From: an uncultured Planctomycetaceae bacterium
GTDB taxonomy: Bacteria; Planctomycetota; Planctomycetia; Isosphaerales; Isosphaeraceae
Assembly: GCA_963833985.1 (NCBI GenBank)
Contig: CAWIAD010000002.1
Location: forward strand, 4,608,001 to 4,672,000
Direction: 5' to 3'
DNA length: 64,000 bases
A program made the position numbers and the translations under genes. The first letter of the stretch is position 1. Every line of letters starts with the position of its first letter. Positions 1 through 64,000 of the stretch are shown in pieces. The notes under the pieces were generated by a model that saw only the letters and a list, made by a program, of their open reading frames with translations, was not told the origin of the DNA and did no database searches.

Positions 1-1
1 C

Positions 2-316
2 GCGTATAGCTACATCGGCGGTATGTCCCGCATCGTCCATGACGTGCCTCCCTACATGCTCATCGAGGGCAACCCCTCGAAGGTCCGCTGCATCAACATC
101 GTCGGCCTGAAGCGGCATCACCTCACCCCCGAGGCGATCACCGCGCTGCACGAGGCGCACCGGCTGCTCTTCCGTGCCCGCATGACCAGCAAGCAAGCCA
201 CTGAAATCCTCGAAGCGCATGGCCACCTCTGTGCCGAGGTCCGCCGCCTGCTCGATTTCATCGAGTACCAGCAGCAGGGCAAGCACGGCCGCGGCCGCGA
301 GCGCGGGAGATCCTGA
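2..316 (+). CDS. lpxA: UDP-N-acetylglucosamine O-acyltransferase, C-terminal part (5' end outside window)
   Basis: AYSYIGGMSRIVHDVPPYMLIEGNPSKVRCINIVGLKR matches the LpxA 'DVPPY...G.N..GL.R' motif and helical C-terminal domain. Confidence 0.9.
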   Translation, partial: AYSYIGGMSRIVHDVPPYMLIEGNPSKVRCINIVGLKRHHLTPEAITALHEAHRLLFRARMTSKQATEILEAHGHLCAEVRRLLDFIEYQQQGKHGRGRERGRS

Positions 317-320
317 CACG

Positions 321-1448
321 ATGAAACGGCTCCGCGTCGGCGTTGTGGGCGTTGGACACCTGGGCCAGCATCATGCGCGGATCCTCGCGAATCTGCCCGG
401 CGTGGAACTCGTTGCCGTGGCCGATTCGCGGCTCGAACAGGCGCAGAACGTCGCCAACAAGCTGGGAACGCGCGCCGTGGCCGATTGCGGCCAGCTCCTG
501 GACCGGATCGACGCCGTCTCCATCGCCGTGCCCACCTTCCTGCACCGCGAGGTGGCCGGGATGTTCCTCGAGCGCGGCATCCCCACGCTGGTGGAGAAGC
601 CGCTGGCCAGCTCGCTGGCCGAGGCCGAAGAGCTTGTGGCCCTGGCACGGGTCAGCGGCGCACTGCTTCAGGTCGGCCACATCGAACGTTTCAACCCCGC
701 CCTGTCGGCGCTCGGCGACCGGCCGATCCGCCCGCGCTACATCAGCGCCGAGCGACTCTCCACCTACACATTCCGCTCCACCGACATCGGCGTCGTGCTC
801 GACCTCATGATCCACGACATCGACCTGGTGCTCGCGCTGGTGGGCCCAGCCGCGGTGCGTTCGGTCGCGGCCGTGGGCGTGAGCCTCTTCGGCGAGCACG
901 AAGACGTGGCCAACGCGCGTGTCGAGTTCGACAACGGCACCGTGGCCAACCTCACCGCCAGCCGCGCCAGCTACGCTGCCCTGCGAAAGATGCGGATCTG
1001 GAGCACCGAGGGCTACGCTTCGCTCGACTTCGCGGCCAGAACGGCCACGCTGGTCCAGCCATCCGACCAGTTCCTGAGCGGCCAGCTTGCCCTGGAGGAC
1101 GTGGATCTGAGCCAGCCCGCGGCCATCAAGGAACACCTCTTCGGCAAGGTCCTCCGGGTCGACCAGGTGCAGACCCCGGGCCGTGAGCCTCTGGCGCTGG
1201 AGCTGGAAGACTTCGTCCAGGCCGTGCGTGGCGGCGTCCGTCCGCGCGTGAGCGGTGACGACGCCCTCCGCGCCATGCGCCTGGCCGACCAGGTTCTGCG
1301 CAGCATCTCCGCCCATCGCTGGGAAGCGGACGCGTCCACTCCGGTCCCCGCTCAACCCGTCGAAACTCCCTCCCTGCTCCGCGGTCCCCATGCCTGGCGG
1401 ATCAAGAACCGCCAGAAGAACGCCTCGAACACCGGCCAGGGCGGGTGA
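321..1448 (+). CDS. Gfo/Idh/MocA oxidoreductase (GnnA-like UDP-GlcNAc 3-dehydrogenase by position)
   Basis: VGVVGVGHLG Rossmann motif, EKP, VGHIERFNP, DLMIHDID; starts 4 nt after the lpxA stop. Confidence 0.8.
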   Translation: MKRLRVGVVGVGHLGQHHARILANLPGVELVAVADSRLEQAQNVANKLGTRAVADCGQLLDRIDAVSIAVPTFLHREVAGMFLERGIPTLVEKPLASSLAEAEELVALARVSGALLQVGHIERFNPALSALGDRPIRPRYISAERLSTYTFRSTDIGVVLDLMIHDIDLVLALVGPAAVRSVAAVGVSLFGEHEDVANARVEFDNGTVANLTASRASYAALRKMRIWSTEGYASLDFAARTATLVQPSDQFLSGQLALEDVDLSQPAAIKEHLFGKVLRVDQVQTPGREPLALELEDFVQAVRGGVRPRVSGDDALRAMRLADQVLRSISAHRWEADASTPVPAQPVETPSLLRGPHAWRIKNRQKNASNTGQGG

Positions 1449-1725
1449 TCTCGCGGCTGCGTCCCGGCGCAGCCAGCGGGCCAGGAACTGGCACCCCTAC
1501 GTGGCTGGGGACACTGCCGGCAGCTCACTCGGGGATGGCCGCACTGGCCGGGGAACCCGCCGACGGTTCCCCCTGGATCCCGATCCGAGAAGGAAATCGG
1601 GCCGCTTCCGCTCGCCTGTCGCTACTGATACAACACCATTGTGTTCATCTTCCGCGGCAAGGCGATGGCCCCGGCCGGTTCCAGGCCGGGCCAATCTCGA
1701 CGCGCCGGACTCGAGGAGCCCTCCC

Positions 1726-3198
1726 ATGCGCAGATACCTCTGGCCCGTCCCCCTGTGTTGCTTCGTGGTTGCCCTGGCCATCGGCCAGGCCTCGTCCCAG
1801 GACGTGAAGGGGCCCGGCTCCAGACAGCCGAGTCCGCAGCAACTGGCCACGCAGCAAGATCACCAGAAAATGCTGGAGATGCTCCACATCAAGACGCTCC
1901 GGCGGGGTGCCGACGGCATGAACCGGCAGGCGCCCAACGCCGCCAACTACGACGAGTCGAAGGCCAACCCGTTCCCCGACCTGCCCGATCCCCTGGTCCT
2001 GAAGAACGGCCAGCGCGTCACCTCGCCGGAGATGTGGTGGAACCAGCGCAGGCCTGAGATCGTGGAGGAGTTCGACCGCGAGATCTACGGCCGCGTTCCC
2101 AGGGAAACGCCCAGGGTGAACTGGGAGGTCACCGAGACCGTCCGCGAGAAGAACGGCGATTTCCCGGTCATCACCCGAAGGCTGGTAGGGCATGTCGACA
2201 ATTCCAACGACCCGGACATCACCGTGGATATCCAGCTCACCCTCACGACGCCGGCGAACGCCAGCGGTCCGGTTCCCGTGATGCTGGAGTTCGGCTTCGG
2301 CATGTTCCGGCCGGGCGGGCCAGGCACCGGCAAGGCCGCCGTCAAATCCGCACCAAAGAACGCCACCAGGAAAGCTCCGGCCTTTGATCTCGCGGCTTTC
2401 ACCCAGTGGCAGCGACTCGTCCTTGCCAGGGGCTGGGGCTACGCCATCATCGTCCCCAACAGCATCCAGGCCGACAACGGCGCGGGGCTGACCAAGGGGA
2501 TCATCGGGCTCTGCAACAAGGGGCAGTGGCGCAAGCCCGATGACTGGGGTGCGCTGCGAGCCTGGGCATGGGGCGCCAGCCGGGCGCTCGACTACTTCGA
2601 GACCGACAGGACCGTGGACGCGAAGCAGGTGGGCATCGAGGGCCTCTCGCGCTACGGCAAGGCGGCGCTTGTCACCATGGCGTATGACCCGCGGTTCGCG
2701 ATCGGATTCATCGGCTCTTCCGGCGAGGGCGGCGCCAAGCTCCATCGCCGCCATTTCGGTGAGCTGGTCGAGAACCTGACCGGGGCGGGCGAGTACCACT
2801 GGATGGCGGGCAACTTCATCAAGTACGGCGGCCCGCTCACGCCGGGGGACCTTCCCGTGGACGCCCACGAACTGATCGCCCTGTGCGCTCCGCGGCCGGT
2901 GTTCATCAGCTATGGGGCCTCTGAAGGCCCGGGCGCCGAGGGCCAGTGGGTCGATCAGCGCGGCAGCTTCATGGCCGCGGTCGCCGCGGGCCCGGTCTAC
3001 GAGCTGCTGGGCAAGAAGGGGCTGAGCCGTTCCGAGTTCCCGGCCATCGAGACGCTCGTCGACGGCGACATCGCATTCCGCCAGCATCGCGGGGGCCACT
3101 CCACGGGGCCGAACTGGCCGGCCTTCCTCGAATTTGCCAGTCGATACATCAAGACGGCGGCCTCCCCGGCCGGCCCTTCCAGCGAAAACACCCATTGA
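1726..3198 (+). CDS. Secreted CE15-like glucuronoyl/acetylxylan esterase
   Basis: Signal peptide; NYDESKANPFPDLPDPL, WGALRAWAWGASRALDY, nucleophile motif GLSRYGK; GAGGAG RBS. Confidence 0.8.
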   Translation: MRRYLWPVPLCCFVVALAIGQASSQDVKGPGSRQPSPQQLATQQDHQKMLEMLHIKTLRRGADGMNRQAPNAANYDESKANPFPDLPDPLVLKNGQRVTSPEMWWNQRRPEIVEEFDREIYGRVPRETPRVNWEVTETVREKNGDFPVITRRLVGHVDNSNDPDITVDIQLTLTTPANASGPVPVMLEFGFGMFRPGGPGTGKAAVKSAPKNATRKAPAFDLAAFTQWQRLVLARGWGYAIIVPNSIQADNGAGLTKGIIGLCNKGQWRKPDDWGALRAWAWGASRALDYFETDRTVDAKQVGIEGLSRYGKAALVTMAYDPRFAIGFIGSSGEGGAKLHRRHFGELVENLTGAGEYHWMAGNFIKYGGPLTPGDLPVDAHELIALCAPRPVFISYGASEGPGAEGQWVDQRGSFMAAVAAGPVYELLGKKGLSRSEFPAIETLVDGDIAFRQHRGGHSTGPNWPAFLEFASRYIKTAASPAGPSSENTH

Positions 3199-3358
3199 AC
3201 GGTTTTGATGCCTGGGTGAAACATCTGGCAGGCAACGAGAGGCAGCGCGGGCCCGAGGGGAACATATCTCCGGAACCTCGGGTCCGGTAAGATGCCGTTT
3301 GCGTCCCGGGCGCGGTCCGCGTGGCGACCGCCCGTGTGCGCATGGGGAGGATGCGGCA

Positions 3359-6300
3359 ATGGGGCGAGACTGCGGTTGTTCGGGGCAGTGCGGGCCGCAA
3401 AAAGGCGATGTTTCGCGGCGTGAGTTCATCGAGCTGACAGGTCTGGGCGCGGTGGGTGCCGTGCTGGGCGCCTCGTCCAGCGTTGCGGGTGAGAATCAGC
3501 GCCCGAGCACCAAACCGGAAGACCTTGATCGCTGGAAGCAAGCGCTGCTTGGCCCAGCATCACCGCGGGTTTATGATTCCGCGACGCATACCGATGCCCG
3601 GATGCATCTGGGCGGAGTCGGAACCGGCAATTTCGAGATCGGGGCCGACGGCCAGTTCACCACCTGGCAGCTCTTCAACACGCTGCGCGATGGCGAGCTG
3701 CCGTTTTCCTTCCTGGTTCGCGCCGGCGGGACCACGCGCTTGCTCCAGACCCATGGCGGACCCGGTTGGCCCCGCATCAAGCAGATTGCGATGACCGGAG
3801 AATATCCGGTCGCCACACTTCACTTCAGTGATCCCGAGCTCCCGGCGCAGGTCGAAATGCTCGCGTTCTCTCCATTCTCTCCGCTCGACACGAGACTTTC
3901 GTCGATTCCGGCCGCCGTCTTCCTGTTCAAGGTCCACAACCCCACACAGGCCCCGCTGAAGGTCTCGCTGGCGGCGTTGCTCTTGAACCCGGTCGGATAT
4001 GACGCGGCCGGGCCGATTGATGGTCACCAGCACCCTAACTTTGGGGGCAACCGCAACGAGGTCCTTCACGACGCGGGCGCGACGGGTCTGGTGTTGAAGG
4101 CCGAGGCAGGAACGGACCCCACGATCGACGGCAAGGTGTTGATCATCACGCCTTCAAATCTCAAGGGCCTGGCCGCACCCCCGCGTGACTGGCCGGAGGC
4201 GCTGCGTGTCGAGGTGCTCGAGCAGCCCCTGCAATCAGGCTTCAAACTCGACGACCCCGCTCGCACCGTGATCTGGATGGAGGAACCCGCGGTCGATCTC
4301 TCCCTGGCATGGCTCACGGCCGCGCGCACCGCCGTCCGCGCGGGAGCGACTCTCGTGCTCTCCGGCCGGTCCATGCCCTTGCTGAAGGCCTACGGAGCCG
4401 CCTCTGCGGGCAAGCCGCTCGCCTCCGGGACGGTCCGCCCGGACATCCTGTTCGAGGACTTCGAGCACGGCTACACGAACTGGCGGGTGGCTGGCAAGGC
4501 CTTCGGACATGGCCCTACCGGCGGCACGCTTGCCGGCCAGCAACGCGTGAGTGGATTTGAAGGAAAAGGGCTGGTGAACTCGTTTTTTGAAGGGGACGAC
4601 ACCACCGGCCGCCTGGTCAGCAAGACGTTTCCGATCGAGCGCAACTTCATCCGTTTCCTCGTCGGCGGAGGCGTCCGCGCCACGACTCAGCTTCGCCTGG
4701 TGATCGAGGGCAAGGCCGTCCGGGCGACCTCCGGCCGCGACAATGAGCGGCTGCAACCGGCATTCTGGGATGTTTCCGAGTATCTCGGCAAGACGGCCCA
4801 CCTCGAGATCGTGGACGAGCAAACCGGACCCTGGGGCCACATCAACGTCGATCAGATCGCCTTCAGCGACCGGGTTAGCGACCACGCCACGCTCGAATTG
4901 CTCGAGGAACTGCTTCCCGTGCACTTTCGGGATGTGGTCTCGAGGCGAACCGCCGGAGACGACCGGCACGAGCGGATCGAGCTCGTGGGCAGCAGCGACC
5001 GCGAGGGAACCGCATGGGGCAACGTCGGTCCCCTGCGAGTCGTCCGCCGGCCGGTGGGCAAGGGACAGGCCGTACTGGCACTCGGGCCAGTTCTCGAGCC
5101 GGATCAGGCGGCTCTCATCGCCCCGCGGCATCGCGCGTTTGCCGCGCTTTGCAGCCTGGTCGGCGTGAATTACAAGGCTCCGGTCGGGGTCACCCGCAAG
5201 GCGCCTGGCTTCGGCAGCCTGGCGCTGGCCACCACGGCCGCGGAGGCCAGCGTGCTGCCGTCGTTCGATGACTGGAACACCGCATGGCGCCAGTTCGCGG
5301 ACACCGGCCATTTCACCCGGCCCGACGAGGCGCGGACCAGCGCCCCCACTCCCCCTGGCCGGACGACCAGCGGCGCCGTGGCGGCAGGCCGGACGATCCC
5401 CGCGGGCGCCTCGCTCGAGATTCCCTTTCTGCTCACCTGGAACTACCCCAACAAGTACAACGAGGCCGGAGTCTGGATGGGCTGCCACCACGCGACGGTC
5501 TGGACCGACGCGACCGCGGTGGCGCGCGACGTGAGCGGCAACCTTGCCGCGTACCGCGACAAGACCGAGCGGTTTCGGAAGACCTTCTACGATAGCTCGC
5601 TGCCTCACTGGTTGCTCGACTGCCTGACCTCGCAGGCCGCCATCATCCGGCACATCGGAGTCGTCTTCCGGATCGCCAGTGGCGACATCTTCGGTTGGGA
5701 AGGTTCCAACGGCTGCTGTCAGCCCACCTGCACACACGTTTGGGGCTATGAGCAGACCCTTGCCAGGCTCTTTCCCGATCTTGAGAAAGAGATGCGGCGG
5801 ATCGATTTCCGCCATCAGCAGCGCGCCGACGGCGGCATCAACAACCGCACGGACGTTCCATCGCCGCCACATCCCACCGGCGAGCAGCCCTTTACCGACG
5901 GTCATGCGAGCTGCATCTTGAAGGCCTACCGCGAGGCCCTCAATCACCCCGACGACTCGTGGCTGCGGGCCTACTGGCCCGGCGTCAAGCGGGCCCTGGA
6001 ATATCTCATCGCGCGCGACGCCGCCGGTTCAAACGGCGATCCCGACGGCATCCTCCAGGACGACCAGTGGAACACCTATGACGAGGCCTTGCACGGAGTG
6101 ACGAGCTTCCTGAGCGGTTACTACCTGGCCGCGCTGAGGGCCGGCGAAGCGTGGGCTCATCGCGTGGGCGACGACGCGGCCGCCCAGCGCTTCCGCGTGA
6201 TCTTCGAGAAGGGGCAGCAGAACCTTCAGAAGCTGTGCTGGAACGGCGAGTATTTCGAGCAAAAACTTGACGATTACCGCCAGCGAAAAGGTGAGGTCGG

Positions 6301-7093
6301 CCCCGGGTGCATGAGCGATCAGCACATCGGCCAGTGGTGGGCGCATCAGCTCGGGCTGGGCTACCTCCTGCCCCGCGAACGCATCGTCGCATCGCTCCAG
6401 GCGATCTTTCGGCACAACTGGAAGCCCGACCTCACCGGCTGGAAGCACGCACCGCGTGCATTCGCCGGCAACGGTGACAAGGGTCTCATCATCTGCACCT
6501 GGCCGCGCGGAGGTCGTCCAGACCATGTCATGCTCTACTCCGACGAGGTCTGGACGGGCATCGAGTACCAGGTTGCCGCGCACATGATCTACGAAGGAAT
6601 GATCGAGGAGGGGCTTGCCATCATCAAGGGCGCTCGCGACCGCTACGATGGCATCCCCCGGCCGCCGATCGCACGAAATCCCTGGAACGAGATCGAGTGT
6701 GGAGGCCATTACGCGCGGGCCATGTCATCGTGGTCCATCCTGCTGGCTCTCTCCGGCTTCCACTACGATGGCCCGGCCCGCTCGCTGCGGTTTGCCCCGC
6801 AACTGAGGCCGGAGAGCTTCAAAGCGTTCTTCACCGGCCCCGAAGGATGGGGAACACTTCAGCAGTCCCGTGATCAGAGCGGCCAGCGCAGCACGATCTC
6901 GGTGGTCGATGGCCAGCTTCCCATTGCTGAGCTTGTCCTGGCGGTGCAGAACCCCGTCCGTAAGGTCGAGGTCAAGCTGGGAGAAGTCGCCCTGCAAGCC
7001 CGGTTCCAGCGTGCTGGCGACGACGTCCAGATTGCTCTGGAGTCGCCGCAGGTCGTACAGGCCGGAGAGATTCTGGCCGTCCATCTGACCTGA
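3359..7093 (+). CDS. Tat-exported GH116-family glycoside hydrolase with inserted carbohydrate-binding-like module
   Basis: SRREF Tat motif; LGGVGTG N-terminal GH116 motif; GWEG..GCC..CTHVWGY, QWNTYD, EVWTGIEY, WNEIECGGHYARAMSSW. Confidence 0.8.
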   Translation: MGRDCGCSGQCGPQKGDVSRREFIELTGLGAVGAVLGASSSVAGENQRPSTKPEDLDRWKQALLGPASPRVYDSATHTDARMHLGGVGTGNFEIGADGQFTTWQLFNTLRDGELPFSFLVRAGGTTRLLQTHGGPGWPRIKQIAMTGEYPVATLHFSDPELPAQVEMLAFSPFSPLDTRLSSIPAAVFLFKVHNPTQAPLKVSLAALLLNPVGYDAAGPIDGHQHPNFGGNRNEVLHDAGATGLVLKAEAGTDPTIDGKVLIITPSNLKGLAAPPRDWPEALRVEVLEQPLQSGFKLDDPARTVIWMEEPAVDLSLAWLTAARTAVRAGATLVLSGRSMPLLKAYGAASAGKPLASGTVRPDILFEDFEHGYTNWRVAGKAFGHGPTGGTLAGQQRVSGFEGKGLVNSFFEGDDTTGRLVSKTFPIERNFIRFLVGGGVRATTQLRLVIEGKAVRATSGRDNERLQPAFWDVSEYLGKTAHLEIVDEQTGPWGHINVDQIAFSDRVSDHATLELLEELLPVHFRDVVSRRTAGDDRHERIELVGSSDREGTAWGNVGPLRVVRRPVGKGQAVLALGPVLEPDQAALIAPRHRAFAALCSLVGVNYKAPVGVTRKAPGFGSLALATTAAEASVLPSFDDWNTAWRQFADTGHFTRPDEARTSAPTPPGRTTSGAVAAGRTIPAGASLEIPFLLTWNYPNKYNEAGVWMGCHHATVWTDATAVARDVSGNLAAYRDKTERFRKTFYDSSLPHWLLDCLTSQAAIIRHIGVVFRIASGDIFGWEGSNGCCQPTCTHVWGYEQTLARLFPDLEKEMRRIDFRHQQRADGGINNRTDVPSPPHPTGEQPFTDGHASCILKAYREALNHPDDSWLRAYWPGVKRALEYLIARDAAGSNGDPDGILQDDQWNTYDEALHGVTSFLSGYYLAALRAGEAWAHRVGDDAAAQRFRVIFEKGQQNLQKLCWNGEYFEQKLDDYRQRKGEVGPGCMSDQHIGQWWAHQLGLGYLLPRERIVASLQAIFRHNWKPDLTGWKHAPRAFAGNGDKGLIICTWPRGGRPDHVMLYSDEVWTGIEYQVAAHMIYEGMIEEGLAIIKGARDRYDGIPRPPIARNPWNEIECGGHYARAMSSWSILLALSGFHYDGPARSLRFAPQLRPESFKAFFTGPEGWGTLQQSRDQSGQRSTISVVDGQLPIAELVLAVQNPVRKVEVKLGEVALQARFQRAGDDVQIALESPQVVQAGEILAVHLT

Positions 7094-7125
7094 GCATCCT
7101 GACCGGATCAGGCCGCGCGGCAAAT

Positions 7126-7725
7126 TCATTTCACACTGCCGGCCGCCTGGATGAGCGCGTCGGTGGTATGACGCTTCACATATCCTTCCAGGAAAAGCTT
7201 GGCCCGGATGATACCGTGTGAGTCGACGATGAACGTCCCCGGATACGGCACGCCCACGGCCTTGCCCTTCGCCGCCGGGTTGCGAATGTGGTAGTCCTCG
7301 ATGGTTCGGCTCTCCGGATCGGAAAGGAGCGGGAAGGTGATCTTCATCCGATCGGAAAACCTCTTGAGGACGGCTGGACTGTCATAGCTGATGCCGACCA
7401 CCTGGACGCCCGCTTCCTCGATCGACTTCAGGTCTTTTTGCAACTGGACCAGTTGCGTGCGGCAGAAGGGTCACCAGTCGGCCGAGCGGTAGAAGACGAG
7501 CGCCACCTTGCCCTGCTTGAGGAACTCGTCGAGCGTGCGCGGCTTCCCTGCCTGATCCGGGAGCGTGAAGGCGGGTGCTTTCGTGCCCGTTTCCAGGCCG
7601 GACTTCTCCGGGGGTGCGGGCCGCGGCGTCTGCTGCGGCCAGGCGGCCGCGCAGGAAACCAGGGCCAGGGCTGTGGCGAGCGTCAGCGTGGCGGCCAGGG
7701 CCGGCCGGGATCGCAATTCAGTCAT
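7126..7725 (-). CDS. AhpC/TSA peroxiredoxin-like selenoprotein (UxxC; in-frame TGA at 7471-7473 = Sec85)
   Basis: ORFs 7471..7725 and 7126..7443 are one frame: FYRSADW-TGA-PFCRTQLVQLQKDL...GISYD...FPLLSD...PGTFIVD; signal peptide; hairpin 14 nt after the UGA. Confidence 0.85.
7440..7456 (-). promoter_or_regulatory. Bacterial SECIS-like hairpin
   Basis: mRNA GCAACUG-GUC-CAGUUGC, a perfect 7-bp stem with a G-leading loop, starting 14 nt after the in-frame UGA. Confidence 0.7.
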
Positions 7726-7757
7726 GATGTGTCGGTCTCCAGGTTCGAGGAATCTGT

Positions 7758-8666
7758 TCAGAGGCCCGCGTACCAGTCGTATCCCTGCTCGGCCCAGTAA
7801 TCCCGCGGGCGGTTGTCCGTGAAGCGGATGGTACCGACCCGCTTGATATTCTTGATGCCATACTTCACGGGGATGATCAGTCTCAGCGGCGCACCATGCT
7901 CGGCACCCAGCGGGCGGCCGTTCATCTCATAGCAAAGCAGGGTCTGGGGATGCAAGGCGCTGGCTGAGTCCAGGCCCACGTAGTACGCCCCGTCAGGAGT
8001 TTCGACGCCCACGTATTCCAGGAGGTCCGCCGGCGGCCGAGACGGTTCGTAAGGCTGCCCGGAACGAGCCGACAGCCCGCACTGCGCGGCCAGATCTGCC
8101 AGGCGGGCGCCTGCCCATGAGACCACGGTGCTCCAGCCCTCGATGCATTTCAGCTCGGTCGTTTGCTCAACCCGGGGGAGCGATCGAACGTCGTCCAGCG
8201 TGCAGAGCAGCCCCGTGTCCGGTGCCCGGGCGCCGGCCAACTTGAGTCGCCAGGACCCCGGATCGAGCCCCTGAAGGCCAGCATCGTCCCCGGCCATGCC
8301 GAGCACTCCGTTGACTCGCGGGTTCCGGCTCCGGCTCCTGGGGAACTCGGGTGCCAGGCGGGACGAACTGAACAGCGCACGCGCCAGTCGCTCGTTGCCT
8401 TCCAGAACCCTGCGCAGGGGCCAGATCAGCTCGTCGTCCGCGCCTCGGGTGACAAGCCAGCGCCAGGCGCCGAAGCCTCCCAGAGCGGTCAGCCCGGCTG
8501 CCGCGAACCCGCGGCGCGTCATCCGGCGCAGCCGGACGTCCGTCGTTTCAAGATCGACGGATGCTGCCACGCTTGCGCATGCGGCCTCAGTTTGCGGCCG
8601 AGCAGCCGAGCCGCCATTCTCGGCTTCGCCGACCCGCGTGGCAGTCTCTTCTTCAGCCCCGGACAT
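7758..8666 (-). CDS. Sulfite-oxidase-family molybdopterin oxidoreductase (MsrP/YedY-like)
   Basis: TRRGF Tat-like motif; LKCIEGWS Mo-ligand Cys; HPQTLLCYEMNG, HGAPLRL, KYGIKNIK, YWAEQGYDWYAGL; start uncertain (8666 or 8672). Confidence 0.85.
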   Translation of the reverse strand: MSGAEEETATRVGEAENGGSAARPQTEAACASVAASVDLETTDVRLRRMTRRGFAAAGLTALGGFGAWRWLVTRGADDELIWPLRRVLEGNERLARALFSSSRLAPEFPRSRSRNPRVNGVLGMAGDDAGLQGLDPGSWRLKLAGARAPDTGLLCTLDDVRSLPRVEQTTELKCIEGWSTVVSWAGARLADLAAQCGLSARSGQPYEPSRPPADLLEYVGVETPDGAYYVGLDSASALHPQTLLCYEMNGRPLGAEHGAPLRLIIPVKYGIKNIKRVGTIRFTDNRPRDYWAEQGYDWYAGL

Positions 8667-9336
8667 GCCCATAAGGTGCATCCTGATCTTGTGCAAGCTC
8701 GACACCGATGACCATCGCACGCAGGTTGTTCCACCCCGCCCGGATCACCTGGGCAATGTGAATCACGAAGAAGGCCACGTACCCCATGGTCAGCAGGAAG
8801 TGCCAGTAGCGCGCTTGCGGGTAGCCGCCCAGCAAGGCGGTGAGCCAGGCCAGTTGCACGGGCTTGTAGATGGCAAGCCCCGTCAGCAGCGATCCCAGCC
8901 CCATGGCGATGACGCCCGTATAAGCGAGGCGCTGCGCTCCGTTGAACTTGCGGCGCGGCAATGGCTCCTTGCGGAGGCCGAGATCGTGCAGAACGACGTT
9001 CCAGGCCTCGCGCGGGGTATCCCGATTGGGAACCAGAAAGCGCCACTCCCCACTCACTACGGTGTAGGCCACGTACAGGACGCCGTTGACGGCAAACAGC
9101 CACATGAACGCGAAATGCCAGGCCATTCCCTCCGCCAGCCGGTGCGGCACATTCAGCCCTTGGTACAGCCAGCCGGGAAAGAACCTGAACAGGGTCAGCC
9201 GGCCGAGCCGGATTGCGTACACGTCGTTGGCCCAGTAGATGAGCAACCCACTGTAGATCATCACCGCCAGGACGGGCGCGTTCAGCCAGTGAAAGAGCCT
9301 GGTCGCCAGCGCGTGTTTCTTTTCAAGCCGTGCCAT
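8653..9336 (-). CDS. Cytochrome b/b6-domain membrane subunit (YdhU/PhsC-like), partner of the molybdoenzyme
   Basis: RLFHWLN, WHF, KFNGAQRLAY, HF...HI heme-ligand histidines in four TM helices. Confidence 0.85.
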   Translation of the reverse strand: MARLEKKHALATRLFHWLNAPVLAVMIYSGLLIYWANDVYAIRLGRLTLFRFFPGWLYQGLNVPHRLAEGMAWHFAFMWLFAVNGVLYVAYTVVSGEWRFLVPNRDTPREAWNVVLHDLGLRKEPLPRRKFNGAQRLAYTGVIAMGLGSLLTGLAIYKPVQLAWLTALLGGYPQARYWHFLLTMGYVAFFVIHIAQVIRAGWNNLRAMVIGVELAQDQDAPYGHVRG

Positions 9337-9412
9337 CGGATGGCTACTCCGGTTGCCGGAATCCAGGGGATGGGTCCGCCAGTCGCCCGGCCCCTGTCCG
9401 GGCCGATGCCAA

Positions 9413-9664
9413 TTACTTTGATGCGCCTTCCATCTTGCCTTTGTCCATGCCGCCCATCTTGTCCTTGTCCATGCCGCCCATCTTGTCCTTGTCCATGCCG
9501 CCCATCTTGTCCTTGTCCATGCCGCCCATCTTGTCCTTGTCCATGCCGCCGTCCGTTTTGACCGCGGCGCCGGGTTCGGGTGCCTCGTTGTTGCAGCCCG
9601 TGGGCGGGAGGACCAGGCAAGCGGCCAGTGCCGTGCCCATGATCATGCGCAGTGGGTTCCGCAT
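9413..9664 (-). CDS. Methionine-rich MXKDX-type repeat lipoprotein
   Basis: Signal peptide ending in lipobox-like PTG-C; (GGMDKDKM) x5 with the last unit GGMDKGKM. Confidence 0.8.
   Translation of the reverse strand: MRNPLRMIMGTALAACLVLPPTGCNNEAPEPGAAVKTDGGMDKDKMGGMDKDKMGGMDKDKMGGMDKDKMGGMDKGKMEGASK
9431..9550. repeat. 24-bp tandem repeat x5 (coding)
   Basis: CATCTTGTCCTTGTCCATGCCGCC at 9455, 9479, 9503 and 9527, with a variant copy at 9431. Confidence 0.95.
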
Positions 9665-9792
9665 CGTCGTAGACCTCGTGAGTGAACGGACCGAACTCTG
9701 GTAGGGCGAAGTGCGGCCCGATCGAGCCGCAAGACCTTCGCGTCAGGTGCTTCGGGCGACCACTCCCAGTGCTCCCCGCACCAGGAGTCTCT

Positions 9793-10365
9793 TCATTCAT
9801 AGAATTTCGCGAGCAAGCAGTGGGCGACGGCCGCGAATCGCAACGGGTCGTGATAAGTTCTCGCCACGAGCATGGCACCCTCGAGCGTGGAGAGGACGAG
9901 CCGCGCTTCCTTGCGAGCGCTTTCGGTGAAGCGCAGGACTCCGGCCTTCCTGCCCTCGAGCAGTACCCGGCTCAACCAGTTTTCGAGGTCGTCAAACGAC
10001 GCCCTCAGCTCCTCGCAGTTGACGGGCTCCAGGGTGTCCGCGTCGGAGGCGAGCATGCCGAAGGGGCACATGCGATTCCCGGCCTCGATGGTGCTCTGGA
10101 AGAGAGCGATGAACTGCCCGAGCTTCTTCCTGGCATCGGTCGCCTGGCGATCGACCTCCTGGAGTGCGAGCGACACGCGCTGGCGGTGCCGCGCGATGAG
10201 CGCGCGGCACAGATCGGCCTTCGTGGGAAAGTGATAGTGCAGGCTCGAGGTCCGGATCTGTAGCCGGCTGGCCACGTCCTTGATGCTGAACCCGTTGTAG
10301 CCGCGCGTCTGGAGGAGCTGCTGTGCAACATCGAGTATCATGGACGCCGTGTCGTTTCTCTCCAT
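9793..10365 (-). CDS. TetR-family regulator, NemR/AcuR-like with several Cys
   Basis: GYNGFSIKDVA...SLHYHFPTKADL HTH; C-terminal RMCPFG and LEGAML motifs. Confidence 0.85.
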   Translation of the reverse strand: MERNDTASMILDVAQQLLQTRGYNGFSIKDVASRLQIRTSSLHYHFPTKADLCRALIARHRQRVSLALQEVDRQATDARKKLGQFIALFQSTIEAGNRMCPFGMLASDADTLEPVNCEELRASFDDLENWLSRVLLEGRKAGVLRFTESARKEARLVLSTLEGAMLVARTYHDPLRFAAVAHCLLAKFYE

Positions 10366-10371
10366 GGCGAA

Positions 10372-10400
10372 AGTCTACCGATCGATCGATCGGTAGTCAA
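10372..10400 (-). promoter_or_regulatory. Sigma70 promoter overlapped by a perfect 22-bp palindromic operator
   Basis: Minus strand TTGACT-N17-TAGACT-N6-ATG; palindrome CTACCGATCGATCGATCGGTAG at 10375-10396. Confidence 0.8.
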
Positions 10401-10548
10401 GCAGCGATGCGATGATCCCCTGGCTCGAGGGTACCGATCGAATACCGCGCGGTCCGCGAGCGTCATGCTGGAACGCAGCGACGTCGACCATACGCCTTTT
10501 GCGACGGCTGCGCGGGACGAACCACCTGAAGCTGGGAGCACACCCGAC

Positions 10549-11397
10549 ATGAAACCCATGATCTCCGTTCTCGCCGGTTGCCTCGCGGTCGCAATGCTTG
10601 CCGGCCAGGCCCGCGCCGGCGATGAGCCCCGCTCGAAGCCGGCACGCATGGTCCTGGTGGAGCTCTTCACGTCGCAGGGCTGTGACATGTGCCCGGAGGC
10701 GGAGCGGCTTCTGGGCGCGCTCGCGTTACAGAACCGTAACGTGGTCCCCCTCGCGCTGCATGTCGATTACTTCAACGATCCCTGGAAGGACCCCTTTTCC
10801 GACAAGCTGCACAGCCAGCGCCAGGCGTCGTACAATGAGATTTACCGCGGGCCCAAGAACGCCCAGTATGGCCTGTACTACACGCCCATGGTCATGGTGG
10901 ACGGGACCCTGCCGGTGAACGGCCGCGATGCCAGGGGCATCCAGAATGCCGTCAAGCAGGCCGCCAGGCGCTCGCCCCAGGTGAGCTTGGCGGCAACGCT
11001 GGGCCCCGGCGCGGAAGACCGCAAGCGTGATCTGCGGCTGCGGGTCTCCGCGTTGACGCCCGAGCTGAGCGGACGTGAGGTCCTGGTCTGCGCGGTGCTG
11101 CGCGACGACCTGGTCGTGACCCAGGTTCCCTCCGGCGAGAATGCGGGCAAGGCCTTGACGGCACGATTCCCCGCGCGTTCCACTCAGTTTGAACTGGTCC
11201 GGCTGGACGGGAAGAAAGAAAGCCGCTTGCACTTCCCGTTTCAGCTCCAGCCCGCGTGGAACGCCAAGAATCTCGGTATCGTGGTATTCGTGCAGGATCG
11301 CGAGGCGGGGACCGTCTACCAATCGGCCCTTGTTTCCTGGGTGGAACCAGAGGGCGTCCGTGCCGGTGGTCGCGAGACAGGCGCTCACCGGCAATGA
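10549..11397 (+). CDS. Secreted DUF1223 thioredoxin-like protein
   Basis: Signal peptide; VELFTSQGCDMCPEA, LHVDYFN..WKDPFS, YTPMVMVDG, SGENAG. Confidence 0.85.
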   Translation: MKPMISVLAGCLAVAMLAGQARAGDEPRSKPARMVLVELFTSQGCDMCPEAERLLGALALQNRNVVPLALHVDYFNDPWKDPFSDKLHSQRQASYNEIYRGPKNAQYGLYYTPMVMVDGTLPVNGRDARGIQNAVKQAARRSPQVSLAATLGPGAEDRKRDLRLRVSALTPELSGREVLVCAVLRDDLVVTQVPSGENAGKALTARFPARSTQFELVRLDGKKESRLHFPFQLQPAWNAKNLGIVVFVQDREAGTVYQSALVSWVEPEGVRAGGRETGAHRQ

Positions 11398-11450
11398 GGA
11401 ATTTCCAGCCCCGCCGGGACGGCTGGCCGCGGTGACCGAGGGCATCAGCG

Positions 11451-13818
11451 ATGGGTTCAGAGTCCACCTCCAGGAACGACCCCGAACCGGTGGACGACCT
11501 TCCGCGCTCCGGCTCGCCGCAGCCGGCCAGGGCGCCCGAGCAAACCTACTGCGATGCCACGATCGAGTTCCGGCCCGGAGAGGTGGGCAACGCCGAGGGG
11601 CCGCTCTCAGGCAGGACGCTCTCGCTTGCCGAGTATCCGTTTCTGGAACCTCCCCGCGGTGGCGACGAGCTGGGCTGGCTGGCGCACTACCGCGTGCTCA
11701 GACCGCTCGGCTCAGGGGGCATGGGGCTCGTGTTCCTGGCCGAGGACACGCACCTGCTTCGACCCGTGGCCCTCAAGGTGATTCGCCCCGAGCTGGCGGG
11801 CAACCCCGAGGCAGCGCCCCGCTTCCTCCGCGAGGCGCGCACCGCGGCCGCCATCAAGCACGACAACGTCGTGACCATCTACCACGTGGGCGAGGCGCGC
11901 GGCGTGTCCTACCTGGCCATGGAGTATCTCCAGGGCATTTCCCTGGCAGCCTGGCTCGATCGCGGCCGGCAGCCGTCCATCGAGCTCCGCCTGCGCATGG
12001 GCCGGGAAGTGGCCTCGGGGCTGGCGGCCGCGCACCGGCTCGGCCTGGTGCACCGCGACATCAAGCCCGCGAACATCTGGCTGGAGGCCCCCAGCGGGCG
12101 GGCCAAGATCCTCGACTTCGGCCAGGCCAGGGCCGAGAGCGAGGACACGCAGATCACCCGCTCCGGCGCGATCATGGGTACGCCGGCGTTCATGTCCCCC
12201 GAGCAAGCCGAGGGCAATCCGGTCACGTTCGCGACCGACCTGTTCAGCCTGGGAGGCGTCCTCTACCGGCTCTGCTGCGGCCGCCTCCCCTTCGAGGGGA
12301 AGACCATCCTTTCGGTGCTGAACGCCCTGGCCACCCAGACGCCCACCCCTCCGCTGGCGTTCCGGCCCGAGACGCCCGAGCGCTTCAGCGCACTGGTGAT
12401 GCGGCTCCTGGCGAAGAGCCCGCAGGCCCGTCCACCCTCGGCCCAGGCCATCGTCGATGAGATCCGCGCCATCGAACGACAGCTTGCCGCCTCGAGGCAG
12501 CGGACGAGCATCACAACCGATACCGAAACGGGCAGCAAACCCGTGGAGACCATGCAGGTCAAGCCGGTGGATGCCGCGAGCCTCAGAGCCCTGGTACACG
12601 CGCGGCTTGCCGACCGCCGGCCCAGCCGCTGGCTCATGCTCTCTGCCGTGGTGCTCATTGTGGGAGTGCTGACTTCGGCGGCCTGGCTCAGCCACGGCGG
12701 ACCGGGGCTGCATCGCGGGCCGGAGCGCGGCTCCCCACTGGCGGGACGCGGATTCCGCAGGCCTCCCGCTCCCGAAGACTTCGTCAAGGACCCGCCGCCC
12801 GACGAGCCGCCGCCACCTCCCCGGCCACCCGGTGAGTTCGGACCGCGGTGGTCCGGCGCGCCCCGCCGAGCCCTCGACCCCGAACCGCCAGATGCGAAAG
12901 CTCACGACCTGGATCAGGACATGAAGCGCCTGGAGGCGGCTGGCGTGGTGCTGAGGCCGCCGGACGCGAAGCAGGAAGCGCAACGCTCGGAGGCGGCCGC
13001 AGCGAAGATACCCGCCTCCGACCCGGGCGCCATGGCTGCGCCCAACGCACCAGGGCTGGCTCTCGCACCGGCCGGTCCCGCGGGGCCGGGCGCGTCAGGT
13101 CCGACAGCCGCATCAGGTCCGCCAGCCACATCAGGTCCGCGAGCCGCGTCAGGCGGGTCCGCAAGGCCGGCCACTGCCGGCCCGGCGGCAGAGACGAGGG
13201 CGGCATCCTGGGGCAAATTCATCGATCTCGACGGCGATTGCTCGTTCACGCTCGATGAGGCCGATCAGACCGCGACGATGCAGGTGCCGGGAAGGCCGCA
13301 CGCCCTCAGCGCAGAGCTCGGCCGCCTCAACGCCCCGCGCATCTTGCAGCCGGTGAGCGGCGATTTCGAGGCCTTTGTTCGCGTGCTGGGTACCGAGCAA
13401 GTCGCGGGTCGAGCGACCATGACCGAGTATCCGCCCTACCACGGGGCGGGGATCCTCCTCTGGCAGGATGCCGGCAACTACGTCCGGCTGGAGATCGCCA
13501 CCGACCTCCAGCGCGGCAAACCTCGCCACTACGTCAACTTCGAGTATCGCCAGGGATATCGGCTTGCATCCTCCCAGGGTCAGGTGGCGCCGACCGGCTC
13601 GGCCTACCTTCGGTTCGCGCAAGAAGAACGCGGTCGCGGCCTCGTTCAGCCCCGACGGCGCCCGGTGGATATCCTTTCCCGCATTGACCGTGAATCTTGA
13701 CCCCGACAGCCAGGTTGGAGTGGTCGCAATCAACACGTCCAGCAAGCCTCTGACCGCGCGCATCGAGGGTTTTCGCGTCGCGGCGGCCAGGCCAGAGCGC
13801 AAGGAGGATCACCCCTGA
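11451..13818 (+). CDS. Membrane Ser/Thr protein kinase with C-terminal DUF1349/ConA-like domain (frameshift near 13615)
   Basis: GSGGMG, VALK, HRDIKPAN, DFG, GTPAFMSPE; TM helix; C-terminus continues in the frame of ORF 13468..13818. Confidence 0.85.
13093..13153. repeat. 18-bp imperfect tandem repeat in kinase linker
   Basis: CRTCAGGTCCGnnAGCCR units encoding ASGPTA/ASGPPA/TSGPRA. Confidence 0.6.
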
Positions 13819-13854
13819 AAGACGGCGCGCCGGCGTCCCTGCCCGGCCGTCGGC

Positions 13855-14927
13855 TTACCGGCTGATCCCGGCCCACTCGTGGACGTGATCCACAAGACTT
13901 GTCACGGCGTTGGTGGCCATGGTGATGGGACACCAGGGCGGAGGGCCGTCCGCGAAGCAGTCCTGAGAACTGCCGGGACTGTCCGACTGGGTCGTGTCAA
14001 CGGGCGTGGGAGTTGACACCGAGGCCAGCGCCGTGGGGCGCTCCTGGTGGCTCGCCGGCGCGGCCGGCCGGTGCGCCGCCACGATAGCGCCGCCGGATAC
14101 CGCGCCGACGAGTAGCACCGCGGCCGCTGTTCTGAGCCTGCGCAAAAGCATGGTTTTCAAAACTCCTTGGGTCAGGGTGAGTATTGAACGGGAAACGATC
14201 TGGGACGCGGAAAACCGCAGCGCTGTCTGGAGCGTGCTGTCGATCAGCCCGCGGTCCGCGGGCAAGAGCGGGCCGCCGAGCATGGTACCCGCAAGCAGGG
14301 CCGGCACTCCGAGCACTCCGCGGCGCTCCAGCCGGGTCCGGAGTAACTGCCGGGCGCGGGAGAGCCGCCCGCTGAGCGTACCGACCGGCCAGTCCAGCAG
14401 CCGAGCGGCCTGCTCGTGGGTCTTGCCTTGCAGGTGGCAGAGCACGATGGGCGCCCGGTAGCGGTGCGGTAGCTGATCGAGCTCCTCGTGCACCAGCGGC
14501 CAGACCTCGTGCGGCTCCTCGCCGGTTTTCTCCTGCGGCTGCACGGCCAATGCAAGTTGCAGGTCCATACCCGTGTGATGCCGCGCGGCGACACTTCGGC
14601 GCGCTGGGCCGTGCGGTAGGCCACGCTGCAAAGCCACGGACCGAGCGATTCCTCGCAGTGCAGTGCGTGTGCTCTCCGCAGCAGCACCAGGAACGTCGCC
14701 TGGAACGCATCGTCCACGTCGTGCGAGTGGCGCAGGACCTGGCGGCAGACGGCCAGCACCATCGGACCATGTCTCACGATGAGCTCGCGGAAGGCGAGTT
14801 CCCCGGTGACATCGCGAGCCCGGACAAACCGGTCCAGTAGCTGAGCGTCGCTCAGCCCGGCCATCGTGCCGGACGTCCAGAGCGTCTCGATCTCCCCGAT
14901 TCTCCGCGCTGGATGACGCCCCATCAT
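13855..14927 (-). CDS. Planctomycete-type ECF sigma factor with C-terminal extension (frameshift near 14580)
   Basis: GLSDAQLLDRF, RHGPMVLAVCR, DAFQATFLVL (region 2), then HEELDQLPHRYRAPIVLCHLQG...WPVGTLSGRLSRAR (region 4) in the shifted frame. Confidence 0.85.
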
Positions 14928-14959
14928 GATTGTCCTGCCCCGCCCTCTGCACCGTCTGC
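14906..14959. repeat. Direct repeat copy 1 (ECF gene RBS/start region)
   Basis: GCGCTGGATGACGCCCCATCAtgatTGTCCTGCCCCGCcctCTGCACCGTCTGC, near-identical to 16911-16965. Confidence 0.85.
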
Positions 14960-15164
14960 TTCCACCATGTAATGCAGCGAGCCGCCCGATTCATACAAAA
15001 TTCTGGAAAAACGGCGGTCCCTGTGGTCATCTATCAGGACTTTTCGCGGGTCGTCACCTGGTCCGGATGATGCCGACTACCCGCAGAGAGCATGTGGCTT
15101 GTAGAATCCAGCGCGGCTCGACCGGAAAGCGCCAGCTCAGAGGGTTAAGGACGGAACTTTCGGA

Positions 15165-15595
15165 ATGCCCATGATTTACCGCCCGATGAAACGGGCAGAA
15201 GACGGCCTACCCATCGTTGGGTCGAACTCGAAGGAACTGGGGGTCCGCGTGCCGCCCAACCCCAACGCCGACGTCGATCTCGACGGCAATGACCACGTCA
15301 TCACCAACGGAAAGGGCATGTCAGTGGCCGAGCACTGGAGATATTTGCTCGGCCACCTGGTCCCCAAACGGCTCGTGCCGATCTTCCCGGGTGCGACCGG
15401 CTCCAACGGCCTCACAGCTACAAGCTCGGTTCAGGACCCTTCGCCGCGGCCCCTTTGAACGACGATCTGGTAGTGGTATTGAAGATTCATGATCATCACG
15501 CCGGGATCGTCGCTCCATCCCAATCGGGTCCCATCCAGCAATTCCAGACCGCCCTGGCCGCAACGAGAACGCAGTGGCAGCCAGACGAGACGTGA
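15165..15595 (+). CDS. Putative Tse2-like ADP-ribosyltransferase-fold toxin (frameshift near 15417)
   Basis: MPMIYRPMK...LGVRVP..DVD....GKGMSV, continuing after the shift as YKLGSGPF...HHAGIVAP...FQTALAATRTQW-stop; R...S...H order as in Tse2-type ARTs; family recognised from memory. Confidence 0.5.
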
Positions 15596-15598
15596 GTG

Positions 15599-16852
15599 AT
15601 GAACCAGAGGACCTTTTTCGACAACCCCGATTTCCTTCAGTATGTGCGGCTCTTGTCCGAGCTTCACCAGCTCATCCGAGAAGGGACGGATGAGACGCCC
15701 GCGGGAGAGGCTCTGCGCGATCGCATGGACGACCCGGGGAGCCGACTCTCGGCGGATGAGATCGTGACCGTGAATGCGATCTCAGCCGACCTCTACTCGC
15801 TCACTGCCTCGCTAGCCGGGTCAGACTTGTCCCGAACCGATGAAGCCGAAGCGGATCTCAGGTCCGCCCTGGACGCCAGAGACCGAAGGGATTTCAAACG
15901 AGCGTTGGAGCTGCTGCGCAAGCGCGCCGCGTCCATCAATCCAGAGGTGCTCTCCTATGTGAGGGGTTCGATCTGGGGAGAGGCAGGAGAGGATCAAATC
16001 GCGGTCACGTTCTTCAGACGTGCCGCTCAGTTAGACCCACGTAATGCAAATTACTCGTACATGGTATTGCATTACCTCTCCCAGGCCGACGCCGAGGGTG
16101 CAAGGGACGAGGCGCGACCGATACTGGCCGACCCCGAGTCTCACTCCACTCGACTCGTGCTCAAGGCCGCTGAGATCATCCTCCAATCAACCCGGGAGCA
16201 GCCGGATCACGAGTCTCGTCCGGTCCTCGAGATGCTGATTCCGATTTTCGAACAGATCATCGTCCGGCTGGAGACGTCGGGTGAGGGTAGCAGCCAGCCC
16301 TCGCTGCTCGCGATGGCTTTCACGCTCACAGGATCCTGTCAGGAGCACCTGGGTCGCACTGACCTGGCGCGTCGCGACTACGACCGCGGCTTATCGTTGT
16401 TCCCGACCAACGATGCTCTCCTCGTGGCCCGCGGGATCCTGCTCTACGGGCGCGAAACGGACAGGTCAGTTCGGGACTTCGAAAACGCGGTTCAGCGTAG
16501 CTCTCCGCTCGTGTGGCCCTATTTCTACCTGGCCCATCATGCTCTGTTGAACGACCGGTTCGGCGTTTGCCTCGATCTCTGTAATCGAGGTCTCCCATTG
16601 CCTGCTTCAAACGAGGTACAAGCAGACCTTTTGGAATGGATGGCGATCAGTCAGGCATCTCTGGGCTACCCGGCCCAGGCGGTCGAGTCCGTATTCCTGG
16701 CTGCTTGCGGATTGGCCCCGGACAACAAGCGGATTGCGAGCAATTACCTGGCATTCCGTGAGAGTCTCAGGCCGATGGACATCGTATGGGAGAAAGGCTC
16801 CGAGCAAGAAGTCCGGACCCTCGGGGAGCGGCGGCTGCGCCCGGCAGCCTGA
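15599..16852 (+). CDS. TPR-repeat protein with small helical N-terminal domain
   Basis: TPR-like segments (FRRAAQLDPRNAN, YDRGLSLFPTND, AACGLAPDN); abuts the upstream stop (TGA-GTG-ATG). Confidence 0.75.
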   Translation: MNQRTFFDNPDFLQYVRLLSELHQLIREGTDETPAGEALRDRMDDPGSRLSADEIVTVNAISADLYSLTASLAGSDLSRTDEAEADLRSALDARDRRDFKRALELLRKRAASINPEVLSYVRGSIWGEAGEDQIAVTFFRRAAQLDPRNANYSYMVLHYLSQADAEGARDEARPILADPESHSTRLVLKAAEIILQSTREQPDHESRPVLEMLIPIFEQIIVRLETSGEGSSQPSLLAMAFTLTGSCQEHLGRTDLARRDYDRGLSLFPTNDALLVARGILLYGRETDRSVRDFENAVQRSSPLVWPYFYLAHHALLNDRFGVCLDLCNRGLPLPASNEVQADLLEWMAISQASLGYPAQAVESVFLAACGLAPDNKRIASNYLAFRESLRPMDIVWEKGSEQEVRTLGERRLRPAA

Positions 16853-16910
16853 AGGCGGTCTCCGGCATAGGCTGAGGTTGGCACCCCATTCTTGCGAGCA
16901 CTCGATAACG

Positions 16911-16965
16911 GCGCTGGATGACGCCCCATCAGTATCGTCCTGCCCCGCTCCCCTGCACCGTCTGC
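16911..16965. repeat. Direct repeat copy 2 (remnant of the ECF 5' end, MGRHPA on minus strand)
   Basis: GCGCTGGATGACGCCCCATCAgtatCGTCCTGCCCCGCtcccCTGCACCGTCTGC. Confidence 0.85.
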
Positions 16966-17039
16966 CTTTTCGTGGAGCGACTCGCCCTGGCGTGCCGTCC
17001 AGGGGGGCCAGCCAGCTTGCCTGCCAGCCAGATCCGCGC

Positions 17040-18418
17040 TCAATTCGTCCATCCCTTGCGGTACTGGCGGCGGACGTAGGTGTTGGCTTCCGGGTCGTTG
17101 GTCACCTGCATCTTCGCCCCGTCCCAGAGCAGGAGACGGTTCGGGTAGCGGACGGCCAGGTTGCCCATGAGCACGGTCTCGGAGAGTGGCCCGGAATAAT
17201 CAAAGTTCGAGCTGGCCGGCTCGCCCCCCTTGCAGGCGCGGACCCAGTCGCGCTCATGCCCGCCGTCGCCGCCGGCGATGCGGGGGATCGTCCGCGCTGG
17301 CTTCTGAAATTCCTGCATGCGCGTGGCGGGCAGCAGTTGCGGGTTCCGGCCGTAGCAGCCGCACATGGCCACGCCCCGGGTGCCCAGGAAGAGCACGCCA
17401 CCGTCGCTGTCGCCCATCTGCCGGCCGGGCTCCAGCTCGTCGGGCCGGGGCGGCATCATGCCGCCGTCCCACCAGGTCAGGCGAACCTCGGGCATGCCTT
17501 CGTCGCCGGGAACCTGTAACGCACGATCGTCGAGCGCGGGTAGGTCTCGTTGCGCGGTTTGGTCTCCTTCCAGAGGTCGTGCCAGTAGGTGGAGATGCAG
17601 CCCTCAACGCTCACCGGGTACTTCAGCTTGAGTGCCCAGAAGGGGGCGTCCAGGATGTGGCAGCCCAGGTCGCCAAGCGAGCCGGTGCCGAAGTCCCACC
17701 AGGCGCGCCAGTTCCCCGGATGGTACGCGGGATGGTAGGGCCGGTAGGTCGCGGGGCCGATCCAGCGGTCCCAGTCCAGGCTGGCGGGCACGGCGGGCGT
17801 TTCGCGTGGCCGTTCCACTTCGATCCCCTGCGGCCAGACCGGGCGGTTGGTCCAGGCGTGGACCTCGCGGACATCGCCGATGGCGCCGGCCCAGATCCAC
17901 TCGCAGAGGTCGCGGACGCCATCGCCGGAGTGGCCCTGGTTGCCCATCTGGGTGACCACGCGGTGCTTGCGGGCGGCCTCGGTCATGGCCCGCGCCTCGG
18001 CCACCGAGTGGGCCAGCGGCTTCTGCACGTACACGTGCTTGCCGCGCTCCATCGCTGCCAGTGCGATCACCGCGTGGGAATGGTCGGGCGTGGCCACGAT
18101 CACCGCGTCGATGTCCTTCTGCTGGTCGAGCATGACCCGGAAATCAGTGTACCGCCTGGCCGATGAATGCTTGTTGAAGGTGTTCGCGGCGTAGTTCGAA
18201 TCGACGTCGCAGAGGGCGACGATGTTCTCGCCGGCGGCCGCGCAGGCGGAAAGGTTGCTGGCGCCCATACCGCCCACGCCGACGCCCGCGATGTTCAGCC
18301 GATCGCCGGGCGCCTTGCGTCCCTCACGCCCCAGCACACTCGCGGGAACGACCGTGAACGCGGCCGCGGCCGCACCGGCCGCTTGCCGGGCGAAGCCCCT
18401 GCGGGTGGAACCGGACAT
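17040..18418 (-). CDS. Tat-exported Gfo/Idh/MocA oxidoreductase (frameshift near 17500)
   Basis: TRRGF; GVGVGGMG; ATPDHSH; QKPL; WRAWWDFGTGSLGDLGCH; C-terminal YRKGW. Confidence 0.85.
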
Positions 18419-18719
18419 CGGGTCGTCTCGAGTCTCTCCTGGCGGCCTCATGAACGTGCTCCTGCTGCGCGATCGCGGTGGAGGCAAGGTCTCAATACCA
18501 CGGCAAGACCGCACCCATCACCGACGTGCGGACCCTTCGGTCCATCGTGAACCCCCAGGCGGAGAGAAGCAAGGTGCAACCCAGCCGCTGACCATTCGGC
18601 TCGCACGTCGGGCCTCCCCTGGCGGAAACCGCGTGCTGGCCGTTCGTTCCCGCGTTCGGTTGCTTTTCACTTCGCCAGATTGGTCGGAGACGGCATGTTG
18701 TCCGTCAGCCTCCTCCAGG

Positions 18720-19004
18720 CTAGCTCGTCAAGGACTCTCGAAAACAATCAGCTCCGCCCGGCCGAGAATGAAATTGAAGGCGTTGAGGGCCATACAGGAC
18801 GATCGAATCGTGCCGCTCGGCCGTGAAAATCCTGACGAAGACGTCATGGACGATATCCTCAGCGTCCTGAATGCTCCCCAGCCGGCGAAACGCGAAACGG
18901 ACGAGCCGATCCGTATAGCCATCGACCATCTCGGCGAACCCGGACGGAGCGTGCGGACCGAAACATGGCGGGTTCTCAGCGGCCGGGAGATGATCACTCC
19001 TCAT
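18720..19004 (-). pseudogene. Truncated ECF sigma factor (region 2 only)
   Basis: FAEMVDGYTDRLVRFAFRRLGSIQDAEDIVHDVFVRIF, followed by unrelated sequence; no region 4. Confidence 0.6.
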
Positions 19005-19180
19005 GAGCCGTCACTCCTCGCTGCGCGTGCCGTCGAGGTGGAATCGATTTGGGCCATTGACGTCTCCCTCTCTGCCTTGACGTCAACGACCGTCGTTTTC
19101 GTCTAAGCAGTTCCGCAAAAGTCTCAGGACAGGATTGCAGTTCGCTTGCCCGAGGCTGAGGGCCAGGTCTGGTCGCTCTC

Positions 19181-19283
19181 CTCGTGGGGTACGATTCCAA
19201 TCGTGCCCTCCCATTCTCGTGGGGTACGATTCCAATCGTGCCCTCCCATTCTCGTGGGGTACGATTCCAATCGTGCCATTTCT
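19181..19283 (+). repeat. Tandem array of three 35-bp REP-like palindromic units
   Basis: CTCGTGGGGTACGATTCCAATCGTGCC(CTCCCATT) at 19181, 19216 and 19251; internal hairpin GTACGATT-CC-AATCGTGC; no unique spacers. Confidence 0.9.
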
Positions 19284-19459
19284 GGTCCATCAGATCGAAG
19301 AAGTGACACGATGTAGAGTCGAGGTGTGGCGCGGTGGGCTCGAGTCGATGGCTCGGCTGGGCCTCGTTTCCACACCCCGCTCATCAAACTGGACGGGCGT
19401 TTTTCCCGCATCCAGCTTTCGGACAAGGCTCGTCTCATCGGTTGAATTCAGACGTTCGC

Positions 19460-19771
19460 TCACGAAACCGACGCGGCTCGGTTCGTTGCTGGGTCGTAGT
19501 TCCGGCCGAGGGTATAACCCAGAAAGTCGAACGTCTCCTCAGGCAGGTGGCACAGCCGCGTCCTGGTCTCGTTCACCGTTCATTTCAGCCTGGACATCAT
19601 CTTCCGCATCACCGTCATGGCCTCTTCGGCCGTGCCGCGACAGCAGATGACGAAGTCGTCCGCATAGTTGACGATTCGCGCGACCAGACGCCGCTCATTT
19701 CCACCAGTCTTCCATCCCTTCACAAATCGCCGCATGTAGATATTGGACAACAATGGTGAGATCGCGCCCCC
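19460..19771 (-). pseudogene. Group II intron reverse transcriptase fragment (RT4-RT7), nonsense codon at 19580-19582
   Basis: ISPLLSNIYMRRF...IVNYADDFVICC...LK*TVNETRT...FDFLGYT; RT0-3 and maturase domain X absent. Confidence 0.85.
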
Positions 19772-20120
19772 AACAATGTTGCGAATGACCTTGTTGGGGG
19801 CCCCCTTCAAAAGGGGAGGGGCTGACCCGGTACACGATACGGACCTCCTGCTCGTCGACCTCGACTTTCCTCACCAGGGCCCGGACGACCTCCCGTCGCG
19901 TGTTCCAGTCCAGCTCTTGCAATCCCTCCGAAACGCGGTTCGCGAACTCCTCCAACTGGCCGATCACCAGCCGGAGTTCCGTCTCCTGCGCGGCTTCGTC
20001 GATCCGCTGCCGACGCTCGTCCTCCAATTTGGCCAGGCGCACTCTCGCCGCCGAAATCCGCGGCTCGAATTCCGACTTGTCGAGCGACCGCTCCTTGTAC
20101 GCATCAGTCCATCTCAGAAT
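19695..20120 (-). pseudogene. C-terminal fragment of a large serine recombinase
   Basis: DAYKERSLDKSEFEPRI, coiled coil, RREVVRALVRKVEVD..VRIVYRV..PF...QHCWGR tail resembling LSR C-termini; catalytic domain missing. Confidence 0.65.
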
Positions 20121-20519
20121 CATCTTTTTCGCATTGATTACCAATTTTCCGAGATGCCGTCGTCAATACCCCGGTGGCCCGCGGGGTTCTGATCGCTTGT
20201 GGACGGCCTATTCCAACCATTTCCCTTTCATCCCCAACGACGGCGGCTTCCCCCTATTCCAGCAAGGTCGGCGACCACACTGGACTTTTCGAGGCCTGCT
20301 CAGCGTCCACTCGCGTTACGGCCTGTCGGTTCGCTGCATCGTCAAGCGACACATCTGTCTCGAAGGCTCCGACGGTTTCGTCTCCTCCACCGCCGCTCCG
20401 ATAGCGACTGGCTGGAGCGACCCAGTTGCCGGGTGGGAGTTACACCCACTGAAGACCAACACCCTTCCACGGCGCACTCGGGCCTTGTCCCACGCGGCCG
20501 GACCCTGTGATGCAGACTT

Positions 20520-20921
20520 TCAGTAACTGTGCCGGTCCACATAGGCTTCGCGCATGGCGATCGCCGCGAGGCTGGACCCGGTCTCGGGGCGCTCGTCCAG
20601 ATAGTGATAACCCAGAGCGAACGTCGCGGGAGCAGCGCCGGGCGGTACAGTCCGTTCGGGAACAGTCACTGCCCTGTCGTGAACAAACTTCAGCTGGGCC
20701 AGGTCCCAGATGCCCGGAAAACCGCTCGGATCGGCCATCTCCGCCGCGTCGATAACTAGTTTGCCCACGGCCCTCTGGCCGGCGTTCAGCCGGATCGAGA
20801 TCCGCGGAATGCCCTGGTGGATCGCCTCGATCTGGCTGACCTCGAAACCGGCCTCGAGAAGCCAGCGGCGGGCGCGATCCAGAGTGCGGTCGCTGGCGAA
20901 GTAGTGTGTCAGATAGCCCAT
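20520..20921 (-). CDS. Hypothetical protein
   Basis: 133-aa ORF, GAGGGG RBS, typical codon usage. Confidence 0.6.
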   Translation of the reverse strand: MGYLTHYFASDRTLDRARRWLLEAGFEVSQIEAIHQGIPRISIRLNAGQRAVGKLVIDAAEMADPSGFPGIWDLAQLKFVHDRAVTVPERTVPPGAAPATFALGYHYLDERPETGSSLAAIAMREAYVDRHSY

Positions 20922-21204
20922 GATATGAGTGTCCCCTCAAATGAATGGCGGATGAGCGCAAGGCGCAACGACGGGAGATCCCTCCCGGGGAGCGCTGCGC
21001 AGGGCCGGCATGCCGGACCGTCGGCCGGAGCGATGAAGATCAGGACGCCGACAGCCACTTGAGAGGGATACCGGGCCGCGGGCCCCAGGTCAGCCATGGC
21101 TTTGCGGGGCTTGCCACGCAACCGTGATGGGCGTGGTCAGGGTCGGCCCGAAATCGCATCCCTCCGAAGTTTCTACGTGTTTCGCGCGAGTTTGGCGTCG
21201 CAGA

Positions 21205-21687
21205 TTAAGGGGTCTTCATCGTTTCTGTGGTAGCCGGCGGCGCGGAGGCTGGCGCGGAGGAGGGAGGTGGAGTGAGCGACTGGCGGACCGGCTTGCTGGT
21301 CGCCAGGGCACCCGGACGAGTGGCGACGACAGGCGTGGGGCTGAGGATGCTGTTGACGCCCATGGTGGCCAGGCCGGAGACGAGCAGCATGGTGGCCAGG
21401 CCAATCCCCAGTGCATGCCAGGGGTGGAAGCGAAAGACCAGCATGAACACACCCACCCACACGAGGGCTTGGAGGACGGTCCACCCGACGCTCGTTGTGA
21501 ACATGGAGTCATACGAGGGCCTGATCCAGGTGAGCAAAAGTGCCAGCAGCAGCGTGCCGCCGGTCACCTTGAGCGCCACATACGGCGTGACCTCGTCATA
21601 GAGCTGGTCCTGCCCGATCTCGATGACGACGTAGCAGCCGACGAACAGGACCAGCCAGTAAATGAGAAACGCCCACATGACCGCCAT
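21205..21687 (-). CDS. Hypothetical membrane protein
   Basis: Four hydrophobic segments and a Pro/Ala-rich tail; GAGG RBS before MAVMW. Confidence 0.65.
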   Translation of the reverse strand: MAVMWAFLIYWLVLFVGCYVVIEIGQDQLYDEVTPYVALKVTGGTLLLALLLTWIRPSYDSMFTTSVGWTVLQALVWVGVFMLVFRFHPWHALGIGLATMLLVSGLATMGVNSILSPTPVVATRPGALATSKPVRQSLTPPPSSAPASAPPATTETMKTP

Positions 21688-21852
21688 TGGGAATTGCCTC
21701 GACGCAGGTCCAGACTGGTTGCACCATTGATCTTCCGTATCGTACCGGGAACCCGCGGCGGGCTCCACCGGGCGCTGTTGGTTTTTCGGCGATCTGCTAT
21801 GATTGAGAAGGGGTTGCTCACCCGGGGTTGTACGGCACCTGGACCACACGCG

Positions 21853-22677
21853 ATGATTCGCATCAGTGCTTTCGCGGACGAGATCTCCCAGGATCCGCTG
21901 GTGCAGGTGGACGTGCTGGCACGCCACCAGATCCGGCACATCGAGTTCCGGGCGATCCACGGCACCAACGTGCTGGACCTTGGTGACGACCAGCACGCCG
22001 CTTTTCGTGAACTGCTGCGGTCGCGCGGCTTCGGGCTCAGCGCGATCGGCTCGCCGATCGGCAAGATCCGCATCACCGAGCCGTTCGACGAGCATCTCGT
22101 CCGGTTCGATCGGGCGCTCGACCTCGCCCGGTTCTACGACACACCCCGGATCCGCGTCTTCAGCTTTTACATTCCTCCCGGCGACAACCCGGCCGACCAT
22201 CGCGCCGAGGTGATCTCCCGCATGAGCGAGCTGGCACGCCGCGCCGCGGGCCGCGGGGTGGACCTGATGCTCGAGAACGAGAAGGGAATCTACGGCGACA
22301 TGGCGGAGCGGGTGAGCGATCTGCTGGAGAGCGTGAACTCGCTGGCGCTCAGCCATGCCTTCGATCCCGCCAATTATGTAGAAGTGGGTCAGGACATCGA
22401 CCAGGCCTGGAGTCTGCTGCACCACCGCGTGCGCCACTTCCACGTGAAGGATTATGATTCCCGGTTGCATCACAACGTTCCGGCCGGAGCGGGAGACGGG
22501 CAGATCCCCGGCCTCATCGAACGGGCGGTGGCGGCCGGGTATGATGGATTCCTGGTTCTCGAGCCGCACCTGGTCGTCGCCGAGATCTCCTCCGGCTTCA
22601 CGGGGCCCGAGCGCTTTGCCGACGCCGCGAGCGCGCTCAAAACCATCCTCGAGAGCCAGGCCATCCCCTACGCGTAA
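21853..22677 (+). CDS. Sugar phosphate isomerase/epimerase (xylose-isomerase-like TIM barrel)
   Basis: ISAFADEIS, SAIGSPIGK, RIRVFSFY, ENEKGIYGD, FDPANY, HVKD, LEPHL. Confidence 0.85.
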   Translation: MIRISAFADEISQDPLVQVDVLARHQIRHIEFRAIHGTNVLDLGDDQHAAFRELLRSRGFGLSAIGSPIGKIRITEPFDEHLVRFDRALDLARFYDTPRIRVFSFYIPPGDNPADHRAEVISRMSELARRAAGRGVDLMLENEKGIYGDMAERVSDLLESVNSLALSHAFDPANYVEVGQDIDQAWSLLHHRVRHFHVKDYDSRLHHNVPAGAGDGQIPGLIERAVAAGYDGFLVLEPHLVVAEISSGFTGPERFADAASALKTILESQAIPYA

Positions 22678-22723
22678 CCTCCAGGGCCAATCTCACCGAC
22701 ATCCGCACAAGGAGTGTTCTTAG

Positions 22724-23652
22724 ATGACCGAAGCTCGTCGCAGCCGCCGGGACTTTCTTGCAGGCAGCCTGGCCGCCGGGGCCCTGCTGGGATCCCGATT
22801 CACACCGGCAGGCGCCGCGAGTGGCGGGGCCGCAGCCACCGTTGCCGGCGACTTCAAGCTCTCACTGGCGGAATGGTCGCTGCATCGGGCGCTGTTCGCC
22901 GGAACCATCTCGAACCTGGACTTTCCCGTGATCGCCCGCGAGCAATACGGGATCGCCGGCGCCGAGTTCGTGAACCAGTTTTTCAAGGACAAGGCACACG
23001 ACTCCCAGTACCTCAAACAGCTCAAATCGCGGGCCGACGACCACGGCGTGACCTGCGTGCTGATCATGATTGACGGCGAGGGAGACCTGAGCGCCCCGGA
23101 GAAGAGCGAGCGGTTCCAGGCGGTCGAGAACCACAAGAAATGGGTCGATGCGGCCGCGGCCCTGGGATGCCACTCAATCCGCATCAACACCGGAGAGCAC
23201 TACAGCCCCGGCGACGTGGGGGCAGTGGCCGAAGCCTGCGGGCGCTCAACGAATACGGGCTGGCGCACAAGATCGGGGTGATCTGCGAGAACCACGGCGG
23301 CCCGTCGAGCAATCCGGACGCACTGATTGCTCTGATGAAAGCCGTGGGCAGCCCCAATTTTGGGACCCTGCCGGACTTTGGCAACTTCCCGAAGCAAGGC
23401 GACCGGTACGCCATCGACATCTATGCCGCCATCGCACGCATGATGCCCTACGCCAAGGGTGTCTCCGCCAAGAGCTATGACTTCGATGGCCAGGGCAACG
23501 AGACGACGCTCGACTTCCCCCGGATCATGAAGATCGTGGCCGAGGCTGGCTACCATGGCTTCGTCGGCATCGAGTACGAGGGCGGGCGGTTAAGCGAGCC
23601 GGAGGGCATCAAGGCCACCAAGAAGCTGCTCGAGTCGATTCGCGATCGTTGA
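22724..23652 (+). CDS. Tat-exported sugar phosphate isomerase/epimerase (frameshift near 23245)
   Basis: [30 protein letters not shown], then [25 protein letters not shown]. Confidence 0.85.
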
Positions 23653-23699
23653 GCCGCGTGGGCACGATCCGCTGGATCTCCCGGAACCAGCAACAGAAC

Positions 23700-23729
23700 G
23701 AGCCGGCGGCACTGCCCGCTGGCTCTTTT
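23700..23729 (+). terminator. Rho-independent terminator
   Basis: GAGCCGGCGG-CACTGC-CCGCTGGCTC followed by TTTT, about 50 nt after the stop. Confidence 0.6.
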
Positions 23730-23956
23730 GCTTTGGCCCTGTGCGAAACATGAGCGGTCAGGCGAACCTGGGTATCTGGGAAGCTCCCGGAACCTGGTAG
23801 GGACATGATGAGGGAAAGGAGTCTGGTGGAACGCTTTGAGAAAAAGTTCAAGACATGAGCCCAAGAGGCGTCCGATGAACAAGAGCGGCGACCCTGATAC
23901 AGATCGCCGCCTTGCGCAGGGATGCGTCTATGATGATTGGTTTGACGGAACAAGCC

Positions 23957-24829
23957 TCAGCTACGAGCACGGATACGCCCGCGGAATCGGTAAGCGGCTG
24001 CGCTTGCCATGAGCGTCCAGGCGAGCCAGGTGGTGGGCTCGGGGATATGCTGGGCGGCGTTTTCCGGGATCTTGGTCCAGCTCAGGTAGGCCTCCCCCAC
24101 CCCATCGACAGCCGAGCCGGCATAGGCTTCGATCCAGAAGCCGTTCGCCGCGTTCAGGCCCGGGATCTTGCTGAAGTGGGTGACGGTGAACTCCAGCTGC
24201 GGGTGCGCGGGGGTCGGGTCGTAGGCCAGGTTGCCCGTGAACTGCGGAAGCTGCGAACCGAAGGCGTAGCCAAGTCCGGCCCCGCTCGCCTTGGCCGCGT
24301 TGAAGCTCGACACCGTGTAGCCGTCGGTGGTTCCCGAGCCGGCCATGGTCTTGTCGGCCGGAACGCCTGCGACCACAAGCGGAGTGCCGGGCTGGCTGAG
24401 ATTCGTGGAGTTGAGCGGGGCGAATGCCACGGCAATCGACTTGTCGCCGCCGAGGTGTGCGGGGTCGTAGCCGGTCGGCGTACCCGTGGGATCGCCGTTG
24501 GCCTGGCCAAAGGGCGCATTCACGCCCTGGGCGTTCTTGAAGGTGTTCACACCAACGTACAGGGTGTCCGTGGTGCTGTTGTAGTACGTCCGGATGTCCT
24601 GGATGCTCCAGCCCGAAACCCATCCATTAGCGGTGATCCAGGACGGCTGGCCGATGTTCTGCGGGTTGCTGCTGACCGGGGTCACCACCACACCGGGATT
24701 GGTCGCGGCGTTGAAATCCGCGTTGACATTTCCCGTGAACTGGATCGGGGCAGCGCTTGCTGCGGGCGCGTGCAGCCCGAGCAGAACCAGCAGCGCAAGA
24801 TTCCATGTGCACAAGCGGCGGGGCACCAT
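23957..24829 (-). CDS. PEP-CTERM surface protein
   Basis: Signal peptide; C-terminal IPEPTTWLAW-TM-RFRGRIR. Confidence 0.85.
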   Translation of the reverse strand: MVPRRLCTWNLALLVLLGLHAPAASAAPIQFTGNVNADFNAATNPGVVVTPVSSNPQNIGQPSWITANGWVSGWSIQDIRTYYNSTTDTLYVGVNTFKNAQGVNAPFGQANGDPTGTPTGYDPAHLGGDKSIAVAFAPLNSTNLSQPGTPLVVAGVPADKTMAGSGTTDGYTVSSFNAAKASGAGLGYAFGSQLPQFTGNLAYDPTPAHPQLEFTVTHFSKIPGLNAANGFWIEAYAGSAVDGVGEAYLSWTKIPENAAQHIPEPTTWLAWTLMASAAAYRFRGRIRARS

Positions 24830-25094
24830 GACGAGTCTCCTTCCACGTATGGTTAGTCCGTCCCTCGAATGCCCACCGAGGCATGACGTCTACGTCTGCG
24901 GGACGATTGCCAGAAGTTCAGGCGACCAACGCGTGGCGAGCGACAGACACGCCGCGACATGGTCAAGATGACGGTTCGGTTCGCACCTCCAGACCGGCTC
25001 GAAAGATCGTGGCTCCGCCAGGTTCCTTCGAAGCCGCCCTCCCAGTGTCTCGCTCCTGTTGGAGAGTGAGAATTCCAGAAAGGACGATGGCGCG

Positions 25095-26588
25095 ATGTCG
25101 CTATTCGCTAGACTGCTGCAAGCTGTTCGCTCGTGGCGCCGCCGTCGGGGTGGCCACAAGACCGTCCGATACGCCGGCATCGCCATGGAACAGCTTGATC
25201 ATCGGCAACTACTGAGCGTTAACTTCACGGGAAACGTCCCAATCGATTTTCCCGCTACTCAAAGTCCAGGCGTTGTGGTCCTACCGGACAATCCGCTGGT
25301 GCAGCATCCGGCAATCGCCCCAGTCCTTCAGCCCGTGGTGAAGGTTTCGGGCTTTGATATCTCGGGAATTCGGGTGAGCTACTCGCCCGCCACGGACACT
25401 CTCAGCATCGGGCTGGACCAGCCGCAAAGCGGCAACCATCCCGGAGAGGTCATCGCGGGCGATTCAGACAATAATGGAAATTCCAGTACCGTCAACCCCA
25501 TCATTTCATCCGGCAACCCACCTACGGGTCTGGAGCCGGGTTTCCAGGATCCGCCCAACTTCAGCGGCACGAAGTTCATGGGCGCGTTTCTCGACTTCAC
25601 GGGGAGCGGCAACGCGCAGGTCGTCGCCGGCTTTTCACAGGCAGTCATTCCGCCTTCCGCGACCGACCCGTCCCCACTCAAGCCCTATGAGGTCGCTCAG
25701 GCAATTCCCACCGGGCCGAACTCGACCCCCGTCTTCGGCACTGTGCTTCCCCAGTTCATCGGCAACGTCTACGACAACAACTCCATCCAGCACCCGAACC
25801 TCGAATTCGAGATCACGCACTTCTCCCAGCTTTACCAGATGGAGACGGGCACCGCTCTCACGCCGTCGTCGACAATCTACGTCGGCGGCTTTGGCGGCTC
25901 GGCGCAGGATCTGGGCATCGGTGAGGCGTTCTTCCCCGAGCAGCCGGTGAGCATCGCCGCGGCCACGCAGCCGAGCACGATCCCACCCGTGTCACCGCCA
26001 ATCCTCATCAATCCTCACGAGCATCGCGTCATCGATACCGCGCATCGCGACCTGGTCCGGGTGACCGTGCAGGGCACCTCCGGCTTCAGCGTCACATCCA
26101 TCAACCCGGCCACCGTCTCGCTGGACGGTGCCTCGCCAATCGCCGAGTTCACCCGCCATTTCCCGCACAGCGAGTTCCTCAACGAGACGTTCGTGTTCGT
26201 CGGCAAGGATATCAACCTGCCGGCAGGATACACCACGGCCACCTTCACCGCGCAGACGTACAGCGGCCAGCAGATCACCTCGTCCAAGCAGGTACTGAAC
26301 ATCCCGTTCTCGGCGAAGGTCCCGGGCCGGCTGCACTTCCTGATGGACAAGGGCACAGCCTATCCCGGCCTGAAGCGGCTCGAGAGGGTGACGCCAGGTT
26401 CCGTGAACCTGAACAATGCAACCACTGCGCTGCCGGCCTCGGTCAAGGTTGACCTGGCGTCGAAGGCCGCGGTCAGGGATATGCGGGTGAACTACCGGGC
26501 GCAGGTCACAAACACGGGAACCACAACGCCGGTGGCCATGCCACGCAGCGTGGTCCGTCTTGCCAGCCGGGGCACTGGCGCAAGGTGA
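25095..26588 (+). CDS. Planctomycete extracellular (LEPR-XLL-type) protein
   Basis: Basic N-terminus then MEQLDHRQLLSV; Pro/Thr/Gly-rich beta-type body. Confidence 0.75.
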   Translation: MSLFARLLQAVRSWRRRRGGHKTVRYAGIAMEQLDHRQLLSVNFTGNVPIDFPATQSPGVVVLPDNPLVQHPAIAPVLQPVVKVSGFDISGIRVSYSPATDTLSIGLDQPQSGNHPGEVIAGDSDNNGNSSTVNPIISSGNPPTGLEPGFQDPPNFSGTKFMGAFLDFTGSGNAQVVAGFSQAVIPPSATDPSPLKPYEVAQAIPTGPNSTPVFGTVLPQFIGNVYDNNSIQHPNLEFEITHFSQLYQMETGTALTPSSTIYVGGFGGSAQDLGIGEAFFPEQPVSIAAATQPSTIPPVSPPILINPHEHRVIDTAHRDLVRVTVQGTSGFSVTSINPATVSLDGASPIAEFTRHFPHSEFLNETFVFVGKDINLPAGYTTATFTAQTYSGQQITSSKQVLNIPFSAKVPGRLHFLMDKGTAYPGLKRLERVTPGSVNLNNATTALPASVKVDLASKAAVRDMRVNYRAQVTNTGTTTPVAMPRSVVRLASRGTGAR

Positions 26589-26612
26589 AGCCCCGGTCCA
26601 AATGACGAACCT

Positions 26613-26646
26613 GGCCCGGGTCGGCTCACAGAGCCCGGCCCGGGCC
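26613..26646. terminator. GC-rich hairpin between convergent genes
   Basis: GGCCCGGGTCGG...CCGGCCCGGGCC; no U-tract. Confidence 0.45.
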
Positions 26647-26693
26647 TTGCCATCTGGCCTGGGTCTCTTCTGGGGCCTGGCGAGCCTGCCCGC

Positions 26694-27101
26694 TCAACGC
26701 TTGGAGAACTGGAAGCTCTTGCGGGCCTTCTTGTGGCCGAACTTCTTGCGTTCGACCATGCGGGCGTCTCGGGTCAGGAACCCGCCGTCGCGGAGCGCGG
26801 AGTCGAGGTCCGGGCGGAACTCCTTGAGCGCCCGCGCCAGTCCATGCATGACGGCGCCGCTCTGGCTGGGCTTGCTGCTGCCGGCCACGTTCACGATCAC
26901 GTCGACCCGCTCTCGCATCTCGGTGGCCTTCAGCGGCGCCCGGATGTCGGTCTGCTGCACCTCGAGCGGAAAGTACGTGTTGGCGTCCAGGCCGTTCACC
27001 TGGAACTGCCCGGTCCCTTCGCAGATGCGGACCCGCGCCACGGCCGTCTTGCGCCGGCCCGTGCCCCAGGTGTAGGTCTTTTTTTCGGTCGCTACTGGCA
27101 T
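26694..27101 (-). CDS. rpsI: 30S ribosomal protein S9
   Basis: GTGRRKTAVARV...LTRDARMVERKKFG.KKARK.FQFSKR. Confidence 0.97.
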   Translation of the reverse strand: MPVATEKKTYTWGTGRRKTAVARVRICEGTGQFQVNGLDANTYFPLEVQQTDIRAPLKATEMRERVDVIVNVAGSSKPSQSGAVMHGLARALKEFRPDLDSALRDGGFLTRDARMVERKKFGHKKARKSFQFSKR

Positions 27102-27164
27102 GGTCGATCTTTCAACGGCTTCGAGGGTACTTGGTTCGCGGTTTCTTCAGTGCGTGTGCGGGAC

Positions 27165-27934
27165 TCACTCGGCTTCCGGCGAGGGCGCATGTTCCGGGGT
27201 CGCGGGTTCACCATGAGCGGCTTCACCGTGCGCAGGTGCCTCATGCCCGGCCTCGTGGCTCACTTCTGAGCTCATCTCGGCGCGGCCGCAACGGCCTCGG
27301 GTGTGGCTGCCACTTCGGCGTGAGCCGCGTGCTCCGGGGCCAATTCGTGGCTGACGGCGGGTGCCGCAGCCGCTTCCGGATGCCCGGCGATGCCGGTCGG
27401 AACCTGTGACTCCGGCTCGGCGGCCGTCTTGCCGGCCTTCTTGCGGACTCCCCGCGGGGCAGGCGGCGGAGCCAGCACGGCTCCCGAGGAAGCCGGCCGG
27501 CCCGACAGCGGCTCGAGCGGGATCGGCTGCTGTGCCTGGTGGGGATGCTCGGCGCCCACCTGAAGCTTGAGCTTGTCCATCATCTGCCGGCCCAGCTTGC
27601 TCTTGGGAAGCATGCGCTGGATCGCCAGCTCGAGGATGCGCTCGGGTTTGCGCTCGAAGAGCTTCCAGGCCGCCTCGTCACGCTGACCGCCGGGATAGCC
27701 GGAGTAACGCTGGTACGACTTCTGCCGCCACTTGTTGCCCGTGAAGACGACCTTGTCCACGTTGGTGACGATGACGTAATCGCCCGTATCAATGTGCGGG
27801 GTGTACGTGGGCCGGTGCTTGCCCATGAGGATGGGAGCGATCTGGGCGGCGAGACGGCCGACGACCTGGTTCGAGGCGTCGATCACGTACCAGTGCCGCG
27901 CCAGCTCACCGGTCTTGGCTTGGTAACAGTTCAT
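27165..27934 (-). CDS. rplM: 50S ribosomal protein L13 with long Ala/Glu/His/Pro tail (stop at 27272 as assembled; probable frameshift extends it to 27165)
   Basis: WYVIDA..VGRLA..LMGKHRPTYTPHIDTGD...MLPK...HPHQAQQP. Confidence 0.93.
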
Positions 27935-28138
27935 GGAACGCTATGCCTGACTCGTGAAAAGGCCTGAATCGATGGCCTGGTCGCAAGGAAAAATACCATC
28001 GTAGCGTGCCCCGCACTGCCGTCAAGACGGCTCCCTGTCGCCGGATCAAGAGCCGACTCAGGAAATTGTCTCTAATCACAAGAGAGAACGGGCTTTGCGA
28101 CGTGTCCTCACGCACCCGGAGAGTGCCCGGAACCGCTC

Positions 28139-30756
28139 TCAAAGCCGGGCCTGGATGCTCTTCAGGGCTTGCTCGATGGCCTCGGAAACCCGCTCGGGGT
28201 TCTTGCCGCCGGCCTGGGCGAGATCGGGACGGCCGCCGCCGCCGCCGCCCACGATCGGGGCCACTTCCTTGAGCCAGTTTCCTGCATGCAGCCCACGTTC
28301 CACCAGGTCCCTGGAGAGGCCCGCCACGAGCTGGACCTTCCCTTCCGAGGTGCTCAGAAGCAGCACGGCCAGCCCGCGTTCCACCTTGCGGCGCAGGCCG
28401 TCGATGAGCACGCGCAGCTCGTCGGGCGAGTGATTCTCAAGTGCCCGCACGACGACCGTCGCATTCCCGGTAACGCTCGCTCCGGCCACGAGATCGTCGA
28501 TCGACACCTTCCCGCCCCCGTCATCGCGGCGTTGCGAGACCTGCTTCTTGAGCGTCTTGACCTCCTCCAGCAATGCGGCGATCCGGCTGGCAAGCTGCGT
28601 CTGCGGAACGCGCAGCGCGCCGCCGCCTGCGCCAGGATCTCTTCCTCCTGCCGGACGTGATCGAGCGCCGCCTGGCCCGTCAGCGCGGTGATCCGCCGGG
28701 TCCCCGACGCCACCGACTCCTCGCCGATGACCTTGAACAGGCCCACCTGGCCGACATTCTCGAGATGCGTGCCCCCGCAAAGCTCCCTGGAGAAATCGCC
28801 CATCTGCACGACCCGGACGATTTCCGGGTACTTCTCGCCGAAGAGCGCCATGGCGCCCAGCGCCTTGGCCTCGGCGATGGGCATCTGGCTCCAGCGCACC
28901 GACGCGCCGGACATCGCCAGGGCGTTGACGGTCTTCTCGATCTCGTCGAGCCGCTCCTTGCCGACCGCCTCGGGATTGGCGAAGTCGAACCGCAGCCGGT
29001 CGGGCTCGACCTTGCTGCCGGCCTGCTGCGCGTGCTTGCCCAGGTGCCGGTGCAACGCGTGGTGCAAGAGGTGCGTCGCCGAGTGGGCGCGGCGGATCGC
29101 CTGCCGGCGCGGGGCCTCCACCGAGGCGGTGACACGGGCATTGAGGCAGACGGTCCCCTCCACCACCCGGCCGATGTGCAGGATGAAATCGTGGTCCTTG
29201 CGGGTGTCCTCGACCGTGAAGCGGAAACCAGGGCCGGTGAGGGTGCCGATGTCGCCGACCTGGCCGCCCGACTCGGCATAGAATGGCGTGCGGTCGAGCA
29301 CCAGCGAGATGGGCGGTCCGCTCACCGGCGCGGCCGTGGCCGACTCGGCAAGCTGGCCCTGCTCGAGGATGCCGATCACGGTCCCCTCCGCCTCGGTGGT
29401 CTGGTAGCCGAGGAACTCGGACCCGTGATGATAGGCCTGCCGCAGCGCGTCGAGCGGGCCGGTGGCGAAGACGTCGGCCGCCTCCGTGGTTCCGCGGGCG
29501 ATCTTGCGGGCCTCCTCCTGGGCTTCCTTGAACGAGAGCATGTCGACCCGCAGGTTCTGATCGGCGGCCAAGCTCTCGGTGATCTCGATCGGGATGCCGT
29601 AAGTGTCGTGCAGCTTGAACGCCTCGCGGCCGTCGATCGTGTCCGAGCCGCCGGCCTTGGTGCGCCGGAAGGTGTCGCTGATCATCCGCATCCCGTTCTC
29701 CAGGTTGCGGAGAAACCGCTCCTCCTCCTCACGGATCACGTTGCCGATCCGCGGCACGCTGTCGCGCAGCTCAGGATAGCCGCCCTGCATGGCCTCGGCC
29801 ACGACCGGCGGCAGCCGATACAGGAAGGGCTCACGCTGGCCCATCTGGTAGGCGTCGAGCACGGCCCGCCGCAGCAGCCGGCGAATCACGTAACCTTGCT
29901 TTTCCGGGCCCGGCCGGACGTTCTCGTGAATGCAGAATGTGAGCGCCCGAGCATGATCGCTGGCACGGCGGATGCGTACGCCGTCCAGCGTATCCTTCAC
30001 ATTGTCATAAGTGATCCCCAGCGCATCGGCCGTGGCGGCGACGATCGGCTGGAAGATGTCGATCTCGAAGTTGGACCTCACGCCCTGCAACGCAGCCGCG
30101 GCGCGTTCCAGCCCCATGCCGGTGTCGATGTTCTTGCTGGGCAGCGGTTCAAGCTGGCCCGGGCCAATCCGGTTGAACTGGGTGAAGACCAGATTCCAGA
30201 TCTCCACCTCCTCGACCCCGTCGCCGTGATAGAAGATCTCCGAGCACGGCCCGCAGACGCCGTTAGGCCCGTGCGTGGGCGCTCCGGCCGGCCAGAAGTT
30301 GTCGTCCTCGCCCATGCGCGTGATGCGATCGGCGGCGATGCCGACCTCTTTGTGCCAGATGTCGTGGGCCTCGTCGTCATCGAGGTAAACGGTGATCGTC
30401 AGCCGGTCGGCCGGGATCTCGAGCGTGCGGGTGAGGAACTCCCAGGCCCAGTGGATGGCCTCGCGCTTGAAGTAATCTCCGAAGCTGAAGTTGCCCAGCA
30501 TCTCGAAGAAGGTCATGTGCCGGGGCGTCTTGCCCACGTTCTCGATATCGCCGGTGCGAATGCACTTCTGGCAGGTGGTGGCGCGCTTGAAGCCCGGGTT
30601 GCCCAGGCCCATGAACTCGCGCTTGAACTGGTTCATGCCGGCGGGCGTGAAGAGCACCGTGGGGTCGTTCGGTACGAGCACATCGCTGGGCCGGCGAACA
30701 CAGCCCTTGGAGGCGAAGAAGTCCAGGAACGCTGCGCGGAGATCGTCGGTTTTCAT
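28139..30756 (-). CDS. alaS: Alanine--tRNA ligase (frameshift near 28620)
   Basis: LFTPAGMNQFK, FFEMLGNFSFGDYFK, EIWNLVF, TPFYAESGGQ, HSATHLL, ELCGGTH, GGGGGRPDLAQAGG. Confidence 0.97.
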
Positions 30757-30955
30757 GGAGGTTGCGGCACCAGGGCGGGGTCGTTCGGACCCGCCCGGAA
30801 CTCTTGCGGCGCGAACGGGCTCTGCCGGGGCACGGCGAGCACTCACGACGGGGTGAATACCGTGAGCCCCATTGTCCCGGAGGAACGTTCCGGCGGCAAC
30901 CCGGGAGCGCGGGAGTCGCCGGGATCGAGGTCAGGAGACGACGCCCGCATCCATT

Positions 30956-31561
30956 TCAGCGGATGAACCGTCCCGGTGCAGTTCGCATCGTCGCGGAGAC
31001 GCGCCTGCGCCGCCAGAGCGCGCACCCGGCCACACCTCCCAGCCCGAGCGAAAGCAGAAGCAGCGAGGCGGGCTCGGGAACGACCATGATCTGCCCCCGG
31101 ATCTCTCCCATGGGAAAAGCGACGGTGTGGATGTTGAAGTAGGTGTCGCCCGCCTCGATGGCGCTGACGGCCTGAGCGAAGGTTGTGATGCCGTTGCCGG
31201 CGTCAGGCAGCAGGTCGGCCGCGGTGAGCGTGGTCGAGAACGCGCCCGATATGACCCCGGTCGGGAAGTTCAGGAACGGGAAGAGGATGGGGCCCGAGGT
31301 GCCGGCAGGCCCGAAGTGAATGTGGGCCGGTCCGGGCACGCCAGTGGGAGTTGCCACGGGGGATGTCAGACCGGAGAAACTCAGCGTGATGCTGAGCGTG
31401 TCGAGTGTCGAGTTGAACTCGACCGTACCGAATCCGGTTCCCGTCGACGGCGATTCCCCATCGCCGCTGAGCGTGGCCGTGGCGATGAAATCGCTTCGGG
31501 CTGACGAGTTCAAGGCCAGCAGGAACGCCAGAGAGACTGCACCGAGCCATGCGCGAGACAT
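30956..31561 (-). CDS. CHRD-domain PEP-CTERM protein
   Basis: Signal peptide; AHIH, YFNIHT..FP.GEIRGQ; VPEPAS-TM-RRRR. Confidence 0.88.
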   Translation of the reverse strand: MSRAWLGAVSLAFLLALNSSARSDFIATATLSGDGESPSTGTGFGTVEFNSTLDTLSITLSFSGLTSPVATPTGVPGPAHIHFGPAGTSGPILFPFLNFPTGVISGAFSTTLTAADLLPDAGNGITTFAQAVSAIEAGDTYFNIHTVAFPMGEIRGQIMVVPEPASLLLLSLGLGGVAGCALWRRRRVSATMRTAPGRFIR

Positions 31562-32314
31562 GAGAAGTTCTCCATGTTCCAGTCGTGACGGTCGAATGAC
31601 CGTGGTACGGGCCGATGGCGCGGGCGGTCGCAATGGCCTTGGTGATGCGAAGACTTACATTCGGGTCATGATCGATTGTCAAGGGCAACAGAAGCACGCG
31701 GTGGCTGAATTGCTCTTCACTCTTCTCCGCGCCTTCCGGGCCGCAGTTACCATAGCAAAACGCCGGCCGCTGTTTCAATCGACTGTATTTATATCTTGAG
31801 AATTTTTCATGATGTACCCGGGTGGCACGCACCACGTTCGCGGGGGCACCCCTGGGACCATCGGGGTTGTGTTGCGGCCCGTGCTTCGTCGCATCGCTCG
31901 CCAGCCGGGATCATTGGCTTGCATGCTCACGCTGGCGGGGTTCCTGACCATCGCTTGCTGGGTTGGCGTAACTCTGGCTTTTGGTCGGGCAGACGCCCCG
32001 AGCCGGACTGGATCGATCGGGCTGGCCGCACCATGGGCTGGCTTTGGATCATTCTCGTGCCCGTGATCTGGCTCCATTGTTACTGCATCTGAACGACTTG
32101 CCCGGCGACAAGACCGGTCGAGCGACAGCAAACGCAATGGAATGCTGATATCAGAGCATGAGCGATCTCGCATGTTCACAATGCGCGGCTCAAGTCGCCA
32201 GTGCATTGAGAGATCCCCCGGCTTGTGCCATTCTGGGTGAAGAGGTCCCACCCGCTGGTCATTCACCATACCTGGTTTTGCCCTCCCTCCCTCGATCGCC
32301 GGAGGACTCGTGCT

Positions 32315-34645
32315 ATGAGGCATGAAACACTGAGAAAAATCGTCATTTTCGCGGTGGCCGCCTGGTTCTGGCCTGCGTTCACCAGAGCGCAGGTCGGGGC
32401 TGGCCCAGGCGCGGCGAGTGGCGCAGGACACCTGAGCGACCATCGCCCGTTGCAGGTTCGCGGCGTCACGCTCAGCGCGCGAACCGTGTCCATCGACGAG
32501 CCCGTTGAGCTGACCGCCGACGTTGCCGCAACCTACGACAACCCGTTCGATCCGGGCCAGATCGCTGTGGATGCCGAGGTGACCACAGGTGACGGCAAGA
32601 CGCTCACCGTGCCTGGCTTCTTCGACGTTCGCATGCGGGCCGAAACGGCGGCGGGTCGTGAAAGCCTGGTGCCGGCTGGACCAGCCGTCTTCCGGGTGCG
32701 CTACACGCCCACGCTTCCGGGCAAGCAGAGCGTGGTCCTCACGGTCAGCGACAGCAGCGGCACCGTCCGTTCGTCGCCTCAGGAAATCACGGCCACGCCG
32801 GGCTCCTCCCCCGGGTTCCTCCGCGTCTCTCCGCAATCGCCGCGCTACTTTGCTTTTGACAGCGGCCGGCCCTACTTCGCCGTCGGCGAGAACGTCTGCT
32901 GGTCAGGCTGGCGCACGCCGCTGGCGGACTATGCCGCCTGGTTCAAGGCCCTGGGCGGCGCCGGAGGCAACTGGGCCAGGCTCTGGCTGGCCAACAACGA
33001 GAAGGGGCTGGAGTGGATGCCCCACCCCACGCCCAAGCCGGGCAACGGAGATTTCCTCGGCCTGGGCCGCTACTCCCAGGGCAATGCCTGGCGGCTCGAC
33101 GAGATCGTGCGGCTGTGCGCGAGCACGGCGTCTCTCTCATGTTCTGCCTGGGCACCTACGGCGAGTTCACCGAGGGCGGATACTTCAACGAAGGCATGTG
33201 GGTGAGCAACCCGTACAACGCCAGGAACGGCGGGCCATGTGCCCGGCCGGCCGACTTCTGGACCAATCCCGAGGCGAAGAAGATTTACAAGCATCGGCTC
33301 CGCTACCTGATCGCGCGGTGGGGATACGCGACGAACCTGTTCGCCTGGGAATTCTGGAACGAGGTGCCGGCGAACGCCGCGACCGCGGCCTGGGTGGCCG
33401 AGATGGCGGCGTACCTCAAGCAGCACGACCCGAACCGGCACCTGGTGAGCACGACCTACGGCAACGCGTCCATCTGGAAATGTCCGGACGTCGATTTCAC
33501 CATGACTCATATGTACGGACAGGCGGGCAACACGGCGGATTTTACCGGCCAGATCGTACGCGATGCGCGCCAGGCCCTGCCCTATGAAAAGCCTTACTTG
33601 CTGGCCGAGTTCGGCATCGACTGGCAGACCGGCGACGAGCGCTGGGACCGCAAGCACACGGGCCTGAACATGCACAACGGCGCCTGGGCCTCCATGATGA
33701 GTGGCGCTGCCGGCACGGCCATGCTCTGGTACTGGGACAGCTACGTCCATCCGGGCCGTGTGTACCATATCTTGACCCCCGTGCGCAAGTTCGCAGATAC
33801 CGTCGACTGGTCGAAAACGCGCTTCCGCCCGATCTCCGGCTTGCGCCGAGCAGGCCGGCATCGAGGCAGAAACCTTCACAGAACTGGCCGTTCCCGCGAC
33901 CGTGCAGTGGGGCCACTCGGGTTCCGGAGAATACACCGTCGCTCGGGACGGCACGGTGCAAGGCGGGCCGGTGGCGATGACCATCGGCAGTCCGCTGCGG
34001 GGCAACCCGGGAGAGCTTTCGACGCGGCTCAAGTGGCATGTCGATCTGCCTGGACCGGAGACCCTGACCGCGCGACTGGGCGAGGTTTGCTCGCAAGCCA
34101 GGCTGCGGATCAGCGTGGACGGCCACATCCGCATCGACCGCAAGCTCACCGCGGGAGAGCCCGGAAAAGGACCCTGGAAGTCCGCCCATCGCCTCGCGCA
34201 ATGGAACGTCTGGGTGAGCGATTACGACGAGGATGTCGCCATCGAAGTCCCCGCCGGCCGGCATACCATCCAGTTCGCGAATGTCGAGGGAGACTGGCTC
34301 CAGGTTCGGTCGCTCCGTCTGCCGCGTTACCGGTCCAGCCGCTTCCCGGCCGTTGACGTCCTGGGCCTGGGCAGCGAGGGTCAGATCTTGCTCTGGATCC
34401 ACAACCAGGAAAGCACCTGGCGCACCGAGTACGACGGCAAGGTGCCTTCGGAACTGAAGAACGTCCAGGTGCGCGTGCCGGCGGCCGGCGAAACCTGGCA
34501 CGTCGAATGGTGGAATACGACCAGCGGGCAGGTGATCCGCAACGATACAGCGACCGCAACAAACGGCGTGCTCATGCTGGCCGTTCCCGACTTCCGATCC
34601 GACCTGGCGGCCCGGGTTTCTCGTGTCGATGCGGCCCGGAGGTAA
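32315..34645 (+). CDS. Secreted DUF5060-domain GH-A-type glycoside hydrolase (frameshifts near 33118 and 33845)
   Basis: YDNPFDP Ig-like domain, RYLIARWG, WEFWNE, AEFG, MLWYWD; continues across three frames. Confidence 0.7.
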
Positions 34646-34711
34646 GCGACGCAACGGCTCGCTGCTGCTGCTGTGGTCGCTGCCGCGAGCCCCGAGCGGC
34701 CGCCAGAGGCG

Positions 34712-36187
34712 TCACTCCGCCAGGGTCACAGGTCCCTGGTCGGTCATGAGCCGCACGGGGCCCTTGAGCTCGGCGACGGCCCTGGCGAACTGGGGCGGAT
34801 TGTTCACAGGAGTCCGGTCGACCTGAAGAATGACCTGGAACTTCTTCAGGCCCGCCCGGGCGGCCGGGGTGTCGTCGAGCACCTCGGTGACGAGCACTCC
34901 CCCGGGCAAGTGCTCGGCGAACGGCGGGCCCGGGCGCGGGCGCTCACGGTGCTGAGGTAGTCCACCCGGATGCCGCGCCAGGGGGCGGGCTTGTTGGTGG
35001 CGATCAGGTCGCCGTCCACCGGGTACTTCGCCAGGTTCACCGTCTTCGTCATCTCCCGCCCGGCACGGCGGATCTTGAGCCGGACCTCCTCACCGGGCGG
35101 CGTACGAGTTGATGGCCAGCACGAGCGTCTCGAAATCGGTCACCTGCGTGTCGTTGACCGAGAGGATCTCGTCGTTGGCCTGCAACTGCCCCTGGTCCGC
35201 CGGGGAATTGGGCGTGACGGCCTCGACCCGGTTGGTGCTGGAAAGGTGAGCATGAATGCCCAGCAACCCGTACTCGACCTCCTTGCCCTGCTTCAAGGTC
35301 TCGACGGCCCGGCGGCCAATGCGGTCCATGGGAATGGCATAGCCGGCCATCGCGTCGAAGCCGGCCGGGCTGGCGGCCATCGTGGTCAGACCCACCAGCT
35401 CGCCCTTCATGTTCACCACGGCCCCTCCGCTCATGCCCAGGTTCAGCTTGGCGTCCAGTTGCAGCAGCGTGGGATAATTGGGGAAGCTGAGCCGGCGGGA
35501 AAGCATCACCATCTCATCATAGTCGGGCGGGACCTTGCGGGCGATGTTCGAGAGGATGCCCAGGCTGGCCGAGGGCTTACCATCCTGTGCCGCGTTGAAC
35601 GGATTGCCGAGCGCGATCAGGAAGGCCCCTTTCCGGAGAACGGTGGCGTCGCCCAGTGCCAGCGGCTTGAGCCGCGGACCGGGGACTCCGGGAATGGCGA
35701 CCGGCACGATCACGGCCAGGTCGATGCGCGGGTCGGCGGCGATGATCTCGGCTTCGAACTGCTGCCGCTCGGTCGCGCGGACGACAATCAGGGTGGCTCC
35801 CTTCACCACGTGGTAGGCCGTGAGGATCTGGCCCTCCTGGCCCACGACGACGCCCGATCCGAAGTCGAACGAGATCTGGTCGGTGAGCTCGCCGTCGCGC
35901 GCAAAGCGCGAACGAGCGGAGCGCGGATCAAAGAGCTGCGGCCGGGGCTTGCCGCGGACCGCGAGGGTCTCCTGGGGATTCTCTCCCTTGGTCCGGTGGA
36001 TGGCGACGACCGACGGCTCGGCTTTGGCAATCGCGTCCCCCACGACCGTCTCGAGCGCCGAGACCACGTCAATGGGGGCAGGAGGCTGGCCTTGTGCCGC
36101 CTGAGGACCGGGACTGCCGCTTGCCGCCCCGGCGGGCGGATCGAGCATCGCAAGCGGCAGGCAAGCCAGTAGCAGATAGCCAGTCAT
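34712..36187 (-). CDS. HtrA/DegP-like serine protease with two PDZ domains (frameshifts near 35092 and 34915)
   Basis: GSGVV, LTAYHVV, DLAVI, GNPF, LNLGMSGG; PDZ motifs SPADQGQL and TPAARAGL. Confidence 0.8.
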
Positions 36188-37524
36188 CAGTGCACCCCTG
36201 TGGGTCAATCCGCGGAAGTTCTGATTTCATCATTCCCGGTTCTGCCCTCCGGGAGCAACCCGAGATTCCCGCACCCTCCCTCTGGCCAGGAAGCAAGCCC
36301 GCGCGCCGGAGGACACCCCGCCCCGTTTCATGCTGCCGCCGGTGCCAGCCGTCGGGCGCTCGCCCCACGCGCGGTCCCGTCATGGCCAACCCCCCGAATC
36401 CGTCCCGGCCGAAATTGGGTTCGATCTCCGTCCGCGGATCCGAAGCCAGTCGACGTTAGTCATTTTCCTGCTGGCATTTCGAGAGAGAATCATCGGCTTC
36501 GTTTGGGAACATGACCTGCAACTGTCGCGTACTTCCGCTGTCTTTGACTCGCACACCGCCGGGCAAGCCTGTCGACGTTCGACCGGGCGCTCCCAGCCGT
36601 CCACGGCTTTCGCTTCCGTCAGCCGGCCCCTCGTGCCCTGGCCGGTGCAAATGGGTTCGTTCTGGGCATCGCCGGAGCAAAGCCATCGGACGCTAACCAC
36701 TGCCGCAGAATAAGTTAGATACCGTTTTTTCGGTTTTTCATTGGCTTCGCAAGGAATCCTTTTTTCATCCCGCCCGTCCGCAGATCGCCCTGTACCAGGT
36801 CGAGCCAGGGAGTGGCCCGCCGCGCGCCGTCAGGCTCCGACGGCGCACGGTCTCCTCACAACCGACCGAATTGTCAAGGAGCCTGCGCTGCACCGTCATG
36901 GACAGTCTACGGTACAAATACCGCAAATCTCGCGAACCACCACGCGGTTTGTTGTCCCGTTGGGGAGTTCAGCCCCTCTCTCCCGGCGACCCCCGCGCTG
37001 GCTCCCCTGACTCGATCCAGGGGGATCTCGACTCCTCCGGCGGCGCGGCCCGGCGCACTGTACGCGCGAGCTGCTGGAACGGCTCGGAGCGCGGTTCAGA
37101 CCGGACTCGTAGTCTGCGGAACGGCCGACGTGCTCGACCTGACCGTGAACGGGGTCCTGACCGTACGGTGTATCGAGTGCGGAGACGACCCTCCATTCAC
37201 GGCGCAGGCCTCGCCACCGGTGCGTCGTCGCTCCGCTTGACGCACCCTACCGCTTGGTACCGGCGGTCGGGGCGTATGGCCACGTGCGTGAGCACGTGGT
37301 TTTCACGGGCGCAGCCCCCAACCTCGGGCGTGAGCCCGACCAGCATCACGGCGCATCGCGCCGCATCGTGCTCATCCCCACGACCGCGTCGTCGTCACGT
37401 CGCCCCGCCGCGCACCCGCCCAGGTTCGCCAGGTGATGGCGCCCCAACCGCCCGGCTATCTCCCGCAGCCCTTCCCGGCTCGCCGCAAGGAAGACTGCAT
37501 GGCCCGTCCCTGGCCAGCACACGA

Positions 37525-37663
37525 CATCCCTCGCCGCCGAGGAAGTCTTTCCTCTCGATGTCGCCGCGGCCGAACTGGCGGGCCGCATCACCGCGATCTC
37601 GAACGCAGCGGTCAGCCGATCGGCCGGGCGGACCCCATGATCGCGGCAGTCGCCTTACCGTGA
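37525..37663 (+). pseudogene. VapC/PIN toxin remnant
   Basis: EEVFPLDVAAAELAGRIT, frameshift, then DLERSGQPIGRADPMIAAVAL-P-stop; N-terminal half and antitoxin absent. Confidence 0.65.
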
Positions 37664-37762
37664 TTGCCGAAGAGCGCGGCGACCGCGGCGAAGGCGTGCT
37701 GCGTCTGGACCCGGGTCTTCGCCGGCCGAAAATGAAAGGGCCAGGGGGGACGCTCCTGCCTG

Positions 37763-37791
37763 TTGACAGCCTCGCCATGGCGTCTGATAGT
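37763..37791 (+). promoter_or_regulatory. Putative sigma70 promoter of the exbB operon
   Basis: TTGACA-N17-GATAGT. Confidence 0.45.
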
Positions 37792-37966
37792 GAATGAGTT
37801 AGAGCCATGCGAACCAGGGCGAGCGGCTGACTGGTCCAGCACTGCACCATGCTGCGCGAGGGACCCGGGTCACCGCATGACGTTCGCCCCGTAAATCGAG
37901 ACGGAAGCTGGATCTTCTGCCCGACTGACCAAAAACCTTGAGCGATCTTCGCGGGAGCTCTTTTCC

Positions 37967-38872
37967 ATGCGGCAGCCTTGGGTTCTTCGTCCCGCCGGGA
38001 CGGTGGGCGGAACGCGGCTTCTGTTCCTGGTCGTCATCGGTTTTCTGATCTGTATGGCCTGGGGACAGACCTCCGGCGCCCGCGCCCAGGATGCCGCCAA
38101 GAATGACGAGCCGCCGGCCGCCAAGACCGAACCGGCCCCCGCGCCGGCCGAGCCGGCCGACGCTGCTCCGGCCGCCCGGACTCCGGCCGCGTCCAGCACC
38201 GGCAGCGACGAGGGATCGAAGCCAGCGGCCCGGGAGAACATGCTCCAGTGGGCCATCCGAGCGTCCGGCCCGATCGGCCTGTTCCTGCTCTGCCTGTCGG
38301 TCTACTTCACCGCCCTGGTGATCCGTCTTTTCATGGAGTTCCGGGTGAGCGAGGCCGTGCCCGCGCCGCTCGTCGAGAAGCTCGAGGCCGCCATCCGCGA
38401 CAAGAGGTTCCAGGAAGCCTACGACGTCTGCAAGGATAGCGATTCATTCCTGGCCCGGCTGGTGCGGACAGGCATCGCCAACCTGCCCAACGGGCGGAAC
38501 GAGGCCAAGGAAGCCATGATGGCCATGAGCGACGAGATCGTGACCGGACTGGAAATGAGGATCAGCTACCTGGCCACGATCGGTACGCTGGGACCGATGA
38601 TCGGCCTGGTCGGCACCGTCTGGGGCATGATCATGAGCTTCCAGACGATCGCCACCGCCGGCGGCGAACAGCCCCGGCCGGAGAAGGTGGCCGAGGGCAT
38701 CTCCACCGCGCTGTTCATCACGCTGGAAGGGATCACCCTGTCGGTACCGGCGATCTTCTTCTTCGCCTTCTTCCGCAACCGCATCTCGCAGATGACCATG
38801 GAAGCCAACCGGGTTGCGGACCGGACCATCAACTCCCTGGTCGCGGCCGCCAAGACGTCCAAGCCCGCCTGA
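37967..38872 (+). CDS. MotA/TolQ/ExbB proton channel protein
   Basis: LATIGTLGPMIGLVGTVWGMI, GISTALFIT. Confidence 0.92.
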   Translation: MRQPWVLRPAGTVGGTRLLFLVVIGFLICMAWGQTSGARAQDAAKNDEPPAAKTEPAPAPAEPADAAPAARTPAASSTGSDEGSKPAARENMLQWAIRASGPIGLFLLCLSVYFTALVIRLFMEFRVSEAVPAPLVEKLEAAIRDKRFQEAYDVCKDSDSFLARLVRTGIANLPNGRNEAKEAMMAMSDEIVTGLEMRISYLATIGTLGPMIGLVGTVWGMIMSFQTIATAGGEQPRPEKVAEGISTALFITLEGITLSVPAIFFFAFFRNRISQMTMEANRVADRTINSLVAAAKTSKPA

Positions 38873-38901
38873 ATCGACCAGGCTTCCCGGGAGCAGCAAA
38901 C

Positions 38902-39372
38902 ATGGCCGGATCCGTGACCGGAGACGTGCGTGCCGAGCCGAACTTGACTCCCCTGCTGGACGTCGTCTTCCAGCTCATCACGTTCTTCATGCTGGTGATC
39001 AACTTCACGTCCGATAATTACGACCAGCGGGTGCACCTGCCGGTCGCCGGCTCGGCCCGGCCGATCGAGGACACCCAGCGCGTTTCCGAGGACCGGATCG
39101 TCCTGAACGTCGACGCGCAGGGGCACCTCCTGGTCGGCGGCCAGGTGCAGCCCGTCGTCGAGGCCCTGCAAACCATCAAGCACCAGGCCGACCTGGTGCG
39201 GCTGAACCTGCGTGCGGCCGGCCAGAAGATCGATCCGGTCGCCGGCCTGCCCACGACGGTCGTCTTCCGCGCCGATAAGGACGCGACCTTCGCCTCGGTC
39301 ATGACGCTGATCAACGCCTGCCAGGCCCAGGGCTTCCGCAAGTTTGCCTTGAAGGCAATGACGAGCGTGTGA
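38902..39372 (+). CDS. ExbD/TolR family protein
   Basis: NLTPLLDVVFQLITFFML; VFRADKD. Confidence 0.92.
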   Translation: MAGSVTGDVRAEPNLTPLLDVVFQLITFFMLVINFTSDNYDQRVHLPVAGSARPIEDTQRVSEDRIVLNVDAQGHLLVGGQVQPVVEALQTIKHQADLVRLNLRAAGQKIDPVAGLPTTVVFRADKDATFASVMTLINACQAQGFRKFALKAMTSV

Positions 39373-39420
39373 GCACCGGCCGGCCGGTGGCGGTGACTGA
39401 ACGGCCAGCCGCGGAAAGGA

Positions 39421-39939
39421 ATGCGAAGTGCAGAGGAAAAAGAAGAAGCCGGAGCCCGAAGGACCCAACGTGCCGATCGCGCCGATGCTGGACATGGCGT
39501 TTCAGCTCCTGACGTTCTTCGTGCTCACGTACCACGCCGCGCCCACGGAAGGCCAGTTCGTGATGAGCCTCTTGCCTCCCCAGCCGGCCACGGCAATGGC
39601 CGCGGCGCCGGCGGCGAAGGAGGCGGCGGCCGCTAGCGAGCTGCCGGCGTCCCTGCGCACCTTGCCGACAACGCTCAAGGCCGGCGACGGCGGCAGGCTG
39701 GCCCGGATCGTCATCGAACAGAACGAGGTACCCAACGATCCCCATGCCCTCGAAGAGGCGCTCGGCCGGTACTTGCAGGACCCCGATCTGCCGTTCGACC
39801 AGACGCTCATCAAGGTGGACCCGAACCTGCGGTACTCGGAGCTGATGGTCGTCATCAACGCCTTCTCCAATGCGTTCGTCAAGGCGCCAAGGACCCCAAG
39901 CTCAGCTTCATGGAGCTTCCCCCGGGCGAGGGAGAGTGA
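39421..39939 (+). CDS. Second ExbD/TolR family protein (frameshift near 39888; start 39421 or 39428)
   Basis: PIAPMLDMAFQLLTFFVL; shifted frame ends KDPKLSFMELPPGEGE-stop. Confidence 0.85.
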
Positions 39940-39942
39940 GGC

Positions 39943-40850
39943 GTGGAACCCATCCAGACCCCGAGCCGCCGTTTCTTCCTCGGATCCGAATTTCCTCTGC
40001 TGCTCCTGCTGGCTGCGGTCATGGTCGGCGGCTGGGCCCTGGTCTGGCAATACGTTCACCAGAAGCCGACGCCGGAAGAGCCGGTCGCCCAGGCCGAGCC
40101 GCACCCGCAACCCGTCGTGGCCGACCATGCGGAGGCGTTCGAGACGGTCACCGACCGCACACCGATGACCTTTCGCGATAACGCCGCCTACGCTTACCTG
40201 CTGGACAAGGCACGCGACCGGACACCCTCGGAGCTGGCCCGGCAGAGCCGGCGGGACATCCTGCTGACCCATCTCTGGGAGCGGCCCGAGCTGTACCGCG
40301 GAGTGCCGGTTCACCTCCTCGGCACGGCCCGGCGCGTGCTGCGGTTCGAGTCGAAGCTGAGCCGTACGGGCTGGCTGTACGAGGCCTGGATCGTCTCGCC
40401 CGACGCTCCCAGGTACCCGTATAGCTGTGTCTTCGAGCAGGCGCCGGAGGGTTCCCCCTGGGCGCCGATGTCTCCGAGCGCGTGGTGTTCAACGGCTACT
40501 TCCTGAAGATCATGAAGTACCAGGCGGGCGACGTCCCGCGCGGAGCGCCAGTGCTCATCGGCCGGATTGGCTGGGAGCCGCACCCGGAAGCCGACAGCGG
40601 CAAGGGCGGCGGGGCGGGCGCCGCAGGCGCGAATTCCTGGCGTGACCAGTTCCTGGCCATCCTTGGCTTCATGTTCGTCGTCACGCTGGGACGCTGGTTG
40701 TACCAGCTCCGGCTCTCGATGCGCGGTCCGCACTCCGGTCGATCTCCCTCTCCCCACCATCCCACCGAGGAGATCCTGCCCGGGGATCTCCAGGCCTGGG
40801 CGAAGGCTCAGACCGAGACTCCCGGGGGAGAGCCCGAGGGCGAAAGCTAG
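39943..40850 (+). CDS. Hypothetical membrane-anchored protein (frameshift near 40455)
   Basis: N- and C-terminal TM helices; ORFs 39943..40506 and 40482..40850 join into one coherent protein. Confidence 0.65.
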
Positions 40851-40924
40851 CCTGCACCCGCACGGCGCAGGCCGCACCCGGCGAAGGGGTGTGCCTGGCT
40901 GCCCGGTGGCGGCCCCTGCTCTGT

Positions 40925-41929
40925 TCAGTCCTTGCGCGGCAGCGCCAGCTTGACCAGCAGCTCTTCGAGCACCACCCGGGGCTCCAGCGGGCTGCCGCCC
41001 TTGAGGTCGAGATCCGCCTTGAGCAGCATGGCGGGTAACTCGTCCACGCGCGACGGCCCCAGATGCGCGTGCTGCCGGCGCGTCTTCTCCGCGGCATATT
41101 CACGGATGCCGGCAATCCGGCACGCCTCGTCAAGGCTCACCCGGAAAGCGCGCAGTCGGCCGGCGTGATGCAGCTTCAGGAGAGACGTGGTCAGCGCGGC
41201 TAGCACCCGCACCGGGAACTCGCCGGCGGCGAGCAACTGGTCCAGGTCGGCGATCGCCTCGGCGGCGTGGCCGGTGGTGGCGGCGTCCAGCACTTTCCAG
41301 ACCGTCTCGATCCGGCCCGCCTCGACCATCCGCGCCACGTCCGCGCGGCGGATCCTGCGTGCCTCCCCCACGTAGACAGCCAGCTTCTCGACCTCGCTAG
41401 CCAGCAAGCCCACCTCGGGCCCGACCAGCTCGAGCAGCAGCCGGGCGGCGTCGCTATCAAGCTGGGCCTCGTGCCGCGACGCATGCTGGAGAAGCCAGGG
41501 AACCAGCTCCTTCTCGGCAGGGCTGTTGCAGTCCAGGGCCAGGCCCTCCGCAGCGATCAGGCGGGCCAGGTTCGTGGTCGCGGGCAACGTCTTGACCAGC
41601 AGCACCAGCACGCCGGCGGCGCCGGGTGCGGCCACATAGGCCTCCAGCTCCTTGCGGTTCCTGGTCACGAACGGGTCCGCATCGGCCACCACCACGACGC
41701 GCCGCTTCGAGAAGAAGGGGAGCATCCGGACCTCGTCCATCACGTCGGCGAGACTCGCCGCATTGCCATCCAAGCGGCTCACGGCCAGCTCGTCCGCATT
41801 CGACCCGAGAATCACGCGAACCACCGCCGCGGTCGCCTCACGCCGCAGGTAGACGTCGTCGCCGTAAACCGCGTAGACCGCCCTGGGCGGAGTCGCTTCA
41901 GGATCCCGCAAGAATTCTAATGCACGCAT
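40925..41929 (-). CDS. holA: DNA polymerase III delta subunit
   Basis: VYAVYGDDVYL, LPFFSKRRVVVV, EVEKLAVY, ADLDLKGG; 334 aa. Confidence 0.88.
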   Translation of the reverse strand: MRALEFLRDPEATPPRAVYAVYGDDVYLRREATAAVVRVILGSNADELAVSRLDGNAASLADVMDEVRMLPFFSKRRVVVVADADPFVTRNRKELEAYVAAPGAAGVLVLLVKTLPATTNLARLIAAEGLALDCNSPAEKELVPWLLQHASRHEAQLDSDAARLLLELVGPEVGLLASEVEKLAVYVGEARRIRRADVARMVEAGRIETVWKVLDAATTGHAAEAIADLDQLLAAGEFPVRVLAALTTSLLKLHHAGRLRAFRVSLDEACRIAGIREYAAEKTRRQHAHLGPSRVDELPAMLLKADLDLKGGSPLEPRVVLEELLVKLALPRKD

Positions 41930-42042
41930 GCTCGCGACCTCTGGCTCAGTCCCCGCAACGGCCGTTTCAGTCTACTCACTTTGCCGACTCGCCCCCATGA
42001 AACCTCTGTTTTTTTTCGATGCCTCTTGACCGGGTGCACGCA

Positions 42043-42081
42043 TTTCATACAGTTGATTGAAACGCTTGTTTGAAACAACTG
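42043..42081 (+). promoter_or_regulatory. Probable TetR operator array (three 13-bp units)
   Basis: TTTCATACAGTTG/ATTGAAACGCTTG/TTTGAAACAACTG, containing GAAAC-N4-GTTTG; directly upstream of a TetR gene. Confidence 0.6.
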
Positions 42082-42104
42082 TTTTGACCCGTTTGCAAGG
42101 TGGC

Positions 42105-42767
42105 ATGGTGGCACAAGACCTCACGAGGACGCGGTTGCTGGAAGGGGCGGGGCAGGAGTTTGCCGAGAAGGGTTACGAGCTGGCCCGGGTGCGTTCAATC
42201 TGCGACCGGGCGGGAGCGAACCTGGCGGCGATCAACTACCATTTCGGCGACAAGGAGCAGCTCTATGTTGCGGCTTTGCGGGAAGCCCATCGTTGCGGGC
42301 TGGAGCCCGGGGACCCGCGGACTGATGCCTCGTTGCCTGCCGCGGAGCGCTTGCGAGGATTCATCCATCACTTTCTGGATCGAGTGCTGGCCATGAATCA
42401 TCCGGATGACTGGCAGCACCGGCTCATGTTGCGAGAGATGCTTTCGCCGACCCCCTTCTCGGATATCCTGATCCGTGAAGTGATCCGCCCGCGCTTCGAG
42501 ATGCTCCGGAGCCTGATGGGGGAGATCTGTCCCGAGGCGGACGACCGCCGGCTCAATGCGCTGGTGTGCAGCATTATCGGTCAATGTTTGCATTACAAGA
42601 TGGCGCGGCGGGTGACCGAGCGGCTCCTTGGACCGGAGGGCTACGCTGCCCTGAGCCTTGATTACCTGACCGACCACATCACGTCTTTCTGCCTTGCCGC
42701 CCTGGGCATGGGGCCCACGCTCAACCAGGCGGGTGAACCTGCGGGCTCGGGCTCTCGACCCATCTAA
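42105..42767 (+). CDS. TetR-family regulator (CecR/DUF1956-like)
   Basis: FAEKGY...ANLAAINYHFGDKEQLY; LMLREM, SIIGQC. Confidence 0.85.
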   Translation: MVAQDLTRTRLLEGAGQEFAEKGYELARVRSICDRAGANLAAINYHFGDKEQLYVAALREAHRCGLEPGDPRTDASLPAAERLRGFIHHFLDRVLAMNHPDDWQHRLMLREMLSPTPFSDILIREVIRPRFEMLRSLMGEICPEADDRRLNALVCSIIGQCLHYKMARRVTERLLGPEGYAALSLDYLTDHITSFCLAALGMGPTLNQAGEPAGSGSRPI

Positions 42768-42790
42768 ACCGACGATCGCGAGGGAACGTC

Positions 42791-44228
42791 ATGTACTGGA
42801 TCGCGCTGAAGATGCTGGTCGGCGACCGGGCCAAGTTCCTGGGCATCGTGCTGGGGCTGACCTTCGCGGCCGCGCTCATCGTGCAGCAAGGATCGATCTT
42901 CTGCGGGCTCATGCTCCGCACCTGCGCAGATCTCGGACATCACGGGCGCCGACCTGTGGGTGATGGAGCCAAGCGTCCGGTTCGTGGACGACATCAAGCC
43001 GCTCCTGGAGAGCAACCTTCAGCGCGTGCGGGGGGTTTCCGGCGTGAAGTGGGCGGTTCCGCTGTACAAGGGGAACGCGCGGGCGAAGCTGACGTTCTCG
43101 GCGGCAGAGCTGAAGGAGCGAACCTATCCGCCCCGTGAGCTCGAGCGCGACCGGCAAGCCAGGGCGGCACCCCCCGCGAATCCGTTCACGAAGGTGCTCG
43201 ACCTGCTCCAGCCTGGCATCGACTATCCGCCCACTCCGCCCGCGCGGTGGTACGACGAGCGGATCCTGAACGTCATCGAGCAGGTGATCCTCATCGGTGT
43301 TGATGACACCTCCATGGTGGGCGCACCGCCGCGCGGGTCGATGATCGGCCCTCCTCCGAACGGGCGCATGCTGGTGGGCAATCCCGAGGACCTGCGCCGG
43401 CCTGATTCGGTCATCGTCGACCGCGTCGGCCTGGCCAAGCTGTTCCCCGGCTGTCATCTCGACGACCCCTTCAGCAAGCCTGAGAAGGAGTCTGATACGC
43501 AGTACATCGAGCGGCTGCACAGGTTCGTGGCGGCGGCTCCCGAGATCGAGATGAACGATCACCGGGCGATCATCGTCGGGGTCTGCGAGGCAACGCGGAC
43601 GTTCCAGTCCAACCCGGTCGTCTACACGCTCTACAGCAGGGCCAAGCAGTTCATTCCGATGGAGCGGAAGATGCTCTCGTTCATCCTTGCGAAGACGGGC
43701 GACGACGCGAGCGGCCGGAAGATTCCGCCGGAGGTCGTCGCCGAGCGGATCCAGCGGCAGACCGGGCTGGGCGCCCGCACCAGCGAGAAGTTCATGTACA
43801 AAACCATCAAGTACTATCTTATCTATACAGGCATCCCGATCAACTTCGGCATCACGGTCTTCCTCGGGTTCCTGGTGGGAACGGCCGTCGCGGGCCAGAC
43901 CTTCTACAACTTCACGATCGAGAACATCAAGCAGTTCGGGGCCCTCAAGGCCATGGGCGCCTCGAACTGGCGGATCGTCACCATGATCCTGCTCCAGGCG
44001 GCCGTTGCGGGTGTGCTCGGCTATGGCATCGGAGTGGGGCTTTCCACGCTCTTTGGCTGGAAGGCGGCCACCGGCTGGCAGGGCCAGCCGACCGAGCTGG
44101 CGTTCTTCACCCCCTGGCAACTGCTGCCCACCGCCGCCGTGGCCATCATCTTCATCTGCGTGCTGGCCAGCCTGCTCTCGGTACAGCGCGTGATCCGGCT
44201 CGAGCCGGCCATCGTCTTCCGGAGTTGA
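42791..44228 (+). CDS. ABC exporter permease, FtsX/MacB(DevC)-like (frameshift near 42930)
   Basis: IALKMLVGDRAKF, GADLWVM, GQTFY.F..EN..QFGALKAMGAS, LEPAIVFR. Confidence 0.88.
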
Positions 44229-44292
44229 TCGTCTCTTTCCCGTCGCGCCGTGGCGTCGTTCTTGACGGAAAAGGCAGAGGGCGGACAGAACC

Positions 44293-45045
44293 ATGTTCCA
44301 GTCTCGTTCCGCGGTGAAGTTGCAGCCCGAACCCGATACCAGCGGCGTCGCCGTGCGGGTTCGCGGGCTGACCAAGCATTTCGGGTCGGGCGATCAGCGT
44401 GTGCAGGCGCTCGCGGGAGTGGACCTCGATATCTTCGCCGGCCAGATGTCGCTCATCGTCGGCCCTTCCGGATGCGGCAAGACCACGCTGCTCTCGGTGA
44501 TCGCGGGCATCCTCGATGCCGACGCGGGCGAGGTGTCCATCTTCGGCAGCGACATCACGCGCATGAGCGACCGCCAGAAGACCTCGTTCCGCGCCAGGAA
44601 TATCGGCTTCGTGTTCCAGCAGTACAACCTGCTGCCGGCATTGACCGCGGCCGAGAACGCCGCCATCCCCCTGGTCATCGCCGGCTGGAGCAAGGCCCCG
44701 GCCGTGCGCAAGGCCAGCGAGGTGCTGGCGTCGATCGGCATGGGCAAGAAGATCAAGAGCCTCCCCTCGCAGCTCTCCGGCGGGCAGATGCAGCGCGTGG
44801 CCATCGCCCGGGCGCTGACTCATGACCCCAAGCTGCTGGTGTGCGACGAGCCGACCGCGGCGCTCGACCACGAGACCGGGCTCACCGTCATGGAGCTGCT
44901 CAAGGAGTCCGCCGTCAAGCCCGACCGGGCCGTGGCCATCGTCACGCATGACAACCGCGTCTTCCAGTTCGGCGACCGCATCGCCCACATGGACGACGGA
45001 GCCTGCGTGCAGGTGGAAGACCGCACCGCGGAAGCCGCGGCATGA
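44293..45045 (+). CDS. ABC transporter ATP-binding protein
   Basis: GPSGCGKT, LSGGQ, CDEPT, VTHD. Confidence 0.93.
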   Translation: MFQSRSAVKLQPEPDTSGVAVRVRGLTKHFGSGDQRVQALAGVDLDIFAGQMSLIVGPSGCGKTTLLSVIAGILDADAGEVSIFGSDITRMSDRQKTSFRARNIGFVFQQYNLLPALTAAENAAIPLVIAGWSKAPAVRKASEVLASIGMGKKIKSLPSQLSGGQMQRVAIARALTHDPKLLVCDEPTAALDHETGLTVMELLKESAVKPDRAVAIVTHDNRVFQFGDRIAHMDDGACVQVEDRTAEAAA

Positions 45046-45110
45046 CGTTCCGGGTGCTTCGAGCAAGAAACCAATACCGCCATTCATGATCCCTTGTCAT
45101 GGGGTTTTCC

Positions 45111-46309
45111 ATGTTCACAAAGATTGCCTTACCCATCATGGCCTTGCTGGGCATTGCCCTGGGCGTGGGTGCGGTCTATTCCAGTGCGAAGAAGGAACGG
45201 CCCGTCTCGCAGCCGATCCTCGACCCTCCGCAAAGGCCGGAGCAGATCGAGCACGCCATCTACGGCCTGGGGCTCGTGGAGGCCCAGCGCGAGAACATCC
45301 CGATCGGCACCGCAGTCCCGGGCGTGGTGATGGAGGTCTACGTCGACGGCCGGCCCGGCTTCACTCCGCACCACAAGCGCGTGGGCGACAAGGTCACGAA
45401 GGGTGAGCCGCTGTTCCGGATCGACGACCGGGACCTGAAGGCTGAGCTGAGGACCCGCGAATCCGCGCACCGGGCGGCGGTGGCACAACTGCACCGTCTG
45501 GAAAAGATGCCCCGCGCCGAGGACCTGCCTCCCGCCATCGCGGCCGTCGACGAGGCACGCGCCCGGCTGTTCGACTCTGAGGCCGCTTACAATCGCGACG
45601 TGAATCTCTTCGAGAAGAAGATGCTCTCCGCCTCGGACTTCGACAAGGACCGGTACACTCGGCTGGGCGCCGGGCCATGCTCGCCCATGCCGAGGCCGAC
45701 CTGGCCAAGCTCAAGGCGGGCGCCTGGAAGGAAGATATCGAGGTCCAGCGCGCGGCCGTGGAGCAGGCGCAAAGCCAGATCGACAGCATCCAGATCATGC
45801 TCGAACGGCTCGTCGTGCGGGCGCCCGTGGACGGCGAGGTACTCCAGGTGAACGTGCGCCCGGGACAGCTTGCCACCCTGTCCTGGAAAGAACCGATGAT
45901 CGTGCTGGGCGAGGTCAACCGACTGCACGTCCGGGTCGATATCGACGAGAACGATCTCTGGAGGTTCAGCGAGGGCATGACGGCCTGGGCCAACATCAAG
46001 GGCCGCAAGCAGCCCCGCTTCCCCCTCGAGTACGTCCGCATCGAGCCGTACGTCATTCCCAAGAAGAGCCTCACCGGCGACAACTCGGAACGTGTGGACA
46101 CCCGGGCGCTCCAGGTGCTCTACGCTCTGCCGGACCAGGCCCCGGCCAGGGTCTATGTCGGACAGCAGATGGAAGTGTTCCTCGCCCTGGACGACGAGCT
46201 TCCGGACCTGGCTGGAACCGGCCAGACGTCGCGGGATACACGTGACAGCCAACTTTCCCCGGCAAGCGCGCACGACCACCCTTCCGCACGGCCGGGCCTC
46301 TCACGCTGA
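45111..46309 (+). CDS. HlyD-family periplasmic adaptor (frameshift near 45672)
   Basis: N-terminal TM; VGDKVTKGEPLFRID, RAPVDGEVL, RVDIDE, ERVDTRALQV. Confidence 0.88.
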
Positions 46310-46554
46310 TCGGCCGTCCGGTGACGAGGAACAGACTCAGGCATCGAGCGACGTTCAGGGTGTGCCGGGCCTGACATTGTGGCTGGCCCGGGCGCCGGAC
46401 TCCCGATCGTTCCTTCTGTTCACCCCGGCATTACGAGCGGAATGAGATTCCGGGAAGGGGGCAGGCGCGGCGGAATCACGTGGTCATACTGCTCGGGAGG
46501 AAGCTCCCAGACCCAGCCAATGCCACTCCGTGGGCGACTCGAAAGGCGCAAGCG

Positions 46555-48689
46555 ATGACCCAGACCACCCGCGCAGCCGCACGCCTGCTGGTCCTTGCTC
46601 TGGCGATCGTCATGGCTGCTTCGTCACACGCCCAGACGCGCGGCGTGCCGCTGGATCTTTCGGGGTACGATCCCGCGTGCGGCGTGACGGTGGAGCAGAG
46701 CCGCGAGCTGCTCACCCTGCGCTGGCCGGCCGGCGGTGGAGAGATTGCCCAGCTTGTGCTTGACCTGCGACCGGGAAAGCCGCTCTGCGCGCGCATGGAC
46801 GTGGCCGCGAAAGCCGGCGAGACGTTCCGGACGGTGCTCCAGAATGTCGATCCGGCGGCCTTCGTGACCGTCGGCGACCGCGAGGCGCCGACCGGGCGTC
46901 CACCCGAGATGAGCGTCTTCAACGTCTTCTTCGACACGCCCGCCAATCGCCCGCACCAGACGCATCGTTCGAGTTTCGAGCTTCGGAACGCAAGCGTCCG
47001 CTCTCGGGGACGGCGGGCGACGGTCACGCTCGGGGAGCTCACTGCCGGACCCTTTGCCGGACACTGGGAGATCACCGTCTATGCAGGCGCCAGGCTGATC
47101 CACCTGGAGGCGGTCGTCCGCACTCAGCGCGCGCGCACGGCGTTCCTCTACGACATGGGCCTGGTGAGCGAAGCTCTCCCCGCGAGCCGGCTGGCCTGGG
47201 TCGACACCCAGGGCGTGACGCACACGACCGAGCCCAGCGCGGGCGATCATCACGAGGCCGTCCGCCACCGCGCGATCGTGGCCGAGACGGACGGCGGTGC
47301 GGTCGCCTGTTTCCCGCCGCCCCACCAGTACTTCTTTCCCCGGGACCTCACCGAGAACCAGCAGACCGTCTGGTACGGCAGCAACCATCGCGGCCTTGAC
47401 CCGCGCCATGGATTCGGCATCCGCCAGACCGAGCGCGGAGGGGGCTCTTACGTCCCCTGGTTCAATGCCCCGCCCGGCAGCACCCAGCGCCTGGGGGTCT
47501 TCCTGCTGCTCACGCGGGGCAAGACCGAGGACGCCTTGCGGGAAACGCTCCGCTTCACCCACGGTGACCGTTTCGTGACGCTCGACGGCTATCGCACCTT
47601 CACCAGCCACTTCCACATGGCCATCGCCATGGCCGCACTCGAGGAACAGGCGCGCGGCACGCAGCGATCGACGCCCGATTTCGTACGGATGTTCAAGGAC
47701 CTTGGCGTGAACATCGTCCATCTGGCCGAGTTCCACGGCGACGGCCATCCTCAAGATCCCGGCCAGGTGCGGCTGGCCGAACTGCAAGCGATGTTCGACG
47801 AGTGCCAGCGGTTGTCGGACGAGCAACTCCTCTTCCTGCCGGGCGAGGAAGCCAACGTCTACCTGGGACTCCCCGCGCCGGGCGGCACGCCGGACACTGG
47901 CTTTACCTCTTCCCCAGACCCGTCTACTGGACCATGAAACGCGCCGCGGGCCAGCCGTTTCACGAGGCGGACTCGCGCTTCGGCTCGATCTACCACGTGG
48001 GCAGCAGGGCCGACATGCTCAGGCTGCTGGACCAGGAGGACGGGCTGGCCTGGACCGCGCACGCCCGGATCAAGGCGTCGAGCTGGACGCCGGACATCTA
48101 TCGGGACGAGGACTTCTTTGTCTCCGACCGCTGGCTGGGCGCGGCCTGGAAGGCCATGCCCGCCGACCTCTCGCACGATCGGCTTGGCCGGCGCGTGCTG
48201 GACCTGCTGGACGACATGGCGAACTGGGGCCGGCACAAGCAGGTCATCGGCGAGGTCGACGTCTTCAAGCTCGGCCACTCCCACGAACTTTATGGTCACA
48301 TGAACATCAATTACATCCGCCTGGAACGCACTCCGCGCTCTGGTGAAAGCTGGAAACCGGTCCTGGATGCGCTCCGCCAGGGGCGGTTCTTCGTGACCAC
48401 CGGCGAGGTGCTGATTCCCGAGTTCAACGTCGAGCAGCCGCGCCAGGATGCTCCCGCCCGGCTCCACGCCCAGCTTCACTGGACCTTCCCGCTCCACTTT
48501 GCGGAGGTCGTCTCGGGAGACGGCAAGCAGGTCTTCCGGCAACGGGTCGACCTGTCCGACACCGAGGCGTTCGGCCAGAAAACGCTGGACCTCACTCTTG
48601 CGCTCGCCGGAAGGACCTGGGTCCGCCTTGAAGCATGGGATGTTGCTTGCAATGGCGCGTTCACCCAGCCGGTCTGGCTCGGGCACTGA
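46555..48689 (+). CDS. Secreted protein with PHP-like metallohydrolase domain (frameshift near 47885)
   Basis: Signal peptide; SHFH, EFHGDGH, PGEE, GHW, AHARIK, FFVTTGE, AFTQPVW. Confidence 0.6.
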
Positions 48690-48839
48690 GCGCCTCTGGC
48701 TCGAATCGTTCTCTCATTCTTTTCTTCGCTCATACGGTGGGGGTGAGCCCCTGCGCCTCGTTGCTCCGGGGGGTTGGCGGACCCGGTAGAATCGACCGTG
48801 CCCCGGGGACGGCCAGGAACGGAACAGGGAGTTGCAGGC

Positions 48840-50432
48840 ATGGCAGGATCGAGTGCAGGTGAGAACGGTCAATCGGGGGACGATTCCGGAGGCAGCGATG
48901 GGCCGTTGATCCCGGGCCGGCGGCAGGTGACCGCCGCGCTCCTGGTGGCGATGATCGTCACGGCGATGGAGCAACTGGTCGTCTCGCCGGCCATGCCCAC
49001 GATCATCGCTCAGCTCAAGGGCTTCGAGATCTACCCGTGGGTGATCTCGGCCTACCTGCTGGCCTCGACCGTGAGCACGCCGCTCTATGGCAAGCTGGCC
49101 GACCTGTTCGGCCGCAAGCCGGTCCTGCTCTTCGGCCTGGTCGTCTTCAGCATCGGGTCGATGCTCTCGGGAACCGCACAGAGCATGGGCCAGTTGATCG
49201 TGATGCGGACGATCCAGGGGCTGGGAGCGGGTGCCGTCGCACCGATCGTGCTGACCCTGCTGGGGGATCTCTTCTCGCTCAAGGAGCGCGCCCGTATCCA
49301 GGGTCTTTTCAGCACGGTGTGGGGACTTTCCAGCATCGCGGGCCCGCTCATCGGCGGCTGGTTGACGGTTCATCTCAACTGGCGCTGGGTGTTCTTCGTG
49401 AGCGTCCCGTTCGCCGTTCTTGCCTCGCTCATGCTCGCCTTTTGCTTCCACGAGAAGACAGAGCGGCGGACCGTGGCGCCGATCGATTGGGCGGGCGCCG
49501 GGCTGCTCACCGGAGGGCTCTCCGCGCTGCTCTTGATTGTGCTTGACGGATCCAGCCTGGGCCTGAAGCTGGACGTGGTCCTCGCCGTGCTCACGGTGGG
49601 GCTGCTGGTCGGCTTTGTGTTCCGGGAACTGCACGCCGAGGATCCGATCCTGCCCATGGACCTGATGATCCGGCCAACCATCCTGGCGTCGGTCATCGCC
49701 AACTTTCTGATCGGTGGCATTCTTTACGGAATCGAGACCTACGTGCCCTTGTTCATGCAAGGGGTACGGGGCGGCGACGCGCGGCAAGCCGGGCAGGCAC
49801 TCACGCCCCTCTTCCTCTCGTGGGCCGTGAGCGTGGCCTTCGCTGCGCAAGCCGTGGTGCGGTGGGGATTTCGGCGCGGCGGGATGTTCGGGGCGGGACT
49901 GGTCGTGGTGGGCGTGTCCGGACTGGTCGCCGGCGCCATGCTGCCGGAGTGGACCCGATTGATATTCACGGGTTCGCTGATCGTCATCGGCATGGGGATG
50001 GGGCCGGCGTCGCTCAGCTTCATCCTCGCTGTGCAGCACGCGGTGAGCTGGGGTCAGCGAGGCGTGGCGACCGGAGCCGTGATCTTCTTCCGCACGATCG
50101 GTGGCGCGATTGGCGTGGGCATCCTGGGAGGAGCCCTGGGCTGGGAGCTGAGCCACCTGCTCTCCTCCGCGGGCGTGACGGGGATCGACGTCTCGGCAGC
50201 GCTCCGCCCGGAAACTCACAACCAGCTTCCCCCCGGCAGCCTTGGTCTCGTGCAGTCGCTGCTCGGGCTGTCGCTGCGCGACGTGTACGTCCAGATGCTC
50301 ATCCTGGCCGTCGGGACGATGATCTGCACGGCCTGGCTGCCGGGAAAGTCGGCGACCGCCGCGACCGGCCCCGAATCCACGGAAGACGAGGTCTCGGAAT
50401 CCGAGGCCATCGCGGCAGCGATCGAAACCTGA
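48840..50432 (+). CDS. MFS DHA2 (EmrB/QacA-like) transporter
   Basis: WVISAYLL, YGKLADLFGRK, RTIQGLG, GPLIGG, WRWVF; about 14 TM segments. Confidence 0.9.
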   Translation: MAGSSAGENGQSGDDSGGSDGPLIPGRRQVTAALLVAMIVTAMEQLVVSPAMPTIIAQLKGFEIYPWVISAYLLASTVSTPLYGKLADLFGRKPVLLFGLVVFSIGSMLSGTAQSMGQLIVMRTIQGLGAGAVAPIVLTLLGDLFSLKERARIQGLFSTVWGLSSIAGPLIGGWLTVHLNWRWVFFVSVPFAVLASLMLAFCFHEKTERRTVAPIDWAGAGLLTGGLSALLLIVLDGSSLGLKLDVVLAVLTVGLLVGFVFRELHAEDPILPMDLMIRPTILASVIANFLIGGILYGIETYVPLFMQGVRGGDARQAGQALTPLFLSWAVSVAFAAQAVVRWGFRRGGMFGAGLVVVGVSGLVAGAMLPEWTRLIFTGSLIVIGMGMGPASLSFILAVQHAVSWGQRGVATGAVIFFRTIGGAIGVGILGGALGWELSHLLSSAGVTGIDVSAALRPETHNQLPPGSLGLVQSLLGLSLRDVYVQMLILAVGTMICTAWLPGKSATAATGPESTEDEVSESEAIAAAIET

Positions 50433-50483
50433 GCATGGCCGGGTTCGCCGCTCGGGGGGTATGGCGGCGAACCGGCGCGGCGC

Positions 50484-51988
50484 TCAGGCGAGTTCGGGCA
50501 CGACGAACGGCTCTCGATACCTGCGCCGCGACAGCGCGTTGGCTCCGTCCGCGAAGTCCTGGACGAACCGCTCGGTCGTGGCATCGAACGTGACCCAGGG
50601 CCCGAGGGCCGCCCGCGTCCTGGAGAGGTCCACGCCGTTCTCCCGGAGGTACTCGCGGCAGCGCTCGAATGCGTCGGCCAGCTCCGTGTTCCCCTCGATC
50701 GTGGAGCGGATGGCCTCGGGAGGGGCCTCTCTCCCGAGCCGGTGCGAGATGTTCGCCATGTGGCAGCAGGCCACGGAGCGGTGCCCCTTGAGCGCCTCGG
50801 CCTTCAGCTCGCTCGCTTTCCGGCTGCGGACCGATGCGATGAAGTTCGCGAGATGAGCCGTTTCCAGCGCCTGGGCATTGCCGGCGGCCGTGAAGCCTTT
50901 GATCTTCTTTCCCGCCTTGTCGAAGAGCGCACCACCGTTGGCATCGCCGGCGAAGGAGCCGCCCTCGCAATCGATGACCACGCCGTGGTTCGCGTTCCGG
51001 AACCGCCCCATCGCATCCCGGCCCTGGGCGGCGTGCACGTTGCGGATTTCACAGATGAGCGGCGCCGGCTGGTAGTCGAAGAGTGCAACCTGGGTGTTGG
51101 CCGTCTCGCCGCAGTCATCGAAGGCAAACCGGCCGCCGATGCTCAGGGCGCGCGGGGCGGCTGGTTCTGCCGCAATGCCCAGCGGCAGACGTCGATGACG
51201 TGGATCCCGTTATTGCCAATCTCGCCGTTGCCGGTGGCCCAGAACCAGTGCCACTCGTAGTTCAACTGCTTGCGCATGAGCGGCTCCCGGGGAGCCGGGC
51301 CGCACCAGATGTCATAATCGATGTTCGCCGGCACCGAGGTGGGCGCACTGACGCGCCCGATGCCCTCGCGGGGCCGATACACGAGCGCATGGGCATAGCG
51401 GATCGCCCCGAGGTCGCCTCCGTGCAGGTGATCGAAGGCCTCGCGGAGCAGCGCGCTGGAGCGGCTCTGCATGCCCACCTGGACCATCCGTCCATGCTTC
51501 CGGGCCGCAGCGACCATCTGCTTCCCCTCCCACAGGTCGTAGGAGAACGGCTTCTCAACGTAGACATCCTTGCCCGCTTGAATCGCCCAGATTGTCGCCA
51601 GCGCGTGCCAGTGGTTGGGCAGGGCGACGACCACCGCGTCGACGGACTTGTCGTCGAACACCCGGCGCAGGTCGGTGTAGGTAGCGACGGCTTCGCCTCG
51701 ATCCTTGAACTCCTGGACTTCACGGATCAGGAATGCCTGGTTCACGTCGCAGAGCGCGACGATGCGGGCGCCGGGGACCTCTCGCAGGCGGGGGATGAGC
51801 TGATGCCCTCGGCCGCCGACACCCCCGATGGCCTTCGTGTCTCCCATTCCCACCACTGCCACGCGGACCGTTTCACTGGGGCTCGCCCCGCTGGACCAGC
51901 GCCCGGCGCGGATCACCCCCGGCATGCCGAGGACAAGCCCGGCCGTCGTTGATTGCTTGAAGAAATTCCGCCGTGTGAGTGGCTTCAT
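50484..51988 (-). CDS. Tat-exported Gfo/Idh/MocA oxidoreductase (frameshift near 51160)
   Basis: TRRNF; PNHWH, YVEKP, WHWFWATGNGEIGNNGIH; C-terminal YREPFVVP. Confidence 0.85.
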
Positions 51989-52240
51989 GTTTTTTCCGCT
52001 CCCGGGGGGTCCGCAGACGGATGACCTGGCAGAAGGCCCGCATGAGCCTGGAGCCATGGCTCCCTAGACTACGAGGTTTGCACTGAGTAACTCAAGCAAC
52101 CTGTACCGGAACTCATCGTGAACCGGCGTGTCCCGGCGCCATCCCGCGCGAACCTCCGGCCAAGAGACACTTTCCCCGACCCCGGCGGGGGATTACGATG
52201 ATGCGGCTTGATCGCTCCGTTCGACCAGGAGTCTACTCGC

Positions 52241-52732
52241 ATGATTCGATCGTCGTGCCGCTTTCGTCGCTCACCGCTGCTCTGGGCCGCGATGAGCCTT
52301 ACCCTGGGTACGGGCTGGGCGTTTCGCGAGCTGGCGCACGCCCGCGAGCGGGCCGCGCAGGTTGCGTCGCAGACGCTCACTCTGGACCAGCTCAAGATGG
52401 CGACATACGAGGACCGGGGGACGCCCGTGGGCCAGATTGGCCTCTATGTCCAGGGCGAAACGCCGGGCTGCGCTTCGCTGGTGGCCGGCCGGTTGGTCCT
52501 CGACCCCGGGAAGTCGCCGCATCCGCCGCATATGCACGAGGACGAGGAAGTGCTGATCGTCGCGTCCGGGCATGGCGAGATCGTCTGCGAGGGCAAGACC
52601 ACCAGCGTTGGGCCGGGCTCGCTCATGTACTCGACACCGAACGTCGCCCACGGCATCAAGAACACCGGAACAGAGCCGCTCTCGTTCTACTTCATGAAGT
52701 GGATTCCCCGCGGAAGCAGCGCCCCGCGATGA
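52241..52732 (+). CDS. Cupin-domain protein
   Basis: PHPPHMHEDEEV...G.G...PNVAHGIKNTG. Confidence 0.85.
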   Translation: MIRSSCRFRRSPLLWAAMSLTLGTGWAFRELAHARERAAQVASQTLTLDQLKMATYEDRGTPVGQIGLYVQGETPGCASLVAGRLVLDPGKSPHPPHMHEDEEVLIVASGHGEIVCEGKTTSVGPGSLMYSTPNVAHGIKNTGTEPLSFYFMKWIPRGSSAPR

Positions 52733-52761
52733 CCCGACCGGGCGCCGCCGGACGACCATCC

Positions 52762-53742
52762 ATGAGAAGACTTCGATCGCTTACGTACTTTGCTCTTGCC
52801 GGCATCACCGCGTGCGTGCTGGGCTGCGGCACTGCCGATGACGGAACGGCATCCGGGATATCGCGATCCTCTGCCGGCTCCAGCGCCGCGGCCCGCATCG
52901 GTGCCGTCCTGCCCACCTTCAGCCACCCGTTCTTCCTTGCCCAGAAACGGGGGCTGGAAGAGAAAGCGCAGGAACTCGGCGTCACAATCGACGTCCGGGA
53001 CGGACAGGACGACGACGTCAAGCAAATTGGCCAGGTTGAGACGCTCATCAACCTGGGATGCAACGCCCTGATCCTCTGCCCGCGCGACGAGGATGCCCTG
53101 GTACCCGCGGTGGAAGCCGCCAACCGGGCCGGCATTCCGATCATCGCGCTGAACCGGCGTATCCATGGCGGCAACGTGCTTGCGTACGTGGGCGCGGACG
53201 ATGCCGAGGGGGGCGTGCTCCAGGGCGAGGCACTGGTGCAATGGCTGGGACCCCAGGGAGGCAAGATCCTTTACCTGGAGGGAACCGAGGGATCCAGCCC
53301 CCAGCGCCAGCGCAGCAAGGGCCTGCTGGCCGTGCTTCAGAACCACCCGGCGATCACCATCGCCGATCGCCGGTTCGCGGGGTTCCAGGAAGACAGGGCC
53401 AAGGGCATCATGACCGACCTGGTCCGCCGCTTTTCTCCCGGCGAGATCCGCGCCGTGCTGGCCCAGTCCGACGAGATGGCGCTCCCGGCCGCGGAGGTGC
53501 TGCTGGCCGAGGGCTGGAAGGACACCGTGGTGATTGGCTTCGACGGCAGCCGCGCCGCGTTTGAGGCCATCCGCAAGGGCACACTGAAAGCGACGATCCT
53601 CCAGGACCCGCTCGAGCAAGGCAAGAAAGCCGTCGAGTCCATCGCCGCCCAGCTCCGGGGCCAGACCATCGACCCGGAGATCATCACCCCCCTCCGCCTC
53701 ATCACCCGCGACAACGTCGACCAGTTTCAACCGGCCTACTGA
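52762..53742 (+). CDS. Sugar ABC transporter substrate-binding lipoprotein (RbsB-like)
   Basis: Lipobox VLGC; HPFF, DEMA, IGFDG, ATILQDP. Confidence 0.88.
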   Translation: MRRLRSLTYFALAGITACVLGCGTADDGTASGISRSSAGSSAAARIGAVLPTFSHPFFLAQKRGLEEKAQELGVTIDVRDGQDDDVKQIGQVETLINLGCNALILCPRDEDALVPAVEAANRAGIPIIALNRRIHGGNVLAYVGADDAEGGVLQGEALVQWLGPQGGKILYLEGTEGSSPQRQRSKGLLAVLQNHPAITIADRRFAGFQEDRAKGIMTDLVRRFSPGEIRAVLAQSDEMALPAAEVLLAEGWKDTVVIGFDGSRAAFEAIRKGTLKATILQDPLEQGKKAVESIAAQLRGQTIDPEIITPLRLITRDNVDQFQPAY

Positions 53743-53755
53743 GCTGAGCCGCGCT

Positions 53756-53788
53756 GGTGGGCCTCGCCTACGGCTCGACCCACCCTAC
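53756..53788 (-). repeat. GTAG-type REP element between convergent genes
   Basis: Minus strand GTAGGGTGGGTCGAGCCGTAGGCGAGGCCCACC. Confidence 0.8.
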
Positions 53789-53805
53789 AAACTGCCTACT
53801 GCCTA

Positions 53806-54645
53806 CTATTCCCCCGGCCACTCTCCCTGAAAGACCTCAATGGCCGGGCCGGTCATGAGGACCGAGGAATGGCGATCGGGCCATTCCAGCACCAGGTCGC
53901 CGCCCGGAAGATGCGCCAGGATGTGCCGACCGGTCCGGCCGGTGAGCACGCCCGCGACGCACACGGCACACGCGCCCGTGCCGCAGGCGAGGGTGATGCC
54001 AGAGCCTCGTTCCCAGGTCCGCATGCGCACCTCGCGCGGGCTCATCACGTCGACCACGTGCACATTCACCCGGCGGGGAAACTTCGGGTGGTGCTCCAGC
54101 GCCGGACCAAGCAACTCCAGCGGAAAATGATGGACATCCTGGACGTAGATCACCGCGTGCGGGTTGCCCATGGAAACGGCCGTCACGGCGAGCGTCTGGC
54201 CTTCCAGTTCGATCGGGGCGTCGATGGGAGGATCGCCCGAGAGCAGCGTGGGAATCTGGGCCGCCTGAAGAATCGGCGCGCCCATGTCCACCCGCACGTG
54301 CCGGACCAGCCCGCTCTCGACCTCGAGGTCAAGCACCAGCCTGCCGCGGCCGGTCTCGATTGTCAGCCTGTCCTTCCTGGCAAGTCCATGATCATGCAAG
54401 AGCTTGGCCACACAGCGCACGCCGTTCCCACACATCTCGCCTTCGGATCCGTCGGCGTTGAACATTCTCATCCGCGCATCGGCAAGCTCGGACGGTTCGA
54501 TGAGGATCAGGCCGTCCGATCCCACTCCGAGATGCCGATCACTGATCGCCACGGCCAGGCGCTGGGGATCCACGGGAGGACGCTGCGTGAAGGCCTCAAC
54601 AAAAACGTAATCGTTGCCAATACCATGCATCTTGGTGAACTTCAT
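53806..54645 (-). CDS. dapF: Diaminopimelate epimerase
   Basis: FTKMHGIGNDY, EMCGNGVRC, SMGNPH, WERGSGITLACGTGACA. Confidence 0.96.
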   Translation of the reverse strand: MKFTKMHGIGNDYVFVEAFTQRPPVDPQRLAVAISDRHLGVGSDGLILIEPSELADARMRMFNADGSEGEMCGNGVRCVAKLLHDHGLARKDRLTIETGRGRLVLDLEVESGLVRHVRVDMGAPILQAAQIPTLLSGDPPIDAPIELEGQTLAVTAVSMGNPHAVIYVQDVHHFPLELLGPALEHHPKFPRRVNVHVVDVMSPREVRMRTWERGSGITLACGTGACAVCVAGVLTGRTGRHILAHLPGGDLVLEWPDRHSSVLMTGPAIEVFQGEWPGE

Positions 54646-54894
54646 CACAGTTCTCGGGGGCGTGGCGCCGCGTGGATGGGTCATGAGACGACGTCGATCT
54701 CCGGCCATCACCTGATGCCGGCTCTCATCGTATGGCTGCCATGAGAAACTTTATCAAGCCGCTCGCGAACAGGGTAGCCAGGCGGAACCCCTGAGCTTTG
54801 CAGCGAACAAGACCTTGTCTCCACGGTGCCATGGGCCTAACGTGGAAGAGTGGTTTCAGGGAAGCAAGCGACGAACGCGAGGATAATAGCATCC

Positions 54895-55686
54895 ATGCTT
54901 GGCACGGCCGCGACGCAGTATGACCTGCGTTTTCGCTTCCTGGACATTCCGGTCCGGATTCATCCTTTTTTCTGGCTCATGTCGGGAATCCTGGGGTTCC
55001 AGAATGAGCAGCTCATGTCCGTGGCGATCTGGATTGGCTGCGTGCTTCTCTCCATTCTGGTCCATGAATATGGCCATGCCATGATGGCCAAGCGTTTCCA
55101 CTATGCTCCGTCGATCACGCTTTATGGTCTGGGGGGGCTGTGTAGTTACGAGGGGGACCGGACGCCCCGGGAACGGCTCGCCGTGCTCATTGCCGGCCCT
55201 GGCGCGGGGTTTATCCTGTGCGGGATCGTTTTCCTGGTCGCTTCCGCGGTGCTGGGGGTCACGGGCAAGGAACACCTGGCCGTCGCCGAAAGGATTCTCG
55301 GGCTCCCCGCGAATCAATTTGACGTCTTCGGCGTGCAGCAGAGGTTTCCGTCCATCGTTCCGCTGATGGTTTATTATGACCTGGTGCAAATCAACCTGCT
55401 CTGGGGGCTTGTCAATCTGCTGCCGATCTACCCGCTCGACGGCGGTCAGATCACCCAGGTCTTGCTCTCGCAGCTTGACCGGCGGCACGGGGTGCGCCGT
55501 TCGCACATCGTCTCGCTGGTCACCGCCGGGGTACTGGCGGTGGTGGCTGCAAGTATCAGCCGCCACGACTATTACCCCATCATTTTCTTTGGCGTGCTGG
55601 CTTTCCTGAATTACCAGGTTCTCCAATCGATTCATCAGGCCGCGGCCTTCGGCGTTTACCACGACGACGATTGGTGGCGCGGTTGA
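54895..55686 (+). CDS. Site-2 protease (M50) family membrane metalloprotease
   Basis: HEYGH, AGP, NLLPIYPLDGG. Confidence 0.92.
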   Translation: MLGTAATQYDLRFRFLDIPVRIHPFFWLMSGILGFQNEQLMSVAIWIGCVLLSILVHEYGHAMMAKRFHYAPSITLYGLGGLCSYEGDRTPRERLAVLIAGPGAGFILCGIVFLVASAVLGVTGKEHLAVAERILGLPANQFDVFGVQQRFPSIVPLMVYYDLVQINLLWGLVNLLPIYPLDGGQITQVLLSQLDRRHGVRRSHIVSLVTAGVLAVVAASISRHDYYPIIFFGVLAFLNYQVLQSIHQAAAFGVYHDDDWWRG

Positions 55687-55964
55687 CCGCCGTCTGCCAT
55701 CGCAAGCTCTCGCTTCAAGAAGCGGCTGACCGTTTCGAGCGGCCGCGACGGATTTCTCTGCTCCTCGGCGCCACGTTATTTTGACTTGCGGGCTCCAGAG
55801 CCTATGTTATTGGTGTCTGAACGTTTATGTCGGAATGCCGGTCTCTGTCGGGTGCCCCCTTCCTTTTGACCCGGCAATCATCAACAATTCGTTGGGAAGT
55901 CTGGGGCGGAGTAGCAGTCAGGACGCCCCGGAAGTTCCGTGCTTCAGACCGTCAATAATAATCC

Positions 55965-58546
55965 ATGCGATCAAGCAAAAAAAGAACTTCTGCCGTTCGT
56001 TCGCAGCGCGGATCCAAGGCGTCTTCCGGCGCAAAGGCGCCTCTCCGTCCGCGGGGGCAGCCCACGCCCTGGCCGTCAAGAATTCCAGAGAGCCCTCGTC
56101 AGAACACCCCAATCGATTGCCCCTGCTGGCGTTGCGCTCGGATGTCGTGTTCCCTCAAACGGTCGTGCCGCTGGTGATCAACCGGCCCAGCGGGATCCGT
56201 CTGGTAGACGATATCCTGGTGGCCGAGCGGCTCGTCGGACTGGCGAGCCAGTTGCATCCCGAGGTGGACGAGCCGGGCATGACGGACCTCTACCCGGCCA
56301 TCTGCGTGGGCACCGTGCTCAAGATGCTCAAGTTCCCGGACGGCTCCACGCGCATTGTTTGCCAGGGCCAGACGCGGGCGCGGCTGATCAGGGTGGTCCA
56401 GACCCAGCCTTACCTCGTCGGCGAGGTTGAGCCGCTGGAGGAAGAGCTGGAAGAGGGTGTCGAGCTGGACGCGCTGGTCCATCATGTGAACCGGCTGTTC
56501 CAGCGGATGATCGATCAGAGCCAGCAGATTCCGGAAGAGCTGCAAGTGGCCGCCATGAACACCCGCGAGCCGGGACGGCTGGCCGACCTGCTGGCCTCGA
56601 GCTTGCCGTTCTCGATCGAGGAGCGCCAGACGCTGCTGGGCGAGGTCAACGTGCGCAGCCGGCTGGAACGCCTGGGGCAGTACCTGGCGCGCCAGCTCGC
56701 CATCCTGGAGCTCTCCACCAAGATCCAGGAGCAGGTCGGGTCCGAACTTTCGAAGGCCCAGCGCGACCACTTCTTGCGACAGCAGATCAAGGCCATCCAG
56801 GAAGAGCTCGGCGAGGGCGAGCCCGAGAATCCCGAGCTCGCGGAACTCTGGGAACGGATCAAGACGGCCGGTCCGCCGCAGGATGTGCTGCACGAGGCCG
56901 AGCGCGAGCTGGAAAGGCTCGCCGGCATGCACCCGAGCTCGGCCGAGTACTCGATCGTCCGCACCTACCTCGACTGGCTGGCCGTGCTTCCCTGGTCCAA
57001 GGCGAGCCGCGACCGGCTCGATCTGCGGCGCGCACGCAAGGTGCTCGATCACGATCACTACGATCTCGAGAAGATCAAGGAACGCATCCTCGAGTATCTC
57101 GCCGTGCGCAAGCTCAAGAAGGATATGAAGGGTCCCATCCTCTGCTTCGCCGGCCCGCCCGGCACGGGCAAGACCTCACTGGGCAAGAGCATCGCCAAGG
57201 CGCTGGGGCGGGAGTTCGTGCGCGTCAGCCTCGGCGGCGTCCACGACGAGGCCGAGATCCGCGGCCATCGCCGTACGTACGTGGCCGCCATGCCCGGCCG
57301 CATCGTCCAGGGCATCCGCAAGGCGGCCACCAACAACCCGGTCTTCATGCTCGACGAGGTGGACAAGCTGGGTGCGGATTTCCGCGGCGATCCTTCCTCC
57401 GCGCTGCTGGAAGTGCTCGACCCCGAGCAGAACTCCACCTTCCGCGACCATTACCTGGACGTCGATTTCGACCTCTCCAAGGTGATGTTCATCGCCACGG
57501 CCAATATGCTCGAGACCATTCCCTCGCCGCTGCTGGACCGGATGGAGGTGCTTCAGCTCCCCGGCTACAGCGAGGAGGAGAAGACGCTGATCGCCCAGAA
57601 GTACATCATCCCCAAGCAGCTTGAGGCTCATGGGCTCGTCAGCGGCGACGTCGAGATCACCGAGCTTGCCCTCAAGAAGATCATTGCTGACTACACCCGG
57701 GAAGCAGGCCTGCGCAACCTGGAGCGGGAGATCGCCGGCATCTGCCGCAAGGTGGCGCGCCGCCGCGCCGAGGGCAAACGCACCGCGGTCAGCGTGGGGC
57801 CGAACCAGCTTGCCGACCTGCTGGGGCCGTCACGCTTCTTCCGGGAGCTCGTCGATCGTACGGGAATTCCCGGTGTCGCCACCGGTCTGGCGTGGACGCC
57901 CGCCGGCGGCGAGATCCTCTTCATTGAGGCGACCGGCATGCCGGGCAAGGGACAGCTCACGCTCACCGGGCTGCTGGGCGAGTCCATGCGGGAAAGCGCC
58001 CAGGCCGCCATGAGCTACCTCAAGAGCCACGCCAAACCGCTGGAGCTCGACGCCTCGCGGTTCCACAAGACCGACGTGCATATTCACGTCCCGGCCGGGG
58101 CCATTCCCAAGGACGGTCCATCCGCGGGCGTGGCCATCGCCGCGGCGCTCATCAGCCTGTTCCGAAACGTGCCCATCCAGACCGAGCTGGCCATGACCGG
58201 CGAGGTGACGCTCACCGGCCGCGTCCTGCCGGTCGGCGGCGTGCGCGAGAAGATCCTCGCCGCCCGCCGCGCCGGCATCAAGACGCTGCTCATTCCCCGG
58301 CATAACGAGAAGGACCTGGTCGAGCTGCCGCAGGAGGTCAAGACCGACCTCACCTTCCGCCTCGTCGACACGCTCGACGACGTGGTCCCCAGGCTGTTCG
58401 AGGTGCGGACGGCGCGGTCGCGGCGCAAGCCAGACCCGGTCAAGTCCAAGGCCTCGGCACTGCGGACGGTCAAGCCCCCCAAGATCGCGACTCCCCCAGC
58501 CGTGGAGAACGAGCTGCCGGCGACCAAGCTGCCGCGCCGACCGTGA
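55965..58546 (+). CDS. lon: Lon ATP-dependent protease (start uncertain; possible frameshift near 56065)
   Basis: LON N-domain, GPPGTGKTS, DEAEIRGHRRTY, PKDGPSAG, GGVREK. Confidence 0.95.
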
Positions 58547-58598
58547 ACCGCCTCAGACCCGCCAGACCGTAGCACCCGCGAACGCCTCCGGAGCTGCC

Positions 58599-60113
58599 GT
58601 GGCCCATCGGACGCCGCCGACCCGTTCTCCGAGTGAGCCCTTCCGTGTCGTCCTCAACGCGGTCTCGAAGCGGTTCTCCGGCATCACGGCCCTGGAGCCG
58701 CGTCTGCCTCGAGTTCGAGGGAGGTGAAATCCATGCGCTCTGCGGGGAAAACGGCGCCGGGAAGAGCACCCTCATCCAGATACTGGGCGGCATCCTGCGT
58801 CCGGATTCCGGCCACATCGAGCTGGGCGGCAGCTCTGTCCGCTTCCGCGACCCCGCGGCCGCACAGGCCGCCGGCATCGGCATCATCCACCAGGAGCTGA
58901 ACCTGGTCGGCCCCTTCACGGTGGCCGAGAACCTGGCCCTCGGAGATGAACCGAGGATCGGTCCGTGGATCAACCGGCGGGCGCTGCGCAGCCGCGCAGC
59001 GCCTGCTGGACGAGCTCCAGTTCGACCTCGACCCGCGTACGCGGGTGGCCGAGCTCACCCTCGGCCAGATGCAGCAGGTCGAGATCGCACGGGCGCTGGG
59101 CCGGCAGGTCCGCGTCCTGGTTCTCGATGAGCCGACGGCGGCCCTTTCACGCGCGGAGACCGAGCAGCTCTTTCGTATTCTCCGGTCGCTGCGCAGCACG
59201 TGGACTGGCCGTCCTTTACGTGTCTCACCATCTGGAGGAGGTCTTCGAGCTGGCCGATCGGATCAGCGTGCTACGCGACGGCCGAGGCGTGGGGACCTGG
59301 CCGAGAGCCGGGCTGACTCTTCCCGAGCTTGTGGCCGCCATGGTGGGCCAGGCCGTGGACACGCGCGGCCGCCCGCCGCGCCGGCTCACCGCGCCGGCTC
59401 CTCTCCAGGCCAGAGCGGTCCGTGGCCGCATTCTGCAAGGCGTGGACCTGGCGGTGCGGCGCGGGGAGATCGTCGCTCTCACCGGTCTTGCCGGTGCGGG
59501 CCACGAGGAGCTTGCCGCCTTGCTGTTCGGCGCCGCGCCCTTGCGTTCCGGCCAGGTCTCCTGGCATGACCGCCCGTATCGCCCGCGGCATCCCGCCGAC
59601 GCCCGCCGGGCGGGCATCGCCTACGTGCCGCCCGACCGCCGCGGACAGGGGCTGATCCCTCCCCTGGGCATCACGGAGAACCTGACGCTGGCCGGCCTGC
59701 ATGAGCTGGCTCTTGCCGGCTGGATCAACCAGCCTGCTCGCCGGCGCCGCGCCGAGACCTGGTGCCGCCGGCTCGAAATCGATGCCGCCCGGCTCTCTCA
59801 GCGCGTGACGACGCTCTCCGGCGGCAACCAGCAGAAAGTCCTCCTGGCGCGGTGGGCCGCGCTGGAACCGGAGCTGTTCCTCCTCAACGAGCCGACCCGG
59901 GGGATCGACGTCAAGACCCGTGAGGCCATCCACCGCTGGATCGAGCAGCTTGCCGATGCCGGAAGCTGTGTGCTGGTCGTCTCCTCGGACGTCCAGGAAC
60001 TGATCCGGCTGGCCGACCGCTGCCTGATCTTTCGCGGTGGGCGGATCTGCTGCGAGCTCGAGCCTCCGGCGCTGAATGAGCACTCGGTGATCGCGGCGAT
60101 GACAGGCCATTGA
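58599..60113 (+). CDS. Sugar ABC transporter ATPase, RbsA-like (frameshifts near 58698, 58995 and 59200)
   Basis: [36 protein letters not shown]. Confidence 0.88.
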
Positions 60114-60127
60114 GGGCAGAGAGCGAC

Positions 60128-61075
60128 ATGAACCCGGAACGATGGCGGCTGGTGAATCGTCTGCCGCAGGTGGTGCTGCTCATCCTGGCCCTCTTCCTCA
60201 TGGCGCGCACCGAGCGGTTCTTCACGCCTGGCACACTCACGAGCATTCTGACGCAGGCGAGCATCGTGGGTGTGCTGGCGCTCGGGCAGGCATTCGTGCT
60301 TCTGGGAGGCGGATTCGATCTCTCGCAAGGCGCCGCAATGGCCCTGATTGCGGCGCTCACCGCCGAACTGGCCCGGCGCGGGTTCAGCCCGCTGGCCGCC
60401 GGAGCGGCCGCGCTGGCCATCGGCGGGTTCCTCGGTTCCATCAACGGCGTGATGATTGCGCTGGTGCGGACGAACCCGTTCGTCACGACCCTGAGCACGC
60501 TGCTGGTGTTCCGTGGCGCGGCCTTCATCGTCCTGGGCGGCCAGCCGGCGGCCAACATCCGGGTGTTCCACGCCATCGACTCGGGTTTCACGCTCGGGCC
60601 CGCCTACGTGCCGTGGCGCGGCATCGTCTTTCTGGCCCTGACCGTGCTTTCCTGGCTTGTCTTGCGGCAAACGGTCTTCGGCCAGCACATCTACGCGCTT
60701 GGCGGCAATGCCGAGGCCGCCCGGCTGGCGGGCGTTCGAACCGTGCGATTGCGCGTGCAGACCTTCATGATCAGCGGCCTGGCCGCCGGCGTGGCCACGG
60801 TCCTCTTCCTCTCGTGGCTGCGCGTGGCCAAGCCAGACACCGCCACCAGCTACGAGCTGGATGCAATCTCCGCCTGCGTCGTCGGCGGAGTTTCCTTGCA
60901 AGGCGGCCGCGGCAGCGTCCTGGGTGCGGCCGCCGGCTGCCTGCTGCTTCAGGCCCTGCGCACCCAGATCACCATGAGCGGCTTTCCCGAAGAGTACCGC
61001 ACGCTGGTGACCGGCGCCGTCATCCTCATCTTCGCCGCCGCCGACGCACTGGCCAGGCGGCAGGAACGGGCCTGA
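60128..61075 (+). CDS. Sugar ABC transporter permease, RbsC-like
   Basis: GGFDLS, NPFVTTL, IYALGGNAEAARLAG, YELDAISACVVGG.SL.GG.G. Confidence 0.92.
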   Translation: MNPERWRLVNRLPQVVLLILALFLMARTERFFTPGTLTSILTQASIVGVLALGQAFVLLGGGFDLSQGAAMALIAALTAELARRGFSPLAAGAAALAIGGFLGSINGVMIALVRTNPFVTTLSTLLVFRGAAFIVLGGQPAANIRVFHAIDSGFTLGPAYVPWRGIVFLALTVLSWLVLRQTVFGQHIYALGGNAEAARLAGVRTVRLRVQTFMISGLAAGVATVLFLSWLRVAKPDTATSYELDAISACVVGGVSLQGGRGSVLGAAAGCLLLQALRTQITMSGFPEEYRTLVTGAVILIFAAADALARRQERA

Positions 61076-61267
61076 GCCACGGGCGGCCGAGGAAAAGCTC
61101 CACGTGCCCGCGGCCGATGAACCCACGTATGCCATTTGCATTTCTGAGACTTGACCCTGGCGGCCCGCTGGACTTGCTCTGGTCAGAACCACCATTTTGA
61201 TCTAGTCTCCGGCCGCGTGTGCCACCGGGTCTGGTCAAGCTCAGGCGGGAGAGACGTCGAGGCCGGC

Positions 61268-61933
61268 ATGAAGATCCAGAATCCGTTCCTGGTCAGCGCG
61301 GTGGGGCGCACCGGGGCCTGGGTGGTCCGGGGCGTGGGCCGCACGATCGACTATCACTTCCGCTATCAGGACGCCGCGGTCAATCCGGAAGTGGTGCGCA
61401 GGTCGGGCCAGCGGTTCATTTACGCCTTCTTCCACGAGGTGATGCTCTTCCCGGCGCACTACTGGGCCTGGCCGTCCATGCACATCCTGATCAGCGACCA
61501 TCGCGACGGCGAGCTCATCACCCAGGTGATCCGGCGGCTCGGTTTCGGCGTCGTGCGGGGGTCCACAACGCGAGGCGGTGTGCGCGCCCTGCGCGAGATG
61601 ACGTCGCGCATCGAGACCGGAAATCTCTGCGTCACGCCGGACGGCCCGCGCGGCCCGCGCAGGCACGTCCACCAGGGCCTTGTCTACCTGGCCAGCCGCA
61701 CGGGATTACCCATCGTGGGAGCCGGCATGGCCTTCAAGCACTGCTCGCGCGCGACAAGTTGGGACCGCTTCGCCGTACCTCACCCGCATACGCCGGCCGC
61801 CTGCGTGGCTCCGCCCGCCGTGACCGTCCCGCCGGACGCCGACCGCGAGACGCTGGAGGAATGCCGGCTCCTCGTCGAGCGGCGCATGCAAGCGGCCATG
61901 GAAGAGGCCGAGGCCTGGGTGCGGGAATTGTAA
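61268..61933 (+). CDS. DUF374 lysophospholipid-acyltransferase-family protein
   Basis: SDHRDGE, VRGSTTRGG, TPDGPRGP, SWDRF. Confidence 0.85.
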   Translation: MKIQNPFLVSAVGRTGAWVVRGVGRTIDYHFRYQDAAVNPEVVRRSGQRFIYAFFHEVMLFPAHYWAWPSMHILISDHRDGELITQVIRRLGFGVVRGSTTRGGVRALREMTSRIETGNLCVTPDGPRGPRRHVHQGLVYLASRTGLPIVGAGMAFKHCSRATSWDRFAVPHPHTPAACVAPPAVTVPPDADRETLEECRLLVERRMQAAMEEAEAWVREL

Positions 61934-62031
61934 GCAAGACATCACCTCCCGCTCGACCAATCCGCTCACCCCTTCGCGGGTCCCGAGCTCCAGGAAGCAG
62001 GTTCCCGCCTTCTGAGCGTGCACGCTTTCGT

Positions 62032-63999
62032 TCAGCCGGCGGCCGAGCAGCGTGCGAGAGCCTCGGCATCTCCCGGCCGCTCGGCGAGGACCATGCCCCA
62101 GAGGCGCTGAGCTTCATCGCAGTCGCCGCGCTCTTCAGCCAGCACGGCCAGGTTGCGCAGCGTCAGATGGCCGTAGATGCCCTGGTCGACGCTGCAAAAC
62201 TGCTCCGGACGCTTCAGCGTCAGGATGCGCCGCCAGCAGGCTTCGGCCTCGGCGGGCTGGGCCGCCTTGCGATGGAGGATCGCCTTGCGGAAGTGCAGCT
62301 CGGCGTCGTCGGGGTCCAGCCGTAACCCCGCGGCGCAGTCGCTCAGGGCCGAGGGGGTGTCCTCCAGCATCTGGTGGCAGCGGGCGAGCAGGGCGTAGAG
62401 CTTGCGCACGATCGAGGCCGTGGGGTCCGACCTGCGCAGGCTCTGCTGGAGGTATCCGATCGCCGTCGGCCAGTCGCGCCGCTCCACGGCGATCGCGCCC
62501 AGGTTGAAGAGCACGAACGGGTCGTCGGGCCGCTCGGCCAGCTCGGCTTCGAGAATCTTGCCATCGCGCTGAAGCTTCCGCTCCCGCAGCTCCGGATCGG
62601 TGTATCCCGTGTGCCGCACCGTGATGTCGGTCCACTTCACCGGCACGTTCGCATGCCGCAGGGCCGGCAAGATCTGCTCATGCACCGCATACGTCCAGCG
62701 CACGTCCTCGCGCACCGGAAACAGCCGGATATGGTCCACCACCGTCTGCCCGCTATCTCCATGCGGTCCCGGATCGCACGAGCACCGCACCACGTACGCC
62801 GCCTGCTCCACATCGCCCGCCCGGCTGCGGTGGCACGGTGTCGTGGGTCGAGCGTCCTCGCGAGGCCCACCAACCTGCACCGCATCGCCCGCCCGGTAGG
62901 GTGGGTCGAGCGTCCTCGCGAGGCCCACCGGAACACCTCTGTCGTCAACGTTGTGAACCGGCAATTCCTCCAGCAACTTCCGCAACTTCTCCCGCTCCGG
63001 CGGGTCCACCACATCGTCGGCATCGAGCCAGAAGGCATAATCGCCGGTCGCCCGCGCCAGGGCGGCGTTGCGGGCCGCGGCGAAGTCATTGACCCAGACA
63101 AAATCAAAGACCCGTGCCCCGAACTCGCGGGCGATCTCGCGCGTGCGGTCGGTCGAGCCGGTGTCCACCACCACGATCTCGTCGAAGACCCCCGCCACGG
63201 AGGCCAGGCAGTTCGGCAGGTTGCCCTCCTCGTTCCGCACGATCATCGTCAGCGAAACCCTGGCCCGGCGCGTCGGTGTCGAAGCGTGCCCGGCGCCATT
63301 GGCCTGCGGTTGCCCGGTTTGTTCTTGCGGCTCTCGACCGGTCCACGGTAACAGGCTCACGCTCCGGCGTCCGCCGACGTCGGTACCCCACTTCTCCGCG
63401 AACCTGCGGCCGTTCTCCTCCAGCAACCGCGCTGCATCGATACCGTTGCCCTGCAACGTCCGGCTGCCGAAGTGGTGGACGAACAGGTCGTGCGTCACGG
63501 CCAGGGAAAACCCGGCCCTTCGTGCGCGCTCAGCCAGGTCATCGTCGTCGAACAGTCCCAGCCCGAACCGTTCGTCGAGCCCGCCGATCGTTTCATAAAC
63601 CGCCCGTTTCATGAGCAAGCAAAACCCCGAAAGCTTCCCCGCCGTGAACCACTGCCCGCGCCGCTCCTCGCGCCATCGCCGCGCAAACGCGTGCATCTCC
63701 TCGAGGCTCGCATACGGCACATTCTCGACGAGTTGTGGCGGCGAGGCATAATTCGACATCGGACCGACCAGGCCAATCCTTCCCCCTTCTTCCCCCTTCG
63801 TGTTCTTGGTGTTCTTCGTGGTTCCAACTCCGTCCATTTCCGCCATTTCGTAGGGTGGGTCAGCGGCGTACCCGTCGCGCAACCCACCGTGATTCGGTCG
63901 GCACTCGGGATTGCTCTTCGTGTGTTTCGTGGTTCCTTCCCAATCCTTCTCCGTGGTGCGATCGGTGAAGTGGGCAGTTGTTCTCGTTTCCTCCGTGAT
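62032..63999 (-). CDS. Tandem GT2 glycosyltransferase domains plus TPRs (5' end outside window)
   Basis: IGLVGPMSNY, GGLDERFG...DDD; SLTMIVRNE, VDTGSTD, DFAAARN, WLDADD, VHEQ, HTGY; frame open to the window edge. Confidence 0.9.
   Translation of the reverse strand: MTEETRTTAHFTDRTTEKDWEGTTKHTKSNPECRPNHGGLRDGYAADPPYEMAEMDGVGTTKNTKNTKGEEGGRIGLVGPMSNYASPPQLVENVPYASLEEMHAFARRWREERRGQWFTAGKLSGFCLLMKRAVYETIGGLDERFGLGLFDDDDLAERARRAGFSLAVTHDLFVHHFGSRTLQGNGIDAARLLEENGRRFAEKWGTDVGGRRSVSLLPWTGREPQEQTGQPQANGAGHASTPTRRARVSLTMIVRNEEGNLPNCLASVAGVFDEIVVVDTGSTDRTREIAREFGARVFDFVWVNDFAAARNAALARATGDYAFWLDADDVVDPPEREKLRKLLEELPVHNVDDRGVPVGLARTLDPPYRAGDAVQVGGPREDARPTTPCHRSRAGDVEQAAYVVRCSCDPGPHGDSGQTVVDHIRLFPVREDVRWTYAVHEQILPALRHANVPVKWTDITVRHTGYTDPELRERKLQRDGKILEAELAERPDDPFVLFNLGAIAVERRDWPTAIGYLQQSLRRSDPTASIVRKLYALLARCHQMLEDTPSALSDCAAGLRLDPDDAELHFRKAILHRKAAQPAEAEACWRRILTLKRPEQFCSVDQGIYGHLTLRNLAVLAEERGDCDEAQRLWGMVLAERPGDAEALARCSAAG
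62843..62929 (+). repeat. Two direct REP copies inside the glycosyltransferase CDS
   Basis: GTGGGTCGAGCGTCCTCGCGAGGCCCACC at 62843-62871 and 62901-62929, the second preceded by GTAGG; same family as 53756-53788. Confidence 0.88.
63797..63935 (+). repeat. REP (63850-63888) flanked by TTCGTG..TTCGTGGTTC-type short repeats inside the CDS
   Basis: GTAGGGTGGGTCAGCGGCG...CGCAACCCACC; TTCGTGTTCTTGGTGTTCTTCGTGGTTC near 63797 and TTCGTGTGTTTCGTGGTTC near 63917. Confidence 0.7.
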
Positions 64000-64000
64000 C

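Follow-up and report, generated by a model that had tools for sequence, protein, structure and literature searches.

The question raised by this locus is whether a group II intron lying within a short palindromic repeat is there because its guide sequences are matched to that repeat and, if so, whether this holds for one genome only or for a whole intron lineage. The window, i.e. the entire 64,000-nucleotide stretch of DNA that was analysed, had been said in a preliminary description to contain an intron programmed to home into a REP/REPIN repeat family. The reading developed here, which is probably correct, is that the intron belongs to a lineage specialised on the repeats of Y1 transposases, in which a fixed EBS2 is directed at a core shared by such repeats while EBS1 fits whichever repeat is locally abundant.

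The window intron is a group II intron relic of 1165 nt on the minus strand (20477–19313), with termini GTGCG at 20477 and CTAC at 19313, and Rfam model RF02003 matches it at 20451–20311 with 85 bits. As originally stated, the joined exons match the neighbouring repeat without gaps at 22 of 31 positions. It is a dead, older relic of its family, to which it is about 95–96% identical in domain I and in domains V–VI. Reading from its 5' end, domain I extends to nt 329 and is followed by 398 nt of a serine-recombinase element, a fragment of the reverse transcriptase (RT), a second deletion, and then domains V–VI (Table 1); the two internal deletions, the stop in the RT and the recombinase remnant are all damage beyond that recognised earlier. 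The poor pairing of the occupied IBS1, GCCCGA, had been remarked upon, and at 3/6 it is indeed the worst among the 13 copies in this genome (ten pair at 6/6 and two at 4/6); it is also more degraded than 5% drift would predict. The site may have decayed after insertion, or the insertion may have been an old and sloppy one. Chimeric intron ends were also considered as a source of the mismatch and are unsupported, the two exon pieces being the halves of one unit, as in the other copies. A truncated ECF sigma-factor-like ORF lies just downstream of the repeat (window 18720–19004, minus strand).

Table 1 Features of the intron and its target repeat, in window coordinates.
Feature	Position	Strand	Basis
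Three GGGT-type 24-nt units, inverted partners	19184–19207, 19219–19242, 19254–19277	+	Repeat search
27-nt spacer of inverted doublet	19278–19304	.	Between 24-nt units
Conserved flank (about 80 nt) of composite repeat, with cryptic second intron target	19101–19183	+	
Domain I up to first internal deletion (intron nt 1–329)	20149–20477	-	Comparison with intact family; RF02003 inside
EBS2, core GUCC 20285–20282 (GUCCAAUG in other copies), pairs exon -10 to -13 and onward	20278–20285	-	Covariation
True EBS1 UGGAAU, loop of hairpin after GCCGACC	20256–20261	-	Domain I scan and covariation
Second UGGAAU loop, a conserved structural hairpin and no guide	20210–20215	-	Homologue alignment and pairing
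EBS3 (U), pairs exon +1	20166	-	Window position hand-counted from located context
Serine-recombinase element 3' remnant, inserted at RT PQGAP/ISPLL motif	19760–20157	-	81% identity to 2019-nt element
Terminal inverted repeat of serine-recombinase remnant	19782–19760	-	End of remnant
RT remnant, aa 228–327 of intact protein, YADD region, one TGA stop; second deletion then follows	19472–19771	-	
Domain V	19380–19420	-	Fold and position; RF00029 matches intact copy
Domain VI and intron 3' end	19313–19379	-	Sequence position
5' exon, left half of GGAC-type unit; IBS2 intact, IBS1 degenerate	20478–20493	-	
3' exon, right stem arm of that GGAC-type unit	19305–19312	-	

Of the 13 copies in the genome two are intact, eight measure 4009 nt and one measures 5304 nt; the others are the window relic and a split copy, whose two halves lie at contig ends and are counted as one. 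An intact family member (such as that at C2:1391320) is 1994 nt long and encodes a 430-aa RT/maturase without an endonuclease domain, the only recognisable domains being RVT_1 and GIIM and the ORF stopping 23 aa past GIIM. As expected of a group II intron, the intact copy L001 has a ribozyme with domains I–VI, GUGCG...AC ends and an RT/maturase ORF. With two inserts set aside, copies diverge from the intact copy at 2–8 positions, and to judge from such near-identity the family has spread in this genome recently. One copy (L277) contains a 1295-nt DDE insertion sequence (DDE_Tnp_1 and DDE_Tnp_1_assoc, C2 about 2147530–2148825), of which there are two further copies on C1. The genome also encodes a second, unrelated group II-type RT (C2:4725756–4726895, 39% identity). 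The RNA runs available consist of contigs of relatives only (word shares 0.11–0.19); no lariat or spliced junction was seen in them, which speaks neither for nor against activity.

The recombinase element interrupts the RT in nine whole copies and also in the split copy and in the relic of the window; it is 2019 nt long, has inverted ends, encodes a large serine recombinase (Resolvase, Recombinase and Zn-ribbon domains in the intact protein) and cuts the RT at its PQGAP/ISPLL codons. It occurs in both orientations (L276, at C1:2833550–2837558, is an example of such a copy). All seven copies with the element in forward orientation share a SNP in the intron, while both of the two with it in reverse carry the allele of the intact copies. 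This linkage between the orientation of the element and an intron SNP suggests that intron and recombinase element travelled together as a 4-kb composite, the RT being provided in trans, although gene conversion could have produced the same association. Two further copies of the element lie outside any intron (C1:1741773–1743789 and C2:5865419–5867434).

The target unit is 24 nt long, with a GTGG foot, an 8-bp stem and a 4-nt loop, which is the structure of a REP/REPIN. A genome-wide count, as had been proposed, found 154 intact units. The repeat is both multicopy and restricted in its hosts (95 matches against 0 for the control, and present in 2 of 80 family genomes and 0 of 300 others), and it also appears, as doublets, in metagenome contigs. 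It forms inverted doublets and arrays, among them a tandem array of three 35-nt units beside the window intron (19181–19285). The spacer of the doublet is 15 nt, as earlier stated, if the arms are defined as they were then, and 27 nt if measured between 24-nt units. The doublet is itself part of a longer composite repeat, whose flank of about 80 nt holds a near-perfect second intron target used by one copy; the flank in the window (19101–19183) has 32 BLAST matches in the genome. Empty repeat sites lie in stop-free frames of 62–294 codons in DNA of 65% GC, which can serve only as a proxy for an extragenic location, while GC skew in this genome is flat, so that a strand bias relative to replication is unreadable from it.

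The proposal of homing into a multicopy palindromic repeat has held up well, since 12 of the 13 copies split the 24-nt unit at an identical point, immediately after the loop, and the thirteenth, at C2:1011493, interrupts the conserved flank of about 80 nt, where EBS1 and EBS2 both pair perfectly. That this last copy might be an unrelated off-target insertion is ruled out, as the flank belongs to the composite repeat too. Occupancy is sharply divided by subtype: all 12 occupied units are of the GGAC type, of which 43 are intact, as against none occupied and 111 intact among the other units (Fisher p = 7e-7). The three intact units adjoining the window intron, which the preliminary description had used as its model of the target, are certainly present, but all are of the GGGT type and so belong among the non-GGAC units that are never occupied (0/111). 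It is EBS2 that decides which subtype of the repeat the intron uses.

This leads to the placement of the guides. As reported earlier, the hexamer UGGAAU occurs twice in domain I, and as a complement of ATTCC(A/G) it was correctly identified as EBS1; however, the loop chosen for it (20210–20215) was the wrong one of the two. Across homologues the loop at 20261–20256 is hypervariable, whereas that at 20215–20210 stays constant whatever the exon, being conserved in 21 homologues from other genomes; mean exon pairing in these is 5.33/6 for the former and 2.33/6 for the latter. Of 50 loci fetched, 26 had a 5' end that allowed domain I to be aligned, and an unbiased scan of its columns again ranked EBS1 best, with 5.12/6 Watson–Crick pairs, the next best column reaching 2.59. 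Among the 17 distinct hexamers that these 26 loci provide for permutation, the EBS1 loop forms 90 of 102 possible pairs with positions -1 to -6 of its own exon (mean of the permutations 49.6; 0/50000). Seven bases are common to the EBS1 loop (20255–20261) and the conserved downstream hairpin loop (20210–20216); this likeness is probably due to chance, EBS1 here being two changes away from the EBS1 of a relative, although it may have arisen through copying by the RT.

The other two guides behave similarly. EBS2, which starts at nt 193, covaries with exon positions -10 to -13 (47 of 68 pairs, against a permutation mean of 36.1; 1/50000), the alternatives being GUCC with GGAC and GACC with GGTC. 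For EBS3, at nt 314 in the intact copy, 40 loci with a reliable 3' end could be compared, and in 35 of them it is the complement of +1. The comparisons thus fix the guide positions and the targets, and the arrangement, with EBS1–IBS1, EBS2–IBS2 and, at a distance from the EBS1 loop, EBS3–IBS3, is that of subgroup IIB recognition as set out in PMC8643678. Since EBS2 and EBS3 also covary, target choice is, on this comparative evidence, a matter of ordinary EBS base pairing of the IIB type and not of hairpin reading as in class C.

The possibility of recognition by structure, in which a DNA hairpin would be read together with a short EBS1 as in class C introns, deserves mention, given that the target here folds into a hairpin of 8 bp, which the intron enters at the edge of the loop. 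However, it can be given hardly any credence: besides the covariation of EBS2, one copy pairs perfectly through EBS1 and EBS2 at the flank site, which is no hairpin, the GGGT units are competent to form hairpins and are never used, and the targets of homologues share no structure. The junctions of the intron fall within a unit or at sites that are not hairpins, which is likewise not the pattern of subgroup IIC. Pairing, on the other hand, goes a long way. The genome contains 36 sites with a GGAC-nnn-ATTCCR core and EBS2 pairing of 7–8/8, namely 25 intact units, eight occupied units and three sites outside the repeat; with only three of the 36 lying elsewhere, pairing suffices to explain targeting in this genome.

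As to the lineage beyond this genome, 102 loci were examined, from which 26 without a parsable 5' end and 14 duplicates were dropped to leave 62 distinct sites. In the RT tree a branch with 98/98 support divides these into 36 and 26, though as the tree is drawn from its midpoint the 36 rows represent a split rather than a proven clade, and two of them are long branches. The motif GGGGWSAS, with at most one mismatch and starting from -15 or -16, is found at 27 of the 36 sites as opposed to none of the 26 outside the group (background 1.5%), or by genome in 15 of 19 as opposed to 0 of 18; since the sites are concentrated in about 19 related MAGs, the counts are not independent and p-values overstate the case. 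The nine group sites without the motif include one junction of tandem introns. EBS2 reads GWCCAATG in 30 of the 36, yet there are 21 EBS1 hexamers among them, while the 26 sites across the branch carry other EBS2 sequences. Bases of the motif that EBS2 does not pair are conserved as well, GG upstream at 22 of 26 (background 5%) and A at 18 of 26 (background 19%). The unit in the present genome matches GGGGWSAS with one mismatch. The preliminary description would have had homologues flanked by ATTCCA and ATCGTG, and technically it is contradicted on this point, as the introns of relatives are not in this genome's REP; what survives is its claim about the lineage in a broader form, for they lie in other repeat families that share the GGGGWSAS core and are mostly Y1 inverted repeats.

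Several further observations concern the relatives. Three of their introns (L077, L079 and L121) abut the 3' end of another copy in tandem. Outside the group, introns L010, L009/L030/L037/L043/L045, L084 and L122 occur within or next to DNA that is repeat-like or duplicated in tandem, and in one genome (G021) a change in EBS1 is mirrored by the exon; introns beyond the GGGGWSAS group may use repeats as well.

GGGGWSAS is the signature of the inverted repeats that flank TIRYT Y1 transposases (PMC3733652; PMC6006769). When targets were compared with the flanks of Y1 genes (37 loci used, of 165 hits in 10 genomes), 6 of 26 matched at 17–18 of 18 nt, four of the six in the same genome; shuffled controls reached 13–16 of 18 nt, and the other 20 targets, this genome's included, are within that range. 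For some families only, the targets flank a class-2 Y1 gene (L033, L073, L105, L099, L044 and L119, together with L004 and L007), the label of subclass 2.1 having been assigned by eye from motifs rather than with the original authors' profiles. Intron L004 is in the upstream repeat directly before the Y1 gene, and L007 is in a repeat opposite an array upstream of its Y1 gene, the repeat being a TIR in both cases; several copies of the target families lie 80–100 nt upstream of Y1 hits. The same sequence comparisons establish the role of several of these families as TIRs, and the multicopy status of five of them in the intron's host relative to reversed-pattern controls (target counts and controls being 154/10, 153/9, 80/0, 41/1, 33/0, 18/0, 14/0, 14/1 and 10/0). 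No hairpin geometry is common to the homologue targets.

In the present genome a cognate transposase was sought and not found: none of its seven Y1 genes is flanked by the repeat, no Y1 gene lies beside the repeat at 60 loci elsewhere (57 metagenome and three relative loci), and a search of 80 family and 300 phylum genomes yielded none. Because no Y1 transposase flanked by the repeat was found, the target is filed here as REP-like. Y1 transposases with repeat arrays of their own lie at C2:3098982, C2:2427284, C1:1082471, C2:1566525, C1:530064 and C2:1859932, and the repeat at C1:1082471 is a 24-nt hairpin with a geometry like that of the intron target, unused by the intron.

It must be remembered that a fit of EBS1 to its own site is to be expected of any homing intron, and by itself is no sign of adaptation. 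One might accordingly suppose that the ribonucleoprotein simply has a fixed preference, made up of EBS2 and protein contacts for GG at -15/-14, and that repeats are merely the commonest good matches to it, with no specialisation at the level of the lineage. That pairing alone nearly predicts the targets here, with just three unrelated sites among the 36, and that homologue targets lack a common hairpin geometry, both fit this supposition; it leaves unexplained, however, why so many different EBS1 hexamers should each fit a multicopy family, and GG cannot be a requirement, since the flank-site copy carries TT at -15/-14. It is considered unlikely, if still deserving of attention, and it differs from the preferred explanation chiefly in whether survivorship is to be called specialisation.

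On that preferred explanation, specialisation on Y1 repeats, the intron would move by retrohoming with standard IIB pairing: EBS1 with -1 to -6, EBS2 with -10 to -13 and beyond, and EBS3 with +1. EBS2 would stay as G(A/U)CCAAUG, gripping the GG(A/T)C core of GGGGWSAS in the repeats of the TIRYT/RAYT world, while EBS1 would change quickly to match the variable downstream bases of the repeat family of each host; here the guide pair would fit the GGAC subtype of the GTGG-footed hairpin repeat, giving 13 copies. The excised intron would presumably reverse-splice into the repeat through its EBS pairing. Lacking an endonuclease, it would probably do so into single-stranded DNA and borrow a primer from replication, most likely at forks; the fork primer is our assumption by analogy with other endonuclease-lacking (En-minus) introns. 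The lineage may survive because repeats offer it many sites at low cost, which would make them the safe harbour of the preliminary description, to the benefit of host or intron. A route of insertion into single strands is described in PMC7306698.

Some more intimate connection with Y1 activity can also be imagined. The intron might exploit the single strand that the transposase exposes, it might be primed from a 3'-OH left by nicking of the inverted partner, or it might ride on mobilisation of the repeat. Such a coupling would suit an intron without an endonuclease domain whose targets across hosts are Y1-associated repeats and which, at 11 of the 12 hairpin-site copies here, has an inverted partner 35–76 nt downstream; but the repeat normally occurs as doublets, and the recent spread in this genome took place with no cognate Y1 found, so that the idea appears decidedly improbable. 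Somewhat less so, while still quite doubtful, is that the intron is a true parasite of the Y1 repeat system, anchoring on a motif the transposase needs, retuning EBS1, and priming on single strands or nicks that the transposase makes, with its recombinase cargo as a third nested level. Were this true, the target could not easily escape, the motif being needed by the transposase.

The mechanism itself is ordinary EBS–IBS pairing, and what is added is a likely specialised niche for group II introns, namely the short repeats of RAYT/TIRYT transposases, which one guide would reach as a conserved anchor and the other by changing fast. Niches of other group II introns are terminators, attC sites, start/stop codons and IS genes. 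The 21 natural EBS1 variants that accompany a single EBS2 supply rules of targeting for an En-minus class that has been little studied, which could be useful for planctomycete targetrons, and are also a natural record of how guides track their targets.

Among known introns, this one presumably belongs with class F or g2–g4, judging by resemblance of the RT N-terminus; its protein is endonuclease-free, as in class F, while its YADD motif argues against g2, which has FADD. Plasmid hits to the intron carried no class labels. The En-minus IIB-like introns So.us.I2, Ge.ur.I1 and Pe.th.I2 are like it in having RT and maturase domains only, YADD, about 430 aa, a length of 1.9–2.0 kb and EBS1/2/3; they are given as lying in "putative non-coding sequence", with no repeat targeting stated in the available text (Toro & Martinez-Abarca 2013, PMC3552965). 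Class C (IIC) introns, which follow terminators or attC sites, likewise have landing sites that are non-coding, often palindromic and multicopy, but they are without EBS2 and read an upstream hairpin (PMC8643678), whereas the present intron possesses EBS2 and interrupts the unit itself. In P. putida KT2440, two of nine intron copies are associated with REPs, and the insertion sequences ISPa11, ISPpu9, ISPpu10 and ISPsy8 target REPs (Tobes & Pareja 2006, PMC1525189); these insert with the same near-exclusiveness into one REP family, although as DNA transposases rather than as an RNA-guided retroelement.

Another parallel is an En-minus intron that proliferates, likewise by EBS pairing, through a multicopy mobile-element target, namely RmInt1 of Sinorhizobium meliloti, which reportedly homes into ISRm2011-2; there the site is in the coding region of an IS, while here it is a short non-coding repeat end, and many repeat families are reached through one core motif. 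Hiding in mobile elements is regarded as a general intron strategy (Waldern et al. 2020, PMC7306698). TIRtrons and TIRYT repeats carry GGGGWSAS, occur as dimers and clusters and flank Y1 genes (Di Nocera 2013, PMC3733652; Quentin 2018, PMC6006769, subclass 2.1). The homologue targets fit this description of TIRYT TIRs, whereas in this genome the target is a hairpin with a GTGG foot, which departs from the motif at one base and has no known transposase. In the available text of the former paper the word "intron" is absent, and in that of the latter it occurs twice, about IStron only; a search of the literature, to which most subscription papers did not belong, gave no account of introns targeting TIRYT/RAYT repeats. 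Introns that hide in mobile DNA and insertion sequences that target REPs are, then, already known; an intron lineage anchored on TIRYT repeats is apparently new.
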